Sequence record: NC_023719.1
Strand: one strand, 5' to 3'
DNA length: 64,000 nt
In this document: positions 1 through 64,000 of the stretch, piece after piece
How the letters are laid out: each line of letters begins with the position of its first letter
How positions within the stretch are numbered: the stretch's first letter is position 1
Notes under the pieces: model-generated
Databases searched by the model: none
What the model was told of the DNA's origin: nothing
The model's input: only the letters and a program-made list of their open reading frames with translations
Made by a program: the position numbers and the translations under genes

Positions 1-18
1 AATCCTTCTGTTTCTAAG

Positions 19-819
19 ATGACTGATAAGCTGATACCAGTAGCGTACCCATGGGAGATTATTTCTTTCACTTTTACCGATACAGATAAAGAAGTGTATA
101 CTGCTGCAACTGTAACGGCAGATACTCCACTTATTAGTTTAGCAAACGAAGGTGTAGTAATGGCGGTTACTAGAGCAGTTCAAGATCCTGGCTTAATTGC
201 AAAATTCGGCGTTAGAGTAGCTCCACCCGTAACGACTCCATTAGTGGGAGGATATAAGGGCGCAGAAATATATGCTAATATGCAAATTATAAGGTCATTA
301 GCTAATAGATATACTGGAACTCTACAGATGGTAGAAGAATCTTCAATAAGGGTGGGAGATCCAATAAGATTCCATATTTATGATGAAATACCATTTGCAG
401 AACAAATGGCTAGAGATAAGAAAAATGCTAATAGTGAAAAAAATGCGCAAGCTGTATTTTATGTTGATCAAATTGATAGATCAATTTCAATTAATGGTGT
501 ATCAACAATGTCATTATCGTTAAAAGCGGGAAGAATGATGGGTATGCCATCTATATATGATAAATGTACAGAACTTTATAGACCATTCTTTGAAAAGAGT
601 GCAGATTTACCGCAAACGCCTGAAGATCCAAAAGTTTCTCAAGCTGGTGGAACTTATAAAGTTAAAAAAGGAGATTCTTTATGGAAGATAGCTGTAACTG
701 TTTATGGAAATGGCGCTAAATGGAATGTAATTTATGAAGCGAACAGGAAAGATATGAAACGAGGTCCTTTAACTCAACCCGATAGGGTTTATGAAGGTCA
801 AGTCTTAAAAATACCGTAA
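19..819 (+). CDS. Baseplate hub/tail protein with C-terminal LysM domain (5'-truncated by window edge)
   Basis: Frame is open from base 1; C-terminal TYKVKKGDSLWKIA...IYEAN...PDRVYEGQVLKIP is a LysM motif; lies upstream of baseplate genes. Confidence 0.75.
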   Translation: MTDKLIPVAYPWEIISFTFTDTDKEVYTAATVTADTPLISLANEGVVMAVTRAVQDPGLIAKFGVRVAPPVTTPLVGGYKGAEIYANMQIIRSLANRYTGTLQMVEESSIRVGDPIRFHIYDEIPFAEQMARDKKNANSEKNAQAVFYVDQIDRSISINGVSTMSLSLKAGRMMGMPSIYDKCTELYRPFFEKSADLPQTPEDPKVSQAGGTYKVKKGDSLWKIAVTVYGNGAKWNVIYEANRKDMKRGPLTQPDRVYEGQVLKIP

Positions 820-825
820 TTTATC

Positions 826-857
826 AAACAACTCTTAATTTTAAGGGTTGTTTTTTT
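826..857 (+). terminator. Rho-independent terminator
   Basis: aaacaactcttaa/ttaagggttgttt stem followed by a T-run. Confidence 0.8.
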
Positions 858-959
858 ATTTTGTAAAATAAAAAGTGATTTAATAACTATTTATTTTAGT
901 AGGAGTATGAAAATAGATAATGCAAATGTTTTTCAAATAACAATAAAAGAAAGTTAAAG

Positions 960-1973
960 GTGATTAATGTGAATGTAAATAATTCATCTAGTGAAGGCAA
1001 CCAAATAGCATCGGGACCATCTTCTGGATTCGTTAGATCAACAATGACAAGTAATTCAGCAAATAAGCCTGTTTATGATGGAAAAGTTGATGAATACGGT
1101 AGCGTTAGACTAAGAATTGGTATTGTTGATAACCCTATGATAAAAAGAAATGCTGGTTCTAAAATAGAACCAACTGACCCATACAATATTGTCAATTTAA
1201 GAACTGGACATATAACAGTTAGATGGGCAGAGCAAGATGGTGGAGTAGTTAGGTCTTCTTCGTTTGGTTCATATGGAAAAGAAGGAGAGACTTCTGATAA
1301 AGAATCATTGGCTCTTACTCACCCAATGATATGGGCTAATGATAGTAATTGGTGCGGCATGAACTACTTACCGCCTATTGGTTCAGTTGTAGTAGTAGGT
1401 TTTAGAAAACATAATCAACCAATAGTGTTAGGCTATATACAGCCACATTATGAAGTTGTTACTGATATAGAATTAGGGGAAATAATGAATAAAGGTTTTG
1501 GTAATAATACTTCTCACTGGAAAATGCATGATGAACAAGAACATAAGGCTTGGGTAATGCAAAATGAATCAAGACCTGTAAAACATTTAAAAGATCAAGA
1601 TGGTAGGAAATATGAATGGAAACCCGCTCCTTATACTGTCGGATTAAAACTTAGATTAAAAGCTTGGATTGATCCATTTAACCCAGATGATAAAAAAGAA
1701 ATGGTAGAAATATATGCATATAAAATAAAAGATGGTGTTTTGTTGCATCATAGCTCATTAGAGGTAAGACCTGAAAAAGTGCACACGTGGTCCGAAGATC
1801 CTATAAATGGAAAAGTTCGTTCAGAACAAGTCATAACTCCAAGCTATGCTAAAATCGGAACATCGAAGACAGACTCTCCATCTTCATCATCTACTACTTG
1901 GTCACCTGGTTCTATAGTATCTGATGCAACAGACTTAATAAAAATGACAGCGGGAGTAATACAATTAAATTAG
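960..1973 (+). CDS. Baseplate spike/gpV-gp5-like protein (N-terminal OB fold)
   Basis: GMNYLPPIGSVVVVGF...PIVLGYI pattern typical of spike OB-fold domains; C-terminal beta-rich repeats; synteny. Confidence 0.65.
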   Translation: MINVNVNNSSSEGNQIASGPSSGFVRSTMTSNSANKPVYDGKVDEYGSVRLRIGIVDNPMIKRNAGSKIEPTDPYNIVNLRTGHITVRWAEQDGGVVRSSSFGSYGKEGETSDKESLALTHPMIWANDSNWCGMNYLPPIGSVVVVGFRKHNQPIVLGYIQPHYEVVTDIELGEIMNKGFGNNTSHWKMHDEQEHKAWVMQNESRPVKHLKDQDGRKYEWKPAPYTVGLKLRLKAWIDPFNPDDKKEMVEIYAYKIKDGVLLHHSSLEVRPEKVHTWSEDPINGKVRSEQVITPSYAKIGTSKTDSPSSSSTTWSPGSIVSDATDLIKMTAGVIQLN

Positions 1974-1984
1974 AGGTGTAAGGG

Positions 1985-2890
1985 ATGAGTATAGATGTTC
2001 AAATGTTTGTATTATGCGATCACTTAGTTAGTGGCACAGAAATAAATGATCCTATGGAAAAGCCTAAGTTGACTGTTGAATTTAATGCGCAATCTACTTT
2101 AGAACCAGGCACGTATTATGTAGTAAATACATTTATCAATAGACATGCTGATGAAACATGTAGAGGCCCTTTTTCAAAAATATATGTTGAAGAAAAACGA
2201 AGTTTAAACATAGAGTTGGCGCAATACTTTAATGAAGATTTAATTAGTACAAAAAATGTATATGTTGGTTATACAAAGGAGAATTTAACAAATACTCACT
2301 TAACTGATATACAAATAAAAAGAGAACAAGAAGTATTGAGTAATTTGAGTTTCCAAGATAATGTTATTAGAGGTATATATAAAATGACAGAATTAAAAAG
2401 AGTTGTCAAATATCCCCCTAGTAAAAATACTACAAAAACAGCAAATTACAATGGTAGGGAAAGTACTTGTCCGAAATGTCTTGGCAAGGGTTATTATTAT
2501 GACATTTATTTCGATAAAGCAGGTAAAGCTATTACAGCTACAAAATCTCAAAAATTACTTCAAGAATGTTTGAAAGTTTTAGTTGATGAAAAATTAGGTA
2601 ACAAATTCCACCCAAATTGGGGATGCGATATCGAACAAAGAATTGGAACAAAAAACATGGGTTCGTCTATAGAGATGTTAAAAGTTGAATTATCTGTTAG
2701 AGATGCAGTAGAAAGATTAAGAAAGTTACAAATGAATAACCAAATTATGTACGGAAATATGAACGAAGAAGAAATAATAGATACTATTGAATCTATAGAT
2801 GTAACAAAGGATGGACCTACTGGTTACAATATTGATATTGAAGTTGTTTCTGTTATGGGGGAAGTAATAACTTACAATATTAGATTATAG
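1985..2890 (+). CDS. Baseplate wedge gp25/GPW-like protein with N-terminal extension and CxxC motif
   Basis: C-terminal half LLQECLKVL...FHPNWGCDIEQRIG...IDIEVVS is gp25-like; CPKCLGKG motif; lies between spike and baseplate J. Confidence 0.7.
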   Translation: MSIDVQMFVLCDHLVSGTEINDPMEKPKLTVEFNAQSTLEPGTYYVVNTFINRHADETCRGPFSKIYVEEKRSLNIELAQYFNEDLISTKNVYVGYTKENLTNTHLTDIQIKREQEVLSNLSFQDNVIRGIYKMTELKRVVKYPPSKNTTKTANYNGRESTCPKCLGKGYYYDIYFDKAGKAITATKSQKLLQECLKVLVDEKLGNKFHPNWGCDIEQRIGTKNMGSSIEMLKVELSVRDAVERLRKLQMNNQIMYGNMNEEEIIDTIESIDVTKDGPTGYNIDIEVVSVMGEVITYNIRL

Positions 2891-2905
2891 GGATGGTGAT
2901 ATAGA

Positions 2906-4765
2906 ATGGAAATGAAAACGTTGAGTGAAATTGCAATAGGGTTAATATCACATATTCATGATGCTTTACCTGAAGTTGATACTAAAGAAGGTACATTCGT
3001 TAGGGATGTTTTTGTTGACCCAGTATCTACTCATATAGCTGAATTATATCAAGAATTAAAACTATTAGAATTAAGTCAATCTATTGTTACAGCTACAGGA
3101 GCTGATTTAGACAAATTAGCAAGAAATTTCTTCATTAGAAGAAAAGAAGCTTCATATTCTACTGGTAAAATAAGATTTTACCTTGGGTTAAATGAACCTA
3201 AAGAAGATATTTTCATTCCTCAAGGAAGTGTTGTAGGTTCGCCGGGCGATGCTAATACTGAACCAACGGAATATATGACTTCTATTTCAGCGAGTGTACT
3301 TGCTGGGGATAAGTCTACTTATCATTTGGATGTAGAAAATGGATTATTTTATATTGATGTAGATGCTATTTCGTTAGAACCAGGTTCACAATACAATGTT
3401 GGTTCTCATACTATTACATTACTTGGTGACGTTGTTGAAACTGAAGTAACATCTGTTACGAACCCATTCCCTTTTACAGGCGGTACTGATGCAGAAGATG
3501 ATTTAAGTTTACAAATGAGAGTTTCGATGGCTATCACTGGTGTAAATATTGGTACTAAAGACGGTTACATGTCATTCATGATGAAACAAAGTGAAGTTCA
3601 TGACGTTGTAGTTGTAGGTGCTGGTGATCCATTAATGACACGAGATAATGGTGAAGGTGGTATGGTTGATATTTATGTTAGGGCAGAAGATGCTGAAGAA
3701 TATAAAGAAACATTCTACGTTAGTGATGAATATACAACAGGAACAATACATGTAAAACCTTATGATAATATTATCCCAAAGAAACAGCCTATTATAATGA
3801 TAGATCGGATAATAGGCAGAATTCCAAATAGTTCTTCTGAGACTGGATATGATGAAAGAGTATATATTAATGGTTCTAACTACAAAAAAGAAAAAGGTTC
3901 AAATAAGTATTATCGAGATATTCTGTGGAATTTTGCAGATGTTCCAGTTGAAGGTTTAACTGATGATGACTTATTAGAAGCAACTGCTATTAATGTTTTA
4001 AATGTCTTACTTAAAAATATAACTTATTTAAAAGATATTAAGTATGATATTGATTGGCAAATGATAGACCCTTACAATGATAATAACAACCAAGATGATC
4101 AATATTTTTATAGAGGTTATTACAACGATGGGTTAGTTTATCTAATTACTTCAAGAAATGATGAAAATAATTCATTTATAGGTGGTAGAAATTTCATATC
4201 AAGAGATAAAAAAATATATGAAAGAATATACGTTGAGCCAGACTTTGAAATTGAACGTGATACAACTGAGTATGCGAAAAGTTATCAAGCAAAAGATTCT
4301 ATTAAGTGGTTAAGTACAGAAAGACATAGTTTGCCAACTATAGATGAAACCTTGCATATAAGTTATTCTTGGAATAGTGTTATTGATTCATTACAACAAA
4401 GACTTGAAGAAAAGAAAATATTAACAGCAGATGTTTTAATAAAACAAGCAAATGAAATTCCAATTGAAATCAAAATGAAAGTTGTACCTGATAGCGGATA
4501 TAACGCTAACGTAATTAGAAACAATGTTGTTGATAATATTTCTAGTTATATTAATGAAATGAATAAAATGGGTGGAGCTATTGATAGATCTGACTTGGTT
4601 TATTTAGCAAGAGGAACTGAGGGTGTGGAAGCTGTCGATATATCAAATGTACATTTATCAATTTTTGATTCTGCTCCTGTTCAGAAAATAGAACTTAAAG
4701 ATGTTGAATATATGAAGCTAGAAAGTATTTATATTGAAGTGTTGAAAGTAGGGACTATTGTTTAA
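2906..4765 (+). CDS. Baseplate J-like protein (enlarged by a central insertion)
   Basis: ATGADLDKLA, FTGGTDAEDDLSLQMR, VVVVGAGD motifs of baseplate J. Confidence 0.85.
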   Translation: MEMKTLSEIAIGLISHIHDALPEVDTKEGTFVRDVFVDPVSTHIAELYQELKLLELSQSIVTATGADLDKLARNFFIRRKEASYSTGKIRFYLGLNEPKEDIFIPQGSVVGSPGDANTEPTEYMTSISASVLAGDKSTYHLDVENGLFYIDVDAISLEPGSQYNVGSHTITLLGDVVETEVTSVTNPFPFTGGTDAEDDLSLQMRVSMAITGVNIGTKDGYMSFMMKQSEVHDVVVVGAGDPLMTRDNGEGGMVDIYVRAEDAEEYKETFYVSDEYTTGTIHVKPYDNIIPKKQPIIMIDRIIGRIPNSSSETGYDERVYINGSNYKKEKGSNKYYRDILWNFADVPVEGLTDDDLLEATAINVLNVLLKNITYLKDIKYDIDWQMIDPYNDNNNQDDQYFYRGYYNDGLVYLITSRNDENNSFIGGRNFISRDKKIYERIYVEPDFEIERDTTEYAKSYQAKDSIKWLSTERHSLPTIDETLHISYSWNSVIDSLQQRLEEKKILTADVLIKQANEIPIEIKMKVVPDSGYNANVIRNNVVDNISSYINEMNKMGGAIDRSDLVYLARGTEGVEAVDISNVHLSIFDSAPVQKIELKDVEYMKLESIYIEVLKVGTIV

Positions 4766-4789
4766 GGAATCTAAAGGGAGGGAAGAAAA

Positions 4790-7700
4790 TTGGAGAATTA
4801 CGAAAAAAAGCAAGCACAAATTGAAAGGATTTTAAGAGAACTAATTGAACTCCTTCCTTCATCTTATAATAGAGAGTCTACCGATACAAACTATTATAAA
4901 TTGTTAAGAGCATTAGCACATGAACTAGCTGATTCTAGAGTGAAAATAGAAGAGGTAAAAGAAAATGCTTATTTAGATACTGTACATCCAAACGCAATTT
5001 ATAATAATTTTGGTACGTTAGTAAGATTGAAAAAATCTCCAGAATGGGATGATGAAAAATATAGAGGTTTAATTCAAGGGGTTATTCAATCTTTACTAAT
5101 GGGACCGACTAAAGAGTCTTTAATAAAAGCATTTAAATTATTTACTAATTTTAATGTTCAAGTATATGAATTATATAAAGACGCTGATAAACTAGACCCA
5201 TCTATTTATGAAGGATATAACCCAAAATACACTTTTCTATTAGAAATAGAAAAGCCTTTAGATACCTACTCAGATACTGCAGCACTTCAGCGAGATGCAA
5301 ATTATATCATTGGTATATTAAAACCTGCCCATACTATTGGATTACAGATTACAAACTTAACCGATAGCGAAGATTTTAGATTTTACTACGGGGTAGATAG
5401 GCAAGTTAATAATTTAGCTAAAAATCTAATAAAAGAAAATATAAGTAATAGAGTAAATGAACTTGTATTAGATAATTTAGAGGAAAGAGCTAAGAAATTT
5501 GCTGAAAGTGAAAATATAAGATTAGAAGAAGCTCTGGACACTATATATAAACGAAATTATGGTATGTCTAGAAGCGACTATCAAAGTTATATATCCTACA
5601 GAGCTAGACTATTGTATGAAAACTATTTAAACTGTTTCTCATCAGATAGCAAAAGTTTAAATATAAATGAAGGATTAATTCCTACGTTGAACTTAAATAA
5701 TTTTAGTAGATTAGTTTTTGATGTTTTAATGAAAGAACACAATAGCACGTCTAATGCTAAAATGATAAGTAAACTTGAAATAAAAGGAAATGTAAACTAC
5801 GAAGCAGATATAAGAATGTTTTCTGGAGAAAACAAAACTTTTTCTTTTATTTTTAATGCTAGCATTGATGCTAAAATCGGTTATGCTCTTGAAATAGATG
5901 ACATCGATAAAACAATTAAACTTTTAAATATAAGAGACAATAAAGTATTAAGCTTTTTAAATTTAACACAAATATTAAAAAGTGGTACTGCTTTTAACTT
6001 AAAAATAAACTATACAAGAAATGAACAAAATTCAAAAAATAAATTAGAAGTTTTCATTGACGATTTAAAGACAATTGATGTAGAAATACCTGAATTCCAA
6101 GAGTGGCATTTCGGTTTCCAAACTGGAAGAGATTTAATAAGAATTTCAAATTTTAAAATTAATGATGTAAGTATTAAAGAATTTGAAAACAAATACGACA
6201 ATACTGATTCTAGGAACTTCTGGTCAATCCCTTTACAAGATAAAACAAAGGTACAATATGGAACTTGGTTTGAACAAGGGGAGTCTAAATACTTACTTGT
6301 TCAAGGTTTAATGGATAGCGCCCACATAAATCAATATATTGAGGGTTTATACTTAGATAGTATTGGTGCATTAACTGAAGATGATTTATATGAGAGAATC
6401 CAACTTGAAAAAGAAAGATTAAAAGCTATTTACATTAAGCAGGGTAATGATCCATCGCTTATAGAAGAGTACGAATGGGATAGAAAAGCAACAGAAAGTA
6501 TTAAGGAAGAACTATTCCGCAACGACATTATAGAGTCGCTTGGCGGTCCAGACAACTTATATAACTATTGTTTAGCGGAAGCAAGTAAATTTAAAGATGA
6601 TTACGAAGCAGCATATAGAAGCAATTTTCCGTATTTGGGTATGGACAGAGTTGATGTTGAGGGGGAAAATATTAACGATGAACATCGTTATGGATGGAAA
6701 CACCTATCGCATAAAGGGCAATTAACTACATCCATTGATCTAGACGGCCCTAAAATTGGTGGTGTCAATTTAATTGGACCTAGATTTACTTTACAGGATG
6801 ACTATATTTTAAAAGTAGATAGTATTAATTCTGAGAATGTTGATGTTAAGGGCATGAGTAATAAGCCTTATATTATCAATAGAATGAAAATATTTGATAC
6901 TACGCATAGTCTTGTAGCTAGTGAAAAAGAAAATTTAGAATCATATTATGTCCGTGGCCCTGGTTACGAAGAAACATATGATGTTACAGAAAATGTAATT
7001 GAAGAAAATATAAATGAAATAGAATTTGACTTTGCTGACATTTTTGAATTCTCTATTTACAGAAATGCATTTGTGTTGAATGTAAATGTTTTAAATGGAC
7101 CTGAAACTTGGGTTGATGAAGAAGCTGTTGATAGAATTGTATTCTTAGATGTAGATTTAGAAGAAGATATTGCATTTATTAAGAGTTCTTCTAACATAGT
7201 TATCAATAAATCACTAATAAACGGGAAAATGGACGTTATAGCTCCAAAAACAAACGGAAGACTAGATGAAGCTTGTATGGAAATGGAATTTGGTAGTGAT
7301 ACTTACGAGCTTGATATAAACTCGGATTTATCAGTATTTGAAAATGAGTTTGATGAACACTACTTAATGTATCCATTTAGAGATTCATTCATGACAAATA
7401 AAGATCGTATTAATCGTAAAAAGATTTATTTGATTTCCCCTGATCACTTAGAAATGGGTACCGAATTTGCTGAAAACATTGATTTTACTTCTAATACTAA
7501 AATTATAATCAATAATAGTCTAATTGGTTCTAAAGATATGCTTGTTATAGATAAAGAACGTTATGAAACAGACTTAGACGGATATAGCGAAACTTATAAT
7601 AAAGTAAAAGATGAAAACATCATAGAATACGAAGACGAAGAAACATTCTTATTTAGCAAATATAGAAACATGTTCCAATTGAACTATGATATGTTAAATG

Positions 7701-8119
7701 ATAAAGAAGTATGGTTAGATGAAGAAGATGTTGATCAATTAAGTACTAGAACAACATTCTATTTAGAAGAAACTTTCGGAGTTATTAAAGTTGCTGAACC
7801 ATTCCATTTAAATATATCAAATACAAATGTTACTAAGATGATTACTAAGTCAAGTATAATTGATAAAGTTACAATGGGGTTGGATTATGATTTAGAAGAG
7901 AAATACGAGATTAATGAAAATTTAAATTCGCAAGAAAATGAATTTGAATTTGAAGACACCTACACATTTAACATGTCTAGTTTGTTTAGGTTAAACTTAG
8001 ATCAGTTAAATACACAAGACAAAGGTTTGATGTTAGGTGCTGGAAATACTGCTGAGTTAGTATTAAGTAGAATTGACGATGAGGGTAATGAGGTTATTTT
8101 AGAAACAAGAATTATTTAA
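4790..8119 (+). CDS. Large baseplate wedge/tail protein (gpI-like N-terminus, repetitive acidic C-terminus)
   Basis: TTG start with GGGAGG RBS; N-terminal LIELLPSSY...NNFG...KPAHT resembles baseplate I-like proteins; follows baseplate J; FxLNxxxLN repeats. Confidence 0.65.
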   Translation: MENYEKKQAQIERILRELIELLPSSYNRESTDTNYYKLLRALAHELADSRVKIEEVKENAYLDTVHPNAIYNNFGTLVRLKKSPEWDDEKYRGLIQGVIQSLLMGPTKESLIKAFKLFTNFNVQVYELYKDADKLDPSIYEGYNPKYTFLLEIEKPLDTYSDTAALQRDANYIIGILKPAHTIGLQITNLTDSEDFRFYYGVDRQVNNLAKNLIKENISNRVNELVLDNLEERAKKFAESENIRLEEALDTIYKRNYGMSRSDYQSYISYRARLLYENYLNCFSSDSKSLNINEGLIPTLNLNNFSRLVFDVLMKEHNSTSNAKMISKLEIKGNVNYEADIRMFSGENKTFSFIFNASIDAKIGYALEIDDIDKTIKLLNIRDNKVLSFLNLTQILKSGTAFNLKINYTRNEQNSKNKLEVFIDDLKTIDVEIPEFQEWHFGFQTGRDLIRISNFKINDVSIKEFENKYDNTDSRNFWSIPLQDKTKVQYGTWFEQGESKYLLVQGLMDSAHINQYIEGLYLDSIGALTEDDLYERIQLEKERLKAIYIKQGNDPSLIEEYEWDRKATESIKEELFRNDIIESLGGPDNLYNYCLAEASKFKDDYEAAYRSNFPYLGMDRVDVEGENINDEHRYGWKHLSHKGQLTTSIDLDGPKIGGVNLIGPRFTLQDDYILKVDSINSENVDVKGMSNKPYIINRMKIFDTTHSLVASEKENLESYYVRGPGYEETYDVTENVIEENINEIEFDFADIFEFSIYRNAFVLNVNVLNGPETWVDEEAVDRIVFLDVDLEEDIAFIKSSSNIVINKSLINGKMDVIAPKTNGRLDEACMEMEFGSDTYELDINSDLSVFENEFDEHYLMYPFRDSFMTNKDRINRKKIYLISPDHLEMGTEFAENIDFTSNTKIIINNSLIGSKDMLVIDKERYETDLDGYSETYNKVKDENIIEYEDEETFLFSKYRNMFQLNYDMLNDKEVWLDEEDVDQLSTRTTFYLEETFGVIKVAEPFHLNISNTNVTKMITKSSIIDKVTMGLDYDLEEKYEINENLNSQENEFEFEDTYTFNMSSLFRLNLDQLNTQDKGLMLGAGNTAELVLSRIDDEGNEVILETRII

Positions 8120-8122
8120 AGT

Positions 8123-8165
8123 AAAATTAAACGGTACTATTTTGAATGTATCGTTTAATTTTTTA
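8123..8165 (+). terminator. Rho-independent terminator
   Basis: aaattaaacggtac/gtatcgtttaattt stem plus T-run. Confidence 0.7.
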
Positions 8166-8273
8166 TTTATTAGAGAAATAATTTTTAGATTACAAGCTAT
8201 TAAAGATATAGAATCAATGAAATTATTGTGATTTTAAAAATAACTAAACTTACTATAAAGGAGTGTTTGTTGA

Positions 8274-8867
8274 ATGAATAGCTCTGAAGAATTCAAACAG
8301 CCTACTGGTCATATTGGTATTATACTTCATAGAGGTGGAGAATACGATATCGAAACAAATACAGTGCAAGGCGGAGAACTTCTTGAACAAATAGAATTTA
8401 AAAACTTAATCGTTAATACAGCATCTACGCTTATGGCGCAACGATTAGCACCTGGTTATGAACAAAATAAAAACACGGGTACATTTATTGCTGATGGACT
8501 TCAATACTTAGCTGTTGGCACTATTGTTGACCCAGATAATCCTGGGAACTTCAACTATATGAGCCCACCTCCAGCAACTGTTGAGCAAACTAAATTAGAG
8601 AAAGAGTTGTTCCGTAAAGAGTTCACAAGCTGGACGTTCTTAGATCCATCAGGTAATAGTACTGGTAACAACCCAACTAATATTTTACGTCTTGCGACAA
8701 CTTTCATGGAGAATGAAGCTGTTGGTCCTTTAGTAGAGATGGGATTATTTGGTGGTAACGCTACTGCTACTGCAGATACTGGTTATATGTTTAACTACAA
8801 AACTTTCGCAGTATGGAATAAACCAAGCGACGCGAGATTAACAGTCACGTGGAAACTTACGTTCTAA
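8274..8867 (+). CDS. Phage tail/baseplate structural protein
   Basis: AAAGGAG RBS; KNLIVN...YLAVG...LEKELFRK...EMGLFGG...TWKLTF pattern of tail-collar/baseplate proteins. Confidence 0.6.
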   Translation: MNSSEEFKQPTGHIGIILHRGGEYDIETNTVQGGELLEQIEFKNLIVNTASTLMAQRLAPGYEQNKNTGTFIADGLQYLAVGTIVDPDNPGNFNYMSPPPATVEQTKLEKELFRKEFTSWTFLDPSGNSTGNNPTNILRLATTFMENEAVGPLVEMGLFGGNATATADTGYMFNYKTFAVWNKPSDARLTVTWKLTF

Positions 8868-9005
8868 TGTTAATTTTATTTGGTTAATTTAATTATTATT
8901 TAATTAGTAGATGGGAAAGTCGGTTAAAAACAACTGACTTTCTTTTTATATATACATAGAGGTGGAAAATGAAAGAAAAATGCAAGATGAAAAGGCGGGA
9001 GTAAT

Positions 9006-9212
9006 ATGGATTTTAAAAAAGAGTTAGAGAAATTAAAAACTATAGAAGAAGTTTTTGATCTTGTGGATAGTTTTTTAGAAAACGCTAATTATCATGAACT
9101 AGTTGGATTTGGGATTAAACTTTGGAAAGATATTTCCCCTAATATATCAGAAGAATATAAGCTTAGTGCAGCTAAACTATTAGCTTTAAATATTTATAAA
9201 ATAAATGGATAA
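9006..9212 (+). CDS. Hypothetical protein
   Basis: 68-aa ORF with GGGAG RBS. Confidence 0.6.
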   Translation: MDFKKELEKLKTIEEVFDLVDSFLENANYHELVGFGIKLWKDISPNISEEYKLSAAKLLALNIYKING

Positions 9213-9432
9213 AGGAGCGAAAACAATGAAAGAGACGTTGTTTTATATAAAAGATTTAAAAACAGAAAAATATGTTAGTTTTAAGCAAGTAGTAGATGAA
9301 AATAATTTTGCTTCTTTTATCCCTTCATTAGTAAGTAGTAAAGAAAAAGCAACAAAATATAAGTATGAAAGTGGAGCAGTGGGAAATGCTTCATTGTATG
9401 TAGATTTTCCTTATAAGATTGTTGAAGAATAA
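9205..9432 (+). CDS. Hypothetical protein
   Basis: 75-aa ORF; AAAGGAG RBS suggests the real start is the second Met (MKETL). Confidence 0.6.
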   Translation: MDKGAKTMKETLFYIKDLKTEKYVSFKQVVDENNFASFIPSLVSSKEKATKYKYESGAVGNASLYVDFPYKIVEE

Positions 9433-9553
9433 AAGTTAAAGTAGTTTAATTTAATAATTATTTAGTTACACAGAGGGAAGTCAGTTAAAATAATTGACTT
9501 TCTTTTCTATTATATCATATCAATAAAAAACCAACAAGAAAGGGAAGATATAA

Positions 9554-10282
9554 ATGGAAACGATACTTATTGTTGCTACTGTTTTTTTCGCAATTATGTA
9601 TATAGTAAATATGTTTAGAATTTCATATCATAAAAGCGAAGCAGAAAAATTTACAACTTTCAATAGACAAGAAGTAGAAAGAAACGCTAAATTAGAAAAA
9701 CAAATAAAAGAACTAAAAGAGGAAAATAAACAATTACACGATCTAAGTGATGGTTTAGCGAAATTAGTAAACTTTAATACTGAAGTATCTCGAAAATATA
9801 TTGAAATATTGTCTAAGAATTTAGATGCTAAAGTTGGTAGAACTGGTCATTCTAGAGCAATATTGGATAAATTAAAGAAATACAAAGGTAAAGAATATTT
9901 TGGAGATTTTACTGTTGACTATGATGGTGCACAAGAAAAATTGATTGATGCTTCTCCAGAAAAAGTGAATTCAAAATTAAAGTCAAGTTTTTCAAAATCT
10001 AGATCAGTTTCTAGTGGTAATTCACGAAGAAACAGTGGAGATGATGGAGGATTCTTTGGGACTATTCAGAATATAGCTGCTTCTGTGATTGATTCAATTG
10101 ATTCAAGTAGTGGTTCATCTCATTCGCATTCTTCTAGTAGAAATGATGATAATTGGAGTTATCCAAGTTCTAGTTCAAGTTCTAGTTCAAGTTCTGATAG
10201 TTCAAGTTCTTCAAATTATGATAGTGGTTCATCGTCATCTAGCTACGATAGTGGTAGCAGTGGTGGCGGAGGTTTTGATTAA
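9554..10282 (+). CDS. Membrane-anchored coiled-coil protein with Ser/Gly-rich low-complexity tail
   Basis: N-terminal hydrophobic helix, coiled coil, C-terminal SSSSDSSSSSNYDSGSSSSSYDSGSSGGGGFD. Confidence 0.75.
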   Translation: METILIVATVFFAIMYIVNMFRISYHKSEAEKFTTFNRQEVERNAKLEKQIKELKEENKQLHDLSDGLAKLVNFNTEVSRKYIEILSKNLDAKVGRTGHSRAILDKLKKYKGKEYFGDFTVDYDGAQEKLIDASPEKVNSKLKSSFSKSRSVSSGNSRRNSGDDGGFFGTIQNIAASVIDSIDSSSGSSHSHSSSRNDDNWSYPSSSSSSSSSSDSSSSSNYDSGSSSSSYDSGSSGGGGFD

Positions 10283-10392
10283 GAGTGGATAATCCACTCT
10301 TTTTTTTGCTTTAAAGAATATTTTTTTACTAGCAAGAGATATATAAACTATAGGAAAAATACATAAATGTAATTAACGAGGAGTTTTTAAAA

Positions 10393-10665
10393 ATGAAAAA
10401 GATGATTAAAAAAGTAAGTTCGAGATTAAAGAAGATGTATGAAAGAATAGCAGTAACTATATTAGATGTTGCAAATGGTTTAGAGCAGGGTACTGTGATA
10501 GATATGAGAAGAGAAGTATCTCCAAATGTAATAGATATGCGTAAGCAAATTTCTCCAAATGTTATTGATATGAGAAAACAAATTTCGCCAAATGTTATTG
10601 ATATGAGGAATGCTGCAAAACCAAATGTTGTGAAGTTTGTTGATATGAGAAATCAATTGACTTAA
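10393..10665 (+). CDS. Small protein with 11-aa tandem repeats (VIDMRKQISPN)
   Basis: GAGGAG RBS; four full repeats plus one partial. Confidence 0.75.
   Translation: MKKMIKKVSSRLKKMYERIAVTILDVANGLEQGTVIDMRREVSPNVIDMRKQISPNVIDMRKQISPNVIDMRNAAKPNVVKFVDMRNQLT
10495..10653 (+). repeat. 33-bp coding tandem repeat (x4 plus partial)
   Basis: gt.at.gatatg.g....caaat.tc.ccaaat units with synonymous divergence. Confidence 0.85.
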
Positions 10666-10740
10666 AAATAATAAAAAACCATTTTTTTTGTATTTATAAA
10701 AGAAATAGTAGATATTTCAAATATAAAAAACAAATGGGAT

Positions 10741-11310
10741 GTGATATGCGTGTTACAAACAGTGAAATTTATTTTTAAAGGCCTTTATGGCGTAGAAGGT
10801 AATTATATATATAAAGTTGATAAATATGGTAGTGAATACATTACTCTTCAAACTGGAAAAGAATATCTTATGGAAGCTTCAAAATTAGCATATGTACCTA
10901 ATGAAGCAATTGAAATTATTGAACAAATTCCTCCAGTAGAAAATGGAGCTCAAGGTCCAAAAGGCGATAAAGGTGATAAGGGTGATAAGGGTACTACTGG
11001 GGCACAAGGTCCTAAGGGAGATACGGGAGCCCAAGGAATTCAAGGACCTAAAGGGGATACTGGTTCTCAAGGGCTTAAAGGCGACCCAGGGGCTCAGGGT
11101 ATTCAAGGTGTTAAGGGAGATAAAGGCGATCAAGGAACTGCTGGAGCGAAAGGAGATAAGGGTGACCCAGGTGTACCAATGCTAGCTGGTGCTACTGGTG
11201 CTAGACCATCTTCTCCAGCTAAAGGACAAATGTTTTATGATGAGACATTAGCAAAACCAATTGTCTATACTGGTAGTCAATGGGTAGATTTCTCTGGAGC
11301 AACAGTTTAA
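10741..11310 (+). CDS. Collagen-like fibre protein
   Basis: 26 consecutive Gly-X-Y triplets; C-terminal GATGARP...GQMFYDETLAKPIVYTGSQWVD motif seen at fibre termini. Confidence 0.85.
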   Translation: MICVLQTVKFIFKGLYGVEGNYIYKVDKYGSEYITLQTGKEYLMEASKLAYVPNEAIEIIEQIPPVENGAQGPKGDKGDKGDKGTTGAQGPKGDTGAQGIQGPKGDTGSQGLKGDPGAQGIQGVKGDKGDQGTAGAKGDKGDPGVPMLAGATGARPSSPAKGQMFYDETLAKPIVYTGSQWVDFSGATV

Positions 11311-11321
11311 ATATTAATCAG

Positions 11322-11350
11322 TTTACATTATTTGACTTTGTTGATATAAT
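11322..11350 (+). promoter_or_regulatory. Sigma-A-type (early) promoter
   Basis: TTTACA-N17-TATAAT with extended -10 TG. Confidence 0.8.
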
Positions 11351-11383
11351 AAACATATAATATAAACAAAGGAGAGAATATAG

Positions 11384-11554
11384 ATGACTGAAAAATCAAC
11401 TGGTAAATATAGTGATGGAACTTTTGGAGGGAAAGGTAAAACTCCACGAGTAAAAAGTGGTCCAACTTATGGGCAAGAACGAAGCCGAAATCAAGATGGA
11501 CAGTTTAGAGCAAAACGTTCTGATGCGGGTGTTAAAAGAGGACCTAAAAAATAA
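11384..11554 (+). CDS. Small basic Gly/Lys/Arg-rich protein (56 aa, not in ORF track)
   Basis: AAAGGAG RBS, own promoter, and terminator directly after; MTEKSTGKYS...RAKRSDAGVKRGPKK. Confidence 0.8.
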   Translation: MTEKSTGKYSDGTFGGKGKTPRVKSGPTYGQERSRNQDGQFRAKRSDAGVKRGPKK

Positions 11555-11565
11555 AACATAACTTT

Positions 11566-11596
11566 AAGCTGGTGGTAATTTTACCACCAGCTTTTT
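11566..11596 (+). terminator. Rho-independent terminator
   Basis: aagctggtggtaa/ttaccaccagctt perfect stem plus T-run. Confidence 0.9.
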
Positions 11597-11694
11597 ATTT
11601 TTGTCTCTAAATAACTCTAATTAATTAAATAATAATTATTTAATGTTAAATAAAATTGTTAGTTTAAATATATTTATATAAATTAGAGAATGAG

Positions 11695-11961
11695 GTGATT
11701 GAGATAATGCTAACTAAATTTGTAATTATTGGTTTGAATGATGGTTTAACTTCAGAAACTGTTGTAGATTTTTTAAATTTGACAAATGAATTTACTTCTT
11801 CAATTATTCTTAATAAAAGAGGACACGAAGCGAATGCGAAGAATATGATGGAGTTATTAGCTTTGTCGGTTAGAAAAACTGAAGAATTAACAATTCAAAT
11901 TGATGGAATTGATCAAGTTGAAGCGATTGAAGCTATTTATAAGTTTTTATCGAATGAATGA
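11695..11961 (+). CDS. HPr/Crh-like protein lacking His15 and Ser46 equivalents
   Basis: GL...F....N.FTS.I.L.K.G.E.NAK.MM.LL.L.V...EE.TI..DG.D..EA aligns with the HPr/Crh family. Confidence 0.85.
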   Translation: MIEIMLTKFVIIGLNDGLTSETVVDFLNLTNEFTSSIILNKRGHEANAKNMMELLALSVRKTEELTIQIDGIDQVEAIEAIYKFLSNE

Positions 11962-11970
11962 GGTGATAGT

Positions 11971-12138
11971 GTGAATATTCTTGTAACAATATGTATAATT
12001 TTCCCTATGTTATGTGTTGCTTTTTTACCAGTGGGGATGATGAAATTTGGAATAAAAATGACAGGTAGAGATTTATTCTTTATGCTTATAGGAATGTTTT
12101 TTATAAGCGGATTTACATTGATAGCTATACTTTATTAG
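11971..12138 (+). CDS. Small two-helix membrane protein (55 aa, not in ORF track)
   Basis: GAGGTG RBS, GTG start, two hydrophobic segments. Confidence 0.6.
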   Translation: MNILVTICIIFPMLCVAFLPVGMMKFGIKMTGRDLFFMLIGMFFISGFTLIAILY

Positions 12139-12189
12139 AGGACGTAGGCTTTCTTTTTTTATTAAAAACAAATAATAATATTAAAGGCA

Positions 12190-13092
12190 GTGATTAAAAT
12201 GATGATAAAAATACATCAAGATGTAAGGGAATTACTTAATGAATTAAACGAAATTGATGAATCGATAATTTTTGGTGGCTATTTAAGAGATATGATTTTT
12301 GATAACATCCCAAATGATGTTGATATTGCAACGAAAGTGCCAATAGATATTTTAGTAGAAAAATATGGGCATTTAGAGAAAGCGAAGAAGAGAAAAACAA
12401 CAAGCGGTCAAGATGTTTTTTCTTTTAAGATGCATAGAACAGAAAAAATATTTGTAGAGATAGTTTGTACACAAGATGATCTTTACGATAAAGCTAGAAA
12501 AGCTGATTACACACTTAATTCATTATTGTATGATGGGAAAAACCTAATAGATCTGCAGGGCGGGTTAGATGACATAAGTAATAAATTAATAAGAGAAGTA
12601 GATGCTAGAATCATCACAAAAGATCTAGAGACGAGACCATATTTGTGGTTAAAGACACTAAGATTAATTTCAGTTACAGGATTTGATTTATCCGATGAGA
12701 CCTTTAGTGTATTGAATGAAAATAAAAAATGTATTTACAATATTAGCAATGAGATTATGCAAACAGAAGGTCACAAAACTTTAAACGGACTAAATCCATT
12801 TAAAGCGATAGAGTTGTTACATAAGATGGGTTTTGTAGCGTCTTTTGATGTAAAACACTTCAAAGAAATAAAGTATTCTTTACAACCTCAACAGCAATTG
12901 TGTTTATTAGCTGTTTTATCTAACAAAGAAATAATAGATGATTTTATTAACTTTTATCATCTTCAACAAGATTTAAAAGAGAAATACGATAAACTATACT
13001 CTATGTATCATGGTGAAGACAAGGTACCGAGCCGTTTTAGACACCAAATTATTACTATTAAAAAAATAGTGAAAGAAATGGAGAGTAACTAA
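12190..13092 (+). CDS. Class II nucleotidyltransferase (CCA-adding/poly(A) polymerase family), divergent
   Basis: GGYLRD...DVDIAT catalytic motif; ADYTLNSL and DLQGGLDDI...LIR motifs. Confidence 0.85.
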   Translation: MIKMMIKIHQDVRELLNELNEIDESIIFGGYLRDMIFDNIPNDVDIATKVPIDILVEKYGHLEKAKKRKTTSGQDVFSFKMHRTEKIFVEIVCTQDDLYDKARKADYTLNSLLYDGKNLIDLQGGLDDISNKLIREVDARIITKDLETRPYLWLKTLRLISVTGFDLSDETFSVLNENKKCIYNISNEIMQTEGHKTLNGLNPFKAIELLHKMGFVASFDVKHFKEIKYSLQPQQQLCLLAVLSNKEIIDDFINFYHLQQDLKEKYDKLYSMYHGEDKVPSRFRHQIITIKKIVKEMESN

Positions 13093-13094
13093 AT

Positions 13095-13514
13095 ATGGAT
13101 AAAGTACAAAATAACTCTTTTATTCAAGAGGCTGAAGCTGTTATTGAAAATAGTTTTGTTGCATTAAGTTTAATGTGTAATTCAAAATTTAAGTTAGAAA
13201 CATCTGGTAGTGGAGAAATTTATAAAATATTTTGTATTAGAGAAAATTTTGATGGAAGTCATATATATGATGATATTTTAATAAGAGCGATAGTATTACG
13301 AAAACAAAATAGTGAGGGTGATGGAATGATAAAAATTGATTTACCAAGGAAATTTTTTAAAAGTGGAATTATTTTCCATAATAAGTTAAAAGGTATAAAA
13401 ATAAATCAAAGTTATTATAACTGGTATATAGATGCATATACGATTGACGAAGCAAATAGAGTTATAGATGTTGCAATACAGAAAATTATTAAAGAGTATA
13501 GAATGGTTCACTAA
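13095..13514 (+). CDS. Hypothetical protein
   Basis: 139-aa ORF directly downstream of the nucleotidyltransferase. Confidence 0.7.
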   Translation: MDKVQNNSFIQEAEAVIENSFVALSLMCNSKFKLETSGSGEIYKIFCIRENFDGSHIYDDILIRAIVLRKQNSEGDGMIKIDLPRKFFKSGIIFHNKLKGIKINQSYYNWYIDAYTIDEANRVIDVAIQKIIKEYRMVH

Positions 13515-13604
13515 ACTTAGTAGACTGTTTTTATTTAATTTTCAATTATTATGTGATATAATATATATATAAGGTTTAATATTTATAATTAATGAGGTGA
13601 TAAA

Positions 13605-13937
13605 ATGAATGAGTTAGCTATTTATGGTACTGATTATACTATAACACACGACTTGGGTGAAGAGTTCAATGAACAATTTGATAATCTAGTTACATTAATG
13701 CTTTTATTTGGCTATGAGGTTACTTCTTTTCGTAGAGATAGAACACGTAAAGGTTGGGATTACATCTCATCGATATATTCAGTACTTAATGGTAAGACGC
13801 ATGAATATATTATGAACATAATTTTACGAGTAGATAAGCAGGAAAAATTAATTTCATTTTATATTCACGATAATGTAAATGGTGTAGATGCAAAAGAAAA
13901 CGTATTTGAATATTGTTATTCTTTAATAATAAAATAA
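13605..13937 (+). CDS. Hypothetical protein
   Basis: GAGGTG RBS; 110 aa; paralog of the downstream pseudogene. Confidence 0.75.
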   Translation: MNELAIYGTDYTITHDLGEEFNEQFDNLVTLMLLFGYEVTSFRRDRTRKGWDYISSIYSVLNGKTHEYIMNIILRVDKQEKLISFYIHDNVNGVDAKENVFEYCYSLIIK

Positions 13938-13948
13938 GAGGTGATAAA

Positions 13949-14134
13949 ATGACTGGATTAGAAATCTATAATACTAATGAAACAATAACACATAGTTTAG
14001 GCTAAAGATTTAATGACGAAATCGATGTTTTATTAACATTTTTAATGTTATCAAATTATGAAATCACTACTTGGAAGTCTAATAAAATTGAGAAGCATGG
14101 TGGTTATTTTAAATTGGAGAGTGAAAAACAATGA
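13949..14134 (+). pseudogene. Truncated tandem paralog of 13605-13937 with in-frame TAA at 14003-14005
   Basis: Same gaggtgataaaatg RBS; MTGLEIYNTNETITHSLG*RFNDEIDVLLTFLMLSNYEIT aligns with MNELAIYGTDYTITHDLGEEFNEQFDNLVTLMLLFGYEVT. Confidence 0.75.
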
Positions 14135-14691
14135 GTTTCAAAAAAATAGGTACAATTTTTGATAAATATCTAGCTGGTTTCCCAGTTGATAAAACTGTTT
14201 CTCTTATACATGGTGAAAATGGAACAGGGAAAACTAAAGTATTAGAAAAATTAATTGAGTATTATACTAAACGTGGAGAAAATGTAATTTATTTCCCTGA
14301 TGATAGATTTTTTCAATTAACAGCTGATGAAGTAGAATCTGTATTAGTTATGTCTGCTATTGGAGAAGAAACTAATATATTCAAAAAGCTTGATATGAAA
14401 ATAAATACTTGGGATTATGAAAATAAAGAGGGTACATTCATAAATTCAGGCAATTTACAGATTGTTAATTTTGTTGGTTCTATCATGTTAGCTCCCAAGC
14501 CTTCTATAGTGATAATTGATAATATCGAGAAAAGCCTACATATTTCAAAACAAGATTTAATTGTAGGGTTATTAAAGTCACTTAAAAACACTAAAAAATT
14601 GATAGCTGTAACATATTCTCCAAGCATTATTAGTGATCATCAATTAGAAACATTGCATATTAAAAATTGTGTAAACTTAAGAGACGACTAA
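14131..14691 (+). CDS. Minimal ABC-type (AAA_21-like) ATPase
   Basis: Walker A GENGTGKT; Walker B region IVIIDNIEKSLH; TYSP H-loop equivalent. Confidence 0.8.
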   Translation: MSFKKIGTIFDKYLAGFPVDKTVSLIHGENGTGKTKVLEKLIEYYTKRGENVIYFPDDRFFQLTADEVESVLVMSAIGEETNIFKKLDMKINTWDYENKEGTFINSGNLQIVNFVGSIMLAPKPSIVIIDNIEKSLHISKQDLIVGLLKSLKNTKKLIAVTYSPSIISDHQLETLHIKNCVNLRDD

Positions 14692-15342
14692 ATGATTGAG
14701 ATAAGATTGAGAGATATAATTAAAGGGCTTATTAGTTTACCATTTGAAATGTTATTTGTTAGTTTAGATTTTTCTAGTAGAAGAAAACGTAAAAAACTAG
14801 TAAGAGAATTTACAGATTGTTTAGATAATGAAGTAAAAGAATTTGCTAAATTTTTAGATTTTGAAGATATTGAATTAATAAGATATAAAGAAAGCTTTTT
14901 TACTGACGGTACTACGTTAGAGTTGCGGTTTAGAGAATCGCACGACAATGAAACAAGTAGACTCACAGTCGTAATTACTGGTAAGTGTGAAATAAGAGTA
15001 GGGTATGGTAATGGATGGGCTTACTACAAAAACAACGATATAGATAATATCGCTTCAAATATGCTTAGATATCTAGATAGAATAAAACTATCTTTAGAGG
15101 AGGATAAGCATTGGCATCAAGAGATTTTTAATCCGCTTTTAGAAAGTTACAATGTTAAGGGATATCAAAAAGTAAGGCATGCACATATAGTGAATCTATT
15201 TGGAAATACACATGAAAAATCTATTAGAGCGAAACAAGATTTAATAGACTTCTTTGGAGATGAAGTGAAAGCAGATAGTTTCATAAAAGATATTAATAAT
15301 ATCTATTTAAACAGAATAGTATTGTACAAAATGTTAAAGTAA
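14692..15342 (+). CDS. Hypothetical protein
   Basis: 216-aa ORF abutting the previous stop codon. Confidence 0.7.
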   Translation: MIEIRLRDIIKGLISLPFEMLFVSLDFSSRRKRKKLVREFTDCLDNEVKEFAKFLDFEDIELIRYKESFFTDGTTLELRFRESHDNETSRLTVVITGKCEIRVGYGNGWAYYKNNDIDNIASNMLRYLDRIKLSLEEDKHWHQEIFNPLLESYNVKGYQKVRHAHIVNLFGNTHEKSIRAKQDLIDFFGDEVKADSFIKDINNIYLNRIVLYKMLK

Positions 15343-15429
15343 TTTAGAGATGATTTAAAAATTGTCTCTATTTTAATTAGAATTCTATGTAATAATTATT
15401 TAATAACAAAAATAGAAATCAAAGGGGCT

Positions 15430-15789
15430 ATGAAAATGGAAAGTAAGATGAAAGAATTAATCGAACGTTTGGAGAAACTTGAGGAGTATTGTGAACAAAA
15501 TAGTCATTTGACTTTTTACTCTTTGTACAATAAAATTATGAATCAAGTGAGAGAGTTAAATGATTTTGCAATGCTACATGAGTTACCATTAAAGATTGAT
15601 GCTCACGATTTAGTAAACAAACATATTAGAAAATACGGCGCAAAAAATGAAGTAATTGATGAAGGTGAAGATACTTCTGTTAAGGTTGAAGTAGAAATAG
15701 ATGAAAGCTACCAAGAAAATAAAGACTCTTATGAAGATTATGAAGATGAAAGTTCTTATGAAGAAGAAGAAACAAGTTCATCTTGGTAA
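15430..15789 (+). CDS. Hypothetical protein with acidic C-terminus
   Basis: 119 aa; tail rich in E/D/S/Y. Confidence 0.7.
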   Translation: MKMESKMKELIERLEKLEEYCEQNSHLTFYSLYNKIMNQVRELNDFAMLHELPLKIDAHDLVNKHIRKYGAKNEVIDEGEDTSVKVEVEIDESYQENKDSYEDYEDESSYEEEETSSSW

Positions 15790-15823
15790 ATAAAAACAAT
15801 AACAGAAAGGTGATGGAATATAC

Positions 15824-16828
15824 ATGTTAGTAATTGGTTCACAAGCTCTATTAAGTAAAGTAGATCCTACTCCGTTTGGAAATAGAAAGTTGAAAGCAGA
15901 TTTTGACGTTATTATGTCATTTGAAGATTTTTTAAGTTGGACTAAACAATATGATAGTGATATAAAATCTCTTATCCCAAAGACTCCGAATAAATATAAA
16001 GCTATTGTATTAAAAGATGGCAAAAGAAAGCAATATGAAATTGAAATAGCTGCTGAGGGATCATCTTCAAAGTTCCTGTTAGATAATATTGAAGATGTAA
16101 GTGATGGTGTTGTAGAAGGCTTCCTTGGGGAAGAATATAGAGCTCTAAACTTACATTACCAAGCTTTGACAAAAAGATCACATTTGATTTATCCAATTCA
16201 TTTTGAAAAAAATATTGAAGATTATCATTTAATTAAAGACTTAATTGGTAATTTTGAAAAAAATAAAGTAATGAGTGAGTATTATCAGTTAAGATTTGAT
16301 GAAACAAGAAATAGAATAAAACAAAGAACTCCTAAACTTAATGTTTCAACGGAAGATTTCTTTAGTTCCAAGTTACCAGTACCTAACTATTTCGTACATG
16401 ATCATATTCATGAAATGATGGCGCATTTTGATAGACCAATTTTTACAATGATGCAAAAAGATGCTAGTAAAGCTTGGTGTGAAAAAGATATGTTTTTTGC
16501 ACTACCATATGATTATCAAATTAAAAGCGTACAAGAAGAAGCTTATGTGATTGCATTAGAACGGTATGTGATTCCGCAATATGGTGACAATTGTAATGAT
16601 TACTTTGAAAGCTATAAAAAAGCGGTAAAAAGGATTTGCACTACATTAACATCTGGTTGGTTTAGAGATTTTGCTATTGAAAATTACGATAAAGTAATTG
16701 AGCAATATAATCCAAGATATGTTAATGATTTTGTAGAATGTGTATTAAGAAAGAAAATTGTGCCATTAAATAATGCAGCAGTTTCAAGTGTACCTTTAAT
16801 TCAATATCAATTTAAAATTTCTCAATAA
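15824..16828 (+). CDS. Putative Pol-beta-like nucleotidyltransferase-fold protein
   Basis: N-terminal VIGS...ADFDV (GS + DxD); C-terminal HDHIHE motif. Confidence 0.55.
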   Translation: MLVIGSQALLSKVDPTPFGNRKLKADFDVIMSFEDFLSWTKQYDSDIKSLIPKTPNKYKAIVLKDGKRKQYEIEIAAEGSSSKFLLDNIEDVSDGVVEGFLGEEYRALNLHYQALTKRSHLIYPIHFEKNIEDYHLIKDLIGNFEKNKVMSEYYQLRFDETRNRIKQRTPKLNVSTEDFFSSKLPVPNYFVHDHIHEMMAHFDRPIFTMMQKDASKAWCEKDMFFALPYDYQIKSVQEEAYVIALERYVIPQYGDNCNDYFESYKKAVKRICTTLTSGWFRDFAIENYDKVIEQYNPRYVNDFVECVLRKKIVPLNNAAVSSVPLIQYQFKISQ

Positions 16829-16832
16829 TGAG

Positions 16833-17453
16833 GTGCTAGTTTTGGGTAAGTATAGAAAGAATGTTTTAAGACCTACAAGGAAAAAAATACCAAACTTATT
16901 AGATCGAGTAAGAGAACATATAGTCCATTTAAGAGATTACGGTGATGAAATAGCTAAAAAAGAAAGAAGATATTTTAGAGGTTTTGTTACTAAGGAATCT
17001 CTCGCTAAGCAATTTGGAGTTCTAGAAGGAGAAATTCAACACTGTTTACAAAAACTAAATTTAGAAGGTTTAGTATCGCAAGCTATAAAGATGCGAGGTG
17101 ATGATAGATGGACACCAGATTTTTACTATATCAATAATTGCGTGTATGTAAAAGAGGAAGAAAAAGCTCATCCATTATTTAATTTAGATATTTGTCCTAT
17201 ATGCGAAACAGAATTAGAGGCAAAATCACACCGTCCCCATATTACTCCATTTAATAAGCATTGTCCAAATAAGTGTTTTTCTCATACAATGGAAGACGAC
17301 GGAAATATTGTAACTATTTTTGGGAAAGACATCTATTTCAAGGAAATGTTAAGCAAAGGTTTAAAGCACCAAGCAAGAAACACTATGGACAAAGAAATAG
17401 CTTATTGGAGAAAAGATTATCGTTATGTCTTAAAACTATTAGAGGGTAAATAA
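16833..17453 (+). CDS. Winged-helix protein with Cys cluster
   Basis: TKESLAKQFGV...IQHCLQKLNLEGLV HTH pattern; CPIC...HCPNKC. Confidence 0.55.
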   Translation: MLVLGKYRKNVLRPTRKKIPNLLDRVREHIVHLRDYGDEIAKKERRYFRGFVTKESLAKQFGVLEGEIQHCLQKLNLEGLVSQAIKMRGDDRWTPDFYYINNCVYVKEEEKAHPLFNLDICPICETELEAKSHRPHITPFNKHCPNKCFSHTMEDDGNIVTIFGKDIYFKEMLSKGLKHQARNTMDKEIAYWRKDYRYVLKLLEGK

Positions 17454-17692
17454 TGAGAAATGTAAAAATAGAAACTCGAGGCAACCATATGAGTGGCTGC
17501 AATTTTTGTGACAAGAGCGAAACAAGAGGAAATTACTTACTGCATTTATATGAAGAAATGTTTATTGCAACTGGTAATTATGTCAAAATTTCAATTTGCT
17601 CAGAATGTATAGAAGAACTAGCTAGAGTAAAAGATCAATACCATGCAGAAAAAATCGCTAATATTTTAGCAAGTAAAGAGGGGAAAGTATGA
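17453..17692 (+). CDS. Small zinc-finger protein
   Basis: CNFC...CSEC; stop/start overlap with upstream gene. Confidence 0.65.
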   Translation: MRNVKIETRGNHMSGCNFCDKSETRGNYLLHLYEEMFIATGNYVKISICSECIEELARVKDQYHAEKIANILASKEGKV

Positions 17693-18399
17693 TAAAATAC
17701 GTACATGGATCTGAAGATTCTTTAGATGTCGATGTATTGTATGTTTTTGATAAAATGCCATTTTCAGCAGCTTGTAAAGAGTTTTGTTCTGATACTAACG
17801 AAAACAGAAACATTATAGTTGTGGAAAGTGGCATTGTTATTGATTGTTTTAAAGGTACTATTGATGAAATTAATAACGGTTTATTAGAGACATACAACTT
17901 ACATGAACAAAGTTTTGAAAACATAGTAACAAAAAAGGTAGAACGCGATCTATTAATTAAAGCGATCCGCGTAATGAGATGTTTATTGTCTCATTGTTCT
18001 AGAACGCAATATAGGAATGCTGTGAAAAAAGCTGTAAAAAGTAATAGTTGGAAAGAGAGAATAGAAATTTTATCTACTATCGATTTTACAAATATTAACG
18101 ATTTTAATAAAATAGGATCGAAAAAAGATGTTTATAAGGTTTTTGCGTTTCAATTAGGTCAAGTCCTTGCTCTATTTAATCATAAAGAACTTTATACTAA
18201 GTCTTCTATAGCAAAAGAGTTTCCTCTGTTAAAAGAATTTTTGTATAGACACGATAATGTTAATGTAAAAAACTTAAACCTTTTTGTTAGCGAATTTTTA
18301 AGTATAGTTAGTGGTTTTGATATTGAAGAAAGTGAAGAATTTGTTTATTTTAAAGATTTTGAAAAGAAAATAAACTTAAGAAATGAACAATATCTATAA
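17689..18399 (+). CDS. Putative Pol-beta-like nucleotidyltransferase
   Basis: YVHGSEDSLDVDV (GS + DxD) at N-terminus, helical C-terminus. Confidence 0.6.
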   Translation: MIKYVHGSEDSLDVDVLYVFDKMPFSAACKEFCSDTNENRNIIVVESGIVIDCFKGTIDEINNGLLETYNLHEQSFENIVTKKVERDLLIKAIRVMRCLLSHCSRTQYRNAVKKAVKSNSWKERIEILSTIDFTNINDFNKIGSKKDVYKVFAFQLGQVLALFNHKELYTKSSIAKEFPLLKEFLYRHDNVNVKNLNLFVSEFLSIVSGFDIEESEEFVYFKDFEKKINLRNEQYL

Positions 18400-18412
18400 G
18401 GGGATGAGCTAA

Positions 18413-18835
18413 ATGGATAAAAAATTAATCTTTTCTTTAACGGACGAAAAAGGAAGAGAATTTAAATTAATTGGTGATTTAGAAAATATTCAGAAAGAAA
18501 TTATAAAATTACAAACTGAAACAGATGAGGAAGGATATCACTATTGGGATGGTGGAGATGAAAGACCAAGTAACGCAGATGATCGCTTTAAAGAAATGGT
18601 AGAGGTTTCTGCATATTTTGATGAAGATTTTGACTGGACTGAAATTATCAACACTTTACCTAAAAAGAAAAATGGTACTTTTTCTAAAGGGAGAGTTCAT
18701 AGATTGCATAGAGCTCGTTCATTTTCTAGTTTGTGGGAAGATAGTTATGGATATGGCGCTCCAGAAGTTAGAATTAAAGTACTTAGTGATTTAGAGGCCC
18801 ATGTAGAATTTGGTTGGTATGTAGAAAAATATTAA
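18413..18835 (+). CDS. Hypothetical protein
   Basis: 140-aa ORF with GGGA RBS. Confidence 0.7.
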   Translation: MDKKLIFSLTDEKGREFKLIGDLENIQKEIIKLQTETDEEGYHYWDGGDERPSNADDRFKEMVEVSAYFDEDFDWTEIINTLPKKKNGTFSKGRVHRLHRARSFSSLWEDSYGYGAPEVRIKVLSDLEAHVEFGWYVEKY

Positions 18836-18839
18836 AAAA

Positions 18840-18866
18840 TAAAAAACCGCTATAAGCGGTTTTTTA
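18840..18866. terminator. Bidirectional terminator
   Basis: aaaaaaccgc-tataa-gcggtttttt between convergent genes. Confidence 0.85.
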
Positions 18867-19250
18867 TTTTGCTATTAAATTGTGTTTTTGAACAATGTCA
18901 TTATAAGCAGTACCATTTAGAATATTTGTTAAAAGAGAATAGGATATATTGAACTGTTCGATAATGTCTTTTTTACTAACATTATTATTAAGTAATTCGA
19001 AAATTTCTATAATATCTTTTTCTTTTAGTTTTCTATTGTTAAGTTTTATTTGACTTCTATCTTTAATAGGTTCATGTTCTTTACCTAATTTTTTCAAAAC
19101 ATCTTTATACAACTTGCCTTTTTCTATTAAATACAATGTTCCTTCAGCAACATTATACATTTTTGAAACCTGTCTTCTAGAAATACCTTCATCTCTTAAC
19201 TGTAATATTTCTTTTACATCATTCTCAGAAAGCATTCTTTTTCTACTCAA
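18864..19250 (-). CDS. Tandem HTH DNA-binding protein
   Basis: Two repeats of L.E.D..EI..L...G.S...I...YN.S...L..I..G..Y.D; GAGGTG RBS and own promoter. Confidence 0.75.
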   Translation of the reverse strand: MSRKRMLSENDVKEILQLRDEGISRRQVSKMYNVAEGTLYLIEKGKLYKDVLKKLGKEHEPIKDRSQIKLNNRKLKEKDIIEIFELLNNNVSKKDIIEQFNISYSLLTNILNGTAYNDIVQKHNLIAK

Positions 19251-19285
19251 TTTATTTCACCTCTCATATATCTTCTTGTAAATTT

Positions 19286-19314
19286 ATTATATCATCATTT
19301 TCCGAATCTGTAAA
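19286..19314 (-). promoter_or_regulatory. Sigma-A-type (early) promoter
   Basis: TTTACA-N17-TATAAT on the minus strand. Confidence 0.8.
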
Positions 19315-19574
19315 CTATATGTTATTAGGAAATTATATAGCTAAATATATATTATTTAATTACAGATAATTAACTCAGCGATAAAATTAGGTGATTTATG
19401 ATTGAATATAAAAAATTAAGAATATTTCAAAATAAGTACAAAAAGAAGAGATAATTTGTGTTATTTTTTGTATTTAATTATAGTTAAGCGTGATAAACAT
19501 ATATTATAAGATAGAAAAGCATTGTTATTAAGAAATATGGCAATCGATTGTTTGAGACGAGGAGGTTTACTTGA

Positions 19575-22500
19575 ATGTCAGAAAGAGGCTATTTTGATAG
19601 AGATACGAACTATACATCTGAATCTGGTTTTTCAAGAGTTAAATTTGGTATAGATAAACCTATTTTAGAAGTAGAATTAAATGAGATGCAAAAAATCCAA
19701 GAGGAAAAAAGAACTTCTATTGTAAAACAGACTGTGCCATCTGGATTTTCAGAAATAGTTAAAAGAGATTTTGATGGTAAAAGCATTATATATAATCCTA
19801 CTATTACAGTAAGAAGCGAAGATGAAGTTAGACAATTCAAAAAATTAAATTCAATAGCAATTCCACCTTCAAAGTTAGTTATTAATGGTTTTGAAGTTGA
19901 TATAGAGGGAAATGTTGAAATAGATGGTATCAAGGGATATACCTTGATTGAATTAGAAGATAAAAAAATAGCAACTAATAATTCTGAACTTTACGATTTT
20001 GTATTTTTAGAGTTATGGTTTCAAGAAATTAACTCACTTACTAATTTATACAAAAATGGCTTTTTACAAGGAGAAATATTAAAGAATAATATCATTGACG
20101 ATAGAGTTGGTGGTGAAACTTCTAGAAGAGTAGCTATTAGAAGTAGAATAAGAGTGGAAAAAGACATCAATCTTAAGAAATGGCCTAATGGTTTTGGATA
20201 TAATTCACAAACAGGTGAAATGTCTAACATTTATGCAAGAGGGCCATTAAGTGATATTATAAGAGAAAAAGAGCATATATTTTTACCAGCAACTGCTTCA
20301 TTTTTCAAAGGAACAAATTTCTATAATGATTTTGGTTTGTTTGTTGCGGGAAGAAAAAATTATGTAAATGAAAAAGATGAAAGCATAATAAATAAAAGAT
20401 TTGGAGTTTTAGAAAATTATATATTTGCTGTACCAATGTTTGGAATTAAAAGAAGGAACCAAGTAGAGTATTCGAGTTCTAATCCTAATGGTGGAATTCC
20501 TTACGAAAATGAAAATACTATTAGCGATAGACCAGATGGACTATTTAATAATTTAGTTGATAAAAAAGACTTAATAGATTTAAGAAAATCAATTTCTTTT
20601 AATCAATTAAATACAGTTAAGCTATTAGACGAAAACTTAAAGAAATTAATGTCTGGTAATCTAGCTACAAGTTCTAATGATAAAATGACAAGAGTACAAT
20701 TTGGTTTACCACAAATTGATGCTATTAATGGAGATTATTTATCTAACGCTTTATTACATCTAGATTTTACAAATAGAAATTTAACTCCAATATTGGGCGA
20801 CCCTCCAATGACAAGTGGTAAAAATGCAAAATACCATTTATCTGCTTTAGGCTATGGTTTATCTTTAGATGGGGAAATTGTTGTAAAATATCCAATAAGT
20901 ACTTTTAATAAATCTCAAGGTACAATAGAATTCTTATTGAAACCATATTGGGATGGTGGGGATAGAAACATAAAGCAAACATTGTTTTCAATTACTAATG
21001 AATTAGATTTGCCTTTAATGAGATTGAGTAAAGATAATGGCAAGTTAATTCTAAAACAGTTCTATAATGGAAGTACGACATCATTAAGCGCTGAAACTTC
21101 AGTTGATTTAAATAATGAAACTATCTATAATAACGAGATTTATCATATAAGATTTAGTTGGTTTGCTAATAACTCAGAAAGTAAGACAACAATATTTATA
21201 AATGGTAAAAAAGTAGCTTCTGGAAATTATCTTTTATCAGAACTATCTCCTAAGTTCTTAAGATTAGGGGAAATTGAAACTATCAACACTTATTCATCTT
21301 ACTTCAAAGGTTGTCTTATTGATGAATTGGTTTTATATAACAAGGTTTTAAATGAAAATAAATTCAGCCAAATTTCTCCAGATATTACATTGGGTGAGGC
21401 AAAGATATATAATTCTTTTAACAGTATATTACGAGGTTTCCAAGATAATGAATATAAACAATCAATTATAAGTGTAATTGTGACATCAAATGATACAAAC
21501 ACATTTAATTTAGAATCCCCGTACGGGACATCAATTAATTCAGAAAACTCAAAAGTATATAATTCTTTAACTGGAAAACTTTACACTGGTACTTGGTCTC
21601 CTTTAGAAGGTGGAAATGCTAGATTTGATTTAACATCTACACCTGATGGTACTGATAAGTTTATGGGAGAAACTTTATGGGTAACGCATGAAATAGTCGT
21701 TCCGGGTGGATACGGAGTAAAAGATGTTCCAACTAGAATATTAAAGGCTCAATTAAATGATGTTGATATTTCTTTTGCTGATTATTCTAATCAAATAAGA
21801 GAAGTAAAAGAACTAAAGAATATTGAATCCCAACTTAATTTTATTCAAATTAAAGAACAAAAAGCATATGATTATAGTTCAGTAGTTAGAAATGATGGCA
21901 CAGCTTTCGCGAGATTGCTAAAATGCACAGTTCACAGTAATGGTACAAATGTATATAGAATACCAAAAGAATTATATGGTAGAGAAGTATTAGGCATTTG
22001 CAATGTAAACAAAAAGTTGAGTACGACTTATAAAGAACCAGATGGAAACTTTGTTGTTAGATTGGTAGATAAGCTTTCATTCCAAGATCAATTTGAAGTT
22101 GATATTGCATTAGGTGGATTTGTATTTGATTATGAAACCCACACTAAAACTTTAGTATCAAATATGATGAAATCTAAAACTATAAGAATTCCCACTACTG
22201 GTGATACAGATGAATATGTTATACCGGCAAGTTTAGCTATTAATAAGAATGCAGTTGTAGCGCCTAATGGCGGTATAGTAGTATCATTCTTGGATTTAAA
22301 ACAAAATAACACAACGGATTTAGGTAAGACAGTTTTTGTAACTGGTCCTGTTTCAAATTATTTAGCTAAAGCAACAGTTGAAGGTGTAGGGACTCCGTTT
22401 ATTAAAATAAAGTTTGAAGAAACGCCTATGACAGATCATTTTATTGAAATACCAGTTTTAATTACTTACCAACCTAAATCAACAGAATTGCTTTCTATTT

Positions 22501-23111
22501 GGTTTGATTATTCCCCATATCAAGGTATTTTAACAGATACTACTGAAAAGAAACTCAAGCGTCTTACAGATTGGAAATGTTTTGCTACTACGTTTGGTTC
22601 TGGAGAAATTGTAGTTAATAATCTTAAAGAAAAGAGTATTAATAATGCATCTAATAGATTGCCGGGAGGGAAAAACTTCTCTTATTTATTAGATGGTAAA
22701 GATATTAATTTTGTTGGCGACCAAATGACTATTAATGGAGAATATTCTACTAATAAGAAATTGATATTTAGAAGTCAATTTACTGAATTGATAAAGAATG
22801 ATGAATTTGATAATTATTCTAATTCACTAACTTCAGAGTTTACAGTTAAGAAAAAATATGGTAAGAATTACCAAGATGCATTTATTGAGTCATCAATAAG
22901 CAATATTGGTTTTGCTATACAAGATACAAATGAATCAATTAGTAAGTATTTAGGCGCTGCTTGTTTAGTTGTTGATGAAGAAGGTAGTATTTTACTATTT
23001 ATAATGGGTGAGATCGTGAAAGATCCAACTATTGCATCAATTGTAAAAGCGACGCATGGAGATTTATTTAAGCTAGAGAAAAACCCTATTATTATTCCAA
23101 GGAATGATTAG
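19575..23111 (+). CDS. Large tail/baseplate-associated fibre protein with LamG/concanavalin-like domain
   Basis: GGAGG RBS; N-terminal F...KPILEVELNEMQ structural motif; central QGTIEFLLKP...YHIRFSW...IFINGKKV...IDELVLYNKVL LamG pattern. Confidence 0.7.
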   Translation: MSERGYFDRDTNYTSESGFSRVKFGIDKPILEVELNEMQKIQEEKRTSIVKQTVPSGFSEIVKRDFDGKSIIYNPTITVRSEDEVRQFKKLNSIAIPPSKLVINGFEVDIEGNVEIDGIKGYTLIELEDKKIATNNSELYDFVFLELWFQEINSLTNLYKNGFLQGEILKNNIIDDRVGGETSRRVAIRSRIRVEKDINLKKWPNGFGYNSQTGEMSNIYARGPLSDIIREKEHIFLPATASFFKGTNFYNDFGLFVAGRKNYVNEKDESIINKRFGVLENYIFAVPMFGIKRRNQVEYSSSNPNGGIPYENENTISDRPDGLFNNLVDKKDLIDLRKSISFNQLNTVKLLDENLKKLMSGNLATSSNDKMTRVQFGLPQIDAINGDYLSNALLHLDFTNRNLTPILGDPPMTSGKNAKYHLSALGYGLSLDGEIVVKYPISTFNKSQGTIEFLLKPYWDGGDRNIKQTLFSITNELDLPLMRLSKDNGKLILKQFYNGSTTSLSAETSVDLNNETIYNNEIYHIRFSWFANNSESKTTIFINGKKVASGNYLLSELSPKFLRLGEIETINTYSSYFKGCLIDELVLYNKVLNENKFSQISPDITLGEAKIYNSFNSILRGFQDNEYKQSIISVIVTSNDTNTFNLESPYGTSINSENSKVYNSLTGKLYTGTWSPLEGGNARFDLTSTPDGTDKFMGETLWVTHEIVVPGGYGVKDVPTRILKAQLNDVDISFADYSNQIREVKELKNIESQLNFIQIKEQKAYDYSSVVRNDGTAFARLLKCTVHSNGTNVYRIPKELYGREVLGICNVNKKLSTTYKEPDGNFVVRLVDKLSFQDQFEVDIALGGFVFDYETHTKTLVSNMMKSKTIRIPTTGDTDEYVIPASLAINKNAVVAPNGGIVVSFLDLKQNNTTDLGKTVFVTGPVSNYLAKATVEGVGTPFIKIKFEETPMTDHFIEIPVLITYQPKSTELLSIWFDYSPYQGILTDTTEKKLKRLTDWKCFATTFGSGEIVVNNLKEKSINNASNRLPGGKNFSYLLDGKDINFVGDQMTINGEYSTNKKLIFRSQFTELIKNDEFDNYSNSLTSEFTVKKKYGKNYQDAFIESSISNIGFAIQDTNESISKYLGAACLVVDEEGSILLFIMGEIVKDPTIASIVKATHGDLFKLEKNPIIIPRND

Positions 23112-23640
23112 TAAAAACAATCTAGGGTTTTTCCTAGATTGTTTTTTATGCTTGGAGGGAAAGGTAATGAAATTGCAACCAGGTGATATAGTTCTTATTA
23201 GAGGGAAAAGTTTTATTTCGAAATTTGTACGTTTCTTTACAAAATCAGAATATACTCATGCTGCAATGATGATTTCGGAAAGACATATGATTGAAGCTAA
23301 TTTCAATAAGAAAGTTAATATTGTTAACTTTAAATACAATCCAGAAACAATGGAGATTTATAGATATAAAGAAGATTTAACAAAAGAACAACAAATAGTT
23401 ATTGTTCAATCTTCTTATGAAATGTTAAACAAATACTATGATTATTTGCAAGTTATTTTTTATATGATAGAGTATTTTATTGGTAAACGTTATGATAGAA
23501 TGTTTAACTTACAAAGTTTTATTATTTGTTCTGAAATTATAGATAGAGCTTATTCTGAAATTGAGATTAATCTTGTGGAAAAAAGCAATATGACTCCTGG
23601 AGATTTAGTGATGTCAAAAGAAATAAAGAGAATATATTAA
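23104..23640 (+). CDS. Permuted papain-like amidase (YiiX/YebB, NlpC/P60 superfamily)
   Basis: LQPGDIVL..G.S.IS..VR.FT.S.YTHAAM ... FIICSEII (His before Cys); likely start is MKLQPGD after a GGAGG RBS. Confidence 0.85.
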   Translation: MISKNNLGFFLDCFLCLEGKVMKLQPGDIVLIRGKSFISKFVRFFTKSEYTHAAMMISERHMIEANFNKKVNIVNFKYNPETMEIYRYKEDLTKEQQIVIVQSSYEMLNKYYDYLQVIFYMIEYFIGKRYDRMFNLQSFIICSEIIDRAYSEIEINLVEKSNMTPGDLVMSKEIKRIY

Positions 23641-23650
23641 AGGGGCGTTT

Positions 23651-23848
23651 GTGTTGAAAAGATTGATAAAAAAATCAGAACAATTATTCGATGTAGGAAA
23701 TGTAGTGTTATTTAAAACACATCCATATGATAACATCACTCCTTACACTATTAAAGAGGTACTTGAAGACAATAGATATTTTATAGAAAATGATGATAAT
23801 GCATATACAGGTATTGACGGAAAGAATTTAGAATTATTACAACAATAA
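23651..23848 (+). CDS. Small SH3/KOW-like hypothetical protein
   Basis: FDVGNVVLFK beta-rich 65-aa ORF. Confidence 0.55.
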   Translation: MLKRLIKKSEQLFDVGNVVLFKTHPYDNITPYTIKEVLEDNRYFIENDDNAYTGIDGKNLELLQQ

Positions 23849-23883
23849 AAAACTACCTATTTATTAACAGGTAGTTTTTTTAT

Positions 23884-24924
23884 TTATTTCAATTTATTGT
23901 TTTTTAAATCAAGCAAGTCTTTCTTTAGCTCATTAAGTTCATTGATCGAGTCTTTAATAATATTTTCATTAATGATTTTAATTGGAATAGTGAATCTGTA
24001 ATAAAGTAATAAACATAGAGTGAATGAGAATATAGCGTAGAAGAATGTCCAGATAATAGCGTTAACGAAAGCATCTTGTACACTATCTAATGTTGAATCA
24101 AAACGAGAAACAACTTTAGCTTGAACAGTTGCATTATCTAACCCCTTTATATTTATTTTAGTAGTTATACTTCCATCTTTGTTTTTAATTTGTTCTTCTT
24201 TGTAGTTTTTTGTTAATTTTGTAGGAGGTAAGTTGATAAAATCTAATGAAACAATATTTTTGTTTATGTTTTTTAGTTCAACAACTTGATTAACTAAAGG
24301 TGTAATGCTATCGTCTTTAATGTCTAAAACTTGTAATCCAACCTCTAATACAACTAATCCTACATTGTCAATATATCCAATTCCTTTGTACCCCCACTTA
24401 TGATATCTATGAGGGTAGATTTCTGATCTATAGAATTTATCTTCAATATAAACTTCTTTTGTCTCAACTATTTTCTTAAAGGCGGTTTCCCATCTCTGTT
24501 TGTCTTCTTTTTTGTAGAATTCCCTAGCTAATTTGCCGATTTCTTTTTCGTCAGTTGAATATTGAACGATACCATTTTTGTCTAAAACGTAAATATTAGT
24601 AAGATTATACTCTTTCTTTAGAGATTTTAAAACATTATTGTCTAATTGCATGTTGTTAGCGTTGATTTCTCTTTCTATTGAGTACAATGATTTTTCAACT
24701 GTTTCGGAAATGTAAGGTTCCATAGTTTCTATGAAAGAGGAGATACTCTCATATCTGTTTTTAATATCAGAAGCAATTAAATAAGACATTTCTTCTTGAT
24801 GTTTATCGGAGTTAGATTTAAATTGATAAAAATTGATCCACGTAAAAGTTGTACTGAAGAAAAACAAAATAATGAATGACCAAATAAATAGACTCAGCGT
24901 TTTTTTAAACTTTAAATTTCTCAT
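23884..24924 (-). CDS. Two-TM protein with extracellular Cache-like sensor domain and no kinase domain
   Basis: Minus strand (cat at 24922-24924; track label is wrong); TM at both ends; NIYVLDKNGIVQYSTD..EIG Cache-type motif; GGGAGG RBS. Confidence 0.65.
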   Translation of the reverse strand: MRNLKFKKTLSLFIWSFIILFFFSTTFTWINFYQFKSNSDKHQEEMSYLIASDIKNRYESISSFIETMEPYISETVEKSLYSIEREINANNMQLDNNVLKSLKKEYNLTNIYVLDKNGIVQYSTDEKEIGKLAREFYKKEDKQRWETAFKKIVETKEVYIEDKFYRSEIYPHRYHKWGYKGIGYIDNVGLVVLEVGLQVLDIKDDSITPLVNQVVELKNINKNIVSLDFINLPPTKLTKNYKEEQIKNKDGSITTKINIKGLDNATVQAKVVSRFDSTLDSVQDAFVNAIIWTFFYAIFSFTLCLLLYYRFTIPIKIINENIIKDSINELNELKKDLLDLKNNKLK

Positions 24925-24938
24925 TTTATTTTCCTCCC

Positions 24939-25265
24939 TTACTTATTTATTAAGTTCTCAAAGATAAAAATCAAAAGACTTAATCCAGCCGTCGCAGCAG
25001 TTCCTAACAACCACATTTGTAGCTTATTAAATCTTTCATCTATTTTATCATCAAGTACTGATCCAGAATCATTAATGTTTTCTAAAAGTTTCTTTTCGTT
25101 TTCAATAATTTTATCAATTTTATTTTCTAATTTCTCTGTTTTCACTTCAATTTGATCTTCGATTTTGTTCATTCTTTCGTTTTGGTGATGATTCCATTCT
25201 TTAACGTTTTCCATGCTTGATTCAAGAGTTGCAATACGCTCAACTATTTCTCTTTCATTACTCAT
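24939..25265 (-). CDS. XhlA/holin-like coiled-coil protein with C-terminal TM
   Basis: Minus strand (cat at 25263-25265); ERIATLES coiled coil, then WLLGTAATAGLSLLIFIF. Confidence 0.6.
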   Translation of the reverse strand: MSNEREIVERIATLESSMENVKEWNHHQNERMNKIEDQIEVKTEKLENKIDKIIENEKKLLENINDSGSVLDDKIDERFNKLQMWLLGTAATAGLSLLIFIFENLINK

Positions 25266-25445
25266 TCAAACCCCCTCCATTATTTTATTAATTTGACCAA
25301 ACAATAGCAGAATAAGAGTATCTCCGTTATATAAATACATAATACTATTTAAAATATATTCTTGTTTGTTATACAATAAAGAAGCTTAGTAATAGTTAAA
25401 AAAAATCAATTAAAAGCTAATAATAGATTAGGAGGTGCTTAAGCT

Positions 25446-25703
25446 ATGGCATGGGAAGATAACTTTAACAAACTTGTTGAATTAACGCAACCAATTGATG
25501 ATAGAAAAGAATGGCGATTTGTACTAGAAGAACACAAAACAAAGGGTACTCTACATGTTAACGTGCGAGTATTTAACATTGCGGGTAATTACATTGGACC
25601 AACTAAAAATGGGATCAACTTTACAGTGAATTCTACTCAAGAATTAGAAAATTTCCAAGTAACATTAAATCAATTTTTGAGTAAAGCAAAAGAAATGTTA
25701 TAA
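25446..25703 (+). CDS. PC4/YdbC-like ssDNA-binding protein
   Basis: GGAGG RBS; VNVRVF...YIGPTKNGINF motif of the PC4 fold. Confidence 0.65.
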   Translation: MAWEDNFNKLVELTQPIDDRKEWRFVLEEHKTKGTLHVNVRVFNIAGNYIGPTKNGINFTVNSTQELENFQVTLNQFLSKAKEML

Positions 25704-25793
25704 AAGACTGGCGATAGCTGGTCTTTTTTTATTTAAAAAAGACAACAATTATTTATATATTAAATAATAAAATTTTTTAAAGGAGGTGAAAGT

Positions 25794-26183
25794 ATGATAT
25801 CTAATATTAATACGGTATGGACAAAAATAAGTAGAGCTCAATACGAAGAATTAATAGATGTAAATATTTTTTCTTTAATGAAAGAAAAATTAGATAATTT
25901 ATTAGTTGTTTCGTCTCTATTAGATTATGAAATAAATTTCATAAGTCAAGGGTCTATATTAGGTGATTTTTTTACAATAGAATTCATTAATCATAATGCG
26001 TGTTTAAGGTTTTGTATTATAAATCATATATCATCAAATGATTTTAGAGAAGCTAATATATTCATTAAGACAAGATACATTAATTATTTTGAAAAAGTAG
26101 AAGAAACAAACGATAAAAATTCAATTCCAATGTTGTTGAGTTATTTATTAGGAATTATTAATGCTTTTTCTAAAGTAAACTAG
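25794..26183 (+). CDS. Hypothetical protein
   Basis: AAGGAGGTG RBS; 129 aa. Confidence 0.7.
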   Translation: MISNINTVWTKISRAQYEELIDVNIFSLMKEKLDNLLVVSSLLDYEINFISQGSILGDFFTIEFINHNACLRFCIINHISSNDFREANIFIKTRYINYFEKVEETNDKNSIPMLLSYLLGIINAFSKVN

Positions 26184-26214
26184 TGTTATACATCAATTAT
26201 ATAGAGGTGATTTT

Positions 26215-27774
26215 TTGGAAAAGACAATAGAAGATTTTGGGCTCTTAATAAGAGAAGGATTTGGCGGTTCTATTGGTTATGGAACTAATCATGCTAAATC
26301 AGATGTTGATTTACGAGGATTATTTATACCAAAGAGACATTTCTTATTAGGCATAAATAACGTAGATCAATTTAATTGTAAGACTGTAAAAGATACTAAA
26401 TATGGTAAGTCTGATGATATTGAATACTTTTCGTTACAGAAATTTATAAATCTAGCTTTAGAGGGTAACCCAAATGTTGTAGAACAATTATTCATTAATA
26501 GAGAACACGTAACTTTTGAAAATGAATTTGGTAAAGAATTGTATGAATTAAGATACGAATTCCTTACTAAAAATGCATATGGCAGGTTCGGCGGATATGC
26601 CCACGCACAAATGAAACGTATGGATTCAAAAGGCAATCACAATGGCCATAGCTCTCATAGAGATATTATAGAAGAATTTGGTTATGACACCAAACATGCT
26701 ATGCATTTAGTTAGATTATATCAAATGGGTATCCAGATCTTAAGAGATGGAGAATTATATACTTATAGGCCAAACCGACAAGAATTACTTGATATCCGTT
26801 ACGGGAAATATACTTTAAGTCAAATAAAAAATTATGCTGAAGAGTTAAATAAAGAGTTAGAAGATGCTATGATGAAATCTAAGATTCCTGACTATCCTGA
26901 TTTTGATAAAATCAATAGATGGGTAATAGATGTAACAGATAGAGCTCATGGTTTAAATACGAAAAAAGGCGTATTTAAAGGTGTAACTTTCAATGTTTTA
27001 CCATTAGAGTATGAAATGGTAGACAAATGTTCTATTTTAACTGTTGCAAATAGACTTTTACGTAAAAAAGACAAAGCTCAAGCGGTTGGAGTAGCAGTAC
27101 CTTATAAAGATTGGTTTACTGGTTTAAGAAAGTTTGAAGAATTTAAATTTGAAAAAACTAGAATAGACAATATCCATAAAGTAATAAACAAAGTTAGATC
27201 TTGCGACCCTAAATTGGTAGATATGTTATATGCTTCAGAGAAACATATCATCTTCGAACATCCAATGGCGAAAGAATTTAAAGACAAAATGAAAACAATG
27301 TTATCAACAAAATACGCTTACAATAAAGCATATAGCTACGTTACTGGTAATTTAAAGGCTATGCAAAACTGGGAAAACCTAAAAGATAGATGGGAAAAAG
27401 AGAGAGCTACAACAAATAAGAAAATGACAGACTATCCACCAGTACCTAAGAAAACTTTATCTGAAAACGCTGCTAGAATGACTAAGTATGGTTATGATAC
27501 ACTATCCGCTTTTGATATTGTACATGTGTTAAAATTGTTTATTGAACTAATGAATACTGGTACTATTGTCGATAGTAGAGCTTATGAACCAGAATTATAT
27601 GCTATCAAACAAGGTCATTATAAGACGTTTGAAGAATTTAATGATTACGTTCAAGAGTTATTAGCGGAATTAGAAAAAGCAAAAGATAATTCAGTTTTGA
27701 CTAATCATAATTTTAACGAAATCGAAGATTGGTTGATTGACTTTATTGATCGTTTCCATCAACAATTAGATTAA
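26215..27774 (+). CDS. RlaP/YcgL-like (DNA Pol-beta superfamily) nucleotidyltransferase, tandem duplicated
   Basis: GGSIGYGT...SDVDLRG, GNPNVVE.LF, YDTKHAMHLVRL; second degenerate copy in the C-terminal half. Confidence 0.85.
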   Translation: MEKTIEDFGLLIREGFGGSIGYGTNHAKSDVDLRGLFIPKRHFLLGINNVDQFNCKTVKDTKYGKSDDIEYFSLQKFINLALEGNPNVVEQLFINREHVTFENEFGKELYELRYEFLTKNAYGRFGGYAHAQMKRMDSKGNHNGHSSHRDIIEEFGYDTKHAMHLVRLYQMGIQILRDGELYTYRPNRQELLDIRYGKYTLSQIKNYAEELNKELEDAMMKSKIPDYPDFDKINRWVIDVTDRAHGLNTKKGVFKGVTFNVLPLEYEMVDKCSILTVANRLLRKKDKAQAVGVAVPYKDWFTGLRKFEEFKFEKTRIDNIHKVINKVRSCDPKLVDMLYASEKHIIFEHPMAKEFKDKMKTMLSTKYAYNKAYSYVTGNLKAMQNWENLKDRWEKERATTNKKMTDYPPVPKKTLSENAARMTKYGYDTLSAFDIVHVLKLFIELMNTGTIVDSRAYEPELYAIKQGHYKTFEEFNDYVQELLAELEKAKDNSVLTNHNFNEIEDWLIDFIDRFHQQLD

Positions 27775-27815
27775 TAGGAAAATAGAGAATCTCGTTAATA
27801 ACGGGATTCTTTTTA

Positions 27816-27844
27816 TTTACAATTCTATTCAATTTTGATATAAT
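27816..27844 (+). promoter_or_regulatory. Sigma-A-type (early) promoter
   Basis: TTTACA-N17-TATAAT with extended TG. Confidence 0.8.
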
Positions 27845-27890
27845 TAATATATAACATAAACAAATAAGGAAAATATCAGGGGGAATAGCG

Positions 27891-28457
27891 ATGGGAGAAA
27901 AGGTTTATAAAAACTTAAGATGTAATATTGAGGTGGCTAAACGATTAGATGAATTAATACCATCAAATATTATGATTGACGATATTATATTTATTTGTAT
28001 TGGTACAGATAGGAACACGGGAGATTCACTAGGTCCTTTTGTTGGAACATATTTAAACGCAATTGGATACACTAACGTAATTGGAACTATAGATGAACCT
28101 TTGCACGCTTTAAATTTAGAAGAAATAGTACAAAAAATACCAAAAGATAAATATATAATTGCAATAGATTCATGTGTTTCTCAGATAGAGGAATTATTGC
28201 ATAGTGTAACAGTTAAAAATACCCCTGTACGTCCCGGATCTGCAGTGAATAAAAAATTACCTAGTGTAGGTGATGTATCAATCCTAGTGAATGTTTGTTA
28301 TTGTCCAAAAGAATTAAGAGAATTAGCTTCTTCGGTTTTAGCATCCGTTAGATTGTCACATATAATACAATTATCAAAGTCAGTTGTTAAGTCTATTAGT
28401 AAAGTGTTTCCTTTAGAAGGACATTCATATGGTGAAGTAGCATCTTCTGAAAAATAA
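27891..28457 (+). CDS. yyaC: Spore protease YyaC-like (GPR-type aspartic protease family)
   Basis: CIGTDRNTGDSLGP.VG, GT...P.HA.NL, IIAIDSC, PGSAV.K.LP.VGD signature. Confidence 0.9.
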   Translation: MGEKVYKNLRCNIEVAKRLDELIPSNIMIDDIIFICIGTDRNTGDSLGPFVGTYLNAIGYTNVIGTIDEPLHALNLEEIVQKIPKDKYIIAIDSCVSQIEELLHSVTVKNTPVRPGSAVNKKLPSVGDVSILVNVCYCPKELRELASSVLASVRLSHIIQLSKSVVKSISKVFPLEGHSYGEVASSEK

Positions 28458-28525
28458 AATAGTAATTATTTATATAAAAGTGGATTCTATAGTCCACTTT
28501 TTTCTGTCACTAAATGATAATTATT

Positions 28526-28558
28526 TGTTAAAATAAGTATTAGAAGTTCATATTATAT
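28526..28558 (+). promoter_or_regulatory. Putative phage middle promoter
   Basis: TGTTAAA-N18-TATTATAT, recurrent motif. Confidence 0.65.
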
Positions 28559-28614
28559 TTTTATAGATAATATCTAACCAGATATTAAAACATACAAACT
28601 AAGGTGGTTATGAA

Positions 28615-28911
28615 ATGACAACATTGGAGAAAATTTTATCAAAAGAAGCTTTTAACATTCAAGATTTAGCAGAGGTAACTAAACGAAAAACACAAACTAT
28701 TCGTTCTTGGGAGAAAAAAGGGATTATTAAAGATGCTGATATGCGTAATTCAAACAACTGGCGACAATATTCTAAAGAGCGATTTGTAGAAATCTTAAAT
28801 CAAATTTTGAGTCATCCATGGGAACGCCAAGTAATTAAAAATGTGGCCGAAGTAGAATACGTTATTAATGAATTAACTAACAAACAGGAAAAAGCAGCAT
28901 CTGATGAGTAA
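28615..28911 (+). CDS. MerR-family HTH protein
   Basis: IQDLAEVT....QTIRSWEKKGII...RNSNNWRQYS. Confidence 0.85.
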   Translation: MTTLEKILSKEAFNIQDLAEVTKRKTQTIRSWEKKGIIKDADMRNSNNWRQYSKERFVEILNQILSHPWERQVIKNVAEVEYVINELTNKQEKAASDE

Positions 28912-29875
28912 TAAAGTTCACATTATATTAGATAATGTTTACGCAAAAATTATAGGTGCAACTAAAGATATTGAACATGCTATTTGGAATGAGCTATCAT
29001 TTTTAGTTGAAGAATTCGGCCAAGAGCACCCTAGAAGAAGACATTTATTTAATAGAAAAACCAAAAAAACATATACAGGCTTAGTACCTTATGTAGAAAG
29101 AATTCTCAAAGAAATGCACGTTGACTATGATATTGTTGATAGTCGTGATATACCAGAAAAGAATGCTGATTTTAAATTAGCAGAATTCGTAGATGATGCA
29201 AAAACAATTCCATTGACTTTTAGACCATATCAAAAAGAAATTGTTGACCGATGCGAACCGCGCGAATGTTTACAAGCAGCGACTGGAGCGGGTAAAACAT
29301 TTATGATGGCAGCGATTATTGAAAAATTTAATGTTAAACCAGTATTAGTATTTGCTGATAAAATGTCTTTAGTTACTCAAATTAAAGAAGAGTTTGAAAA
29401 ATTCTTAGGTATTGAAATTGGAATAATTGGTGGCGGAGTAAAGGAAGTAAGAGATATTACAATTTGTTCAGTGCAATCTATGCTTAAAGAAGACGAAATG
29501 CTTAAAGAAGCAAAAATGATTATGTTTGATGAGTGTCTTTCGTATGATTCAAAAGTTTTAATGCCTAATGGTTCTTATGAAGAAATTGGAAAATTAGTTG
29601 AACAAAAATACGAAGGTTTAGTAATGTCTTATAATCATAAAGCTGGTAAAATGGAACCTAAAAAAGTAGTTAGTCATTCGAAAACTCTATTAAGCCAAAA
29701 TAACAAAAAATTTATGAAGCTAACTGTTAAAAAAGCCAATGGTGAAAAAGAAGTTATTGAATGTACAGATAACCATCGAATTTGGTCGGAAGATTCGAAG
29801 AAATATATTCATGCAAGAGATTTAGTAAAAGGACAACAAGTAGTAACAACGAAAGGAAGTTCTGAAAATGGATAA
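28904..29875 (+). CDS. SF2 (UvsW-like) helicase N-terminal half fused to split-intein N fragment
   Basis: Q-motif RPYQ, motif I ATGAGKT, motif II MFDE immediately followed by intein CLSYD. Confidence 0.9.
   Translation: MSNKVHIILDNVYAKIIGATKDIEHAIWNELSFLVEEFGQEHPRRRHLFNRKTKKTYTGLVPYVERILKEMHVDYDIVDSRDIPEKNADFKLAEFVDDAKTIPLTFRPYQKEIVDRCEPRECLQAATGAGKTFMMAAIIEKFNVKPVLVFADKMSLVTQIKEEFEKFLGIEIGIIGGGVKEVRDITICSVQSMLKEDEMLKEAKMIMFDECLSYDSKVLMPNGSYEEIGKLVEQKYEGLVMSYNHKAGKMEPKKVVSHSKTLLSQNNKKFMKLTVKKANGEKEVIECTDNHRIWSEDSKKYIHARDLVKGQQVVTTKGSSENG
29534..29875 (+). mobile_element. Split intein, N fragment (113 aa)
   Basis: Block A CLSYDSKVLM and block B IECTDNHRIW (TxxH), then a stop codon. Confidence 0.92.
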
Positions 29876-30089
29876 TGTAACGCCTATAAAACTAAATGAG
29901 AAAAAACGAACATATAAATATGTTCGAGATGGAAAAATTGTTGAAGTAATTTTAGAAAACGTTATTGAATTAATTGTACGAGAATCTGGTTCACATAAGA
30001 TTAAAACATCTGACGGAAAGCTACATTATTTACCATCTGATTATATTCATATTGAAATAGAAGATGATAAAAAAGAGTGGACAAATTAA
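29868..30089 (+). CDS. Small beta-rich hypothetical protein between the split helicase halves
   Basis: AAAGGA RBS; start overlaps the helicase-N stop; terminator follows. Confidence 0.8.
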   Translation: MDNVTPIKLNEKKRTYKYVRDGKIVEVILENVIELIVRESGSHKIKTSDGKLHYLPSDYIHIEIEDDKKEWTN

Positions 30090-30100
30090 TATTATGCAGC

Positions 30101-30130
30101 AAAGAGAAGGTTTAAACCTTCTCTTTTTTT
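30101..30130 (+). terminator. Rho-independent terminator separating the two helicase halves
   Basis: aaagagaagg-tttaaa-ccttctcttt plus T-run. Confidence 0.9.
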
Positions 30131-30160
30131 ATTGCCCTAATTAAGTATATACAATTATAA

Positions 30161-30193
30161 TGTTAATGATTTTTAAAGAAATACTTATAATAT
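30161..30193 (+). promoter_or_regulatory. Putative phage middle promoter for the helicase C half
   Basis: TGTTAAT-N18-TATAATAT. Confidence 0.55.
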
Positions 30194-30267
30194 ACATATC
30201 TCCATAGAGAGCGAAATATATTTAAATACACGTAGAAAACATATGAGATTCTAAAGGGAGGATTTAC

Positions 30268-30684
30268 ATGTTCAAAAATGTTGCAGAGTTGTTTTCTAAG
30301 AATCTAGAATCAATTCTAAATAAATATCATTTAGACCCTAATATTGATAATTTTAGCTATTGTATGTCAGTTATGCAAAATAACGAACATAGCGAAAAAA
30401 GTTTACAGAATTTAAAAACTGCATTAAATAGTAATGTTCTTTCTAATTTAATAGAAGACTTAGATAATTTGTCTATTATGCTAAATACTTCTAATTTTTT
30501 AATGGATAATGAAATAGATGAAACATATGAATTAGAACAAGATAATAGCGATATTGAAATTGGTACTATTGAAGAAATTGAATATGTTGAAATGTCAGAT
30601 TGTGAATATGAAGAAACATATGTTTATGATATTGGAGTAGAAGACAATCATAACTTCTTTGCTGAAAACACGTTAGTACACAAT
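30268..30684 (+). mobile_element. Split intein, C fragment with about 95-aa N-terminal extension
   Basis: Block F VYDIGVEDNHNFFA and block G LVHN with +1 Cys at 30685. Confidence 0.9.
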
Positions 30685-31536
30685 TGTCACCATTTACCGT
30701 CAAATACAATGAATGAAATAGCTAGAAAAGCTGAAAATGCTTACTATCGTATTGGCGTATCAGCTACTCCTTGGCGGGATGCTGGAGATGATATTTTAAT
30801 TGAGGCTATTCTTTCTAAACGAAAAACTGAAAATTCTATAAATGCTTCTAAATTAATTGATCTAGGATTCTTAGTACCTTGTTCGATTTACTTTGTACCA
30901 ATGAAACAAGTTTTCCCAGGAAAAAGCTATCATAGCGTTTATAAAAAGGCAGTTGTAGAAAATGATAGTCGTAACAAAGCTGCTGTTAAAATAGCACATA
31001 AAATGTTAACAACAAAACAAATGACTACTCTTATTTTGATCCAACAAGTAAAGCATGGGGAAATTTTACAAAAAATGTTATTTGATTTAATACCTGAAGA
31101 GTCGTTTACTGTTACTGTTAAAAATCCAAAAAATGGTAAAGAACAGTTGGTAAGAGTTAGAAATATTGAATTCTTATCGGGTCAAGATGATGCCATTAGA
31201 CGAAAAGCTGTTATTCAAGCAGCTAAAGAAAAGAAAGTAAAAGTCCTTATTGGATCAACTATTGCAGATGAAGGATTAGATATTCCTTCGTTAGACTGTT
31301 TAATATTACTTGGTGGGGGCAAAAGTTCTACAAGAGCCTTCCAACGAATTGGGAGGGTATTACGATTATACACTGATCCAGTAACGAAAGAACCAAAGAA
31401 GAGAGCTATTTGTTTTGATTTTGTCGATTACACGCCTATGCTAAGACGACATTCGAGGGTTCGAGAGAAGTTGTATTTAACTGAAGAGAAATGGGAAATT
31501 AAATTCTTTAATCCAAATTTATTGAACGACGATTAA
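30268..31536 (+). CDS. Split-intein C fragment fused to SF2 helicase C-terminal half
   Basis: GGGAGG RBS; VYDIGVEDNHNFFAENTLVHN|CHH, then SAT (III), STIADEGLDIP (V) and QRIGRVLR (VI). Confidence 0.9.
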   Translation: MFKNVAELFSKNLESILNKYHLDPNIDNFSYCMSVMQNNEHSEKSLQNLKTALNSNVLSNLIEDLDNLSIMLNTSNFLMDNEIDETYELEQDNSDIEIGTIEEIEYVEMSDCEYEETYVYDIGVEDNHNFFAENTLVHNCHHLPSNTMNEIARKAENAYYRIGVSATPWRDAGDDILIEAILSKRKTENSINASKLIDLGFLVPCSIYFVPMKQVFPGKSYHSVYKKAVVENDSRNKAAVKIAHKMLTTKQMTTLILIQQVKHGEILQKMLFDLIPEESFTVTVKNPKNGKEQLVRVRNIEFLSGQDDAIRRKAVIQAAKEKKVKVLIGSTIADEGLDIPSLDCLILLGGGKSSTRAFQRIGRVLRLYTDPVTKEPKKRAICFDFVDYTPMLRRHSRVREKLYLTEEKWEIKFFNPNLLNDD

Positions 31537-31560
31537 GAGAGGTGATATGCCTCTCTTTTT
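31536..31560 (+). terminator. Rho-independent terminator
   Basis: agagagg-tgatatg-cctctct plus T-run. Confidence 0.8.
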
Positions 31561-32280
31561 CTTCTTTTGAGAAGAAATCAGTATTCAAAGTGATTAATAT
31601 TTAGTGACATGATTTCTTTAAAACTGAAGAATATTTGATTTTTATATCTTTACCTACATTATGATAAAAGTCATATTGAAAATTCATTTTTGAGATTCTT
31701 TGAAAGAATAAAATCAACTTCTTTTGATTCATAGAATGCAGTGTGTGATTCACAGAGTGCAGCTATAAATATAATTAATTATTTAGATAATAAATAAAAG
31801 AAATATATAAGATAAGAAAAATAAAAAGAAATAAAAGAACAGATTAGTGCTGCGCACGCCTTTATATTTGTTTCTCTTTACATACTATATTTAAATCAGT
31901 TTTCAGTACTGAAAACAATCTGAAAAGATTATCTTTTAGTGATTTGATTTTAATTAAAAGATATTTTATTTGTATTTTTATGTTTATTACTATATTGGTA
32001 AAAAAGTCACATCAGATTTGAATTATCTTTAATTTGAAAAGAAATAAAAAGTATCATTATCTAGTTTTATTTGTTTGTTTTAATTTCCGTTTTTATAATA
32101 AGTTAGAGTTACTGTTTGTTTCTTGAAAGATGTAATTTCAAAATGCTTATTTGGTATTTCTAAAATACAGTACTTGTAATAAGTTTTATTCACTACCGTT
32201 AAAACAATTCTAACTTTTTATTAAAATAACAAACATCGCAAGATATCAATAAGACTAATTTTATTGAGAGGAAGATTTAT
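31561..32280. other. Long AT-rich non-coding region, candidate replication origin
   Basis: About 720 bp with no ORF in the track; 17-bp direct repeat with 21-bp period (31725, 31746); directly upstream of the initiator-loader-helicase operon. Confidence 0.4.
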
Positions 32281-34311
32281 TTGTATAAGAAGTTAGAGAT
32301 CGAAAATAAGCAACTTGCTTCCTTTTCTGTATCAAACTATATTTTAAATGTTGTTTTACCAAAGTGTACTATTGTTCATGGTGAAGTAGTTACATCTACA
32401 TATTTCCAAATAGCCTTAACTATTAATAATAGCAAAGAGGTAGTAAATTGGAAAAAGAGTAAAAGTTGGATTGGTTTGAGAACAATAGCTAAGACAACAG
32501 GGTTTAGTTTGAGAGCTATTGGTATAGCGGTTAATTTTTTGAAAGAATTAAATTTAATAGAACAAACATATCATGGAAAGTTGAAAATGTTTGAACTAAA
32601 AAACAATAACATAGTAAATGTTGAAGAAATGATTGAGTTCAATAATTACATTGAACATAAGTTACTTTTAAAAGCTAAATCTAAAGGTCCAATAAAGGAG
32701 AAATTTAAGTTATTAAACGAAAAGTTTGAAATCTACTCTCATCCTCAAAATCTTTTTTTGTTAAAGAAAACATGGATGCAGGATATCAATCAGATAAGAT
32801 CAACTTTAAGCACAGCAGAATCTATTTATAGAGGTTCAACGTTATTTGTAGTAAACTTATTAAATAATCAGCAAATTGAATTTAAAAATGATAAGGAAGT
32901 TTCAGATAATAATATTACAATATCTGAAAGAGACCGAAGTCTTATGATAGGTTGTAGTCAATCAACTTTAAACAGATATATTTTAGCTTTCGAAAACGCA
33001 AATATTATTACAAGGAAAAAGAAAAGTGGTGGAGCACATCAAATTGAATTAAACTTTGATTTAATAAGAAAAGAAAATAGTAAAGGTATGGTGAACGACA
33101 AAATGGAAAATGAAAAAATTATTTGCCCTATTTGCGAAAGAGAAATTAAAACTGAAGAGTCTTTCAACCGTCATTTATCTATGATGAAAGATGCTCAACA
33201 TTATGAATTAAGTGAAATAAGAAAAAAGAATGGTACTACTGATTACAAAACGACAATTAATTATTTATATCCAGAAAATAAAGAAAAAATTGATGCTTTA
33301 AAGGGTAGAACTAAAAAAGAAATTAGGGAAGAAAGAGAAGAAGAAATGGCTAATCAAAAGCAATTAAATGGTTTTGAAGATATCCCTTCAACAAGTAAAA
33401 AATCATTTGAAGATACTGCTCCCGGTTTATTAACTTATTTCTATGATTTAAATGGTCAGAAAAGTCCAAATTGGGCAAAGGAATGTTTCCAAGTTAAAAA
33501 CTTATTGGTTCGTAAAAACCAACCTTTAACCTCTGAAGAAGTTAGAATCGTTTTAACATTCATGAATAGAAAAGGGTACATGGATATTAGATTCTTAACT
33601 ACAAGCGTAACTGAAGCTTTGCATGAGTACCAACTATTACAAGAAGTAGATAAAGATGGTACAGTACCATTCTTAGTAAAAAGATTTTACAATGGTTTCA
33701 ATATGGATATTAATCTTCAAACATTTGTAAGAGATGTTCGAAAAGTTAAAGAAACGATGAATAGTGGTTTAACTTTTGAACAAACTAAAATTGTTATTGA
33801 TTACATGATTTCTACTAAGTGTAATAATATTAACTTTATTGGTACAAGCCGAAACGATGCACTAATGAAACATCAAGGTAAAGGAGTTAATATGTCAAAT
33901 GACAATATTAATAAATTTAATAACAATCCATCTTTCTTTGACCAAGACTTCTTAAATATACTAAAAGACGAATTAGCCAGTGGTAGAACTAGATTAAATA
34001 AAGTCGAAGATAAACATAAAGAAGGAGCAATTAAAGTAGCGCAAGAGTTATTTTTACGACGCAAGTTTTCAACTAAGTTCACAGGTTTTGAATGGGCTTG
34101 GAGAGTAGGTTTGTCTTTAGATAAAAGAATGTATGATTTGGCTTGTAGAGAACTTCATAAGAAGACTTATATAGAAGGACTTATTGAGTCGGGTACATTA
34201 AAGCCAGAACAAGAAAAATCTTATATTCAACTAAAACAAAAATATGAAACATGGTTGCAAGAACAGCATGACTTTTTTCGTTCGTCCCAAATGATGTTTA
34301 ATCAAAAATAA
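32281..34311 (+). CDS. Putative replication initiator (winged-HTH domains plus C2H2 zinc finger)
   Basis: GLRTIAKTTGFSLRAIGIAVNFLKELNLI and GCSQSTLNRYILAFENANII HTHs; CPIC...FNRHL...H; precedes DnaC and DnaB. Confidence 0.6.
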   Translation: MYKKLEIENKQLASFSVSNYILNVVLPKCTIVHGEVVTSTYFQIALTINNSKEVVNWKKSKSWIGLRTIAKTTGFSLRAIGIAVNFLKELNLIEQTYHGKLKMFELKNNNIVNVEEMIEFNNYIEHKLLLKAKSKGPIKEKFKLLNEKFEIYSHPQNLFLLKKTWMQDINQIRSTLSTAESIYRGSTLFVVNLLNNQQIEFKNDKEVSDNNITISERDRSLMIGCSQSTLNRYILAFENANIITRKKKSGGAHQIELNFDLIRKENSKGMVNDKMENEKIICPICEREIKTEESFNRHLSMMKDAQHYELSEIRKKNGTTDYKTTINYLYPENKEKIDALKGRTKKEIREEREEEMANQKQLNGFEDIPSTSKKSFEDTAPGLLTYFYDLNGQKSPNWAKECFQVKNLLVRKNQPLTSEEVRIVLTFMNRKGYMDIRFLTTSVTEALHEYQLLQEVDKDGTVPFLVKRFYNGFNMDINLQTFVRDVRKVKETMNSGLTFEQTKIVIDYMISTKCNNINFIGTSRNDALMKHQGKGVNMSNDNINKFNNNPSFFDQDFLNILKDELASGRTRLNKVEDKHKEGAIKVAQELFLRRKFSTKFTGFEWAWRVGLSLDKRMYDLACRELHKKTYIEGLIESGTLKPEQEKSYIQLKQKYETWLQEQHDFFRSSQMMFNQK

Positions 34312-34319
34312 TAAGGAAT

Positions 34320-35114
34320 GTGATAATAATGATTTTTACAAGAGAAGAACAACAAGCAGAAGTAAAAAAATGGCAAAATAGATTAGTTAGAAATTGTCCA
34401 AAATGTAAGGGATTAGGTTCTATTGACATCCCTGGTTCGAATAAAGCCACTATGTGTTCTTGTCAAAAACAAGCATTATTAAATGCTGACTTAGCATCTT
34501 CTGGCGTTCCAAGGAAATATTTAGATAGCAATTGGAATTGGGAAGGATTAAACAATAATAAAGAGTCAACTGAAAAAATGAAAGAGTATGCTAATAACTT
34601 TGATGAACATTACTACTCGGGTCAAGGTATTTATTTATATGGACAACAAGGCAGAGGTAAATCTCTATTAGAATCTTTAGTTGCTAGAGAAGTTGCCGCT
34701 AAGATAAATAGAGATACAAGTAAAAATTATAAGATAGCATTTATTATTTTTGAAGAATTAGTACAATTAACGCATCAATCTAGAAGTGATTTAAAAGCAA
34801 GAAATTTATATCATTCTCTTATTTCAAAACCAGATTTATTGATTGTAGATAATATTGGATCTGAAACTGGTAGTAAAGAGTATAACACTAAAGTATTAGA
34901 GTTTCTTTTAAGAAAAAGAGACAATGACGGTGTACCAACTGTTATTTCTTCCAACTATACTCCAGAACAATTACTTGCGGCTTATAGTGATACAGTTCAT
35001 GATTTCATTGTTCAAAATAGTATTCAAGTTTTAGTTCAAGGTGAAAATCACAGAAAGAAAAATGCTATGGGGGATATCGATGATGATATTCTACTAATGG
35101 AGGATGAACTTTAA
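34320..35114 (+). CDS. dnaC: DnaC/IstB-like helicase loader
   Basis: N-terminal Cys cluster, Walker A GQQGRGKS, LLIVDNIGSE, SSNY, GENHRK. Confidence 0.85.
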   Translation: MIIMIFTREEQQAEVKKWQNRLVRNCPKCKGLGSIDIPGSNKATMCSCQKQALLNADLASSGVPRKYLDSNWNWEGLNNNKESTEKMKEYANNFDEHYYSGQGIYLYGQQGRGKSLLESLVAREVAAKINRDTSKNYKIAFIIFEELVQLTHQSRSDLKARNLYHSLISKPDLLIVDNIGSETGSKEYNTKVLEFLLRKRDNDGVPTVISSNYTPEQLLAAYSDTVHDFIVQNSIQVLVQGENHRKKNAMGDIDDDILLMEDEL

Positions 35115-36526
35115 TGAGTAGTTCTTTAAATAAAATAGAAAAAATACAAAAGAAGTTTTTAGCGTACTTATTTTCAGATAAAAAATTTATAGCGGCTTCT
35201 TTTGGTAGAATTAAACCGCATCACTTACCAGATTGCCATTTTATTTATTCGCTTCTAACTGGTTATTATACTCGCCATAAAAACATTATCACTGACGACG
35301 TAGTGGATATTATGTTTAATAAGAAGAATTTAGATGCTAACGCAGTAGTTAGTTATAAATCTCTCATTGGAGAGTTAAGAACTTTACTGATAGATAATGG
35401 AAAATTCATTGGTGATGATGCAGAATTTAATGCTCTCATTGAAGAATTAGAAGAAATTCAAAAACGAAAAGACTATGTTAAAATAGCAGAGCAAATAATT
35501 GAGACAAATCCTTTAGATTGCTCAACTGATAAACTTGTAGAAATGGAGAAAAAAGTAAAAGAAGGCGTTACTAATATTACTGCTCGCACTGGAGAAACAA
35601 GAAAAGAAGGTACTATTAGAGATTCAGTAAATGATCGTCGAGAAGCATATAGACAAGTAAAAGAAAATCCCGAATCTATTAAAGCAATACCTACTGGTTT
35701 TAGTCAAATAGATGATACTAATGGAGGATTTAGAGCTGGTGAATTAATTTACATTATTGGTCGTAAAGGTGATGGTAAATCAGTAGCATTATTAAACTTC
35801 GGTCATAACGCTTGGGCGGCTGGATATAATGTAATTATTTTCACATTAGAGATTAGTAAAGAAGACTATGAGAGACGTTTTGATGCAAGAGCGGCAGGGA
35901 TATCTTCTAATGGCTTAAAGATGGGTAAACTTGATAATGCAGAAGAAATTATTTATGACAAATATCTGGATAATTTATCTAAAGGTAAAGTTGAAGTATT
36001 AGATAAAGAAAGTGGACAACAAAAATTAACTAGCTGTGGAACTATGTATATTGTTGATTGTCCTTCAGGAGCAACTCCAGCTTTTGTAGAAAGTAAAATC
36101 GATACAGTTGAACAATTATTAGGTATTAAATTCCATGTAGTTATTACTGACTATAGTGGTATCATGAAACCAAATGTAAATGTTGGAGAAAAACGACATG
36201 AGCAAGGTGCAATTGCGTTGGATCAAAAACGAATCGCAAGGGAAAGAGATTGTGTGGTACTTAGCGCAGCTCAAATGACTCGTGGTGGAGCAAAAGAAAA
36301 AGAGGCTACAACTGAACACGTTGCGGAATCAGATCAAATTTCTGACCACTTAGACTGGGGTATTTATGTAAGAAGTATTTCAGAAACAACTGGAGTAATG
36401 GGTTCATTTAAGACAAGGGATGCTGCTCCGTTTAAATTCCACTTTGCTAAAAAATATTCAATGATGAAAATGGTAGAGTTAGAAGATCAACTTGCTAACT
36501 GGGATAACTTGGAAGGTATAGAATAA
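35114..36526 (+). CDS. dnaB: DnaB-like replicative helicase
   Basis: IPTGFSQIDDTNGGFRAGELIYIIGRKGDGKS, FTLE, ITDY, LSAAQ motifs. Confidence 0.9.
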   Translation: MSSSLNKIEKIQKKFLAYLFSDKKFIAASFGRIKPHHLPDCHFIYSLLTGYYTRHKNIITDDVVDIMFNKKNLDANAVVSYKSLIGELRTLLIDNGKFIGDDAEFNALIEELEEIQKRKDYVKIAEQIIETNPLDCSTDKLVEMEKKVKEGVTNITARTGETRKEGTIRDSVNDRREAYRQVKENPESIKAIPTGFSQIDDTNGGFRAGELIYIIGRKGDGKSVALLNFGHNAWAAGYNVIIFTLEISKEDYERRFDARAAGISSNGLKMGKLDNAEEIIYDKYLDNLSKGKVEVLDKESGQQKLTSCGTMYIVDCPSGATPAFVESKIDTVEQLLGIKFHVVITDYSGIMKPNVNVGEKRHEQGAIALDQKRIARERDCVVLSAAQMTRGGAKEKEATTEHVAESDQISDHLDWGIYVRSISETTGVMGSFKTRDAAPFKFHFAKKYSMMKMVELEDQLANWDNLEGIE

Positions 36527-36630
36527 TTGAGGAGAGAACAAATAGTTCTCTCTTTTTATTTTTATATTTAAAAAATCCAACTATAATTTATAATATATAT
36601 AGATATTATGGAGGAAGGATTTGATTATTT

Positions 36631-37131
36631 ATGGGTTACTGGGGACACCATCCACTATCAGGAGATGCACCATTAGATGCTCTTTATGATTTAGATGAAC
36701 TTTTATTTACGCCTAAAGAATTATTAAATTATGAGTTACGATATAATGCAGAGGAGTATTCTAAGCGATTAAAAGAGAAACTAAGTCAAGCCATTATGAT
36801 TGAATACTATGATGACCATGAGTTTGTATTGCCATTTAAAATAGTAGAATTAAAGATACGAATAGAAGATGAAATTTTATCAAGAAAAGTCAAGAACATG
36901 ATAAAAGACGGTGGCGCTGCTTATCGTGGCTACAATGTTAATAAAATGAAATCTACTAAAGAAAATAATTACAATAATTTAAAAACGCCATATGATTTTG
37001 CGTGTCAATTGTATGATTTATGGGATAGTTTGATGAGTGGAGAAATTAGTTTTGACACATTAACAAATTCAAAAGGATTATTTGAAACATTAAACGAATC
37101 AAAAGGGATGGGTCTTATCAATACTGATTAA
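36631..37131 (+). CDS. Hypothetical protein
   Basis: 166 aa; MGYWG...SGDAPLD N-terminus. Confidence 0.7.
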   Translation: MGYWGHHPLSGDAPLDALYDLDELLFTPKELLNYELRYNAEEYSKRLKEKLSQAIMIEYYDDHEFVLPFKIVELKIRIEDEILSRKVKNMIKDGGAAYRGYNVNKMKSTKENNYNNLKTPYDFACQLYDLWDSLMSGEISFDTLTNSKGLFETLNESKGMGLINTD

Positions 37132-37153
37132 TATAAGGTAGGGGTGTATTTAT

Positions 37154-37468
37154 ATGGAACATAAAAATAAAAAGTGGGACAAAAGCGAAAAAGAATTCAG
37201 AACAAGAATGAATCAACTGGAAATTAGAGATGCTAGAAAATTAGTTTCTAACATAGATAATGATCCTGAAAACGAAAAACGTTTAGAAAGACAAGAATGT
37301 AAAGTTTGTTTTTATAAAACTAAAATTGGTATGTCAGCTATGACATACGCTAATTGCGGGTTCTGTGATACAAAAACGTTATATGGTAGTTCAAATGTTG
37401 ATTTATTATGTAAAAGATGCGCAATAATGAATGAAGTATGTAAGCATTGCGGTGGAGAAATGGATTAA
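37154..37468 (+). CDS. Multi-CxxC zinc-binding protein
   Basis: Four CxxC pairs. Confidence 0.7.
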   Translation: MEHKNKKWDKSEKEFRTRMNQLEIRDARKLVSNIDNDPENEKRLERQECKVCFYKTKIGMSAMTYANCGFCDTKTLYGSSNVDLLCKRCAIMNEVCKHCGGEMD

Positions 37469-37480
37469 GGAAGTGAAATA

Positions 37481-38113
37481 ATGGCTGGTAGTTATCGATA
37501 TGATTATGTTAAATCGCATATAGATACACAAGAATATATTTCAAGATATGTAAGTTTAAAAAAGGTTGGTATGATTTTTAGATGTAATTGCCCAATACAT
37601 GGAGAAAAAACGCCTTCATTCACAGTTTATCCAGCTGGTTACAATGATCCAAAAAGTGGTATACAAGAACATGCATCATTTTTCTGCTTTGGTTGTAAAA
37701 AAGGTGGAGACATTTTCGATTTTAAAAAGGCAATTGACAATTTAGATACTAAATATGAAGCGTTAAAATTGTTAGAAGAAGAACTTGGAATTGATATGAA
37801 TGATGATGAAGTTCAAACTAACTATTTAAAAGAACAATTAGCTAGAATCAAACATGTAGATAAAGTTTTAGAAACCCCTGAAATTAATATGATTTGTTCT
37901 AGTATATGTAGAAACTATCTAAATTGGGTAAAAGAAGAATATCCACAATTTTTAGAAGATGAAATAAAAGCTATAGATAAATTTTACATTTATTTTGATA
38001 TTTCATTTGATGAAAAATCAGCTATTGAGTGTATGAAACTAATTGACGATGTACAAGAAAAAATTGAAAAAAGGCGAAAAGCAATAAAAGAGAAATTAAT
38101 AGTAGAAGAGTAA
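37481..38113 (+). CDS. Stand-alone DnaG-type primase zinc-binding (CHC2) domain protein
   Basis: CNCPIHGEKTPSF...FFCFGCKKGGDIFDF; no TOPRIM domain follows. Confidence 0.85.
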   Translation: MAGSYRYDYVKSHIDTQEYISRYVSLKKVGMIFRCNCPIHGEKTPSFTVYPAGYNDPKSGIQEHASFFCFGCKKGGDIFDFKKAIDNLDTKYEALKLLEEELGIDMNDDEVQTNYLKEQLARIKHVDKVLETPEINMICSSICRNYLNWVKEEYPQFLEDEIKAIDKFYIYFDISFDEKSAIECMKLIDDVQEKIEKRRKAIKEKLIVEE

Positions 38114-38269
38114 ATAAATTGAACATTTTATTTTCTGGATTATAAGTCTATCTAAAAAGATAGACTTATTTTTTTTGTAAAAATAGTTATATTTCAACTC
38201 TAGAGAAATATATATCTATGTACAATTAAAAACACTAAAATCCAATCGAACAAAGAAGGAGAAATTTAA

Positions 38270-38572
38270 ATGAAAATGAAACGCTCAAATGTCCACTATA
38301 TTGACCAAAAGCTGAGAAGAAAGAAGCAAAGTAGGAATAGAAAATTTAAAAACAATGATTCAATAAGTATAATGACTTATTGTCAATGTTGTAAAAAGCA
38401 AACAACTAAGAAGAATAAAATTAATAATTTCTATTTATGTGATAAATGTTTTAGTTTAAATTATTTGAATATAAATGAAGAAAATCTAAATAGTAATATG
38501 CCGAAGTATATAAATTGGGAAGATGATTTAGACTATCTCTATCAAAACTTCTGGTTAAATGGAGATATATAG
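38270..38572 (+). CDS. Basic zinc-ribbon hypothetical protein
   Basis: AAGGAG RBS; CQCC...CDKC. Confidence 0.65.
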   Translation: MKMKRSNVHYIDQKLRRKKQSRNRKFKNNDSISIMTYCQCCKKQTTKKNKINNFYLCDKCFSLNYLNINEENLNSNMPKYINWEDDLDYLYQNFWLNGDI

Positions 38573-38584
38573 GAGGTAAGAGAA

Positions 38585-38992
38585 ATGGCACTTCACAATG
38601 GTGATGAATGGCAAGAAATAGCTGATGCGTTAATAAATAAATTCAGTGTAGCGTTTTCCCATATAGAAATAGATAAAGTATTGTTTTTATCAGAAACTGA
38701 AAAGACTCCAAAAGATAAGTATGCTGATACTAAGTTTGTTTCGTATCCATACAACTTCTTAACGGACTATAAGTTCTTTATTATTTTTTATGAAAACAAT
38801 ATACAAGCTATGACAGATGAACAAAAGAAAGTATTATGTTTTGAACAATTGCTTCATATTGATGAATCATTTACAAAGATTAGAAAATATGACGTAAAAT
38901 CATTTAGAGAGTTTATTTCAAAAATGGGAATGAACTGGGATATAGACCCAAATTTACCCGATATTTTATCAGATGAAGTAGAGGGAGATTAA
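38585..38992 (+). CDS. Phage metallopeptidase-like protein, probably inactive
   Basis: F.IIFY...W/M..M.D.QK..L..E.LLHI...IR.YDV..FRE...K.G pattern; HExxH is degenerate. Confidence 0.6.
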   Translation: MALHNGDEWQEIADALINKFSVAFSHIEIDKVLFLSETEKTPKDKYADTKFVSYPYNFLTDYKFFIIFYENNIQAMTDEQKKVLCFEQLLHIDESFTKIRKYDVKSFREFISKMGMNWDIDPNLPDILSDEVEGD

Positions 38993-39160
38993 ATGATAAG
39001 AAGAATGCTAAATTATGATAAGAAAGACTGGAATCATGTTAGATTTTTATTCTTTAATATGATAAAACAATTTTTTCTTTTAGATTTTAAAGAATCAAAA
39101 GAAGCATGGTATTTTTTAAAATTGCATTTGACGCATGATTCCAATAGAGTAGATAAATAA
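38993..39160 (+). CDS. Small hypothetical protein (55 aa, not in ORF track)
   Basis: GAGGGAG RBS; coupled to the previous stop codon. Confidence 0.55.
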   Translation: MIRRMLNYDKKDWNHVRFLFFNMIKQFFLLDFKESKEAWYFLKLHLTHDSNRVDK

Positions 39161-39171
39161 AAAGAGAGGTT

Positions 39172-39849
39172 TTATCCTCTCTTTACTCTTCTAAGTCTAG
39201 AACTTGCAACATGGAGTTCTAGATTTTTTACTTTATCTTCTAATTCACTCAATTGGCTAGTAGCTTGATCAAAACTTAACCAAGTGTTGAAGTTTAAAGT
39301 TTCTCTAATAAGATTGTATGATTCATCGTCAGCCACAACATATTCATCCATAAACCTTACTCCAGTTATGTCTGATACTGGTATTGGTCCTTCGTGAACT
39401 ACTTGTTCGATTTCATCAATAGATGTTTGCCAGCGTGGTGTATTGTCATCAAATAAAGACTCCAATTCTTCTTCATCATCTGGGTCATTTAGGAGTACGA
39501 CCATATCGTCATAATCCGGAACTAGATTACTTGTATCCGTTTCAATTTTTAAATCAACCGGCACATTTGGCATATTTTTATCAAACTGTGTTGCATCAAC
39601 GACTTTTTCTCTGTAGTAGTTTAAAACATCTTCATTACTGCCTAGATATATACCATTTAGATTGCCTGACGGTGTTCTTTCTTCAACGGGTATATTTTCA
39701 CTTTCTAAACCGTTACTGACAACTCCAGTTTCTCCACTTGGTAGTAATGAACCAGATTCTTTTATTTTTTGTAATACTTGACTTGAAGTAGTATGGAAAA
39801 GTTCAATCTTTCCACTAGCTAATTTTTTTAATTTCAATAATCTTGTCAT
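39172..39849 (-). CDS. ADP-ribosyltransferase-fold protein (paralog 1)
   Basis: LFHTTS...I..SG.L.P, GIYLG, PV.LKI...NLVPD; AAGGAG RBS favours start 39849 (MTRLL) over 39870. Confidence 0.6.
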   Translation of the reverse strand: MTRLLKLKKLASGKIELFHTTSSQVLQKIKESGSLLPSGETGVVSNGLESENIPVEERTPSGNLNGIYLGSNEDVLNYYREKVVDATQFDKNMPNVPVDLKIETDTSNLVPDYDDMVVLLNDPDDEEELESLFDDNTPRWQTSIDEIEQVVHEGPIPVSDITGVRFMDEYVVADDESYNLIRETLNFNTWLSFDQATSQLSELEDKVKNLELHVASSRLRRVKRG

Positions 39850-39875
39850 CGAATTTACTCCTTGTAACATATTTG

Positions 39876-39904
39876 TTTACAAATAAACACAAAAATTATA
39901 TAAT
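39876..39904 (+). promoter_or_regulatory. Sigma-A-type (early) promoter of the ADP-ribosylglycohydrolase
   Basis: TTTACA-N17-TATAAT. Confidence 0.8.
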
Positions 39905-39950
39905 TAAATTATAAGATATTTATTATCATAAATTATAAGGCGGCGAAAAA

Positions 39951-40823
39951 ATGTTAAATAAATTTAAAGGTGCTCTTTTAGGTTTAGCAGTTGGAGACGC
40001 TTTAGGTGCAACAACAGAATTTATGTCAAAAGAAGAAGTTAAAGTGATGTATAATTATTTAAATCAAATTGTTGGTGGTGGCTGGTTAAGTTTAAAAGCT
40101 GGTGATATTACTGACGATACTGAAATGACTATTTGTGTAGCAGAAGGAATTTTAAATAATTACAATAATCCTATAGAATCTATTGGAAAAGAGTTTATTA
40201 AATGGTACGAATCTGATCCAAAAGATGTGGGTTTATCTACTTCTTGTTCTATAAAAAACTATTTTTCTTATGGAGACTGGTTTAAAGCATCTAAGAAATC
40301 TCATGAAGAATTAGGAAAAAGTGCAGGTAATGGTAGTTTAATGCGTTGTTTACCAGTTGCATTAGCTTATTCAAATAAAGATAAAATGATCGAAATTACA
40401 ACTAAGCAATCAAAAATGACTCATTATGATGATTTAGCTTCAGAAGCGTGTGTAATCTACAGTAAAATTGCAAGTAACATTATTGATGGAATAGTTCTTA
40501 AAGAAGCTATAAGAAAAGAAGTAAAGAATACTAAATATCAAATGGTATTAACTAACAACTTAAATACCGTTCCGGATGGTTTTGTAGTTAATACTTTTAG
40601 TTGGGTTTTAAAGGTATTGATTAATACTAATAATTTTAATGATGTTGTGGAACAATTAGCTAATTTAGGTGAAGACTCTGATACAACTGCTGCAATCGCT
40701 GGTGGATTAGCTGGTTTACACTATGGTTATGATAGTATCGATGAAAAATATAAGAATAAAATCATAGTAAGAAATCAAATAGAAGAAATTGCAGAAAAGT
40801 TATACAATGTACGGAATCAATAG
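39951..40823 (+). CDS. draG: ADP-ribosylglycohydrolase (DraG/ARH family)
   Basis: GLAVGDALG, TDDTEM, SAGNGSLMR, GEDSDTTAAIAGGLAG. Confidence 0.95.
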   Translation: MLNKFKGALLGLAVGDALGATTEFMSKEEVKVMYNYLNQIVGGGWLSLKAGDITDDTEMTICVAEGILNNYNNPIESIGKEFIKWYESDPKDVGLSTSCSIKNYFSYGDWFKASKKSHEELGKSAGNGSLMRCLPVALAYSNKDKMIEITTKQSKMTHYDDLASEACVIYSKIASNIIDGIVLKEAIRKEVKNTKYQMVLTNNLNTVPDGFVVNTFSWVLKVLINTNNFNDVVEQLANLGEDSDTTAAIAGGLAGLHYGYDSIDEKYKNKIIVRNQIEEIAEKLYNVRNQ

Positions 40824-40852
40824 AAAAAGCTAAAATTTATGATCCATAACTA

Positions 40853-40881
40853 TTTACAATATACCGTTTATATGATATAAT
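40853..40881 (+). promoter_or_regulatory. Sigma-A-type promoter overlapped by a 17-bp inverted repeat
   Basis: TTTACA-N17-TATAAT; accgtttatatgatata/tatatcatataaacggt. Confidence 0.7.
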
Positions 40882-40975
40882 AAATATATATCATATAAAC
40901 GGTTTTAATTTTTTCAAATGATGTTGAATATAATGTTATTAAATAATAATCACATTGTGAACAAGGAGGAATATT

Positions 40976-41410
40976 ATGATACATTTAGTGATTTTAATGT
41001 TATCTATCATTTTGATAGTTGTTGGCTTTATAATGACAATTACGGGCATAGCATTAAAGATTTTGGATGCTATATTTGATCTATTTAAAGCGATAATTTA
41101 CTTTACTATAGGTTCATATCATAAGAAAAATGTTGTTTCAAAATTAGGTAGTGCTCAATGGTCTCCAGAAGAATTAGCTATGATAGATCAAATTGAGTAT
41201 AGCAAGAGAAATAAATACGAAACTAGAGCAAGACAAGAGGTGTATGAAGGGATTTTATTATTCTCATCAAGAATGAAAGCAAAATATCCAAAAGCCGACC
41301 AAAGCTTATTTGACAAAGTAGAAAATGAATTCTTGCAAGCTTCAGATTTAAATATCTTTAAAGAGTATGAAGCAAAGATACGAGATAGTCATGTTAGGAA
41401 TAGTATCTAA
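40976..41410 (+). CDS. Membrane-anchored hypothetical protein
   Basis: AAGGAGG RBS; long hydrophobic N-terminus. Confidence 0.7.
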   Translation: MIHLVILMLSIILIVVGFIMTITGIALKILDAIFDLFKAIIYFTIGSYHKKNVVSKLGSAQWSPEELAMIDQIEYSKRNKYETRARQEVYEGILLFSSRMKAKYPKADQSLFDKVENEFLQASDLNIFKEYEAKIRDSHVRNSI

Positions 41411-41492
41411 GATGTCATTTAAACTTAAAATGCTAATTAAATATAATTATTAAAAATAGACAACTATAAAAACTAGTAGTTGTCTATTTTTA

Positions 41493-41521
41493 TTTACAAT
41501 GTAATGAAAATATTATATAAT
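41493..41521 (+). promoter_or_regulatory. Sigma-A-type (early) promoter of the ligase
   Basis: TTTACA-N17-TATAAT. Confidence 0.8.
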
Positions 41522-41554
41522 AAATATATAAGGATTATGCTAGGAGGAAGATAG

Positions 41555-43597
41555 ATGAGTAAAGCAATTCTTACAAAGATGGAAAAACTATCAGAATTAA
41601 TTGAGTATCACAACACACAATACTTTACTAATAAGAAACCAGAAATTGAGGATGCAGTATTTGACCAGCTAGTACGTCAATTAGAATTTTTAGAAAAGAA
41701 GTATCCTCAATACGCAAAATCAAATAGCCCAACTAAACAAGTGGGAGAAAAAATTGAAATCAATACCTTTGAAACTACAAAACATAGAAAGAGAATGCCG
41801 TCACTAGGCAAATCAATGAGTACCGATGAATTGTATGAATTCGCAGTTAAAATGTATTTGGGTGGAGCTCGTGATTTCGTTCTTGAACCAAAAATTGATG
41901 GGTTAGCTTTATCTTTATGGTATAAAGAAGGGAATTTCGTTAAAGGTGTTACTCGTGGAGATGGAGAGTATGGTGACGATGTAACGCAAACAGTTTTATC
42001 TATTAAAGATATACCAAAAACTCTACCTAATAATTTTACTGGTGAAGTTCGTGGCGAAGCTTATATGAAAAAATCAGACTTCATTGCATACAACGAAACA
42101 AGAGTGTTAATGGGATTAAAAAAATATGCTAATACTAGAAATTTGGCTTCTGGTATTTTAAAAAGAAAAGAAGTTACTGAAGAAAATAGTTTAATCAGTT
42201 TCTTAGCTTATAGCATTATTGATGAAGATCATGATTTTGATTTATATTCTGATGGCATTCAGAAATTAGATGAGTATGGGTTTAATACATCTTTATTAAT
42301 TGTTTCTAAAACTGACAAATCTCAAGCGCCTCAATATCGATTACACTTTATTGATAGAAATTTCCCACATACATCTTTAAAAGATATTCTTGAAGACTTG
42401 GTTAATATTTGGACTGAATTGAGACCAAAATTAGATTTTGACATTGATGGGTTAGTTTTGAAAGCTAACAAAGTCTCTATTCAAGAAACTTTTGGTGAAA
42501 GCAAACATTCTCCGAATTGGGCTACTGCATTTAAATTCCCAGCTGAAGAGGGAGTTACGACACTGTTAGATGTAGTTTGGACAATGGGTAATAAAGGGAA
42601 TATCACTCCAAATGCTAGAATAGAACCTATCGAGTTAATGGGTGTTACTGTCTCTGGAACCACTCTTCATAATTTAGATGAATTAGAAAGATTAGATCTT
42701 ATGATTGGTGATACAATTATTGTGTCTAGGCGTGGCGATGTTATTCCTAAAGTAGAAAGTGTAATTAAAGAATTACGAACAGGAGAAGAAATTCCTATTA
42801 AGATTCCAATGGTTTGCCCTACTGATGGGGTACCTACTGTAATAGATGGATCGTTTTTACGTTGCTCTAATGGAGATAATTGTGAATATATGAAATTCGC
42901 AAAAGTACAAAACTTTATTCATTCAATGGAAATTGATGAATTGGGGCCAATTGTGATAGAGAAAATGTTAGAAGCTAATATCATTTCAAACTTAACAGAT
43001 TTGTATGATGTAAAACCAGAACAAATTGAACCATTAGAGAGAATGGGGAAAAAATCTGCTAACAAAATCGTTAAGAATATTCAAAAATCAAAAGACAACC
43101 AATTGCATAAAGTTATTGCGGGATTAACAATTAAAAACGTATCAATTTCAACTGCAGAAAACTTAGTTGCAAAATATAAGAACTTAGAATCACTATTGTA
43201 TTGTACTGTTGATGAGTTACAAACAATACCAGATGTTGGGCCGAAAACTGCATTAAATGTTTATCAATGGTTCCAAAAAGAAGAAAATAGAGAAATAATT
43301 TACAAACTTATAGATAAAGAGGTTGGTTTCTATAAAGAGCAAGTTTTAGAATCTGATAAACTAAGTAATGTGATATTCTGTTTCACAGGTAAGATGGTTA
43401 ATTTTAAACGAAAAGAATTAGAAAAAATGGTAAAAGATAATGGTGGCTCATTGGGTGGAGTAAATAAGAAGTTGAATTATTTAGTGACTGGTGAAGATGC
43501 AGGTAGTAAACTGTCAGACGCTGAAGAATTAAATGCTAATAAAGGTACAAGTATTTCGATTATCACAGAAACTGAATTTTTAGATATGCTGAAGTAG
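41555..43597 (+). CDS. ligA: NAD-dependent DNA ligase
   Basis: EPKIDG adenylation motif, TRGDG.YG.DVT, DIDGLVLK, HhH repeats, C-terminal BRCT. Confidence 0.97.
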   Translation: MSKAILTKMEKLSELIEYHNTQYFTNKKPEIEDAVFDQLVRQLEFLEKKYPQYAKSNSPTKQVGEKIEINTFETTKHRKRMPSLGKSMSTDELYEFAVKMYLGGARDFVLEPKIDGLALSLWYKEGNFVKGVTRGDGEYGDDVTQTVLSIKDIPKTLPNNFTGEVRGEAYMKKSDFIAYNETRVLMGLKKYANTRNLASGILKRKEVTEENSLISFLAYSIIDEDHDFDLYSDGIQKLDEYGFNTSLLIVSKTDKSQAPQYRLHFIDRNFPHTSLKDILEDLVNIWTELRPKLDFDIDGLVLKANKVSIQETFGESKHSPNWATAFKFPAEEGVTTLLDVVWTMGNKGNITPNARIEPIELMGVTVSGTTLHNLDELERLDLMIGDTIIVSRRGDVIPKVESVIKELRTGEEIPIKIPMVCPTDGVPTVIDGSFLRCSNGDNCEYMKFAKVQNFIHSMEIDELGPIVIEKMLEANIISNLTDLYDVKPEQIEPLERMGKKSANKIVKNIQKSKDNQLHKVIAGLTIKNVSISTAENLVAKYKNLESLLYCTVDELQTIPDVGPKTALNVYQWFQKEENREIIYKLIDKEVGFYKEQVLESDKLSNVIFCFTGKMVNFKRKELEKMVKDNGGSLGGVNKKLNYLVTGEDAGSKLSDAEELNANKGTSISIITETEFLDMLK

Positions 43598-43606
43598 ATT
43601 CTATTT

Positions 43607-43879
43607 ATGTTACAATGGGAAAGGGAGAATAGAATGGAAAACAAACAGCTTACTGCAAAAGAATTGATAGAAATTTTGAAAGATGTTCCACCAAATGCTG
43701 TTATAGCTACATCTGACTATTTTGGTAGTAATCATCAGTTATATAAGCCAACTGTGAAATTTATAAAAAGTGGACAATCATTTAACCTCGAACCGCACGT
43801 CGATAACGGTACATCCTTTGTAAATGGCAAACAAAAATTTAAAAAAGACACTGTCTATATAGGACATCAAATCTTATAG
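43607..43879 (+). CDS. Hypothetical protein
   Basis: LTAKELIEILKDVPPNA pattern; GGGAG RBS suggests start at MENK. Confidence 0.65.
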   Translation: MLQWERENRMENKQLTAKELIEILKDVPPNAVIATSDYFGSNHQLYKPTVKFIKSGQSFNLEPHVDNGTSFVNGKQKFKKDTVYIGHQIL

Positions 43880-43992
43880 ATTAATATTTTTGTTAAATTC
43901 TTATCCACTATGAAAATAGTGGATATTTTTTTTGTGTTCTTTTATATAAGAAATGTATAAGAAGAAATTTAAAGAAAGAGGAGAGACTTTAA

Positions 43993-44730
43993 TTGAGTTA
44001 TTTAAGAAAGATAGCTAATGTTGATGAGTTGGGCGAAATCAATATGCCTCAAGATATTCTCAATCAAATCTTGTATAATATTGGAGAAGATATCTCCGTT
44101 GGTAGTATAGTATATAGAAGATTAATGAATTCAAATACTAGATTTACTGTAGAAGTATGGGTTATGAGCGATAATACTTTCTGTGTATTTTCTGGAGAGT
44201 TTGATGGAATGTGGACTGTAAGCAATATTGAGTATAATGGCAATTTTTCTAGCGAAGCAGAAGCTGAATCGTTTGTACAAGCAAATTTACAGTCTAAGGC
44301 AGATTTTAATGAGGTGGTAATGGTGCAAAGTCGTTTAAAGAAAAATGATTTTATGAGAAAACATGCAGCGGGTAAAGAACCTGACTATGAAGAAATAGCA
44401 AAAGGTTTTGCGAGTACAATTGATGTTAGTGTTCCTGATATTGAAAAAGGACATGCAAGTTCTTTAAATAAATATTATGATGATTTTGAAAGTTACATGA
44501 AAAAATACTATCCTGAATGGGCAAAATACCCTGCATTTATTTGGGGTGGATGGGGTTATTTTGTTGATAGTTACAATAACCAAGAGAATAAAGAAGAAAA
44601 ACCAGAAGAAGATACACAAGTTGAAAATCAACAAGAAGAACAAAATGAGCAAGTTGAACAAATACAACAAACTGATGTTACTCCAACAGTAGACGTTTCA
44701 ATGGATATGGGTTCTGATTCAAGTAACTAA
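43993..44730 (+). CDS. Hypothetical protein, possibly virion-internal, with acidic/Gln-rich tail
   Basis: GAGGAG RBS, TTG start; MSYLRKIA leader. Confidence 0.65.
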   Translation: MSYLRKIANVDELGEINMPQDILNQILYNIGEDISVGSIVYRRLMNSNTRFTVEVWVMSDNTFCVFSGEFDGMWTVSNIEYNGNFSSEAEAESFVQANLQSKADFNEVVMVQSRLKKNDFMRKHAAGKEPDYEEIAKGFASTIDVSVPDIEKGHASSLNKYYDDFESYMKKYYPEWAKYPAFIWGGWGYFVDSYNNQENKEEKPEEDTQVENQQEEQNEQVEQIQQTDVTPTVDVSMDMGSDSSN

Positions 44731-44757
44731 AATAAAGTAAAGTTTTTTCTCTTTTCT

Positions 44758-44790
44758 TGTTAAAAAACTTATGGATTATGAATATTATAT
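44758..44790 (+). promoter_or_regulatory. Putative phage middle promoter
   Basis: TGTTAAA-N18-TATTATAT. Confidence 0.65.
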
Positions 44791-44979
44791 AACCATAAAA
44801 TCAAACAATTGCAACGACTCTACAGCTAAATGTTAGAGACTAAAAAAAGTTAATCTAACTTTACACAAGCTGTTATAAATCACACCAGATTGTATATATA
44901 ATAATGGGAAGAGTCTTAAAGCAAATGATTTCCTACATTTTATAACAAAACTTTAACAAAAGAGAGGATTATTTTAGAT

Positions 44980-45267
44980 ATGAGAAAAGCAGAATTAGTT
45001 TCAAAATTAGTAGACCGCGTAGAAGGTTTAAGCGCAGAAAAAGCTTCAAAAGCTATTAACGGAGTGTTTGATATCATTGCAGAAGCACTAGAAAAAGGTG
45101 ATTCTTATAGTCATGATAAATTTGGTACTTTTAAAGTAGTAACTCGCGCTCCACGTAAAGGCCGTAATCCAAAAACTGGTGAAACGATCGAAATCGATGC
45201 AAAAAATGCTGTAAAATTAATCGTTTCTTCTCATTTAAAAGACGTAGTAAACGAATCAAATAAGTAA
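44980..45267 (+). CDS. hup: HU-family DNA-binding protein
   Basis: M.KAELV...FGTFKV..RAPRKGRNPKTGETIEI.AK. Confidence 0.95.
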   Translation: MRKAELVSKLVDRVEGLSAEKASKAINGVFDIIAEALEKGDSYSHDKFGTFKVVTRAPRKGRNPKTGETIEIDAKNAVKLIVSSHLKDVVNESNK

Positions 45268-45387
45268 TTATCTCAGTGAGATTAAGAAAAGAGATACCAT
45301 TGAGGTATCTCTTTTTTTAGCATAAGGAGATACGATATACAAGATATACAAAGTATATTGAAAAAATAATTAGAAAGGAGAAATAAA

Positions 45388-45957
45388 ATGTCAATTTATT
45401 TTGCAGTTGAGTTTGATGAAAAAACAAATGCTCGTTTAAAACAAAAACAATTGTTAGTAAAACAGAATAGTACGCAAGGCGATTTTGTTCAACCAGAAAC
45501 TTTTCACATTACAGTTCTATTTTGTGTTGGCGGTGATGGTGGATATTCTAGAAGTGAATACGTAGAGTTATTAGATGAATTTGGTAGAAGATATAAAGAT
45601 CAATTAAAGCCATTTGATTTAAAGCTTCAAAATTTCTGTCAGTTCCCTGGGAGAAATGATAATGGCAATGTGGTTTGGGTAGGAGTAAGAGATTCATTTC
45701 CATTATACGAAATAAAAGACAATTTAGAAAAAACAATACAAAGTATGAATATAAAGAAAGAAAAAAGTCAACACAACTCTTATACACCTCATATAACAAT
45801 GGCATATGATTGTATTTTAAAAGATGGTTTCAATACTTTGTTTGAAGAAGATGAACCAGTAACTATTAAGTCGTTAGTTTTGTGGGATTCTTTTAAAGCT
45901 GGTAAGAATGGTAATGATGCCCATGTGTACAATAAAGTTCATGAATTATTTTTTTAA
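45388..45957 (+). CDS. 2H phosphoesterase (RNA 2',3'-cyclic phosphodiesterase/LigT-like)
   Basis: Two HxT motifs (FHITV, YTPHITM); VVWVGV. Confidence 0.9.
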   Translation: MSIYFAVEFDEKTNARLKQKQLLVKQNSTQGDFVQPETFHITVLFCVGGDGGYSRSEYVELLDEFGRRYKDQLKPFDLKLQNFCQFPGRNDNGNVVWVGVRDSFPLYEIKDNLEKTIQSMNIKKEKSQHNSYTPHITMAYDCILKDGFNTLFEEDEPVTIKSLVLWDSFKAGKNGNDAHVYNKVHELFF

Positions 45958-45971
45958 AAGGAGAGAGTTAA

Positions 45972-46418
45972 GTGGAATTAAACCCGTTTGAATTAATAGA
46001 GTGTAATGAGTTACCCAATAAGGAAGATGTATATGATTTTAACTATATAGATCTAGTGAGAAGTGTTACAGATAAAGTAGATTGGATTATAGAAGCCGGC
46101 TTTAGGGATTATCAAGGAGATTTTTTCTTCTTAGGTAAAGACAAAGATAACAATATTTATTATATCGTTAGTGGCTATGGATCTTGTAGTGGTTGTGACG
46201 CTTTACAGGCTTGCGATAATTTTGAAGATGTAAAAACATTACGAGATGATTTAAAACGTAGTATTCGCAAATTCAATTCTTTAAATGAGTTTGAATCTTT
46301 GTTTAATAAAGAGGCGCAAACTGAATGGTATTCTACGGATGATGTTAAAGAATTCGTTAAAGAAGTGAATTCTAATTTATCTATTAATCTAAGCTGGCGA
46401 GAAGAAGATGAGTTTTAA
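45972..46418 (+). CDS. Hypothetical protein (YGSCSGCD motif)
   Basis: AAGGAG RBS; DYQGD...SGYGSCSGCD. Confidence 0.7.
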   Translation: MELNPFELIECNELPNKEDVYDFNYIDLVRSVTDKVDWIIEAGFRDYQGDFFFLGKDKDNNIYYIVSGYGSCSGCDALQACDNFEDVKTLRDDLKRSIRKFNSLNEFESLFNKEAQTEWYSTDDVKEFVKEVNSNLSINLSWREEDEF

Positions 46419-46423
46419 CTTAA

Positions 46424-46456
46424 AGTTAAATACAAGATATGCATATCATATTATAA
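46424..46456 (+). promoter_or_regulatory. Putative phage middle promoter (variant)
   Basis: AGTTAAA-N18-TATTATAA. Confidence 0.5.
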
Positions 46457-46509
46457 CTACATCAAGATGATTGGTGTAGTTTTTTATATGCTAATAGAAA
46501 GAAGGTAGA

Positions 46510-47370
46510 GTGAACTTGACAAATAAAAAAATAATAAGAGTGATGGCAGGCCTTCCGGGTTCAGGCAAAACGACACTTGCTAACAAGTTTAAAGCAGAAC
46601 AACGAAGAAATTTATTTATTTGGAATATCGATAAATACTCAAGAAGAAATGAATTAAGTGGTTTTTTTAGAGAAATACATTACGATTTTGATAGATATAA
46701 ATATCATGTTTTAGATGGATTATTTTTAAGTAATGATGATTACGCTAAATTAATAGATCATTTAATGCGGTGGGATTCTATTGGCAAAAATGGAAATGTT
46801 GAATTTGAATTTTATTATTTTGAACCCGACATTGAAGCTTGTGTATGGAATGATAGAGCGAGAGGCAGATCAGAAAATGCATTTGTTACTATTAAAAATG
46901 CATTAGTGGAAAAACCAGATTTAGAACAATTAGTTAAACTAACAAATTATCCAATTAGAGTAATAGATTGTACTGTTCAAAGAGCAGATGAATTTGAAGT
47001 CTATTATAATTCATTTAAAGAACATTTTAATTTTTATAATGATTATTTATTAAGTGAATCTTGGTCTAAAGGCGGGAATTGGTGCGATTGCTGGGGTTCT
47101 GATGTTGAATGTGATTATGAGGAAGATCCTGATTTATTACCCGAAAATTTCGATGGGTTTATAGAATTGATGAATAATATCTTACCAGAAATGGACGAAA
47201 AACTCAAGAAAGAATTATTTGATTTTACTGTAGATTACTATGAGGATAGTGAAAGCGATTACTACGGTGGAACGCAACATCATAAATATTTTAGATGTGA
47301 TTTAAAAGAATTATATAGATTATTAGAGGAAAAAGAGTTGTTAATATTATCAATGTTATTAGATCAATAG
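46510..47370 (+). CDS. P-loop kinase (AAA_33/polynucleotide-kinase-like) with acidic C-terminal domain
   Basis: VMAGLPGSGKTTLA; VLDG; C.W.DR.R lid motif. Confidence 0.7.
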   Translation: MNLTNKKIIRVMAGLPGSGKTTLANKFKAEQRRNLFIWNIDKYSRRNELSGFFREIHYDFDRYKYHVLDGLFLSNDDYAKLIDHLMRWDSIGKNGNVEFEFYYFEPDIEACVWNDRARGRSENAFVTIKNALVEKPDLEQLVKLTNYPIRVIDCTVQRADEFEVYYNSFKEHFNFYNDYLLSESWSKGGNWCDCWGSDVECDYEEDPDLLPENFDGFIELMNNILPEMDEKLKKELFDFTVDYYEDSESDYYGGTQHHKYFRCDLKELYRLLEEKELLILSMLLDQ

Positions 47371-47381
47371 TTGAAACTTAA

Positions 47382-47414
47382 TGTTAAATACACTAAATAT
47401 ATATCATATAATAT
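47382..47414 (+). promoter_or_regulatory. Putative phage middle promoter
   Basis: TGTTAAA-N18-TATAATAT. Confidence 0.6.
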
Positions 47415-47532
47415 CTACATCAAAAATATTTGATGTAGATTTTTTTTACATAGCAAACAAGGAAGGAGAAAATAGAGGTAAAGTATTTACCTAGTAAAAT
47501 TCATATCATATAAAAAGAATGGAGAGAGAAAA

Positions 47533-48282
47533 ATGAATATTTTAAAGAGAATTATACCTATCGCAGTGTTGTTAGTTATTTGGGGAGTAGGTAGTAATTT
47601 CACAAACCCTTTGTTTTTACCACAACCATCTAAAGTATGGGACAGCTTCTTATCGTTAGCATCAAATGGCATGATATTTGAAGACCTATGGTACTCATTC
47701 AAACGAATCACAATGGCAACTTTATTATCTGCTTCAGTCAGTATTCCATTAGGATTATTAGTAGCTAATTATAAGTCTGTTGATAATATTGTTACACCAG
47801 TAACAGGAGTTATGCGATATCTACCAGTAACAGCCTTTTATCCTTTATTAATTATGTGGGTTGGAATTGAGGAGTCAATGAAAATTACTTTCTTATTCTT
47901 CGCAACTATTTTCTTCTTCTTACCAACTGTAATTTTAGCTATTAAAGAAGTTAATGTAGATTTAATTGATACTGCGAGAACGATGGGTATGTCTAAATTT
48001 AAAGTAATGTTAAAAGTTTTATTACCAGCTTCTTTACCTTCTATTGCACAATCATTCTTAATGATGTATGGTATTGGGTGGACTTATGTTATCATTGCTG
48101 AAATGGTAAATACAACTAAAGGTTTAGGTCACTTAATGAATATTGGATCTGCTCGCGGAAGAACTGACTTAGTGTTCTTAGCTCTTATCATTATTTTAGT
48201 ATTTAGTTACTTATTCGATACAGTTGGAAATTGGGCAATTCGAAAGGTATTTAAATGGAAATTCATTAAAAATAAAAATTAA
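47533..48282 (+). CDS. ABC transporter permease (SsuC/TauC/NitT family)
   Basis: LPQPSKVW, RYLPVTAFYPLLIMWVGI.E, EAA loop LIDTARTMG...VLLPASLP, IIAEM. Confidence 0.92.
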   Translation: MNILKRIIPIAVLLVIWGVGSNFTNPLFLPQPSKVWDSFLSLASNGMIFEDLWYSFKRITMATLLSASVSIPLGLLVANYKSVDNIVTPVTGVMRYLPVTAFYPLLIMWVGIEESMKITFLFFATIFFFLPTVILAIKEVNVDLIDTARTMGMSKFKVMLKVLLPASLPSIAQSFLMMYGIGWTYVIIAEMVNTTKGLGHLMNIGSARGRTDLVFLALIIILVFSYLFDTVGNWAIRKVFKWKFIKNKN

Positions 48283-48288
48283 ACTTTT

Positions 48289-48321
48289 TGTTAAATTCTA
48301 TTGACAATATGATTATTATAT
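48289..48321 (+). promoter_or_regulatory. Putative phage middle promoter
   Basis: TGTTAAA-N18-TATTATAT. Confidence 0.65.
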
Positions 48322-48335
48322 AACCAAGAAAAGGA

Positions 48336-48536
48336 ATGAATGCGATGCTAAAGGATGAAAAAGATTTAAAACGGTACAAAATAAAAGAACCATTTAAGAA
48401 GTTTCTTATTAAACTCATACCTTGTGGAATTGGTTCATTTGGTGCTCATTTTTTCTTAGCAGAAAGTGGTTCCTCTATTTTAATACCAATCTTCGTTACA
48501 TTAGTAATGGCACACATTACTAGTAAAATTAATTAG
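48336..48536 (+). CDS. Small two-TM membrane protein
   Basis: 66 aa with two hydrophobic segments, inside the ABC cassette. Confidence 0.6.
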   Translation: MNAMLKDEKDLKRYKIKEPFKKFLIKLIPCGIGSFGAHFFLAESGSSILIPIFVTLVMAHITSKIN

Positions 48537-48554
48537 TAGAAAGGGGTTTAGGAA

Positions 48555-49184
48555 ATGTTAAGTTTAAAAAATATTTCACATTCATTCAAAGGTAAAACCA
48601 TTTTCAATAACTTCAATTATGATTTTGAAGTTGGTAAAGTACACGCAATCTTGGGTAAGAGTGGTTGTGGAAAGAGTACTATGTTAAGAATCATTTCTGG
48701 TTTATTAGAGCCAGAAAGTGGTACAGTTGAATACAATGGTACTGTTATAACGAAACCAAGCGCAGACATTTTCATGATGCATCAAAATTATGTTAATTTC
48801 CCATGGAAAAATTGCTTACAAAACATAATGTTCCCTATTGAGTTACAACGCAAAACAACTGAAGAAGATGTTAAGCAAGCAAAAACCTTATTAAAACGAG
48901 TTGGCTTGGAAGGCGCTGAATCTAAATACCCAGATGAGTTATCTGGTGGGATGAAACAAAGATTAGCATTGGCTAGGATTTTAATGAGTAAACCAAAAGT
49001 TATCTTAATGGATGAACCATTAAGCGCTTTGGATGAAAAAACCAGAAATGAAATGCAAGATTTGATCTTAGAAGTACAGAAAGAAACAAATAGCACAGTC
49101 TTAATGATTACCCATAGTAAGGAAGAAGCCGATAAAATGGCTACTAATATATTAACTTTAAAACCACACAAAGGGGAGAATTAA
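48555..49184 (+). CDS. ABC transporter ATP-binding protein (SsuB/TauB family)
   Basis: [30 protein letters not shown]. Confidence 0.95.
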
Positions 49185-49186
49185 TT

Positions 49187-49762
49187 ATGGCAAAGAAGAG
49201 CTTTTTTGAAAGAATTGGAGTAGTAAAAACTGAGGAAAGTGTAGATCATATTGCTGCGCGTTTAGAAGATATTGACTTAAGTGAATATGAAGGTGCTACT
49301 TCTTTTGAAGAAGAATTTGTACCAACTGTTGAGTTGCATGGGGAAGATTTCTTAACTATCGAACAGGTCTATGAAAAAGCAAATCTTACTGACACCGAAA
49401 AATCTATTTTTAAAGTCGATGAATATAGTAAAGTGTTACCAGATGGTATGACTACTGATATGAAACGTGCATCAGTTATTGGTATCTTAGCTGCTTCTAA
49501 ATTATCAATAGATGACTTAATTGAAGATGCTAATGAACGAATGGCTGCTTTGCAATCTATTAAAGTTTTAACATCTGAAAATACTTCTAATATTGTATCA
49601 AAAAATGAAGAACGTATTGTTGAGTTATTACAAGAAGTTGATAACTTGAAGCAAGAAAACAATGATAGAAAAAGTTCGCAAGAAAAACAAGATGCTTTGC
49701 TGGATGAAGAAATTACCATTGTTAATGGCATTAAGAAATTCATCGCGCCAGAATCTGTTTAA
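49187..49762 (+). CDS. Hypothetical protein with C-terminal coiled coil
   Basis: 191 aa; MAKKSFFERIG amphipathic N-terminus; operon position. Confidence 0.75.
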   Translation: MAKKSFFERIGVVKTEESVDHIAARLEDIDLSEYEGATSFEEEFVPTVELHGEDFLTIEQVYEKANLTDTEKSIFKVDEYSKVLPDGMTTDMKRASVIGILAASKLSIDDLIEDANERMAALQSIKVLTSENTSNIVSKNEERIVELLQEVDNLKQENNDRKSSQEKQDALLDEEITIVNGIKKFIAPESV

Positions 49763-49795
49763 TTAAAAATAATAAAATAATCGGAGGTAGTCGAC

Positions 49796-50536
49796 ATGGG
49801 AATTTTAATTGGAGGAGTACTAGTAGTTGGCTTAGCAGCATTGTTTATCTTTGGTGGTGGTAAATTAACTACTTTATTAAAAGGATTTGTAGGCGTATTT
49901 ATAGAAGATTTAACAAAAACACCCGAAGGTGCAGCGGCGGTCTACAATCAAGCTATTGAAAAATCTCAAGAACAATATAATATTGCTAATGACACTTTAC
50001 AAAAAGTTGCCGGTGAATTAGATACTGCTTTACGAGCTTTAAAAGATTTTGAAAAACGCCTTACTGATTGTGAAACTAGTTGTGAAAACTTTGCCAAAGC
50101 TGGTCAATTTGATAAAGTTGAATTGTTTGCACAAGAACGCGAAGTTATTATTGACGATATTGAAAATCAAAAAGCAATTATCGCAGAGTTAAAGCCACTA
50201 TATGAAGAAGCAAAAGTTATCAATAATCACTTAGAGGATAAATTAGTTAAACTTAAGAAAGAGAAAAATCGTGTTATCACTGACATGAAACGAAATAGTC
50301 AACTTAAGAGTATGTATGATGACATGGATGAGTTGAAAAATACTACAAATGTAGATAAGCTCCTTGATACTGTTAAAACTGGCGTTCAACAATCTCGTGA
50401 AAAAGCTGTTGGTGCTCGCACTGTTCATAATAATAAAACTTCTACTAAGGTTTCTGCTGCAAAAGAAGAAGCTAAGAAATTACAAAGTAATGATTATATT
50501 GAGCAACTTAAAAAGAAACACAATTATACAAAGTAA
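49796..50536 (+). CDS. PspA/IM30 (ESCRT-III-like) coiled-coil protein with N-terminal TM
   Basis: TPE...YNQAIE, long helical hairpin, LKKEK, ...EKAVGA pattern; GGAGG RBS. Confidence 0.65.
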   Translation: MGILIGGVLVVGLAALFIFGGGKLTTLLKGFVGVFIEDLTKTPEGAAAVYNQAIEKSQEQYNIANDTLQKVAGELDTALRALKDFEKRLTDCETSCENFAKAGQFDKVELFAQEREVIIDDIENQKAIIAELKPLYEEAKVINNHLEDKLVKLKKEKNRVITDMKRNSQLKSMYDDMDELKNTTNVDKLLDTVKTGVQQSREKAVGARTVHNNKTSTKVSAAKEEAKKLQSNDYIEQLKKKHNYTK

Positions 50537-50599
50537 TAAGTTTAGTTTTAAAATAGAGTTACCTCTTATTAATTAAGGGGTAACTTTTTAAATAATACA

Positions 50600-51028
50600 A
50601 TGAGGTGGAAAACAATGGAACAATTTAAAATTATTGATAAGCAAGATAAAATTTTAGCGTTTGGTTGTATTCTTGAATCGAAAAATGTAATATTAGAATG
50701 GACTAGTTCAATTAAGAATTTTTCTCTTTATGATAATGTTGAACAAGTAAAAGAATTCGTATGTAATGATCAAAAAGATGCAAAATTTGTAAGCCTTAAA
50801 AAAACAAGTAAAGAAAAATTAAGCGAGTATTTCTTACAAAGAAATGAAGACTTTAGTGGTGTTAGCGGAACTGGTGTGGTTGCAAAAGGAGTAATTTTAC
50901 CTTCAGGAAAATGCGTTCATGAGTGGTCTAATTCTTATGTGCAATCTCTTAATATGTATCCTAATATTAAAGCAGTAGAACATATTCATGGTCATGAAGG
51001 TAGAACTATTGTTAAGTTTGTAGAGTAA
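50600..51028 (+). CDS. Hypothetical protein with internal duplication
   Basis: DFSGVSGTGVVAKGVILPSGKCVHEW, with a degenerate first copy (LAFGCILESKNVILEW). Confidence 0.65.
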   Translation: MRWKTMEQFKIIDKQDKILAFGCILESKNVILEWTSSIKNFSLYDNVEQVKEFVCNDQKDAKFVSLKKTSKEKLSEYFLQRNEDFSGVSGTGVVAKGVILPSGKCVHEWSNSYVQSLNMYPNIKAVEHIHGHEGRTIVKFVE

Positions 51029-51029
51029 T

Positions 51030-51215
51030 ATGAAATATTATTGTGTTAGATATTTAATGTCATATACGTCACATCGTGAAAGTTTACGTTTTTGTTGGCA
51101 TTTCACAACAGTAAAGGCAATTAATAAACGAGAAGCTAAAAAACAAATAAGATCATTTTCTCGCACCGTATTTGTATTAAGTGCGAAAGAGGTATTGCAA
51201 AAATATCGTAAATAA
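51030..51215 (+). CDS. Small basic hypothetical protein
   Basis: 61-aa ORF directly after the previous gene. Confidence 0.5.
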   Translation: MKYYCVRYLMSYTSHRESLRFCWHFTTVKAINKREAKKQIRSFSRTVFVLSAKEVLQKYRK

Positions 51216-51412
51216 ACTTTACGATATTTTTTTGCTAAAAACAGTTTACATTAATCGAGATTGTGATATTATAAATATATAAGGTATTACCTTAAAGGAA
51301 GGAAGGAGATTATAAAGGAAGGAAACAATAATTAAATATTGAAAAATCTGTTAAAACTATTCCACTATTTGATTATTATTTATTTGTAAAACACAAAAGG
51401 AGGAATTTAGAA

Positions 51413-52990
51413 ATGAAGAAAACTAAATTAACGACAGCAGGAAAGGCGTTAATCTTTGGTCTAGTATTATTAATAGTGGCAGGTGTTACTTACTTTGCAG
51501 GTGGATTTAATGCAGTAAGCAATTTATTCTCTGGTTCCGATGATTCAGGTTCTACCCAAAGTGAAAAAGTTGATATCGTAGGTTCTGGTTCAACTAAAGA
51601 TGATGGAGTGATTAATGTTTCACTTGATGAGTGGATTGGTTGGAAATCGGTAATTGATGCTAACGGTGGTCTTGAAACAGCAAAAGGTTCTATTTATGAT
51701 AAACTTGGTATTAAAGTAAAAATTCACGTTATTAACGATGCAAATCAATCTTCAAATGCTTTAATTAAAGGTGACCTTGATGGTGCAGGTTATACAGTTA
51801 ATCGATATGCGTTCTTATATCCAAAGTTTAAAGAAAATGGTGTAAATGTAGTAATGCCATATGTAACAAATTTCTCTTCTGGTGGAGATGGTATCATTTC
51901 AAAATCTGATATAAATTCGGTTGAAGATTTAGTTGGTAAGAAAATTGCAGTTCCACGTTTCTCCGAAGCTCAAACTCTAGTTGAATGGTTATTAGCAAAA
52001 TCTGATTTATCTGATAAAGATGTAAAAGAAATTCGCAAAAACATGGTAATGTTTGATACTCCTGATGATGCAGCTAAAGCATTCTTCGCAGGTCAAGTTG
52101 ACGCAGCAGCTACATGGCAGCCATATTTAAGTCAAGCTCAAGAAACAACAGGTGCAAAACTTCTTTTCTCTACAAAAGTTGCTGAAAATATTATTTTAGA
52201 TGGTATCGTATTCCGACAAGATTTCATTGATAAAAACAAAGAAGCAGTTGTTAAATTCACTGAAGGTGCACTTGAAGCAATGGATTTATACACAAAAGAA
52301 TTTAGTCCTATTAAAGATACAATGCCTTTATTCGCAACTGAAAGTAATGAAAATATCGTTGCAATGGCTGGTGATGCTAAATTAGCTTCTTACAATGAAA
52401 ACAAATCATTATTAACAAATGAAGCAGTAACGTTATTCACTGATATGAGTAATATCTGGAAAACTTTAGGTGAAACTTCTTTCCCCGATGAAGCTAAAAA
52501 AGCATTTACAACATCAATTATTGATTCAGTTGATAGCAAGTTTGCTTCATCAGTAACTGCTGATACAAATAAACCAAAGTTCACTGAAGAAAAACGTCAA
52601 GAAGCAAAACAGGTTGATAATGTTAACTCTCTATTAAAACAATCAGCTACAATTGAATTCCAACCTAACTCTGCTGCATTTGCTAACGCCGCTGAAGCTA
52701 GTAAAGTTCTTGAAGAATTTGTAAAAACTGCTCAAATCTTAAATGGTTCAATCATTCAAATTGAAGGTAACGTTAATAATACAGGTGCCGGCAATGATGA
52801 AGCAATTAGTAAAAAATTATCTGAACAACGTGCTAAAGCTGTAGCGATGTACTTACAACAACAAGGTGTTGATGCTACACGATTCGTAGTAGTTGGTAAT
52901 GGTACAACAAAACAAATTGGTGATAACAACACTGAAGCTGGTAAGGCTCAAAACCGTCGTACAGATGTATTCTTCAAAATCGTCGAATAA
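51413..52990 (+). CDS. ABC substrate-binding protein (NMT1/SsuA-like) fused to OmpA-like domain, paralog 1
   Basis: N-terminal TM; S.GGDGII, DLVGKKIAVP, AAATWQPY, ILDG; C-terminal LSEQRAKAVA.YL...GVD..R...NRRTD. Confidence 0.9.
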   Translation: MKKTKLTTAGKALIFGLVLLIVAGVTYFAGGFNAVSNLFSGSDDSGSTQSEKVDIVGSGSTKDDGVINVSLDEWIGWKSVIDANGGLETAKGSIYDKLGIKVKIHVINDANQSSNALIKGDLDGAGYTVNRYAFLYPKFKENGVNVVMPYVTNFSSGGDGIISKSDINSVEDLVGKKIAVPRFSEAQTLVEWLLAKSDLSDKDVKEIRKNMVMFDTPDDAAKAFFAGQVDAAATWQPYLSQAQETTGAKLLFSTKVAENIILDGIVFRQDFIDKNKEAVVKFTEGALEAMDLYTKEFSPIKDTMPLFATESNENIVAMAGDAKLASYNENKSLLTNEAVTLFTDMSNIWKTLGETSFPDEAKKAFTTSIIDSVDSKFASSVTADTNKPKFTEEKRQEAKQVDNVNSLLKQSATIEFQPNSAAFANAAEASKVLEEFVKTAQILNGSIIQIEGNVNNTGAGNDEAISKKLSEQRAKAVAMYLQQQGVDATRFVVVGNGTTKQIGDNNTEAGKAQNRRTDVFFKIVE

Positions 52991-53061
52991 AAAGTAAAAA
53001 AATAAATAAAATATACTCCCCCTTTCATGGGGGAGTTTTTTAACAGAAAGGAGAATTAAAA

Positions 53062-54618
53062 ATGAAAAAAACCAAATTAACATTAGTTGGTAAAATCGTA
53101 ATCTTTGTATTCGTCTTAGCTTTAGTACTAGGTGGAGTATTCTTAATTGGTGGTTTTAATTTTTCAAAAGATGATAATGATACACCATCAAAAGATACAA
53201 AAACTACACAAAACAGTAATGTTAGTAATGAGCTTCCAAAAAATGAAAATAGTAACAATGAAATTAATTTGTCTCTTACCGAGAAGATTAGCTGGAAGCC
53301 AATTTTAGATGCCAATGGAGGGTTAACAACTCAACCGGGCTCAGTATACGATAAACTTGGTATTAAAGTGAACATTAAGATTGATGGAGATGCTGTAAGT
53401 ATCAGTAATGATTTTATTGAAAATAATGTAAACGCATTAGCATACACTATCAATAGATATGCAGGAACATATAAGAAGTTTAAGGATAATAACGCTGAAC
53501 CTATAATGCCTTACATTGTTGATTCTTCAGATGGTAGTGATGGAATTGTAGTGAAAGAAGGAATTAACAGCGTTAATGATTTCATTGGTAAAAAAATCGC
53601 TGTCCCTAATCTTACTGCAGCACAAACTATGATTTGGTGGTTAATGTTGAAATCCGATTTAAATGAAGATCAAATCGAAAAAATTAAAAGTAATATGACT
53701 CTTTATAAATCAACTGTTGCAGCTTCAGAAGCATTCTTTAAAGGTGAAGCAGATGTTGTTGTAACAAGACAACCATATTTAACTAACGCGAAAAATACTC
53801 CCGGAATGAAAGTTTTATTTACCACTAAATCAGCTAACAACCTTATCTTAGATGGGATTTTATTTAGAAAAGATTTTGCTGATCAAAATCCAGAAGTTGT
53901 ATCTAAGTTCATTGATGGAGCTTTACAATCCATTAACATAAATACATTTGATAACATCAAGACTATAGATATTTTTAAAGACAAAACTGATGAAGAATTA
54001 AATCAAATGTTAACTGAATTAAAGTTTAGTGACTATAGCGCAAATCATAATTTATTAAATGGAGTATCACAAGATCTATTTAATGATATGAATAAAGTAT
54101 GGAATAAAATTGGTGAATCAGTTGATAACGATGCAGCTAGTAAGGCGTTCTCCACTAAATTCATTGATGGTCTAAGCTCAAAATACACTTTAGAAAAAGT
54201 AGAGACTAAAACTGTCGATGAGGAAACTAGACAAAAAGCTTTATCTCAAGATAATGATGAAGCGTTATTGAAAAAATCAACAACAATTAATTTTAAATCT
54301 AATAGTGCAAAATTCGTTAATGAAGATGAAGCTAAAAAAGCTCTTAATGAATTTATAAATATTGCCCAATTCTTGGATGGCGCAATTATCCAAATTGAAG
54401 GTAATATTGCTGGAAAAGATAATTCAGAAGTTGGAAAACAATTATCGCTTCAAAGAGCGAAAACAGTAGCAGAGTATTTAAAACAACAAGGTGTTGATCC
54501 TTCTAGATTTGTAGTTGTTGGTAATGGTACTTCAAAACAAATTGCAAGTAATGACACTGAAGAAGGTATGAAGAAAAATAGACGTACTGATATAGTATTT
54601 AAAATTGTTGAAGAATAA
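53062..54618 (+). CDS. ABC substrate-binding protein fused to OmpA-like domain, paralog 2
   Basis: Same architecture and MKKTKLT start; LSLQRAKTVAEYL...NRRTD. Confidence 0.9.
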   Translation: MKKTKLTLVGKIVIFVFVLALVLGGVFLIGGFNFSKDDNDTPSKDTKTTQNSNVSNELPKNENSNNEINLSLTEKISWKPILDANGGLTTQPGSVYDKLGIKVNIKIDGDAVSISNDFIENNVNALAYTINRYAGTYKKFKDNNAEPIMPYIVDSSDGSDGIVVKEGINSVNDFIGKKIAVPNLTAAQTMIWWLMLKSDLNEDQIEKIKSNMTLYKSTVAASEAFFKGEADVVVTRQPYLTNAKNTPGMKVLFTTKSANNLILDGILFRKDFADQNPEVVSKFIDGALQSININTFDNIKTIDIFKDKTDEELNQMLTELKFSDYSANHNLLNGVSQDLFNDMNKVWNKIGESVDNDAASKAFSTKFIDGLSSKYTLEKVETKTVDEETRQKALSQDNDEALLKKSTTINFKSNSAKFVNEDEAKKALNEFINIAQFLDGAIIQIEGNIAGKDNSEVGKQLSLQRAKTVAEYLKQQGVDPSRFVVVGNGTSKQIASNDTEEGMKKNRRTDIVFKIVEE

Positions 54619-54633
54619 AAGCAGAATAATTTA

Positions 54634-54665
54634 AAAAACCCCTACTATTTATAGTAGGGGTTTTT
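54634..54665. terminator. Bidirectional terminator
   Basis: aaaaaacccctactat/atagtaggggtttttt. Confidence 0.9.
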
Positions 54666-54670
54666 AATTT

Positions 54671-55204
54671 TTAAAATTCTTCTATTTTAGTAATCTCATT
54701 TGTTGTAATAGCTTGAGGATACTTAGCTAAATCTAAATTCAATATATCGAAAATGCCCCCACCTTTAAATGGGTCTTCATCGGGAGTATATAGAATTGGG
54801 TCGTCTCCATAATGACCTTCAAAAGGTAAATAGTATTTTGAATTTTCTTCTCTACTACCACCAGCCCACTGCTTTAATTCTTCCTCAGTATATTCTGTTA
54901 ATTCTAGCGTTTTGTCATAATCAAATATATCATAATTAAGAACGTTGTCATCTGGTAGTAATAAATTTTCATCAATGTTTAAGTGTAGAACTACAGGGTT
55001 TCCTCCTTTTTGTTCAACAGTGTAGTCAGCAAAATCCTTAGCTTCTTTAAATTGATTTGTAACATAAACAAAGCTTGAATTGGAATCTTTAGAATTAGAA
55101 TTACCACTATTTGGTATAATGCCATTTTCTTTTATAGAATCTAAGTATATACTACTTGTACCGTGATAAAGAATTCTACTAGCTTTTCTAATTAGTCTTT
55201 TCAT
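54671..55204 (-). CDS. ADP-ribosyltransferase-fold protein (paralog 2)
   Basis: Minus strand (track label is wrong); LYHGTS...IKENGI.P, FVYVT...A..FA, PVVL.L...LLPD; GAGG RBS favours start 55204 (MKRLIRKA) over 55219. Confidence 0.7.
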   Translation of the reverse strand: MKRLIRKASRILYHGTSSIYLDSIKENGIIPNSGNSNSKDSNSSFVYVTNQFKEAKDFADYTVEQKGGNPVVLHLNIDENLLLPDDNVLNYDIFDYDKTLELTEYTEEELKQWAGGSREENSKYYLPFEGHYGDDPILYTPDEDPFKGGGIFDILNLDLAKYPQAITTNEITKIEEF

Positions 55205-55282
55205 TTTGAATAACCTCATTCTTATAATTTTTATATAAGAAGAAAATAAAATCCTCTCTAATTAAAATAACATTAAAATCAG

Positions 55283-55311
55283 TTTACTTAAGTCTCAATT
55301 TATGTTATAAT
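55283..55311 (+). promoter_or_regulatory. Sigma-A-type promoter upstream of the topoisomerase B subunit
   Basis: TTTACT-N17-TATAAT with extended TG. Confidence 0.7.
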
Positions 55312-55504
55312 AAAATTATAAGGTATCTATTTCAAAAAAAGATTCAAAAGTATAAATCGAGAAGGGTGGCTTTTGAATATAATTTAGTGCCATAATTTCA
55401 TTTAAAATTGATGTTTGAATCATTTTTGAAATTATATATTAAAATGTTTATTTTTATGACAGAAATGAATAGAATAAATATATCTTTCTATAAGAGGTGG
55501 AAAA

Positions 55505-57475
55505 ATGTCAAGCGAAAAAGATAACTTAACTGTAAATACTGATTATGGCGTCGAGCAAATTGACGCATTAGAAGGTTTAGAAGCCGTACGAAAAAGACCA
55601 GGTATGTACATTGGTACCACAACACAGAAGGGTGTAACTCATCTTGTTTGGGAAGCAGCAGACAATTCTATTGATGAATCAGTTGCTGGTTTCGGTAGTG
55701 AAGTATGGATCAGTGTAGAAACTGATGGTACTACAACTATTAAAGATAAAGGGCGTGGTATTCCAGTTGGGCCACATCCTAAGTTTAAAAATGCTGATGG
55801 AACTCAAAAAGATACATTAACAGTTGTTTGTACTCAACTACATGCTGGTGGTAAATTTAACCAAGCAGGAAGCGCATATAAGAGTAGTGCTGGTCTCCAT
55901 GGCGTAGGTATTAAAACAATTACCGCGCTTTCTGATCATATGGTTGTAGAAGTAAGACGTAATGGGAAAATCCATAGACAAGAATTTTCAAGATGTTACC
56001 CAGTAACTGAAGTAGAAGTTATTGGTGAATGTGACATTAACGATACTGGTACAACAGTTCAGTATCATCCAGATGCTGAAATTTTTAAACAAACTTTATT
56101 ACCTGATTGTAAGTCACTACAAGCTAGAATGGCAGAATTAGCATCATTAAATGCTGGTTTACGTATCTACTATACTAACGAATCTACTGGGCATATCGAG
56201 GATTACTATTATGAGGACGGTTTGATTGGATATGTTAATCGTATGGTTGGAGAAAAACCTTCATTATATGATAAAGTTCTTTACTTTAAAGATACTTATG
56301 ATGTAGATGAAAATCGTCAAATCATTGTAGAGATTGCATTTAGACATGATGATGATGATAAAGCTGGCGAAACAATTAAATCATTTGCTAACAACATTAA
56401 TACTCATGAAGGTGGATTCCACTATGATGGTTTCCGAAAAGCATATCGTAAATTCCTTAATAAATATGGCGAAGATAAAGGATTGTTAAAAGCAGCTTTA
56501 CCGATGGGATATTTATTGGAAGGAATTAACGCAGTAGTATCAGTTAAAGTACCAGAAGCGGAATTTGAAGGTCAAACAAAAACAAAACTAGGAAATGCTG
56601 AAGCAGAAGACGCTGTAATTGCGGTATTTGAAAAAGGTATTAGTGAATTTTCTAAAGACCCAGAAGCAGATGAGATTTTAGAAACAATTATTTTAAAATC
56701 AATTAGAGCCAAAGAAGCAGATGAAGCAGCAAGAAAAGCTAGACAATTAGTGAAACAAGGTAAGAAAGCTAAAAAACTAGCTTTACCAGGGAAATTAGCT
56801 GATTGTACTTCTAAAACTTATTCTGAACTATATATTGTAGAAGGTGATTCTGCTGGTGGTTCTGCTAAGTCCGGAAGAAATCGTTACTACCAAGCAATAT
56901 TATCATTACGTGGCAAAATCTTAAACGTGGAGAAAAGTAGTTTAGAAAGAATGCTTAACTCTGAAATGATTAAGAATATCATAGGTGCAGTTGGTACTGG
57001 CATTGATTCGCCAGGACAAAAGTTCGAATATGAAAAATTGCGATATGATAAAATTATTTTCATGTGTGATGCTGATGTCGATGGTTCTCATATTGAAGCA
57101 CTACTACTAACGTTATTCTATAATTATATGAGACCATTAATTGAAAAAGGGCATGTATATGCGGCTCAGCCACCATTATATCGAGTAGTTAAAAAGAACG
57201 AATCAATTTACCTTAAAGATGATCATGAGTTAAAAGAGTATACTAAGAAACATCCAAACGCTGAAGTTCAACGCTTCAAAGGTCTTGGTGAAATGAACGC
57301 AGATCAACTTTGGGAAACAACAATGGATCCAAAAGAAAGAACATTGTTGCAAATTACGTTAGAAGACGCAGAAAGAGCATCTACAGTATTTTCTGAATTA
57401 ATGGGTGGAGACGCAAAACCACGTCGCGATTTTATAGAAGCAAATGCGCATAAAGTAGATTTAAGTTTTACTTAA
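55505..57475 (+). CDS. gyrB: Type IIA topoisomerase B subunit (GyrB/ParE)
   Basis: LEAVRKRPGMYIG, DNSIDE, LHAGGKF, EGDSAGGSAK, PLRGK-like LSLRGKILN, DADVDG, RFKGLGEM. Confidence 0.95.
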   Translation: MSSEKDNLTVNTDYGVEQIDALEGLEAVRKRPGMYIGTTTQKGVTHLVWEAADNSIDESVAGFGSEVWISVETDGTTTIKDKGRGIPVGPHPKFKNADGTQKDTLTVVCTQLHAGGKFNQAGSAYKSSAGLHGVGIKTITALSDHMVVEVRRNGKIHRQEFSRCYPVTEVEVIGECDINDTGTTVQYHPDAEIFKQTLLPDCKSLQARMAELASLNAGLRIYYTNESTGHIEDYYYEDGLIGYVNRMVGEKPSLYDKVLYFKDTYDVDENRQIIVEIAFRHDDDDKAGETIKSFANNINTHEGGFHYDGFRKAYRKFLNKYGEDKGLLKAALPMGYLLEGINAVVSVKVPEAEFEGQTKTKLGNAEAEDAVIAVFEKGISEFSKDPEADEILETIILKSIRAKEADEAARKARQLVKQGKKAKKLALPGKLADCTSKTYSELYIVEGDSAGGSAKSGRNRYYQAILSLRGKILNVEKSSLERMLNSEMIKNIIGAVGTGIDSPGQKFEYEKLRYDKIIFMCDADVDGSHIEALLLTLFYNYMRPLIEKGHVYAAQPPLYRVVKKNESIYLKDDHELKEYTKKHPNAEVQRFKGLGEMNADQLWETTMDPKERTLLQITLEDAERASTVFSELMGGDAKPRRDFIEANAHKVDLSFT

Positions 57476-57684
57476 AACAGGATTTTCAATCCTGTTTTTT
57501 GTTTTTTTATTTATAAGGATTAATATGGTCTAATTAAACAAATCAAATCTGGGTTATCTCAGTGATTATTTGTTTAATTAGATGACATTAATTTGATTAT
57601 TATATTAAACACAGATTAAAATTATTGTTAAAAAACATTGACTTTATGTAAATAATATAAAGAACAAGTTATTTAAAGAATGAG

Positions 57685-58050
57685 GTGAATCAAATGTCGC
57701 TTGGAAAAATAGACTATACAAACTTAGACTTCGAAGAAATTCCATACACAATTCACGTAGCGGGTGTTAGTTGGGAAGATAGACAAGATCACATTCCAAA
57801 CCTAGAAATTGACTCAGAGGTTTACTTAATAAGAGACCCAAATAATCAATATGATAAAAATGCTATTTCAGTAAAGGCTATTGATAATATTCAAATTGGA
57901 TGGATTCCAAAAAAGATAGCTGAAGTTTTAGCTCCAGAAATTGATGCTGGTATCCAATGGCAAGCGAGAGTTGAAAAAATTATTGGGAACGAACAACAAT
58001 TAAAAGGAGTGTTAATAAAACTGTTTCTTTCAAAGGATTATATGATATAA
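57685..58050 (+). CDS. HIRAN domain protein
   Basis: VAGVS, L.RDPNNQYDKNAI.V, QIGWIPK..A..LA. Confidence 0.9.
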   Translation: MNQMSLGKIDYTNLDFEEIPYTIHVAGVSWEDRQDHIPNLEIDSEVYLIRDPNNQYDKNAISVKAIDNIQIGWIPKKIAEVLAPEIDAGIQWQARVEKIIGNEQQLKGVLIKLFLSKDYMI

Positions 58051-58103
58051 TAAAATTATAAATAAAATTAACAACATTATGGTAAATTATTAGAGGTGAT
58101 ACG

Positions 58104-60575
58104 ATGGCACGCAGTAATAAGAAAAATGAAAAAATAGATTTTGAAGAGTTGTTAGCTAATGAAAATATCAAAAAACGTAATGTAGTAGATCAAATGGAAA
58201 ATGCTACTCTAAATTACGCAGTAAAAACAATTATTGATCGAGCTTTACCTGATGCAAGAGACGGATTAAAACCATCACAACGTCGAATTTTATATGCTTT
58301 ATGGGATTTAGGAATGCTACCTCATAAACCATATCGAAAATCAGCAACAGTGAATGGCCACGTAATGGGTAATTTCCATCCACATGGTGATACTTATGGT
58401 GTAATGGTAAATATGACAAATGAATTAAGTATTCGATATCCAGTAGTTGATGGTCAGGGTAACTTTGGTAACCCATTAGATGGTGATGGTGCAGCAGCGA
58501 TGCGTTATACTGAAGCACGTTTAGATAATCTTGGAATGTTAATGCTACAAGATGTTGACAAAAAAGTTGTTGACTTCCAACCTAACTATTCTGAAGAAAC
58601 AGAAGAACCAGTGATTTTACCAGCAGGGATTCCATACTTACTTATAAATGGAGCAACTGGTATTGCAACTGGTTATACTACTGACATACCTTCCCATAAT
58701 TTAAGCGAAGTAATTGATGGTATCTTAAATTTAATTCAAAATCCTGAAATTGATATTCATGGGTTAATGAAACACATTAAAGGTCCTGATTTACCTACTG
58801 GCGGGATTGTAGTAAAAAATGAAGATTTAATTAAATTGTACGAAACTGGTAGAGCTTCTCTTAGATATAGAGCGAAAATGACAACTGAAATTAATGAAGA
58901 GGGTAATACTCAAATTGTTGTTACAGAGTTACCGCCTGATGTAAGAAAAGCCTCACTTGAAAAATCTCCAGGCATTGTTGAGAAGTTGTATCAATTATGT
59001 GTTGTTGATAAAAAAATTCCACGTATTGTTGATGTAAGAGATGAATCTGAGGGTAAGAAGGATAAGAAAACTGGGATAGCTTCGGACCAAGTGCGTATTG
59101 TAATTGAACTTCATAAAACAGCAATTCCGGAAGTTATCATTTCTGAATTGTATAAGAAAACAGCGTTAGAAAAAACGAATGGTTATCTACTACGCGCATT
59201 AGTAAATCAAGCTCCAGTAATTTTAAATTTAAAAGAAATGCTGGAAATCTTCTTGAATCACAGACGTGATGTTATTACTAGAAGAGTTAAGTTTGATTTA
59301 GAGAAAACAAAACGCAAACTACATTTACTTGAAGGTTTCATAATTGTATTTAATAATATGGATGACATTATTCATATTATTAGAAATTCAAGTGATGTGG
59401 AACAAGATTTAGTTGCTAAGTATGGTTTCTCTAAAGAACAAGTTAAAGCTATCTTAGCTATGCCATTACGTAATTTATCTAAAATGGAAGAAACAAAAAT
59501 CCTTGATGAAATTCAACAACGGAAAGATGAAATTGAAATGTATGAATTCATCTTATCAGATCAAAATGAAATTGATGCAATTGTTAAATCTGAACTCGTA
59601 GAAATTAAAGAAAAGTATAAAAAAGATAAACGTAAAACAACAGTTCTTTGCGAAAATGAGTTAAATAATTCGTTAAACATGATGTCAGATGAATCGATGG
59701 TTTCAATTTTAACTTCTAAAAATGCTATTAAACAAATTTCTGAAGAATCTTTAGATGATATGTTAAAAGCTGGGGCATTTAGAGAAAGAACAGAAGTTTA
59801 TATTCAGGGAGTTAAATGCAAAATAGATGATGAGTTTGTTTTAATACTTGAAACAGGTGAATATGTACGAGCTACATTTAATGATTTAGCTCTAATGGAT
59901 TTTGTTGAGAGTAAGAAAGTTGTAGCATTCTTTGTATTAGACCTACAAGATAGTCAGAAAAACGTTGTTGTAATGACTAAGAGTGGTTTAATTAAAAAAT
60001 CGAAAATGAGTTCTTTCAAAGCTAGAAGTCGAAGAATTGCTCCATATATAGCTTTAGCTAATGAAAATGATACTATTGTTGGAGTTAAGATTAGTGATGG
60101 CGATGAACTAAATAATACTGTTGTTGTAGCTACGAAAAACGGTATTGTTCATAGATTTAGCGAGAATGCATTTACCCCTAGCAATCCTGGTGGCAAAGGA
60201 GTCCCTGGAATTTCTGCTTCTGTTATTGAAGAAGGAGATGAGATAGCCGACTTTGATGTTGTATCGAAAAATGATGATTCAACAAACCTATTAGTAATGT
60301 ACTCAAGGGATAAAGAAGGAAATATTAGTATGAAGAGTATGAGTATGTCTGAATTTATCACTAAAGGTCGAGTATCTAGAGGTATCGTTGGAGCAGCAAA
60401 AGATTTCAGTGATGAAGTCTATAAAATTAAAGTTACAAATGAAGACTTGGTTATCATTGATAAAAAAGGTGTTATTCATAAACAGAAATTTGTATCATTA
60501 CCAATCCAAAGTAGATACAATAAACCAGAAAGAATTGATTTCGAACCACTAGTTACTGATTTTTATTTAGAATAA
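58104..60575 (+). CDS. gyrA: Type IIA topoisomerase A subunit (GyrA/ParC)
   Basis: RALPDARDGLKPSQRRIL, HPHGD, AAAMRYTE active-site Tyr, beta-pinwheel CTD. Confidence 0.95.
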   Translation: MARSNKKNEKIDFEELLANENIKKRNVVDQMENATLNYAVKTIIDRALPDARDGLKPSQRRILYALWDLGMLPHKPYRKSATVNGHVMGNFHPHGDTYGVMVNMTNELSIRYPVVDGQGNFGNPLDGDGAAAMRYTEARLDNLGMLMLQDVDKKVVDFQPNYSEETEEPVILPAGIPYLLINGATGIATGYTTDIPSHNLSEVIDGILNLIQNPEIDIHGLMKHIKGPDLPTGGIVVKNEDLIKLYETGRASLRYRAKMTTEINEEGNTQIVVTELPPDVRKASLEKSPGIVEKLYQLCVVDKKIPRIVDVRDESEGKKDKKTGIASDQVRIVIELHKTAIPEVIISELYKKTALEKTNGYLLRALVNQAPVILNLKEMLEIFLNHRRDVITRRVKFDLEKTKRKLHLLEGFIIVFNNMDDIIHIIRNSSDVEQDLVAKYGFSKEQVKAILAMPLRNLSKMEETKILDEIQQRKDEIEMYEFILSDQNEIDAIVKSELVEIKEKYKKDKRKTTVLCENELNNSLNMMSDESMVSILTSKNAIKQISEESLDDMLKAGAFRERTEVYIQGVKCKIDDEFVLILETGEYVRATFNDLALMDFVESKKVVAFFVLDLQDSQKNVVVMTKSGLIKKSKMSSFKARSRRIAPYIALANENDTIVGVKISDGDELNNTVVVATKNGIVHRFSENAFTPSNPGGKGVPGISASVIEEGDEIADFDVVSKNDDSTNLLVMYSRDKEGNISMKSMSMSEFITKGRVSRGIVGAAKDFSDEVYKIKVTNEDLVIIDKKGVIHKQKFVSLPIQSRYNKPERIDFEPLVTDFYLE

Positions 60576-60582
60576 TATGTGT

Positions 60583-60620
60583 AAAAAAAAACCTACTAGT
60601 AAATTACTAGTAGGTTTTTT
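60583..60620. terminator. Bidirectional terminator
   Basis: aaaaaacctactagt/actagtaggtttttt. Confidence 0.9.
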
Positions 60621-60630
60621 GCTGTTTAGA

Positions 60631-62466
60631 TTAAGGAGTAACTTCTGTAGCAGTAAGCTCACCAGTATCAGAAACAGTTAATCTGTAACGAGTACCGTTT
60701 GGAGATGCAAGAATAAAACCTTTACCAACAGTTGTAACTTCAATATCATCAGCAGAAACTTTATCAGCTTTAGCAGTTAAAGCAGTTTTGTCTGCTTTGT
60801 CTCCTAAAGTAGTATTTAAAGCTCCCATTTCAGATTCATAAGTAGTAGAATCTACTTTGCCAGCTAAGTCAGTAGCGTAAGTAGTTTTGTCTACTTTTTT
60901 GTCTAATTCTGAAGTTAGAGTTGTTTTATCAGCTTTAGCGTCAATTGCAGTGTTTAAAGTAGCTAAATCTGCAGTGTGAGTCGCTTTGTCTAATTTTGCA
61001 GCTAAATCAGAAGTATGAGCAGTTTTATCAACTTTACCATCTAATTTAGTGTTGAAATCAGATACACTAGCAGTATGAGTCGCAGTATCTAATTTGCCGT
61101 TTACTTTGTTGTTTAGAGTAGTGCTATCAGCAGAGTAAACAGATAAATCTAATTTGTTATCTAGAGAGTTTTCGATGTCACTAATTTTAGTGTTGTAAAC
61201 TGTTGTATCAACTTTATTTAAAAGTGTATTATCAACTTGACCAAGCTTAGTGTTGTAGATTGTAGCATCAATCTTGTTGTCTAAAGAATTTTCGATATCT
61301 CCTACTCGTGCATTGAAAGTAGCAGAATCAACTTTAGCATCGATAGCAAGATTAATTCCAGCAATAGCAGATGAGTTTACTTTATCATTCAATTTAGCAT
61401 TTACATCATCTTTGAAAGTGTTGTGAGTTGCTACATCTAATTTGGAAGCCATACCAGTGTTGTAAGTTGTTGTATCAACTTTATCACCAATTTCTGTTTT
61501 GTCTGCTTTAGCATCGATTAAGCTTTGTAAAGCAGCTGAAACTGTTAATTTATTGTCAACAATTTCAAACTTCTCAGTATCGATTTTGTCTTCTAGATAA
61601 CCAGAAGTATCAGTAGCGCTAACTTTCATATATTGGTCTTGAGCAAAAGAGATTGAAGAATCTTTAGTGTCTTGTAAACCAATGTTACCGTTGCTTGCAA
61701 CGATACGGAAAGTCTTTTTAACGCCATCTGCTTCATCTAGTACTGAATCAGCTACAACAAAACCTTTGTTAGGAGTTGCAACTTGAACATCTCCATCAAA
61801 CAACCATCTGCGTTTGTTTTCATCCCAAGTAATCTTAACGTGATCTTCAGTACCTCTATCAACTACGATAGAAACTTGTCTACTTGGAACTTCAGTTTCA
61901 TTGTTGTTTAATGTGAATGTGTCAGATGGAGTACCAGCAGCGTCGGCTTTTAGAGCTAAGTGACCAGTTAATAATTCAATATCTAATTTTTTATCTAATT
62001 CTTCTTGCAAATTAGTAATTGCACTGATAGGGTGAGCACAAGACTCATCTCTACCACTAATTTGATCGTGAGAAGTGATAAAGTTAGGAGATTGAATGAT
62101 TGGTCTCATGTCAAAAATGTTTTCTTCAGTGATAATTTCCGTATTGTTTTTAACGAAAATAGCTGCAAGAGGTACAACATTTTTTTCAAGTTTTGGGAGT
62201 TCAGGATTAGCCTTCGCTTCGCTTTCGATGAATTTGATTACACCAGTTTTAGTAATGCACACAATAACAAACTTAGCTTGAGCATTTGGCTTTGTAATCT
62301 CAGGTGTACTTCCGCCTGGGAAATTCACATAAGTAGAACTATCGAACCAAAAACCACCCGCAGTAACCTTCACAGTCATGTTAGGTACCATTTGCGCAGT
62401 AACTTTTAACGCTGATAAATAAGAATTAAGCTTTTTGTATTGATCTCCATATGGTGGTATATTCAT
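60631..62466 (-). CDS. Fibre-like virion protein with K[VLA]D coiled-coil repeats
   Basis: Minus strand (cat at 62464-62466; track label is wrong); GGGAGG RBS; 11/18-aa repeats; C-terminal GFILASPNGTRYRLTVSDTGEL. Confidence 0.75.
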   Translation of the reverse strand: MNIPPYGDQYKKLNSYLSALKVTAQMVPNMTVKVTAGGFWFDSSTYVNFPGGSTPEITKPNAQAKFVIVCITKTGVIKFIESEAKANPELPKLEKNVVPLAAIFVKNNTEIITEENIFDMRPIIQSPNFITSHDQISGRDESCAHPISAITNLQEELDKKLDIELLTGHLALKADAAGTPSDTFTLNNNETEVPSRQVSIVVDRGTEDHVKITWDENKRRWLFDGDVQVATPNKGFVVADSVLDEADGVKKTFRIVASNGNIGLQDTKDSSISFAQDQYMKVSATDTSGYLEDKIDTEKFEIVDNKLTVSAALQSLIDAKADKTEIGDKVDTTTYNTGMASKLDVATHNTFKDDVNAKLNDKVNSSAIAGINLAIDAKVDSATFNARVGDIENSLDNKIDATIYNTKLGQVDNTLLNKVDTTVYNTKISDIENSLDNKLDLSVYSADSTTLNNKVNGKLDTATHTASVSDFNTKLDGKVDKTAHTSDLAAKLDKATHTADLATLNTAIDAKADKTTLTSELDKKVDKTTYATDLAGKVDSTTYESEMGALNTTLGDKADKTALTAKADKVSADDIEVTTVGKGFILASPNGTRYRLTVSDTGELTATEVTP

Positions 62467-62751
62467 TATAAAACCCCTCCCTTACTATTTGTTTTTTAGT
62501 GGTAATAAAAAAATATATCAATATCGCTCTACTACCACCAAATAGATAATAAGTAATCAAACGCTTTTTATTTCCTCCTAACCCTGTTAATAACTCCATG
62601 TAAAAATCAATACTCAGAGTCACCAGAATTCAATCTAATGATTTTTAATAAAATTCATTAGGATAATATAATCAAAAATTATATTCACAGAATGGTGATT
62701 TTAGAGAGAAGTAGAATAGTAAGCACTACTTCTCTTATTTACTATTAAAGT

Positions 62752-62784
62752 TGATAAAAATTATCACATTTTTAATTATTATGT
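62752..62784 (+). promoter_or_regulatory. Putative phage middle promoter (variant)
   Basis: TGATAAA-N18-TATTATGT. Confidence 0.5.
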
Positions 62785-62848
62785 ATACAAGACAAAATAA
62801 AAAATTATGGCATACACAATGTTCTTATAATTAAGGAGTTAGATAAAT

Positions 62849-63661
62849 ATGAGCAATGAAAAACAACTATGGTTATCGCACTCAAGAATGAGTGCTTATT
62901 ACAACTGCCCCCTTTACTACAAGTTAACTTATATTGATAAAGTTCAATTAGATACTAAAGGGAATTATCATACTGCATTAGGGAATGGAATCCACAAAGT
63001 ATTAGAAGACATGTATAGTACTAATAATTACTCTCTAAAATTTATGGAAAATTTATGGGAAGTAGTTTGTCACAAAGGCTACACTGAAAAAAATGGTCAA
63101 CATGTTAAAGCTATTTTGCATGATGAGCAATATGATTTCCCTAATGGAGAAGAAGAAAAAAATATGTTTTTTTATCATGGTAGAAAGTTGATACGAGAAT
63201 ATTATCACAAAAACAAACATGAATTTGGGGTAGGAGAAATAGTAGCTACGGAGTTAAACTTTAAGGTCCCAGTTGGTGGTGGAAAAGTTGTACTTAATGG
63301 ATATATAGATAAGATTCTAAGGTTACCTAATGGTAAATTAGTAGTTTGCGACTATAAGACTGGGAAAGAAAATACTCAAGAAGAAGTAGATGATAACTAC
63401 CAATTAACACTATATGCTTTCGCTGTAAGAAAACTATTTGAAGAAGTTGAAGGAGAACTTTATTTACATTTCATAAAGAGTGGTAATAAAGTTAAAACAA
63501 CTAGGGGTAAAGAAGATTTTGACAAATTATTAGATAGAGTTAAGTTTGTTAAAAATGGTATTGAAACTGAACAATTTGAACCGAAGATTGGTGAGCAATG
63601 TCGATATTGTTTACATGATTGTCCTTTAAATGGAAATGGATTGCAAAAAGACTCTGAGTAA
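62849..63661 (+). CDS. PD-(D/E)xK RecB/AddB/Cas4-like exonuclease with Fe-S ligands
   Basis: LSHSRM..Y..CP, GYIDKI, VCDYKTG, QLTLYA, CRYC...CP. Confidence 0.9.
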
Positions 63662-63707
63662 TTCAGGGTCTTTATTTTTTGAATAAATATTACTTTTATT
63701 ATCATTT

Positions 63708-63740
63708 TGTTAAAAATCAGCTGCTATTTTATTATTATAT
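63708..63740 (+). promoter_or_regulatory. Putative phage middle promoter
   Basis: TGTTAAA-N18-TATTATAT. Confidence 0.65.
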
Positions 63741-63783
63741 ATCAAAATCAATACAAATCAAAATCAGCAGGGAGAATGGATAT

Positions 63784-64000
63784 ATGAACAATTTTATACC
63801 TACAGTAATTGAAAATGATGGTCGTGGAGAGAAGGCATATGATGTATATTCACGCATGTTAAAAGATAGAATCATTTGGGTTCGGGGAGTAGATGAAGAT
63901 TCTGTTAATGCAATTAACTCTCAACTGCTATTTTTATTAGGTGACGATGATCAAAAACCAATTAAAATGTACATAAACTCTCCAGGAGGATCAATTCTTG
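63784..64000 (+). CDS. clpP: ATP-dependent Clp protease proteolytic subunit (3'-truncated; not in ORF track)
   Basis: [26 protein letters not shown]...SQLLFL...[10 protein letters not shown]. Confidence 0.95.

Follow-up and report, generated by a model that had tools for sequence, protein, structure and literature searches.

Gene content of the gp243–gp250 locus

The locus lies in Bacillus phage G (NC_023719, 171400-178700, 100% identical). Coordinates given here are those of the window, the whole 64,000-nucleotide stretch that was analysed, and equal the position in the record minus 124,000. The genes at this site, gp243–gp250, are all co-oriented on the + strand, as are the other features described below. 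Profile searches, hydropathy and AF2 models recovered nearly every element of the parts list given in an initial annotation. A TauC/SsuC-type permease, an ABC ATPase, gp246, the PspA/IM30-like gp247, two SBP-OmpA paralogues and a repeated promoter-like motif were confirmed.

gp243 (47533..48282) is an ABC importer permease of the TauC/SsuC/NitT-TauT type (BPD_transp_1, 2.2e-23), with several TM segments according to hydropathy. The closest NCBIfam models were SaoP (1.8e-37), TauC (6.9e-31) and SsuC (5.9e-26), all of which were matched below their equivalog cut-offs. Residue conservation in the permease coupling loop and the ATPase motifs was counted over 76 relatives. The coupling (EAA) loop is kept, its Gly being present in 72 and its Pro in all 76. 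gp245 (48555..49184) is an ABC ATPase reduced to a minimal nucleotide-binding domain of 209 aa (ABC_tran, 1e-32), and its closest NCBIfam match was the taurine ABC ATPase (3.3e-55). It carries the full motif set (Walker A, Q-loop, signature, Walker B/D-loop and H-loop), and the key catalytic residues of all these motifs are invariant (76/76). Together, gp243 and gp245 make up a predicted type-I ABC importer of the NitT/TauT class with intact catalytic and coupling motifs. Between them, gp244 (48345..48536; the longest ORF starts at 48336) encodes a small protein with one C-terminal TM-like segment, detected by hydropathy. It matched no family in Pfam, PHROG or NCBIfam, and no homologue was found among approximately 100 related loci. 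gp244 is a lineage-specific insertion outside the conserved operon.

gp246 (49187..49762) encodes a soluble protein that belongs to an orphan family of 390 clusters at 50% identity. No match was found in Pfam, PHROG or NCBIfam. In the AF2 model (pLDDT 84), a disordered N-terminus bearing a short conserved peptide precedes a small helical head (approximately residues 58-103), which is followed by one helix spanning about 80 residues (108-186). The fold is also an orphan, with no match in the PDB (best E-value 3.8), and a search of BFVD returned gp246 alone.

gp247 (49796..50536) encodes a membrane-anchored, divergent PspA/IM30 protein of the ESCRT-III superfamily. Its AF2 model (pLDDT 80.5) runs from a TM helix (residues 1-28) through a short helix into a long hairpin, and the protein is thus predicted to have its own N-terminal TM helix followed by the PspA helical hairpin. 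By itself, gp247 matches PspA_IM30 (PF04012) with an E-value of 0.36 and 10.8 bits, against a Pfam threshold of 33.9. Of the 21 family members, 12 matched this profile (best E-value 7.8e-11), and no other Pfam family was matched by more than one of them. A Foldseek search ranked Vipp1 (6zvr) first with a marginal E-value of 3.5e-3 and also retrieved 7o3w, 8qbs and E. coli PspA (4whe), again with marginal E-values; generic long hairpins (p85 iSH2, YscO) scored about equally. The family profile did not retrieve PspA from PDB sequences, and its hhalign alignment with E. coli PspA was not significant. An invariant K-T-P-E-G-A..Y.Q.I block of the family aligns with E-D-P-Q-K-L..I.E.M in E. coli PspA, at the alpha0/alpha1 motif. 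The PspA-like identity assigned to gp247 in the initial annotation appears to hold at the family level.

gp249 (51413..52990) combines a bitopic TM anchor, an NMT1/SsuA-type SBP domain (NMT1, 6e-12; NCBIfam SsuA_fam, 1.5e-27) and an OmpA-like domain (OmpA, 3.4e-14), an architecture common to more than 1,200 homologues. A profile search of the PDB retrieved PA0833-PD (1.5e-20), YiaD and MotS, as well as TauA (3.3e-8), which is the closest solved SBP, albeit a distant one. SBPs with a known ligand are only distant kin of the phage G domain. The second TM-SBP-OmpA protein, gp250 (53062..54618; OmpA, 4.6e-15; NMT1, 5e-8), is a paralogue with 47% identity to gp249. It clusters with the second copy of a 558 kb G-like contig, and so the duplication is older than the split between the two; it is confined to the phage G lineage. 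The SBP is predicted to be held by the N-terminal membrane anchor and to carry a peptidoglycan-binding domain of the OmpA type at its C-terminus. In the family, the Arg and the NRRTD block of this domain are invariant. The canonical peptidoglycan-binding Asp varies (N 34, D 32, A 20) and is Asn in gp249, so that wall binding by the SBP-OmpA proteins is not assured.

Two further reading frames separate gp247 from gp249. gp248 (50615..51028) is a real but unrelated small gene (phrog_7499, 7e-39), whose nucleotide sequence is 75-78% identical to that of Bacillus phages Nate and PBC2. It was not found in L005 or in any other cassette examined, and is an insertion confined to the phage G copy of the operon. 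The unannotated ORF at 51030-51215 is a doubtful gene, with neither a Shine-Dalgarno sequence nor a family match.

A pattern search located the promoter-like motif TGTTAAA-N18-TATAAT upstream of gp243 (47382..47412), and further copies upstream of gp244 (48289..48319) and gp249 (51349..51379). The first two had been proposed as phage middle-type promoters in the initial annotation and both fit the pattern TGTTAAA-N15-20-TATWAT; the third had been overlooked. Six matches to this pattern occur in the window against 0.64 expected, all of them on the + strand, intergenic and just 5' of genes; one copy sits 5' of the head-maturation protease gene. A terminator-like hairpin with a 12 bp stem and a T-run (47413..47440), whose stem is nearly identical to that of the hairpin at 46455-46481, ends the gp242 unit. 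As it directly adjoins the promoter motif, transcripts from that motif would start within its 5' arm. A GC-rich hairpin with a T-run, resembling a terminator or an attenuator, lies between gp249 and gp250 (53015..53036), and a terminator-like hairpin with a 14 bp stem closes the cassette (54634..54665).

Conservation and distribution of the operon

Comparison of related loci points to a conserved five-gene operon, which we name PACVS after its products: Permease (gp243), ABC ATPase (gp245), gp246-family Coiled helix protein, PspA/Vipp1-like protein (gp247) and SBP-OmpA (gp249 as copy 1, gp250 as copy 2). Among 80 viral loci found in IMG/VR through SBP-OmpA, 74 contained all five genes and 72 had them in exactly this order, with the gp246 family in its fixed position. 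The order recurred in 11 GTDB loci, and the PACVS ORFs overlap or abut. With all five genes in 74 loci, the possibility that the genes of the module are not co-conserved decisively fails. Its membership needs correction: gp246 belongs to the conserved unit, and gp244, gp248 and the ORF at 51030 fall outside it.

Phage contexts include the 558 kb contig, which is syntenic, a 261 kb terminase-bearing contig and the replication module of a Dysosmobacter prophage. The operon was also found in many phages of 80-250 kb, in prophages of Oscillospiraceae isolates and at clearly chromosomal sites of Clostridia; it is not a phage oddity. Lak megaphages and a phage of 735 kb carry a distant version. Phage and cellular copies are interleaved in the tree, in which supported branches force at least 6-7 label changes. 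Large phages of Bacillota have apparently exchanged the operon with the chromosomes of Clostridia.

Relation to known systems

In a comparative-genomics study, Ravi et al. [quoted passage not shown] The phage G cassette shares with them the TM-bearing PspA-superfamily protein, the ABC ATPase, the permease, the SBP-OmpA fusion and the interpretation. However, those arrangements were described in longer operons with an AAA+ ATPase, a gene that we did not find in the phage G cassette or the PACVS loci examined, and the gp246-family protein is absent from that description. The phage G copy is also phage-borne, with SBP-OmpA duplicated and two genes inserted. In a preprint, Yuan and Chen (2026, bioRxiv 10.64898/2026.10.24.761521) report an ABC transporter (SBP, ATPase and permease) beside 15 of 189 huge-phage pspA genes, likewise a phage-encoded PspA adjoining a complete transporter. 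The preprint gives this one sentence and no gene-order statistics; in the text consulted, an OmpA fusion and a gp246 partner do not appear, nor was the name of phage G found there. The module is thus uncharacterised, as initially stated, in the experimental sense only; its architecture is not new, having been described by Ravi et al. and noted in the preprint. The present analysis adds that the gp246 family, an orphan in its fold, is a fixed fifth member of the operon, that the gene order is strict and that phages and hosts exchange the operon.

gp247 resembles PspA, Vipp1 (IM30) and LiaH in its helical hairpin, its alpha0/alpha1 junction motif and the PF04012 matches of most of its orthologues. 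Nevertheless, it is very divergent, it carries an extra N-terminal TM helix where the others have a separate anchor (LiaI, PspB/C), and there are no PspF, PspBC or LiaFSR-type partners nearby. The permease and ATPase find their best matches in TauABC and SsuABC, type-I importers of the NitT/TauT family that also share the NMT1/SsuA-type SBP. However, the phage G scores are far below the equivalog cut-offs, the NBD has no C-terminal domain of any kind, and the SBP, rather than being free or lipid-anchored, has a TM anchor and is joined to an OmpA domain. The OmpA-like domains resemble those of MotB/MotS, Pal, YiaD and PA0833, scoring above the Pfam threshold and at 1.5e-20 to 1e-12 in the PDB profile search. 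They differ in being fused to the C-terminus of an SBP and in the variable Asp of the G-H-T-D motif.

Possible function

We propose, with roughly even credence, that gp243-gp250 is the phage G copy of an envelope operon, PACVS, that would serve membrane stabilisation and solute import during infection. Its own phage promoters would drive expression in infected cells, within a block of replication genes. For import, the wall-tethered SBPs would catch a small and probably anionic or zwitterionic solute. A PspA polymer anchored in the membrane, probably acting with gp246, would steady the cytoplasmic membrane and the proton-motive force over the course of a long, high-burden infection. Membrane maintenance would in this way be coupled to solute uptake, a coupling of transporter and PspA that gene linkage alone suggests. 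The most reasonable reading is the one first suggested for this locus, an envelope module that combines a membrane-protection protein with an SBP tethered to the wall.

The completeness of the importer parts and the strong purifying selection on them would also suit a pure auxiliary nutrient importer, in which PspA and gp246 merely buffer the membrane stress of added transporters. The SBP is of the NMT1/SsuA/TauA class, and the cassette is housed in blocks of replication or nucleotide-metabolism genes; in the Dysosmobacter prophage it adjoins an NAD-salvage block. Even the Lak copies, at 28% identity, retain the invariant SBP residues, suggesting one conserved ligand; candidates would include a sulfonate or another source of sulfur, nitrate, nicotinamide, and a precursor of pyrimidines or pyridines such as HMP/FAMP. 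We nonetheless consider this explanation unlikely, as it leaves unaccounted for both the PspA and gp246 genes, fixed in the same order in 72/80 loci, and the constant OmpA domain on the SBP. Moreover, type-B loci neighbour the envelope-stress genes TelA and VWA rather than metabolic genes. The obligate linkage of five overlapping or abutting ORFs would also fit a trans-envelope sensor/actuator, although we find this quite improbable. Here, a doubly tethered SBP-OmpA would report wall or membrane status, or perhaps a wall-derived ligand, and the ABC ATPase, via gp246, would drive or gate the assembly and disassembly of the membrane-anchored PspA polymer, in the role that Vps4-type AAA+ ATPases have for ESCRT-III. 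The NBD is minimal, with no regulatory domain, and the soluble gp246, with its conserved N-terminal peptide and long helix, is suited to bridging. Ravi et al. remarked that the regulation of PspA assembly without an AAA+ ATPase is unexplained (PMC11237479). Against this stands the lack of structural precedent for gp246 in the PDB and BFVD. Permeases of the BPD_transp_1 family paired with SBPs are classical importers, and none is known to act in mechanotransduction.

Very doubtful, in our view, is superinfection exclusion, or defence or counter-defence at the envelope, such as keeping out the DNA of competing phages or resisting membrane-damaging abortive-infection systems. PspA does counteract membrane damage, the operon is present in many large phages and prophages, and at the domain level its OmpA domains are similar to the peptidoglycan anchors of ZorB. 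However, the PADLOC matches were confined to generic ABC and OmpA domains, and no system was matched. Superinfection exclusion and the import of thiamine or nucleotide precursors, both raised in the initial annotation, found no direct support, the PADLOC matches being generic and TauA a distant relative (E-value 3e-8). Stand-alone chromosomal copies of the operon lie in housekeeping-gene surroundings rather than in defence islands.

The phage G cassette and its gene content

The 7.3 kb region is identical (100%) to positions 171,400-178,700 of Bacillus phage G (NC_023719/JN638751, 497,513 bp); subtracting 124,000 from a record position gives the window position used here. Within gp243-gp250, the only labels in the record are 'ABC-like transporter permease', 'ABC transporter' and 'OmpA/MotB domain'. 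The initial annotation had proposed a phage-borne ABC importer, a PspA-like protein and two fusions of a solute-binding protein (SBP) to an OmpA domain, and domain searches and hydropathy recovered every protein that it listed. The permease (P, gp243), ABC ATPase (A, gp245), TM-anchored PspA-like (V, gp247) and SBP-OmpA (S, gp249 and gp250) genes are co-oriented in a single cluster. The gene order is P-s-A-C-V-8-S-S, where C is the coiled helix protein gp246 and s and 8 are the small genes gp244 and gp248. The cassette is enclosed by a replication block: gyrase B and A follow it downstream, and the genes upstream encode helicases, a primase, an HU-like protein, an RNA ligase and an NAD-dependent ligase. 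An ADP-ribosylglycohydrolase gene and the NAD-dependent ligase gene lie a few genes upstream.

Neither gp244, which has a single TM-like segment, nor gp248 was found in any other locus compared, and both are therefore phage G-specific insertions. The two small ORFs of the initial annotation fared differently: gp248 matches phrog_7499 and is a real gene, but the 61-codon ORF at 51030-51215 is doubtful because it is unannotated and lacks both a ribosome-binding site and a family match. The C-terminal part of gp248 (50691-51019) shares 75-78% nucleotide identity with vB_BanS_Nate and PBC2, two B. cereus-group Bacillus phages of ~167 kb, a match far closer than that of any other part of the cassette. 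It looks like a small gene recently transferred and inserted between the PspA-like and SBP-OmpA genes.

Importer and SBP-OmpA proteins

gp243 matched BPD_transp_1 (PF00528, 2.2e-23), and its best NCBIfam matches were SaoP, TauC and SsuC, none of which came near its equivalog cut-off. The EAA coupling loop of the permease is kept among relatives (Gly in 72/76, Pro in 76/76). gp245 is an ABC nucleotide-binding domain of 209 aa (PF00005, 1e-32). Across 76 distinct ATPases, the Walker A Lys, the Q-loop Gln, the SGG..QR signature and the Walker B Asp-Glu are invariant, as are the D-loop and the H-loop His. No equivalog-level identity to TauABC or SsuABC was detected (TauC, 107.7 against a cut-off of 342; TauB-type ATPase, 187 against 357). 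Judged by its domains and motifs, the cassette encodes a complete predicted type-I importer of the NitT/TauT class. Since the motifs are invariant and the gene order fixed, the cassette as non-functional cargo was ruled out. The ABC ATPases of Lak-B1 and of a 735 kb phage are longer (329 and 385 aa), with N-terminal extensions of ~100-130 residues that are missing from the 200-215 aa domains typical of the operon.

gp249 and gp250 are 47% identical; in each, a hydrophobic anchor at the N-terminus is followed by a solute-binding domain of the NMT1/SsuA type and, at the C-terminus, by an OmpA domain. The solute-binding domain matched NMT1 (6e-12), NMT1_2 (8.5e-11) and SsuA_fam (1.5e-27, below the 163.5-bit cut-off); in a PDB profile search its closest solved relative was TauA 6ssy, at a distance (3.3e-8 over ~135 residues). 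The OmpA domains scored 53.4 and 56.2 bits against PF00691, whose gathering score is 27.2, with a PDB profile match of 1.5e-20. In Pal/OmpA structures, a conserved pair of Asp and Arg contacts the peptide stem. Among 94 SBP-OmpA proteins the Arg is invariant (93/94), as is an NRRTD block, and the canonical Asp position is occupied by Asn (34), Asp (32) or Ala (20), with Asn in gp249. Only 19 of the 94 have any Cys within the first 45 residues; therefore most are TM-anchored proteins and not lipoproteins. This composition shows the SBP to be a predicted membrane-tethered protein bearing a wall-binding-type domain. More than 1,200 proteins with the NMT1+OmpA architecture are present in a large protein database.

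A divergent PspA-like protein and an orphan fifth component

The initial annotation had called gp247 PspA-like, a call with a good case at the level of the family but not a convincing one for gp247 taken alone. The protein, which has an N-terminal TM segment by hydropathy, scored 10.8 bits against PspA_IM30 of the ESCRT-III superfamily (PF04012; E 0.36, cut-off 33.9), and its orthologue on fecal phage contig MT835556 (31% identical, tblastn) scored above threshold (42.4 bits, 7.8e-11). PF04012 was matched at E<0.01 by 12 of 21 diverse family members, the best at 7.8e-11, and every other Pfam family by at most one of the 21. An AlphaFold2 model built with 25 homologues in the input (pLDDT 80.5, hairpin core >90) contains a TM helix, a short helix and a long helical hairpin of the alpha1/alpha2-3 type with further helices. 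Foldseek comparison of this model with the PDB retrieved Vipp1 6zvr as the best match, together with Vipp1 7o3w and 8qbs and E. coli PspA 4whe, at marginal E-values (3.5e-3 to 2e-2) at which unrelated long hairpins score similarly. The invariant K-T-P-E-G-A..Y.Q.I block of the family aligns on E-D-P-Q-K-L..I.E.M of E. coli PspA, at the alpha0/alpha1 junction. The family profile retrieved generic coiled-coil noise from PDB sequences, neither PspA nor Vipp1, and hhalign against the single E. coli PspA sequence was not significant; the PspA assignment hence rests on the Pfam matches of the orthologues and the predicted fold. On this basis, gp247 is probably a member of a divergent branch of the PspA/IM30 family that is anchored in the membrane.

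gp246 is an orphan family. The protein lacks a TM segment by hydropathy and has no match in Pfam, PHROGs, NCBIfam, PADLOC or PDB sequences, and its relatives number 390 at the 50%-identity cluster level. Its model (pLDDT 84, core >95) comprises a disordered N-terminal region, within which a short peptide is conserved, a small helical head and a single ~80-residue helix. This fold has no neighbour in the PDB (best E 3.8) and only gp246 itself in BFVD. Comparison with PspA led us to reject gp246 as a PspA-like protein. A gp246-like domain also forms the C-terminal 130-140 residues of longer proteins (400-720 aa; in locus L118, database proteins P0234, P0269 and P0307, and others) in which no Pfam domain was detected. 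The L118 copy (4478-6637 of that locus) follows an HTH_8 regulator and a DAG-kinase-like gene, with small unknown proteins nearby; this context has no PspA, and a PDB search was uninformative.

Conservation in viral genomes

With gp249 as the query, tblastn retrieved full-length SBP-OmpA proteins in MT835556 (44% identity), where a gp247 homologue adjoins the gene, in all Lak megaphages (28-30%) and in the 735 kb uncultured phage. Loci were then compared after annotation with HMMs built from our own alignments. The initial annotation had called for a gene-neighbourhood search, and this found the genes co-conserved: permease, ATPase, gp246-like, PspA-like and SBP-OmpA genes were all present in 74 of 80 IMG/VR loci seeded by SBP-OmpA. 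The exact order permease, ATPase, gp246-like, PspA-like and SBP-OmpA (PACVS) was found in 72 of these 80 and in 11 GTDB loci, and contig ends account for most viral exceptions. This gene content shows the gp246-family protein to be a predicted obligate fifth partner in the operon. Many of the viral contigs measure 80-250 kb. One contig of 558 kb shows synteny with phage G that includes both SBP-OmpA copies, and a 261 kb contig bearing a terminase likewise carries the cassette.

Lak and the 735 kb phage have another order, in which two coiled-coil/TM proteins and SBP-OmpA precede the permease and ATPase; the latter pair lies directly downstream in the 735 kb phage and after three small ORFs in Lak. 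The smaller Lak coiled-coil protein (229 aa) matched the profile of the gp246 family in register but weakly (E 7e-4, probability 27%). The larger TM/coiled-coil proteins (353-355 aa) gave no significant hhalign match to PspA and no PDB match, and their only homologues were Lak copies without annotation.

Cellular copies and phylogeny

A pattern-seeded scan of 185,579 GTDB species representatives, with an alignment of closer sequences, retrieved 22 loci, nearly all in Clostridia. In three Oscillospiraceae isolates, 34-35 of 36 flanking genes are shared with IMG/VR phages, and the Dysosmobacter locus has NAD-salvage and methylase genes on one side and a phage replication module on the other. These three loci are prophages. 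Immediately upstream of PACVS in the Dysosmobacter segnis prophage (locus L032, 1-3530), the NAD-salvage block comprises isochorismatase/nicotinamidase-like, phosphoribosyltransferase, NAMPT/NAPRTase and NAD synthase genes and is accompanied by two DNA methylases. Other copies clearly belong to chromosomes. The neighbours of one are pyruvate-formate-lyase genes with a divergent MerR regulator and, on its other side, dnaB-rplI-gdpP; another is flanked by LexA, Rho and VanW and, at the opposite end, by ArgRS and L32; a further copy adjoins ypeB; and a minimal four-gene version has PilZ and MFS genes as neighbours.

A second layout, type-B, occurs in rumen and gut Clostridia (locus L017, 3954-11903; also L014, L016, L018, L020, L022, L028 and L030). 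It consists of SBP-OmpA, permease, ATPase, a 244 aa TM/coiled-coil protein and SBP-OmpA, then an SBP_bac_11+VWA protein gene and a divergent TelA gene. Type-B loci contain neither a gp246-like nor a recognisable PspA gene, and the 244 aa protein has no Pfam match.

A tree of 59 representative SBP-OmpA sequences was built with IQ-TREE. Each of the two phage G proteins, gp249 and gp250, pairs in it with the matching copy of the 558 kb contig, and therefore the duplication predates the split between phage G and this contig. Type-B sequences form a separate cellular clade, and those of Lak and the 735 kb phage a distant separate clade. The gut clade mixes viral and genomic sequences, one of them chromosomal, and its supported branches force at least 6-7 label changes. 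Complete PACVS or SBP-OmpA homologues were also retrieved from a MAG labelled Betaproteobacteria from termite gut (L024) and one labelled archaeon (P0108); these contigs, binned far from Bacillota, are probably mis-binned phage or Clostridia contigs. Very long branches lead to the L024 and L021 sequences.

Possible roles of the operon

Passages of Ravi et al. 2024 (PMC11237479) describe a neighbourhood of PspA, an ABC importer and SBP-OmpA and suggest that membrane remodelling is linked to the transport of solutes. The description in those passages mentions an associated Vps4-like or double AAA+ ATPase, whereas neither phage G nor the other contexts inspected have such a gene within or next to the cassette. 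In passages of Yuan and Chen (bioRxiv 2026), 184 huge phages are reported to carry 189 pspA genes, 15 of which adjoin complete ABC transporters. Neither set of passages names a gp246-type component or a strict gene order, and our literature search retrieved no paper on the phage G cassette and no experimental work. The cassette belongs to an operon type that computational work had already noted, and it is open to experiment; it is notable for being widespread in large phages and uncharacterised, not for being unprecedented. The operon type occurs in large phages of gut, rumen and soil, which number from dozens to hundreds, in Clostridia chromosomes and in the prophages of cultured Oscillospiraceae. 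Phage G is cultivable and has a laboratory host, which gives an experimental handle on an operon known so far from comparative genomics only, and the strict five-gene order and phage-host exchange allow clear, cheap genetic tests. The role of the operon bears on why large-genome phages invest in host-envelope functions, on how PspA homologues without PspF/PspBC or LiaI partners are anchored and regulated and on what the orphan gp246 family does.

The observations of the initial annotation were confirmed, and its interpretation is supported in part. We put at about even the chance that the operon, PspA and importer together, supports the host envelope during infection. PspA would maintain a tight, energised membrane, probably together with gp246, and the importer would meanwhile supply a small solute that the wall-tethered SBP captures. 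The operon could instead serve as a plain nutrient importer, a reading that we regard as unlikely. Somewhat less credible is a combined sensor-actuator role, with PspA dynamics driven by the ABC cycle. Slightly more doubtful again is a speculative extension in which the operon would be a single machine and not a transporter that by chance neighbours a repair protein: SBP-OmpA, tethered to wall and membrane, would sense envelope state or a wall-derived ligand, and the ABC cycle would power the remodelling of a membrane-anchored PspA polymer via the orphan-fold gp246. If true, this would be a bacterial and phage ESCRT-III system with an ABC transporter in place of Vps4, and large phages would have captured it again and again as a means to keep the host membrane energised until lysis. 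Superinfection exclusion or counter-defence is the least probable role. Against PADLOC-DB v2, the component proteins gave generic matches only, to ABC-ATPase (Mad3, AriA) and MotB-domain (ZorB) proteins, with no system match, and the cassette as a known anti-phage defence system was rejected on this result. Envelope support by PspA and importer is the reading that we favour.

Flanking genes and transcription signals

Downstream of the cassette, gp251 (54671-55204, minus strand, 177-182 aa) is convergent, and its weak matches to RNA 2'-phosphotransferase (Tpt1/KptA), DUF3990 and BT_3044-like families suggest an ADP-ribosyltransferase-like fold. The 558 kb contig has a minus-strand gene of 185 aa at the equivalent position, and phmmer detected no link between the two. 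Upstream, gp242 (286 aa) has weak P-loop, AAA_33 and Zeta-toxin-like matches. It is bracketed by two terminator-like hairpins (46455-46481 and 47413-47440) with nearly identical stems (CTACATCA...TGTAG). This stem occurs twice in the window against 0.04 expected copies; just these two copies bracketing gp242 were found, and a repeated terminator was ruled out. Terminator-like hairpins in or at the cassette comprise the second of this pair and those at 53015-53036 and 54634-54665.

The motif TGTTAAA-N15-20-TATWAT was found by pattern search six times in the window (28526, 44758, 47382, 48289, 51349 and 63708), always on the plus strand, against 0.64 copies expected by chance. All copies are intergenic, upstream of gp220, gp239, gp243, gp244, gp249 and gp257, and one precedes the head-maturation protease gene. 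The motif is probably a phage G promoter class. Both cassette promoters proposed in the initial annotation, at 47382 and 48289, are copies of it, but the copy at 51349 had been overlooked. The -35-like box of the motif presumably resembles the SPO1 late-promoter box CGTTAGA.
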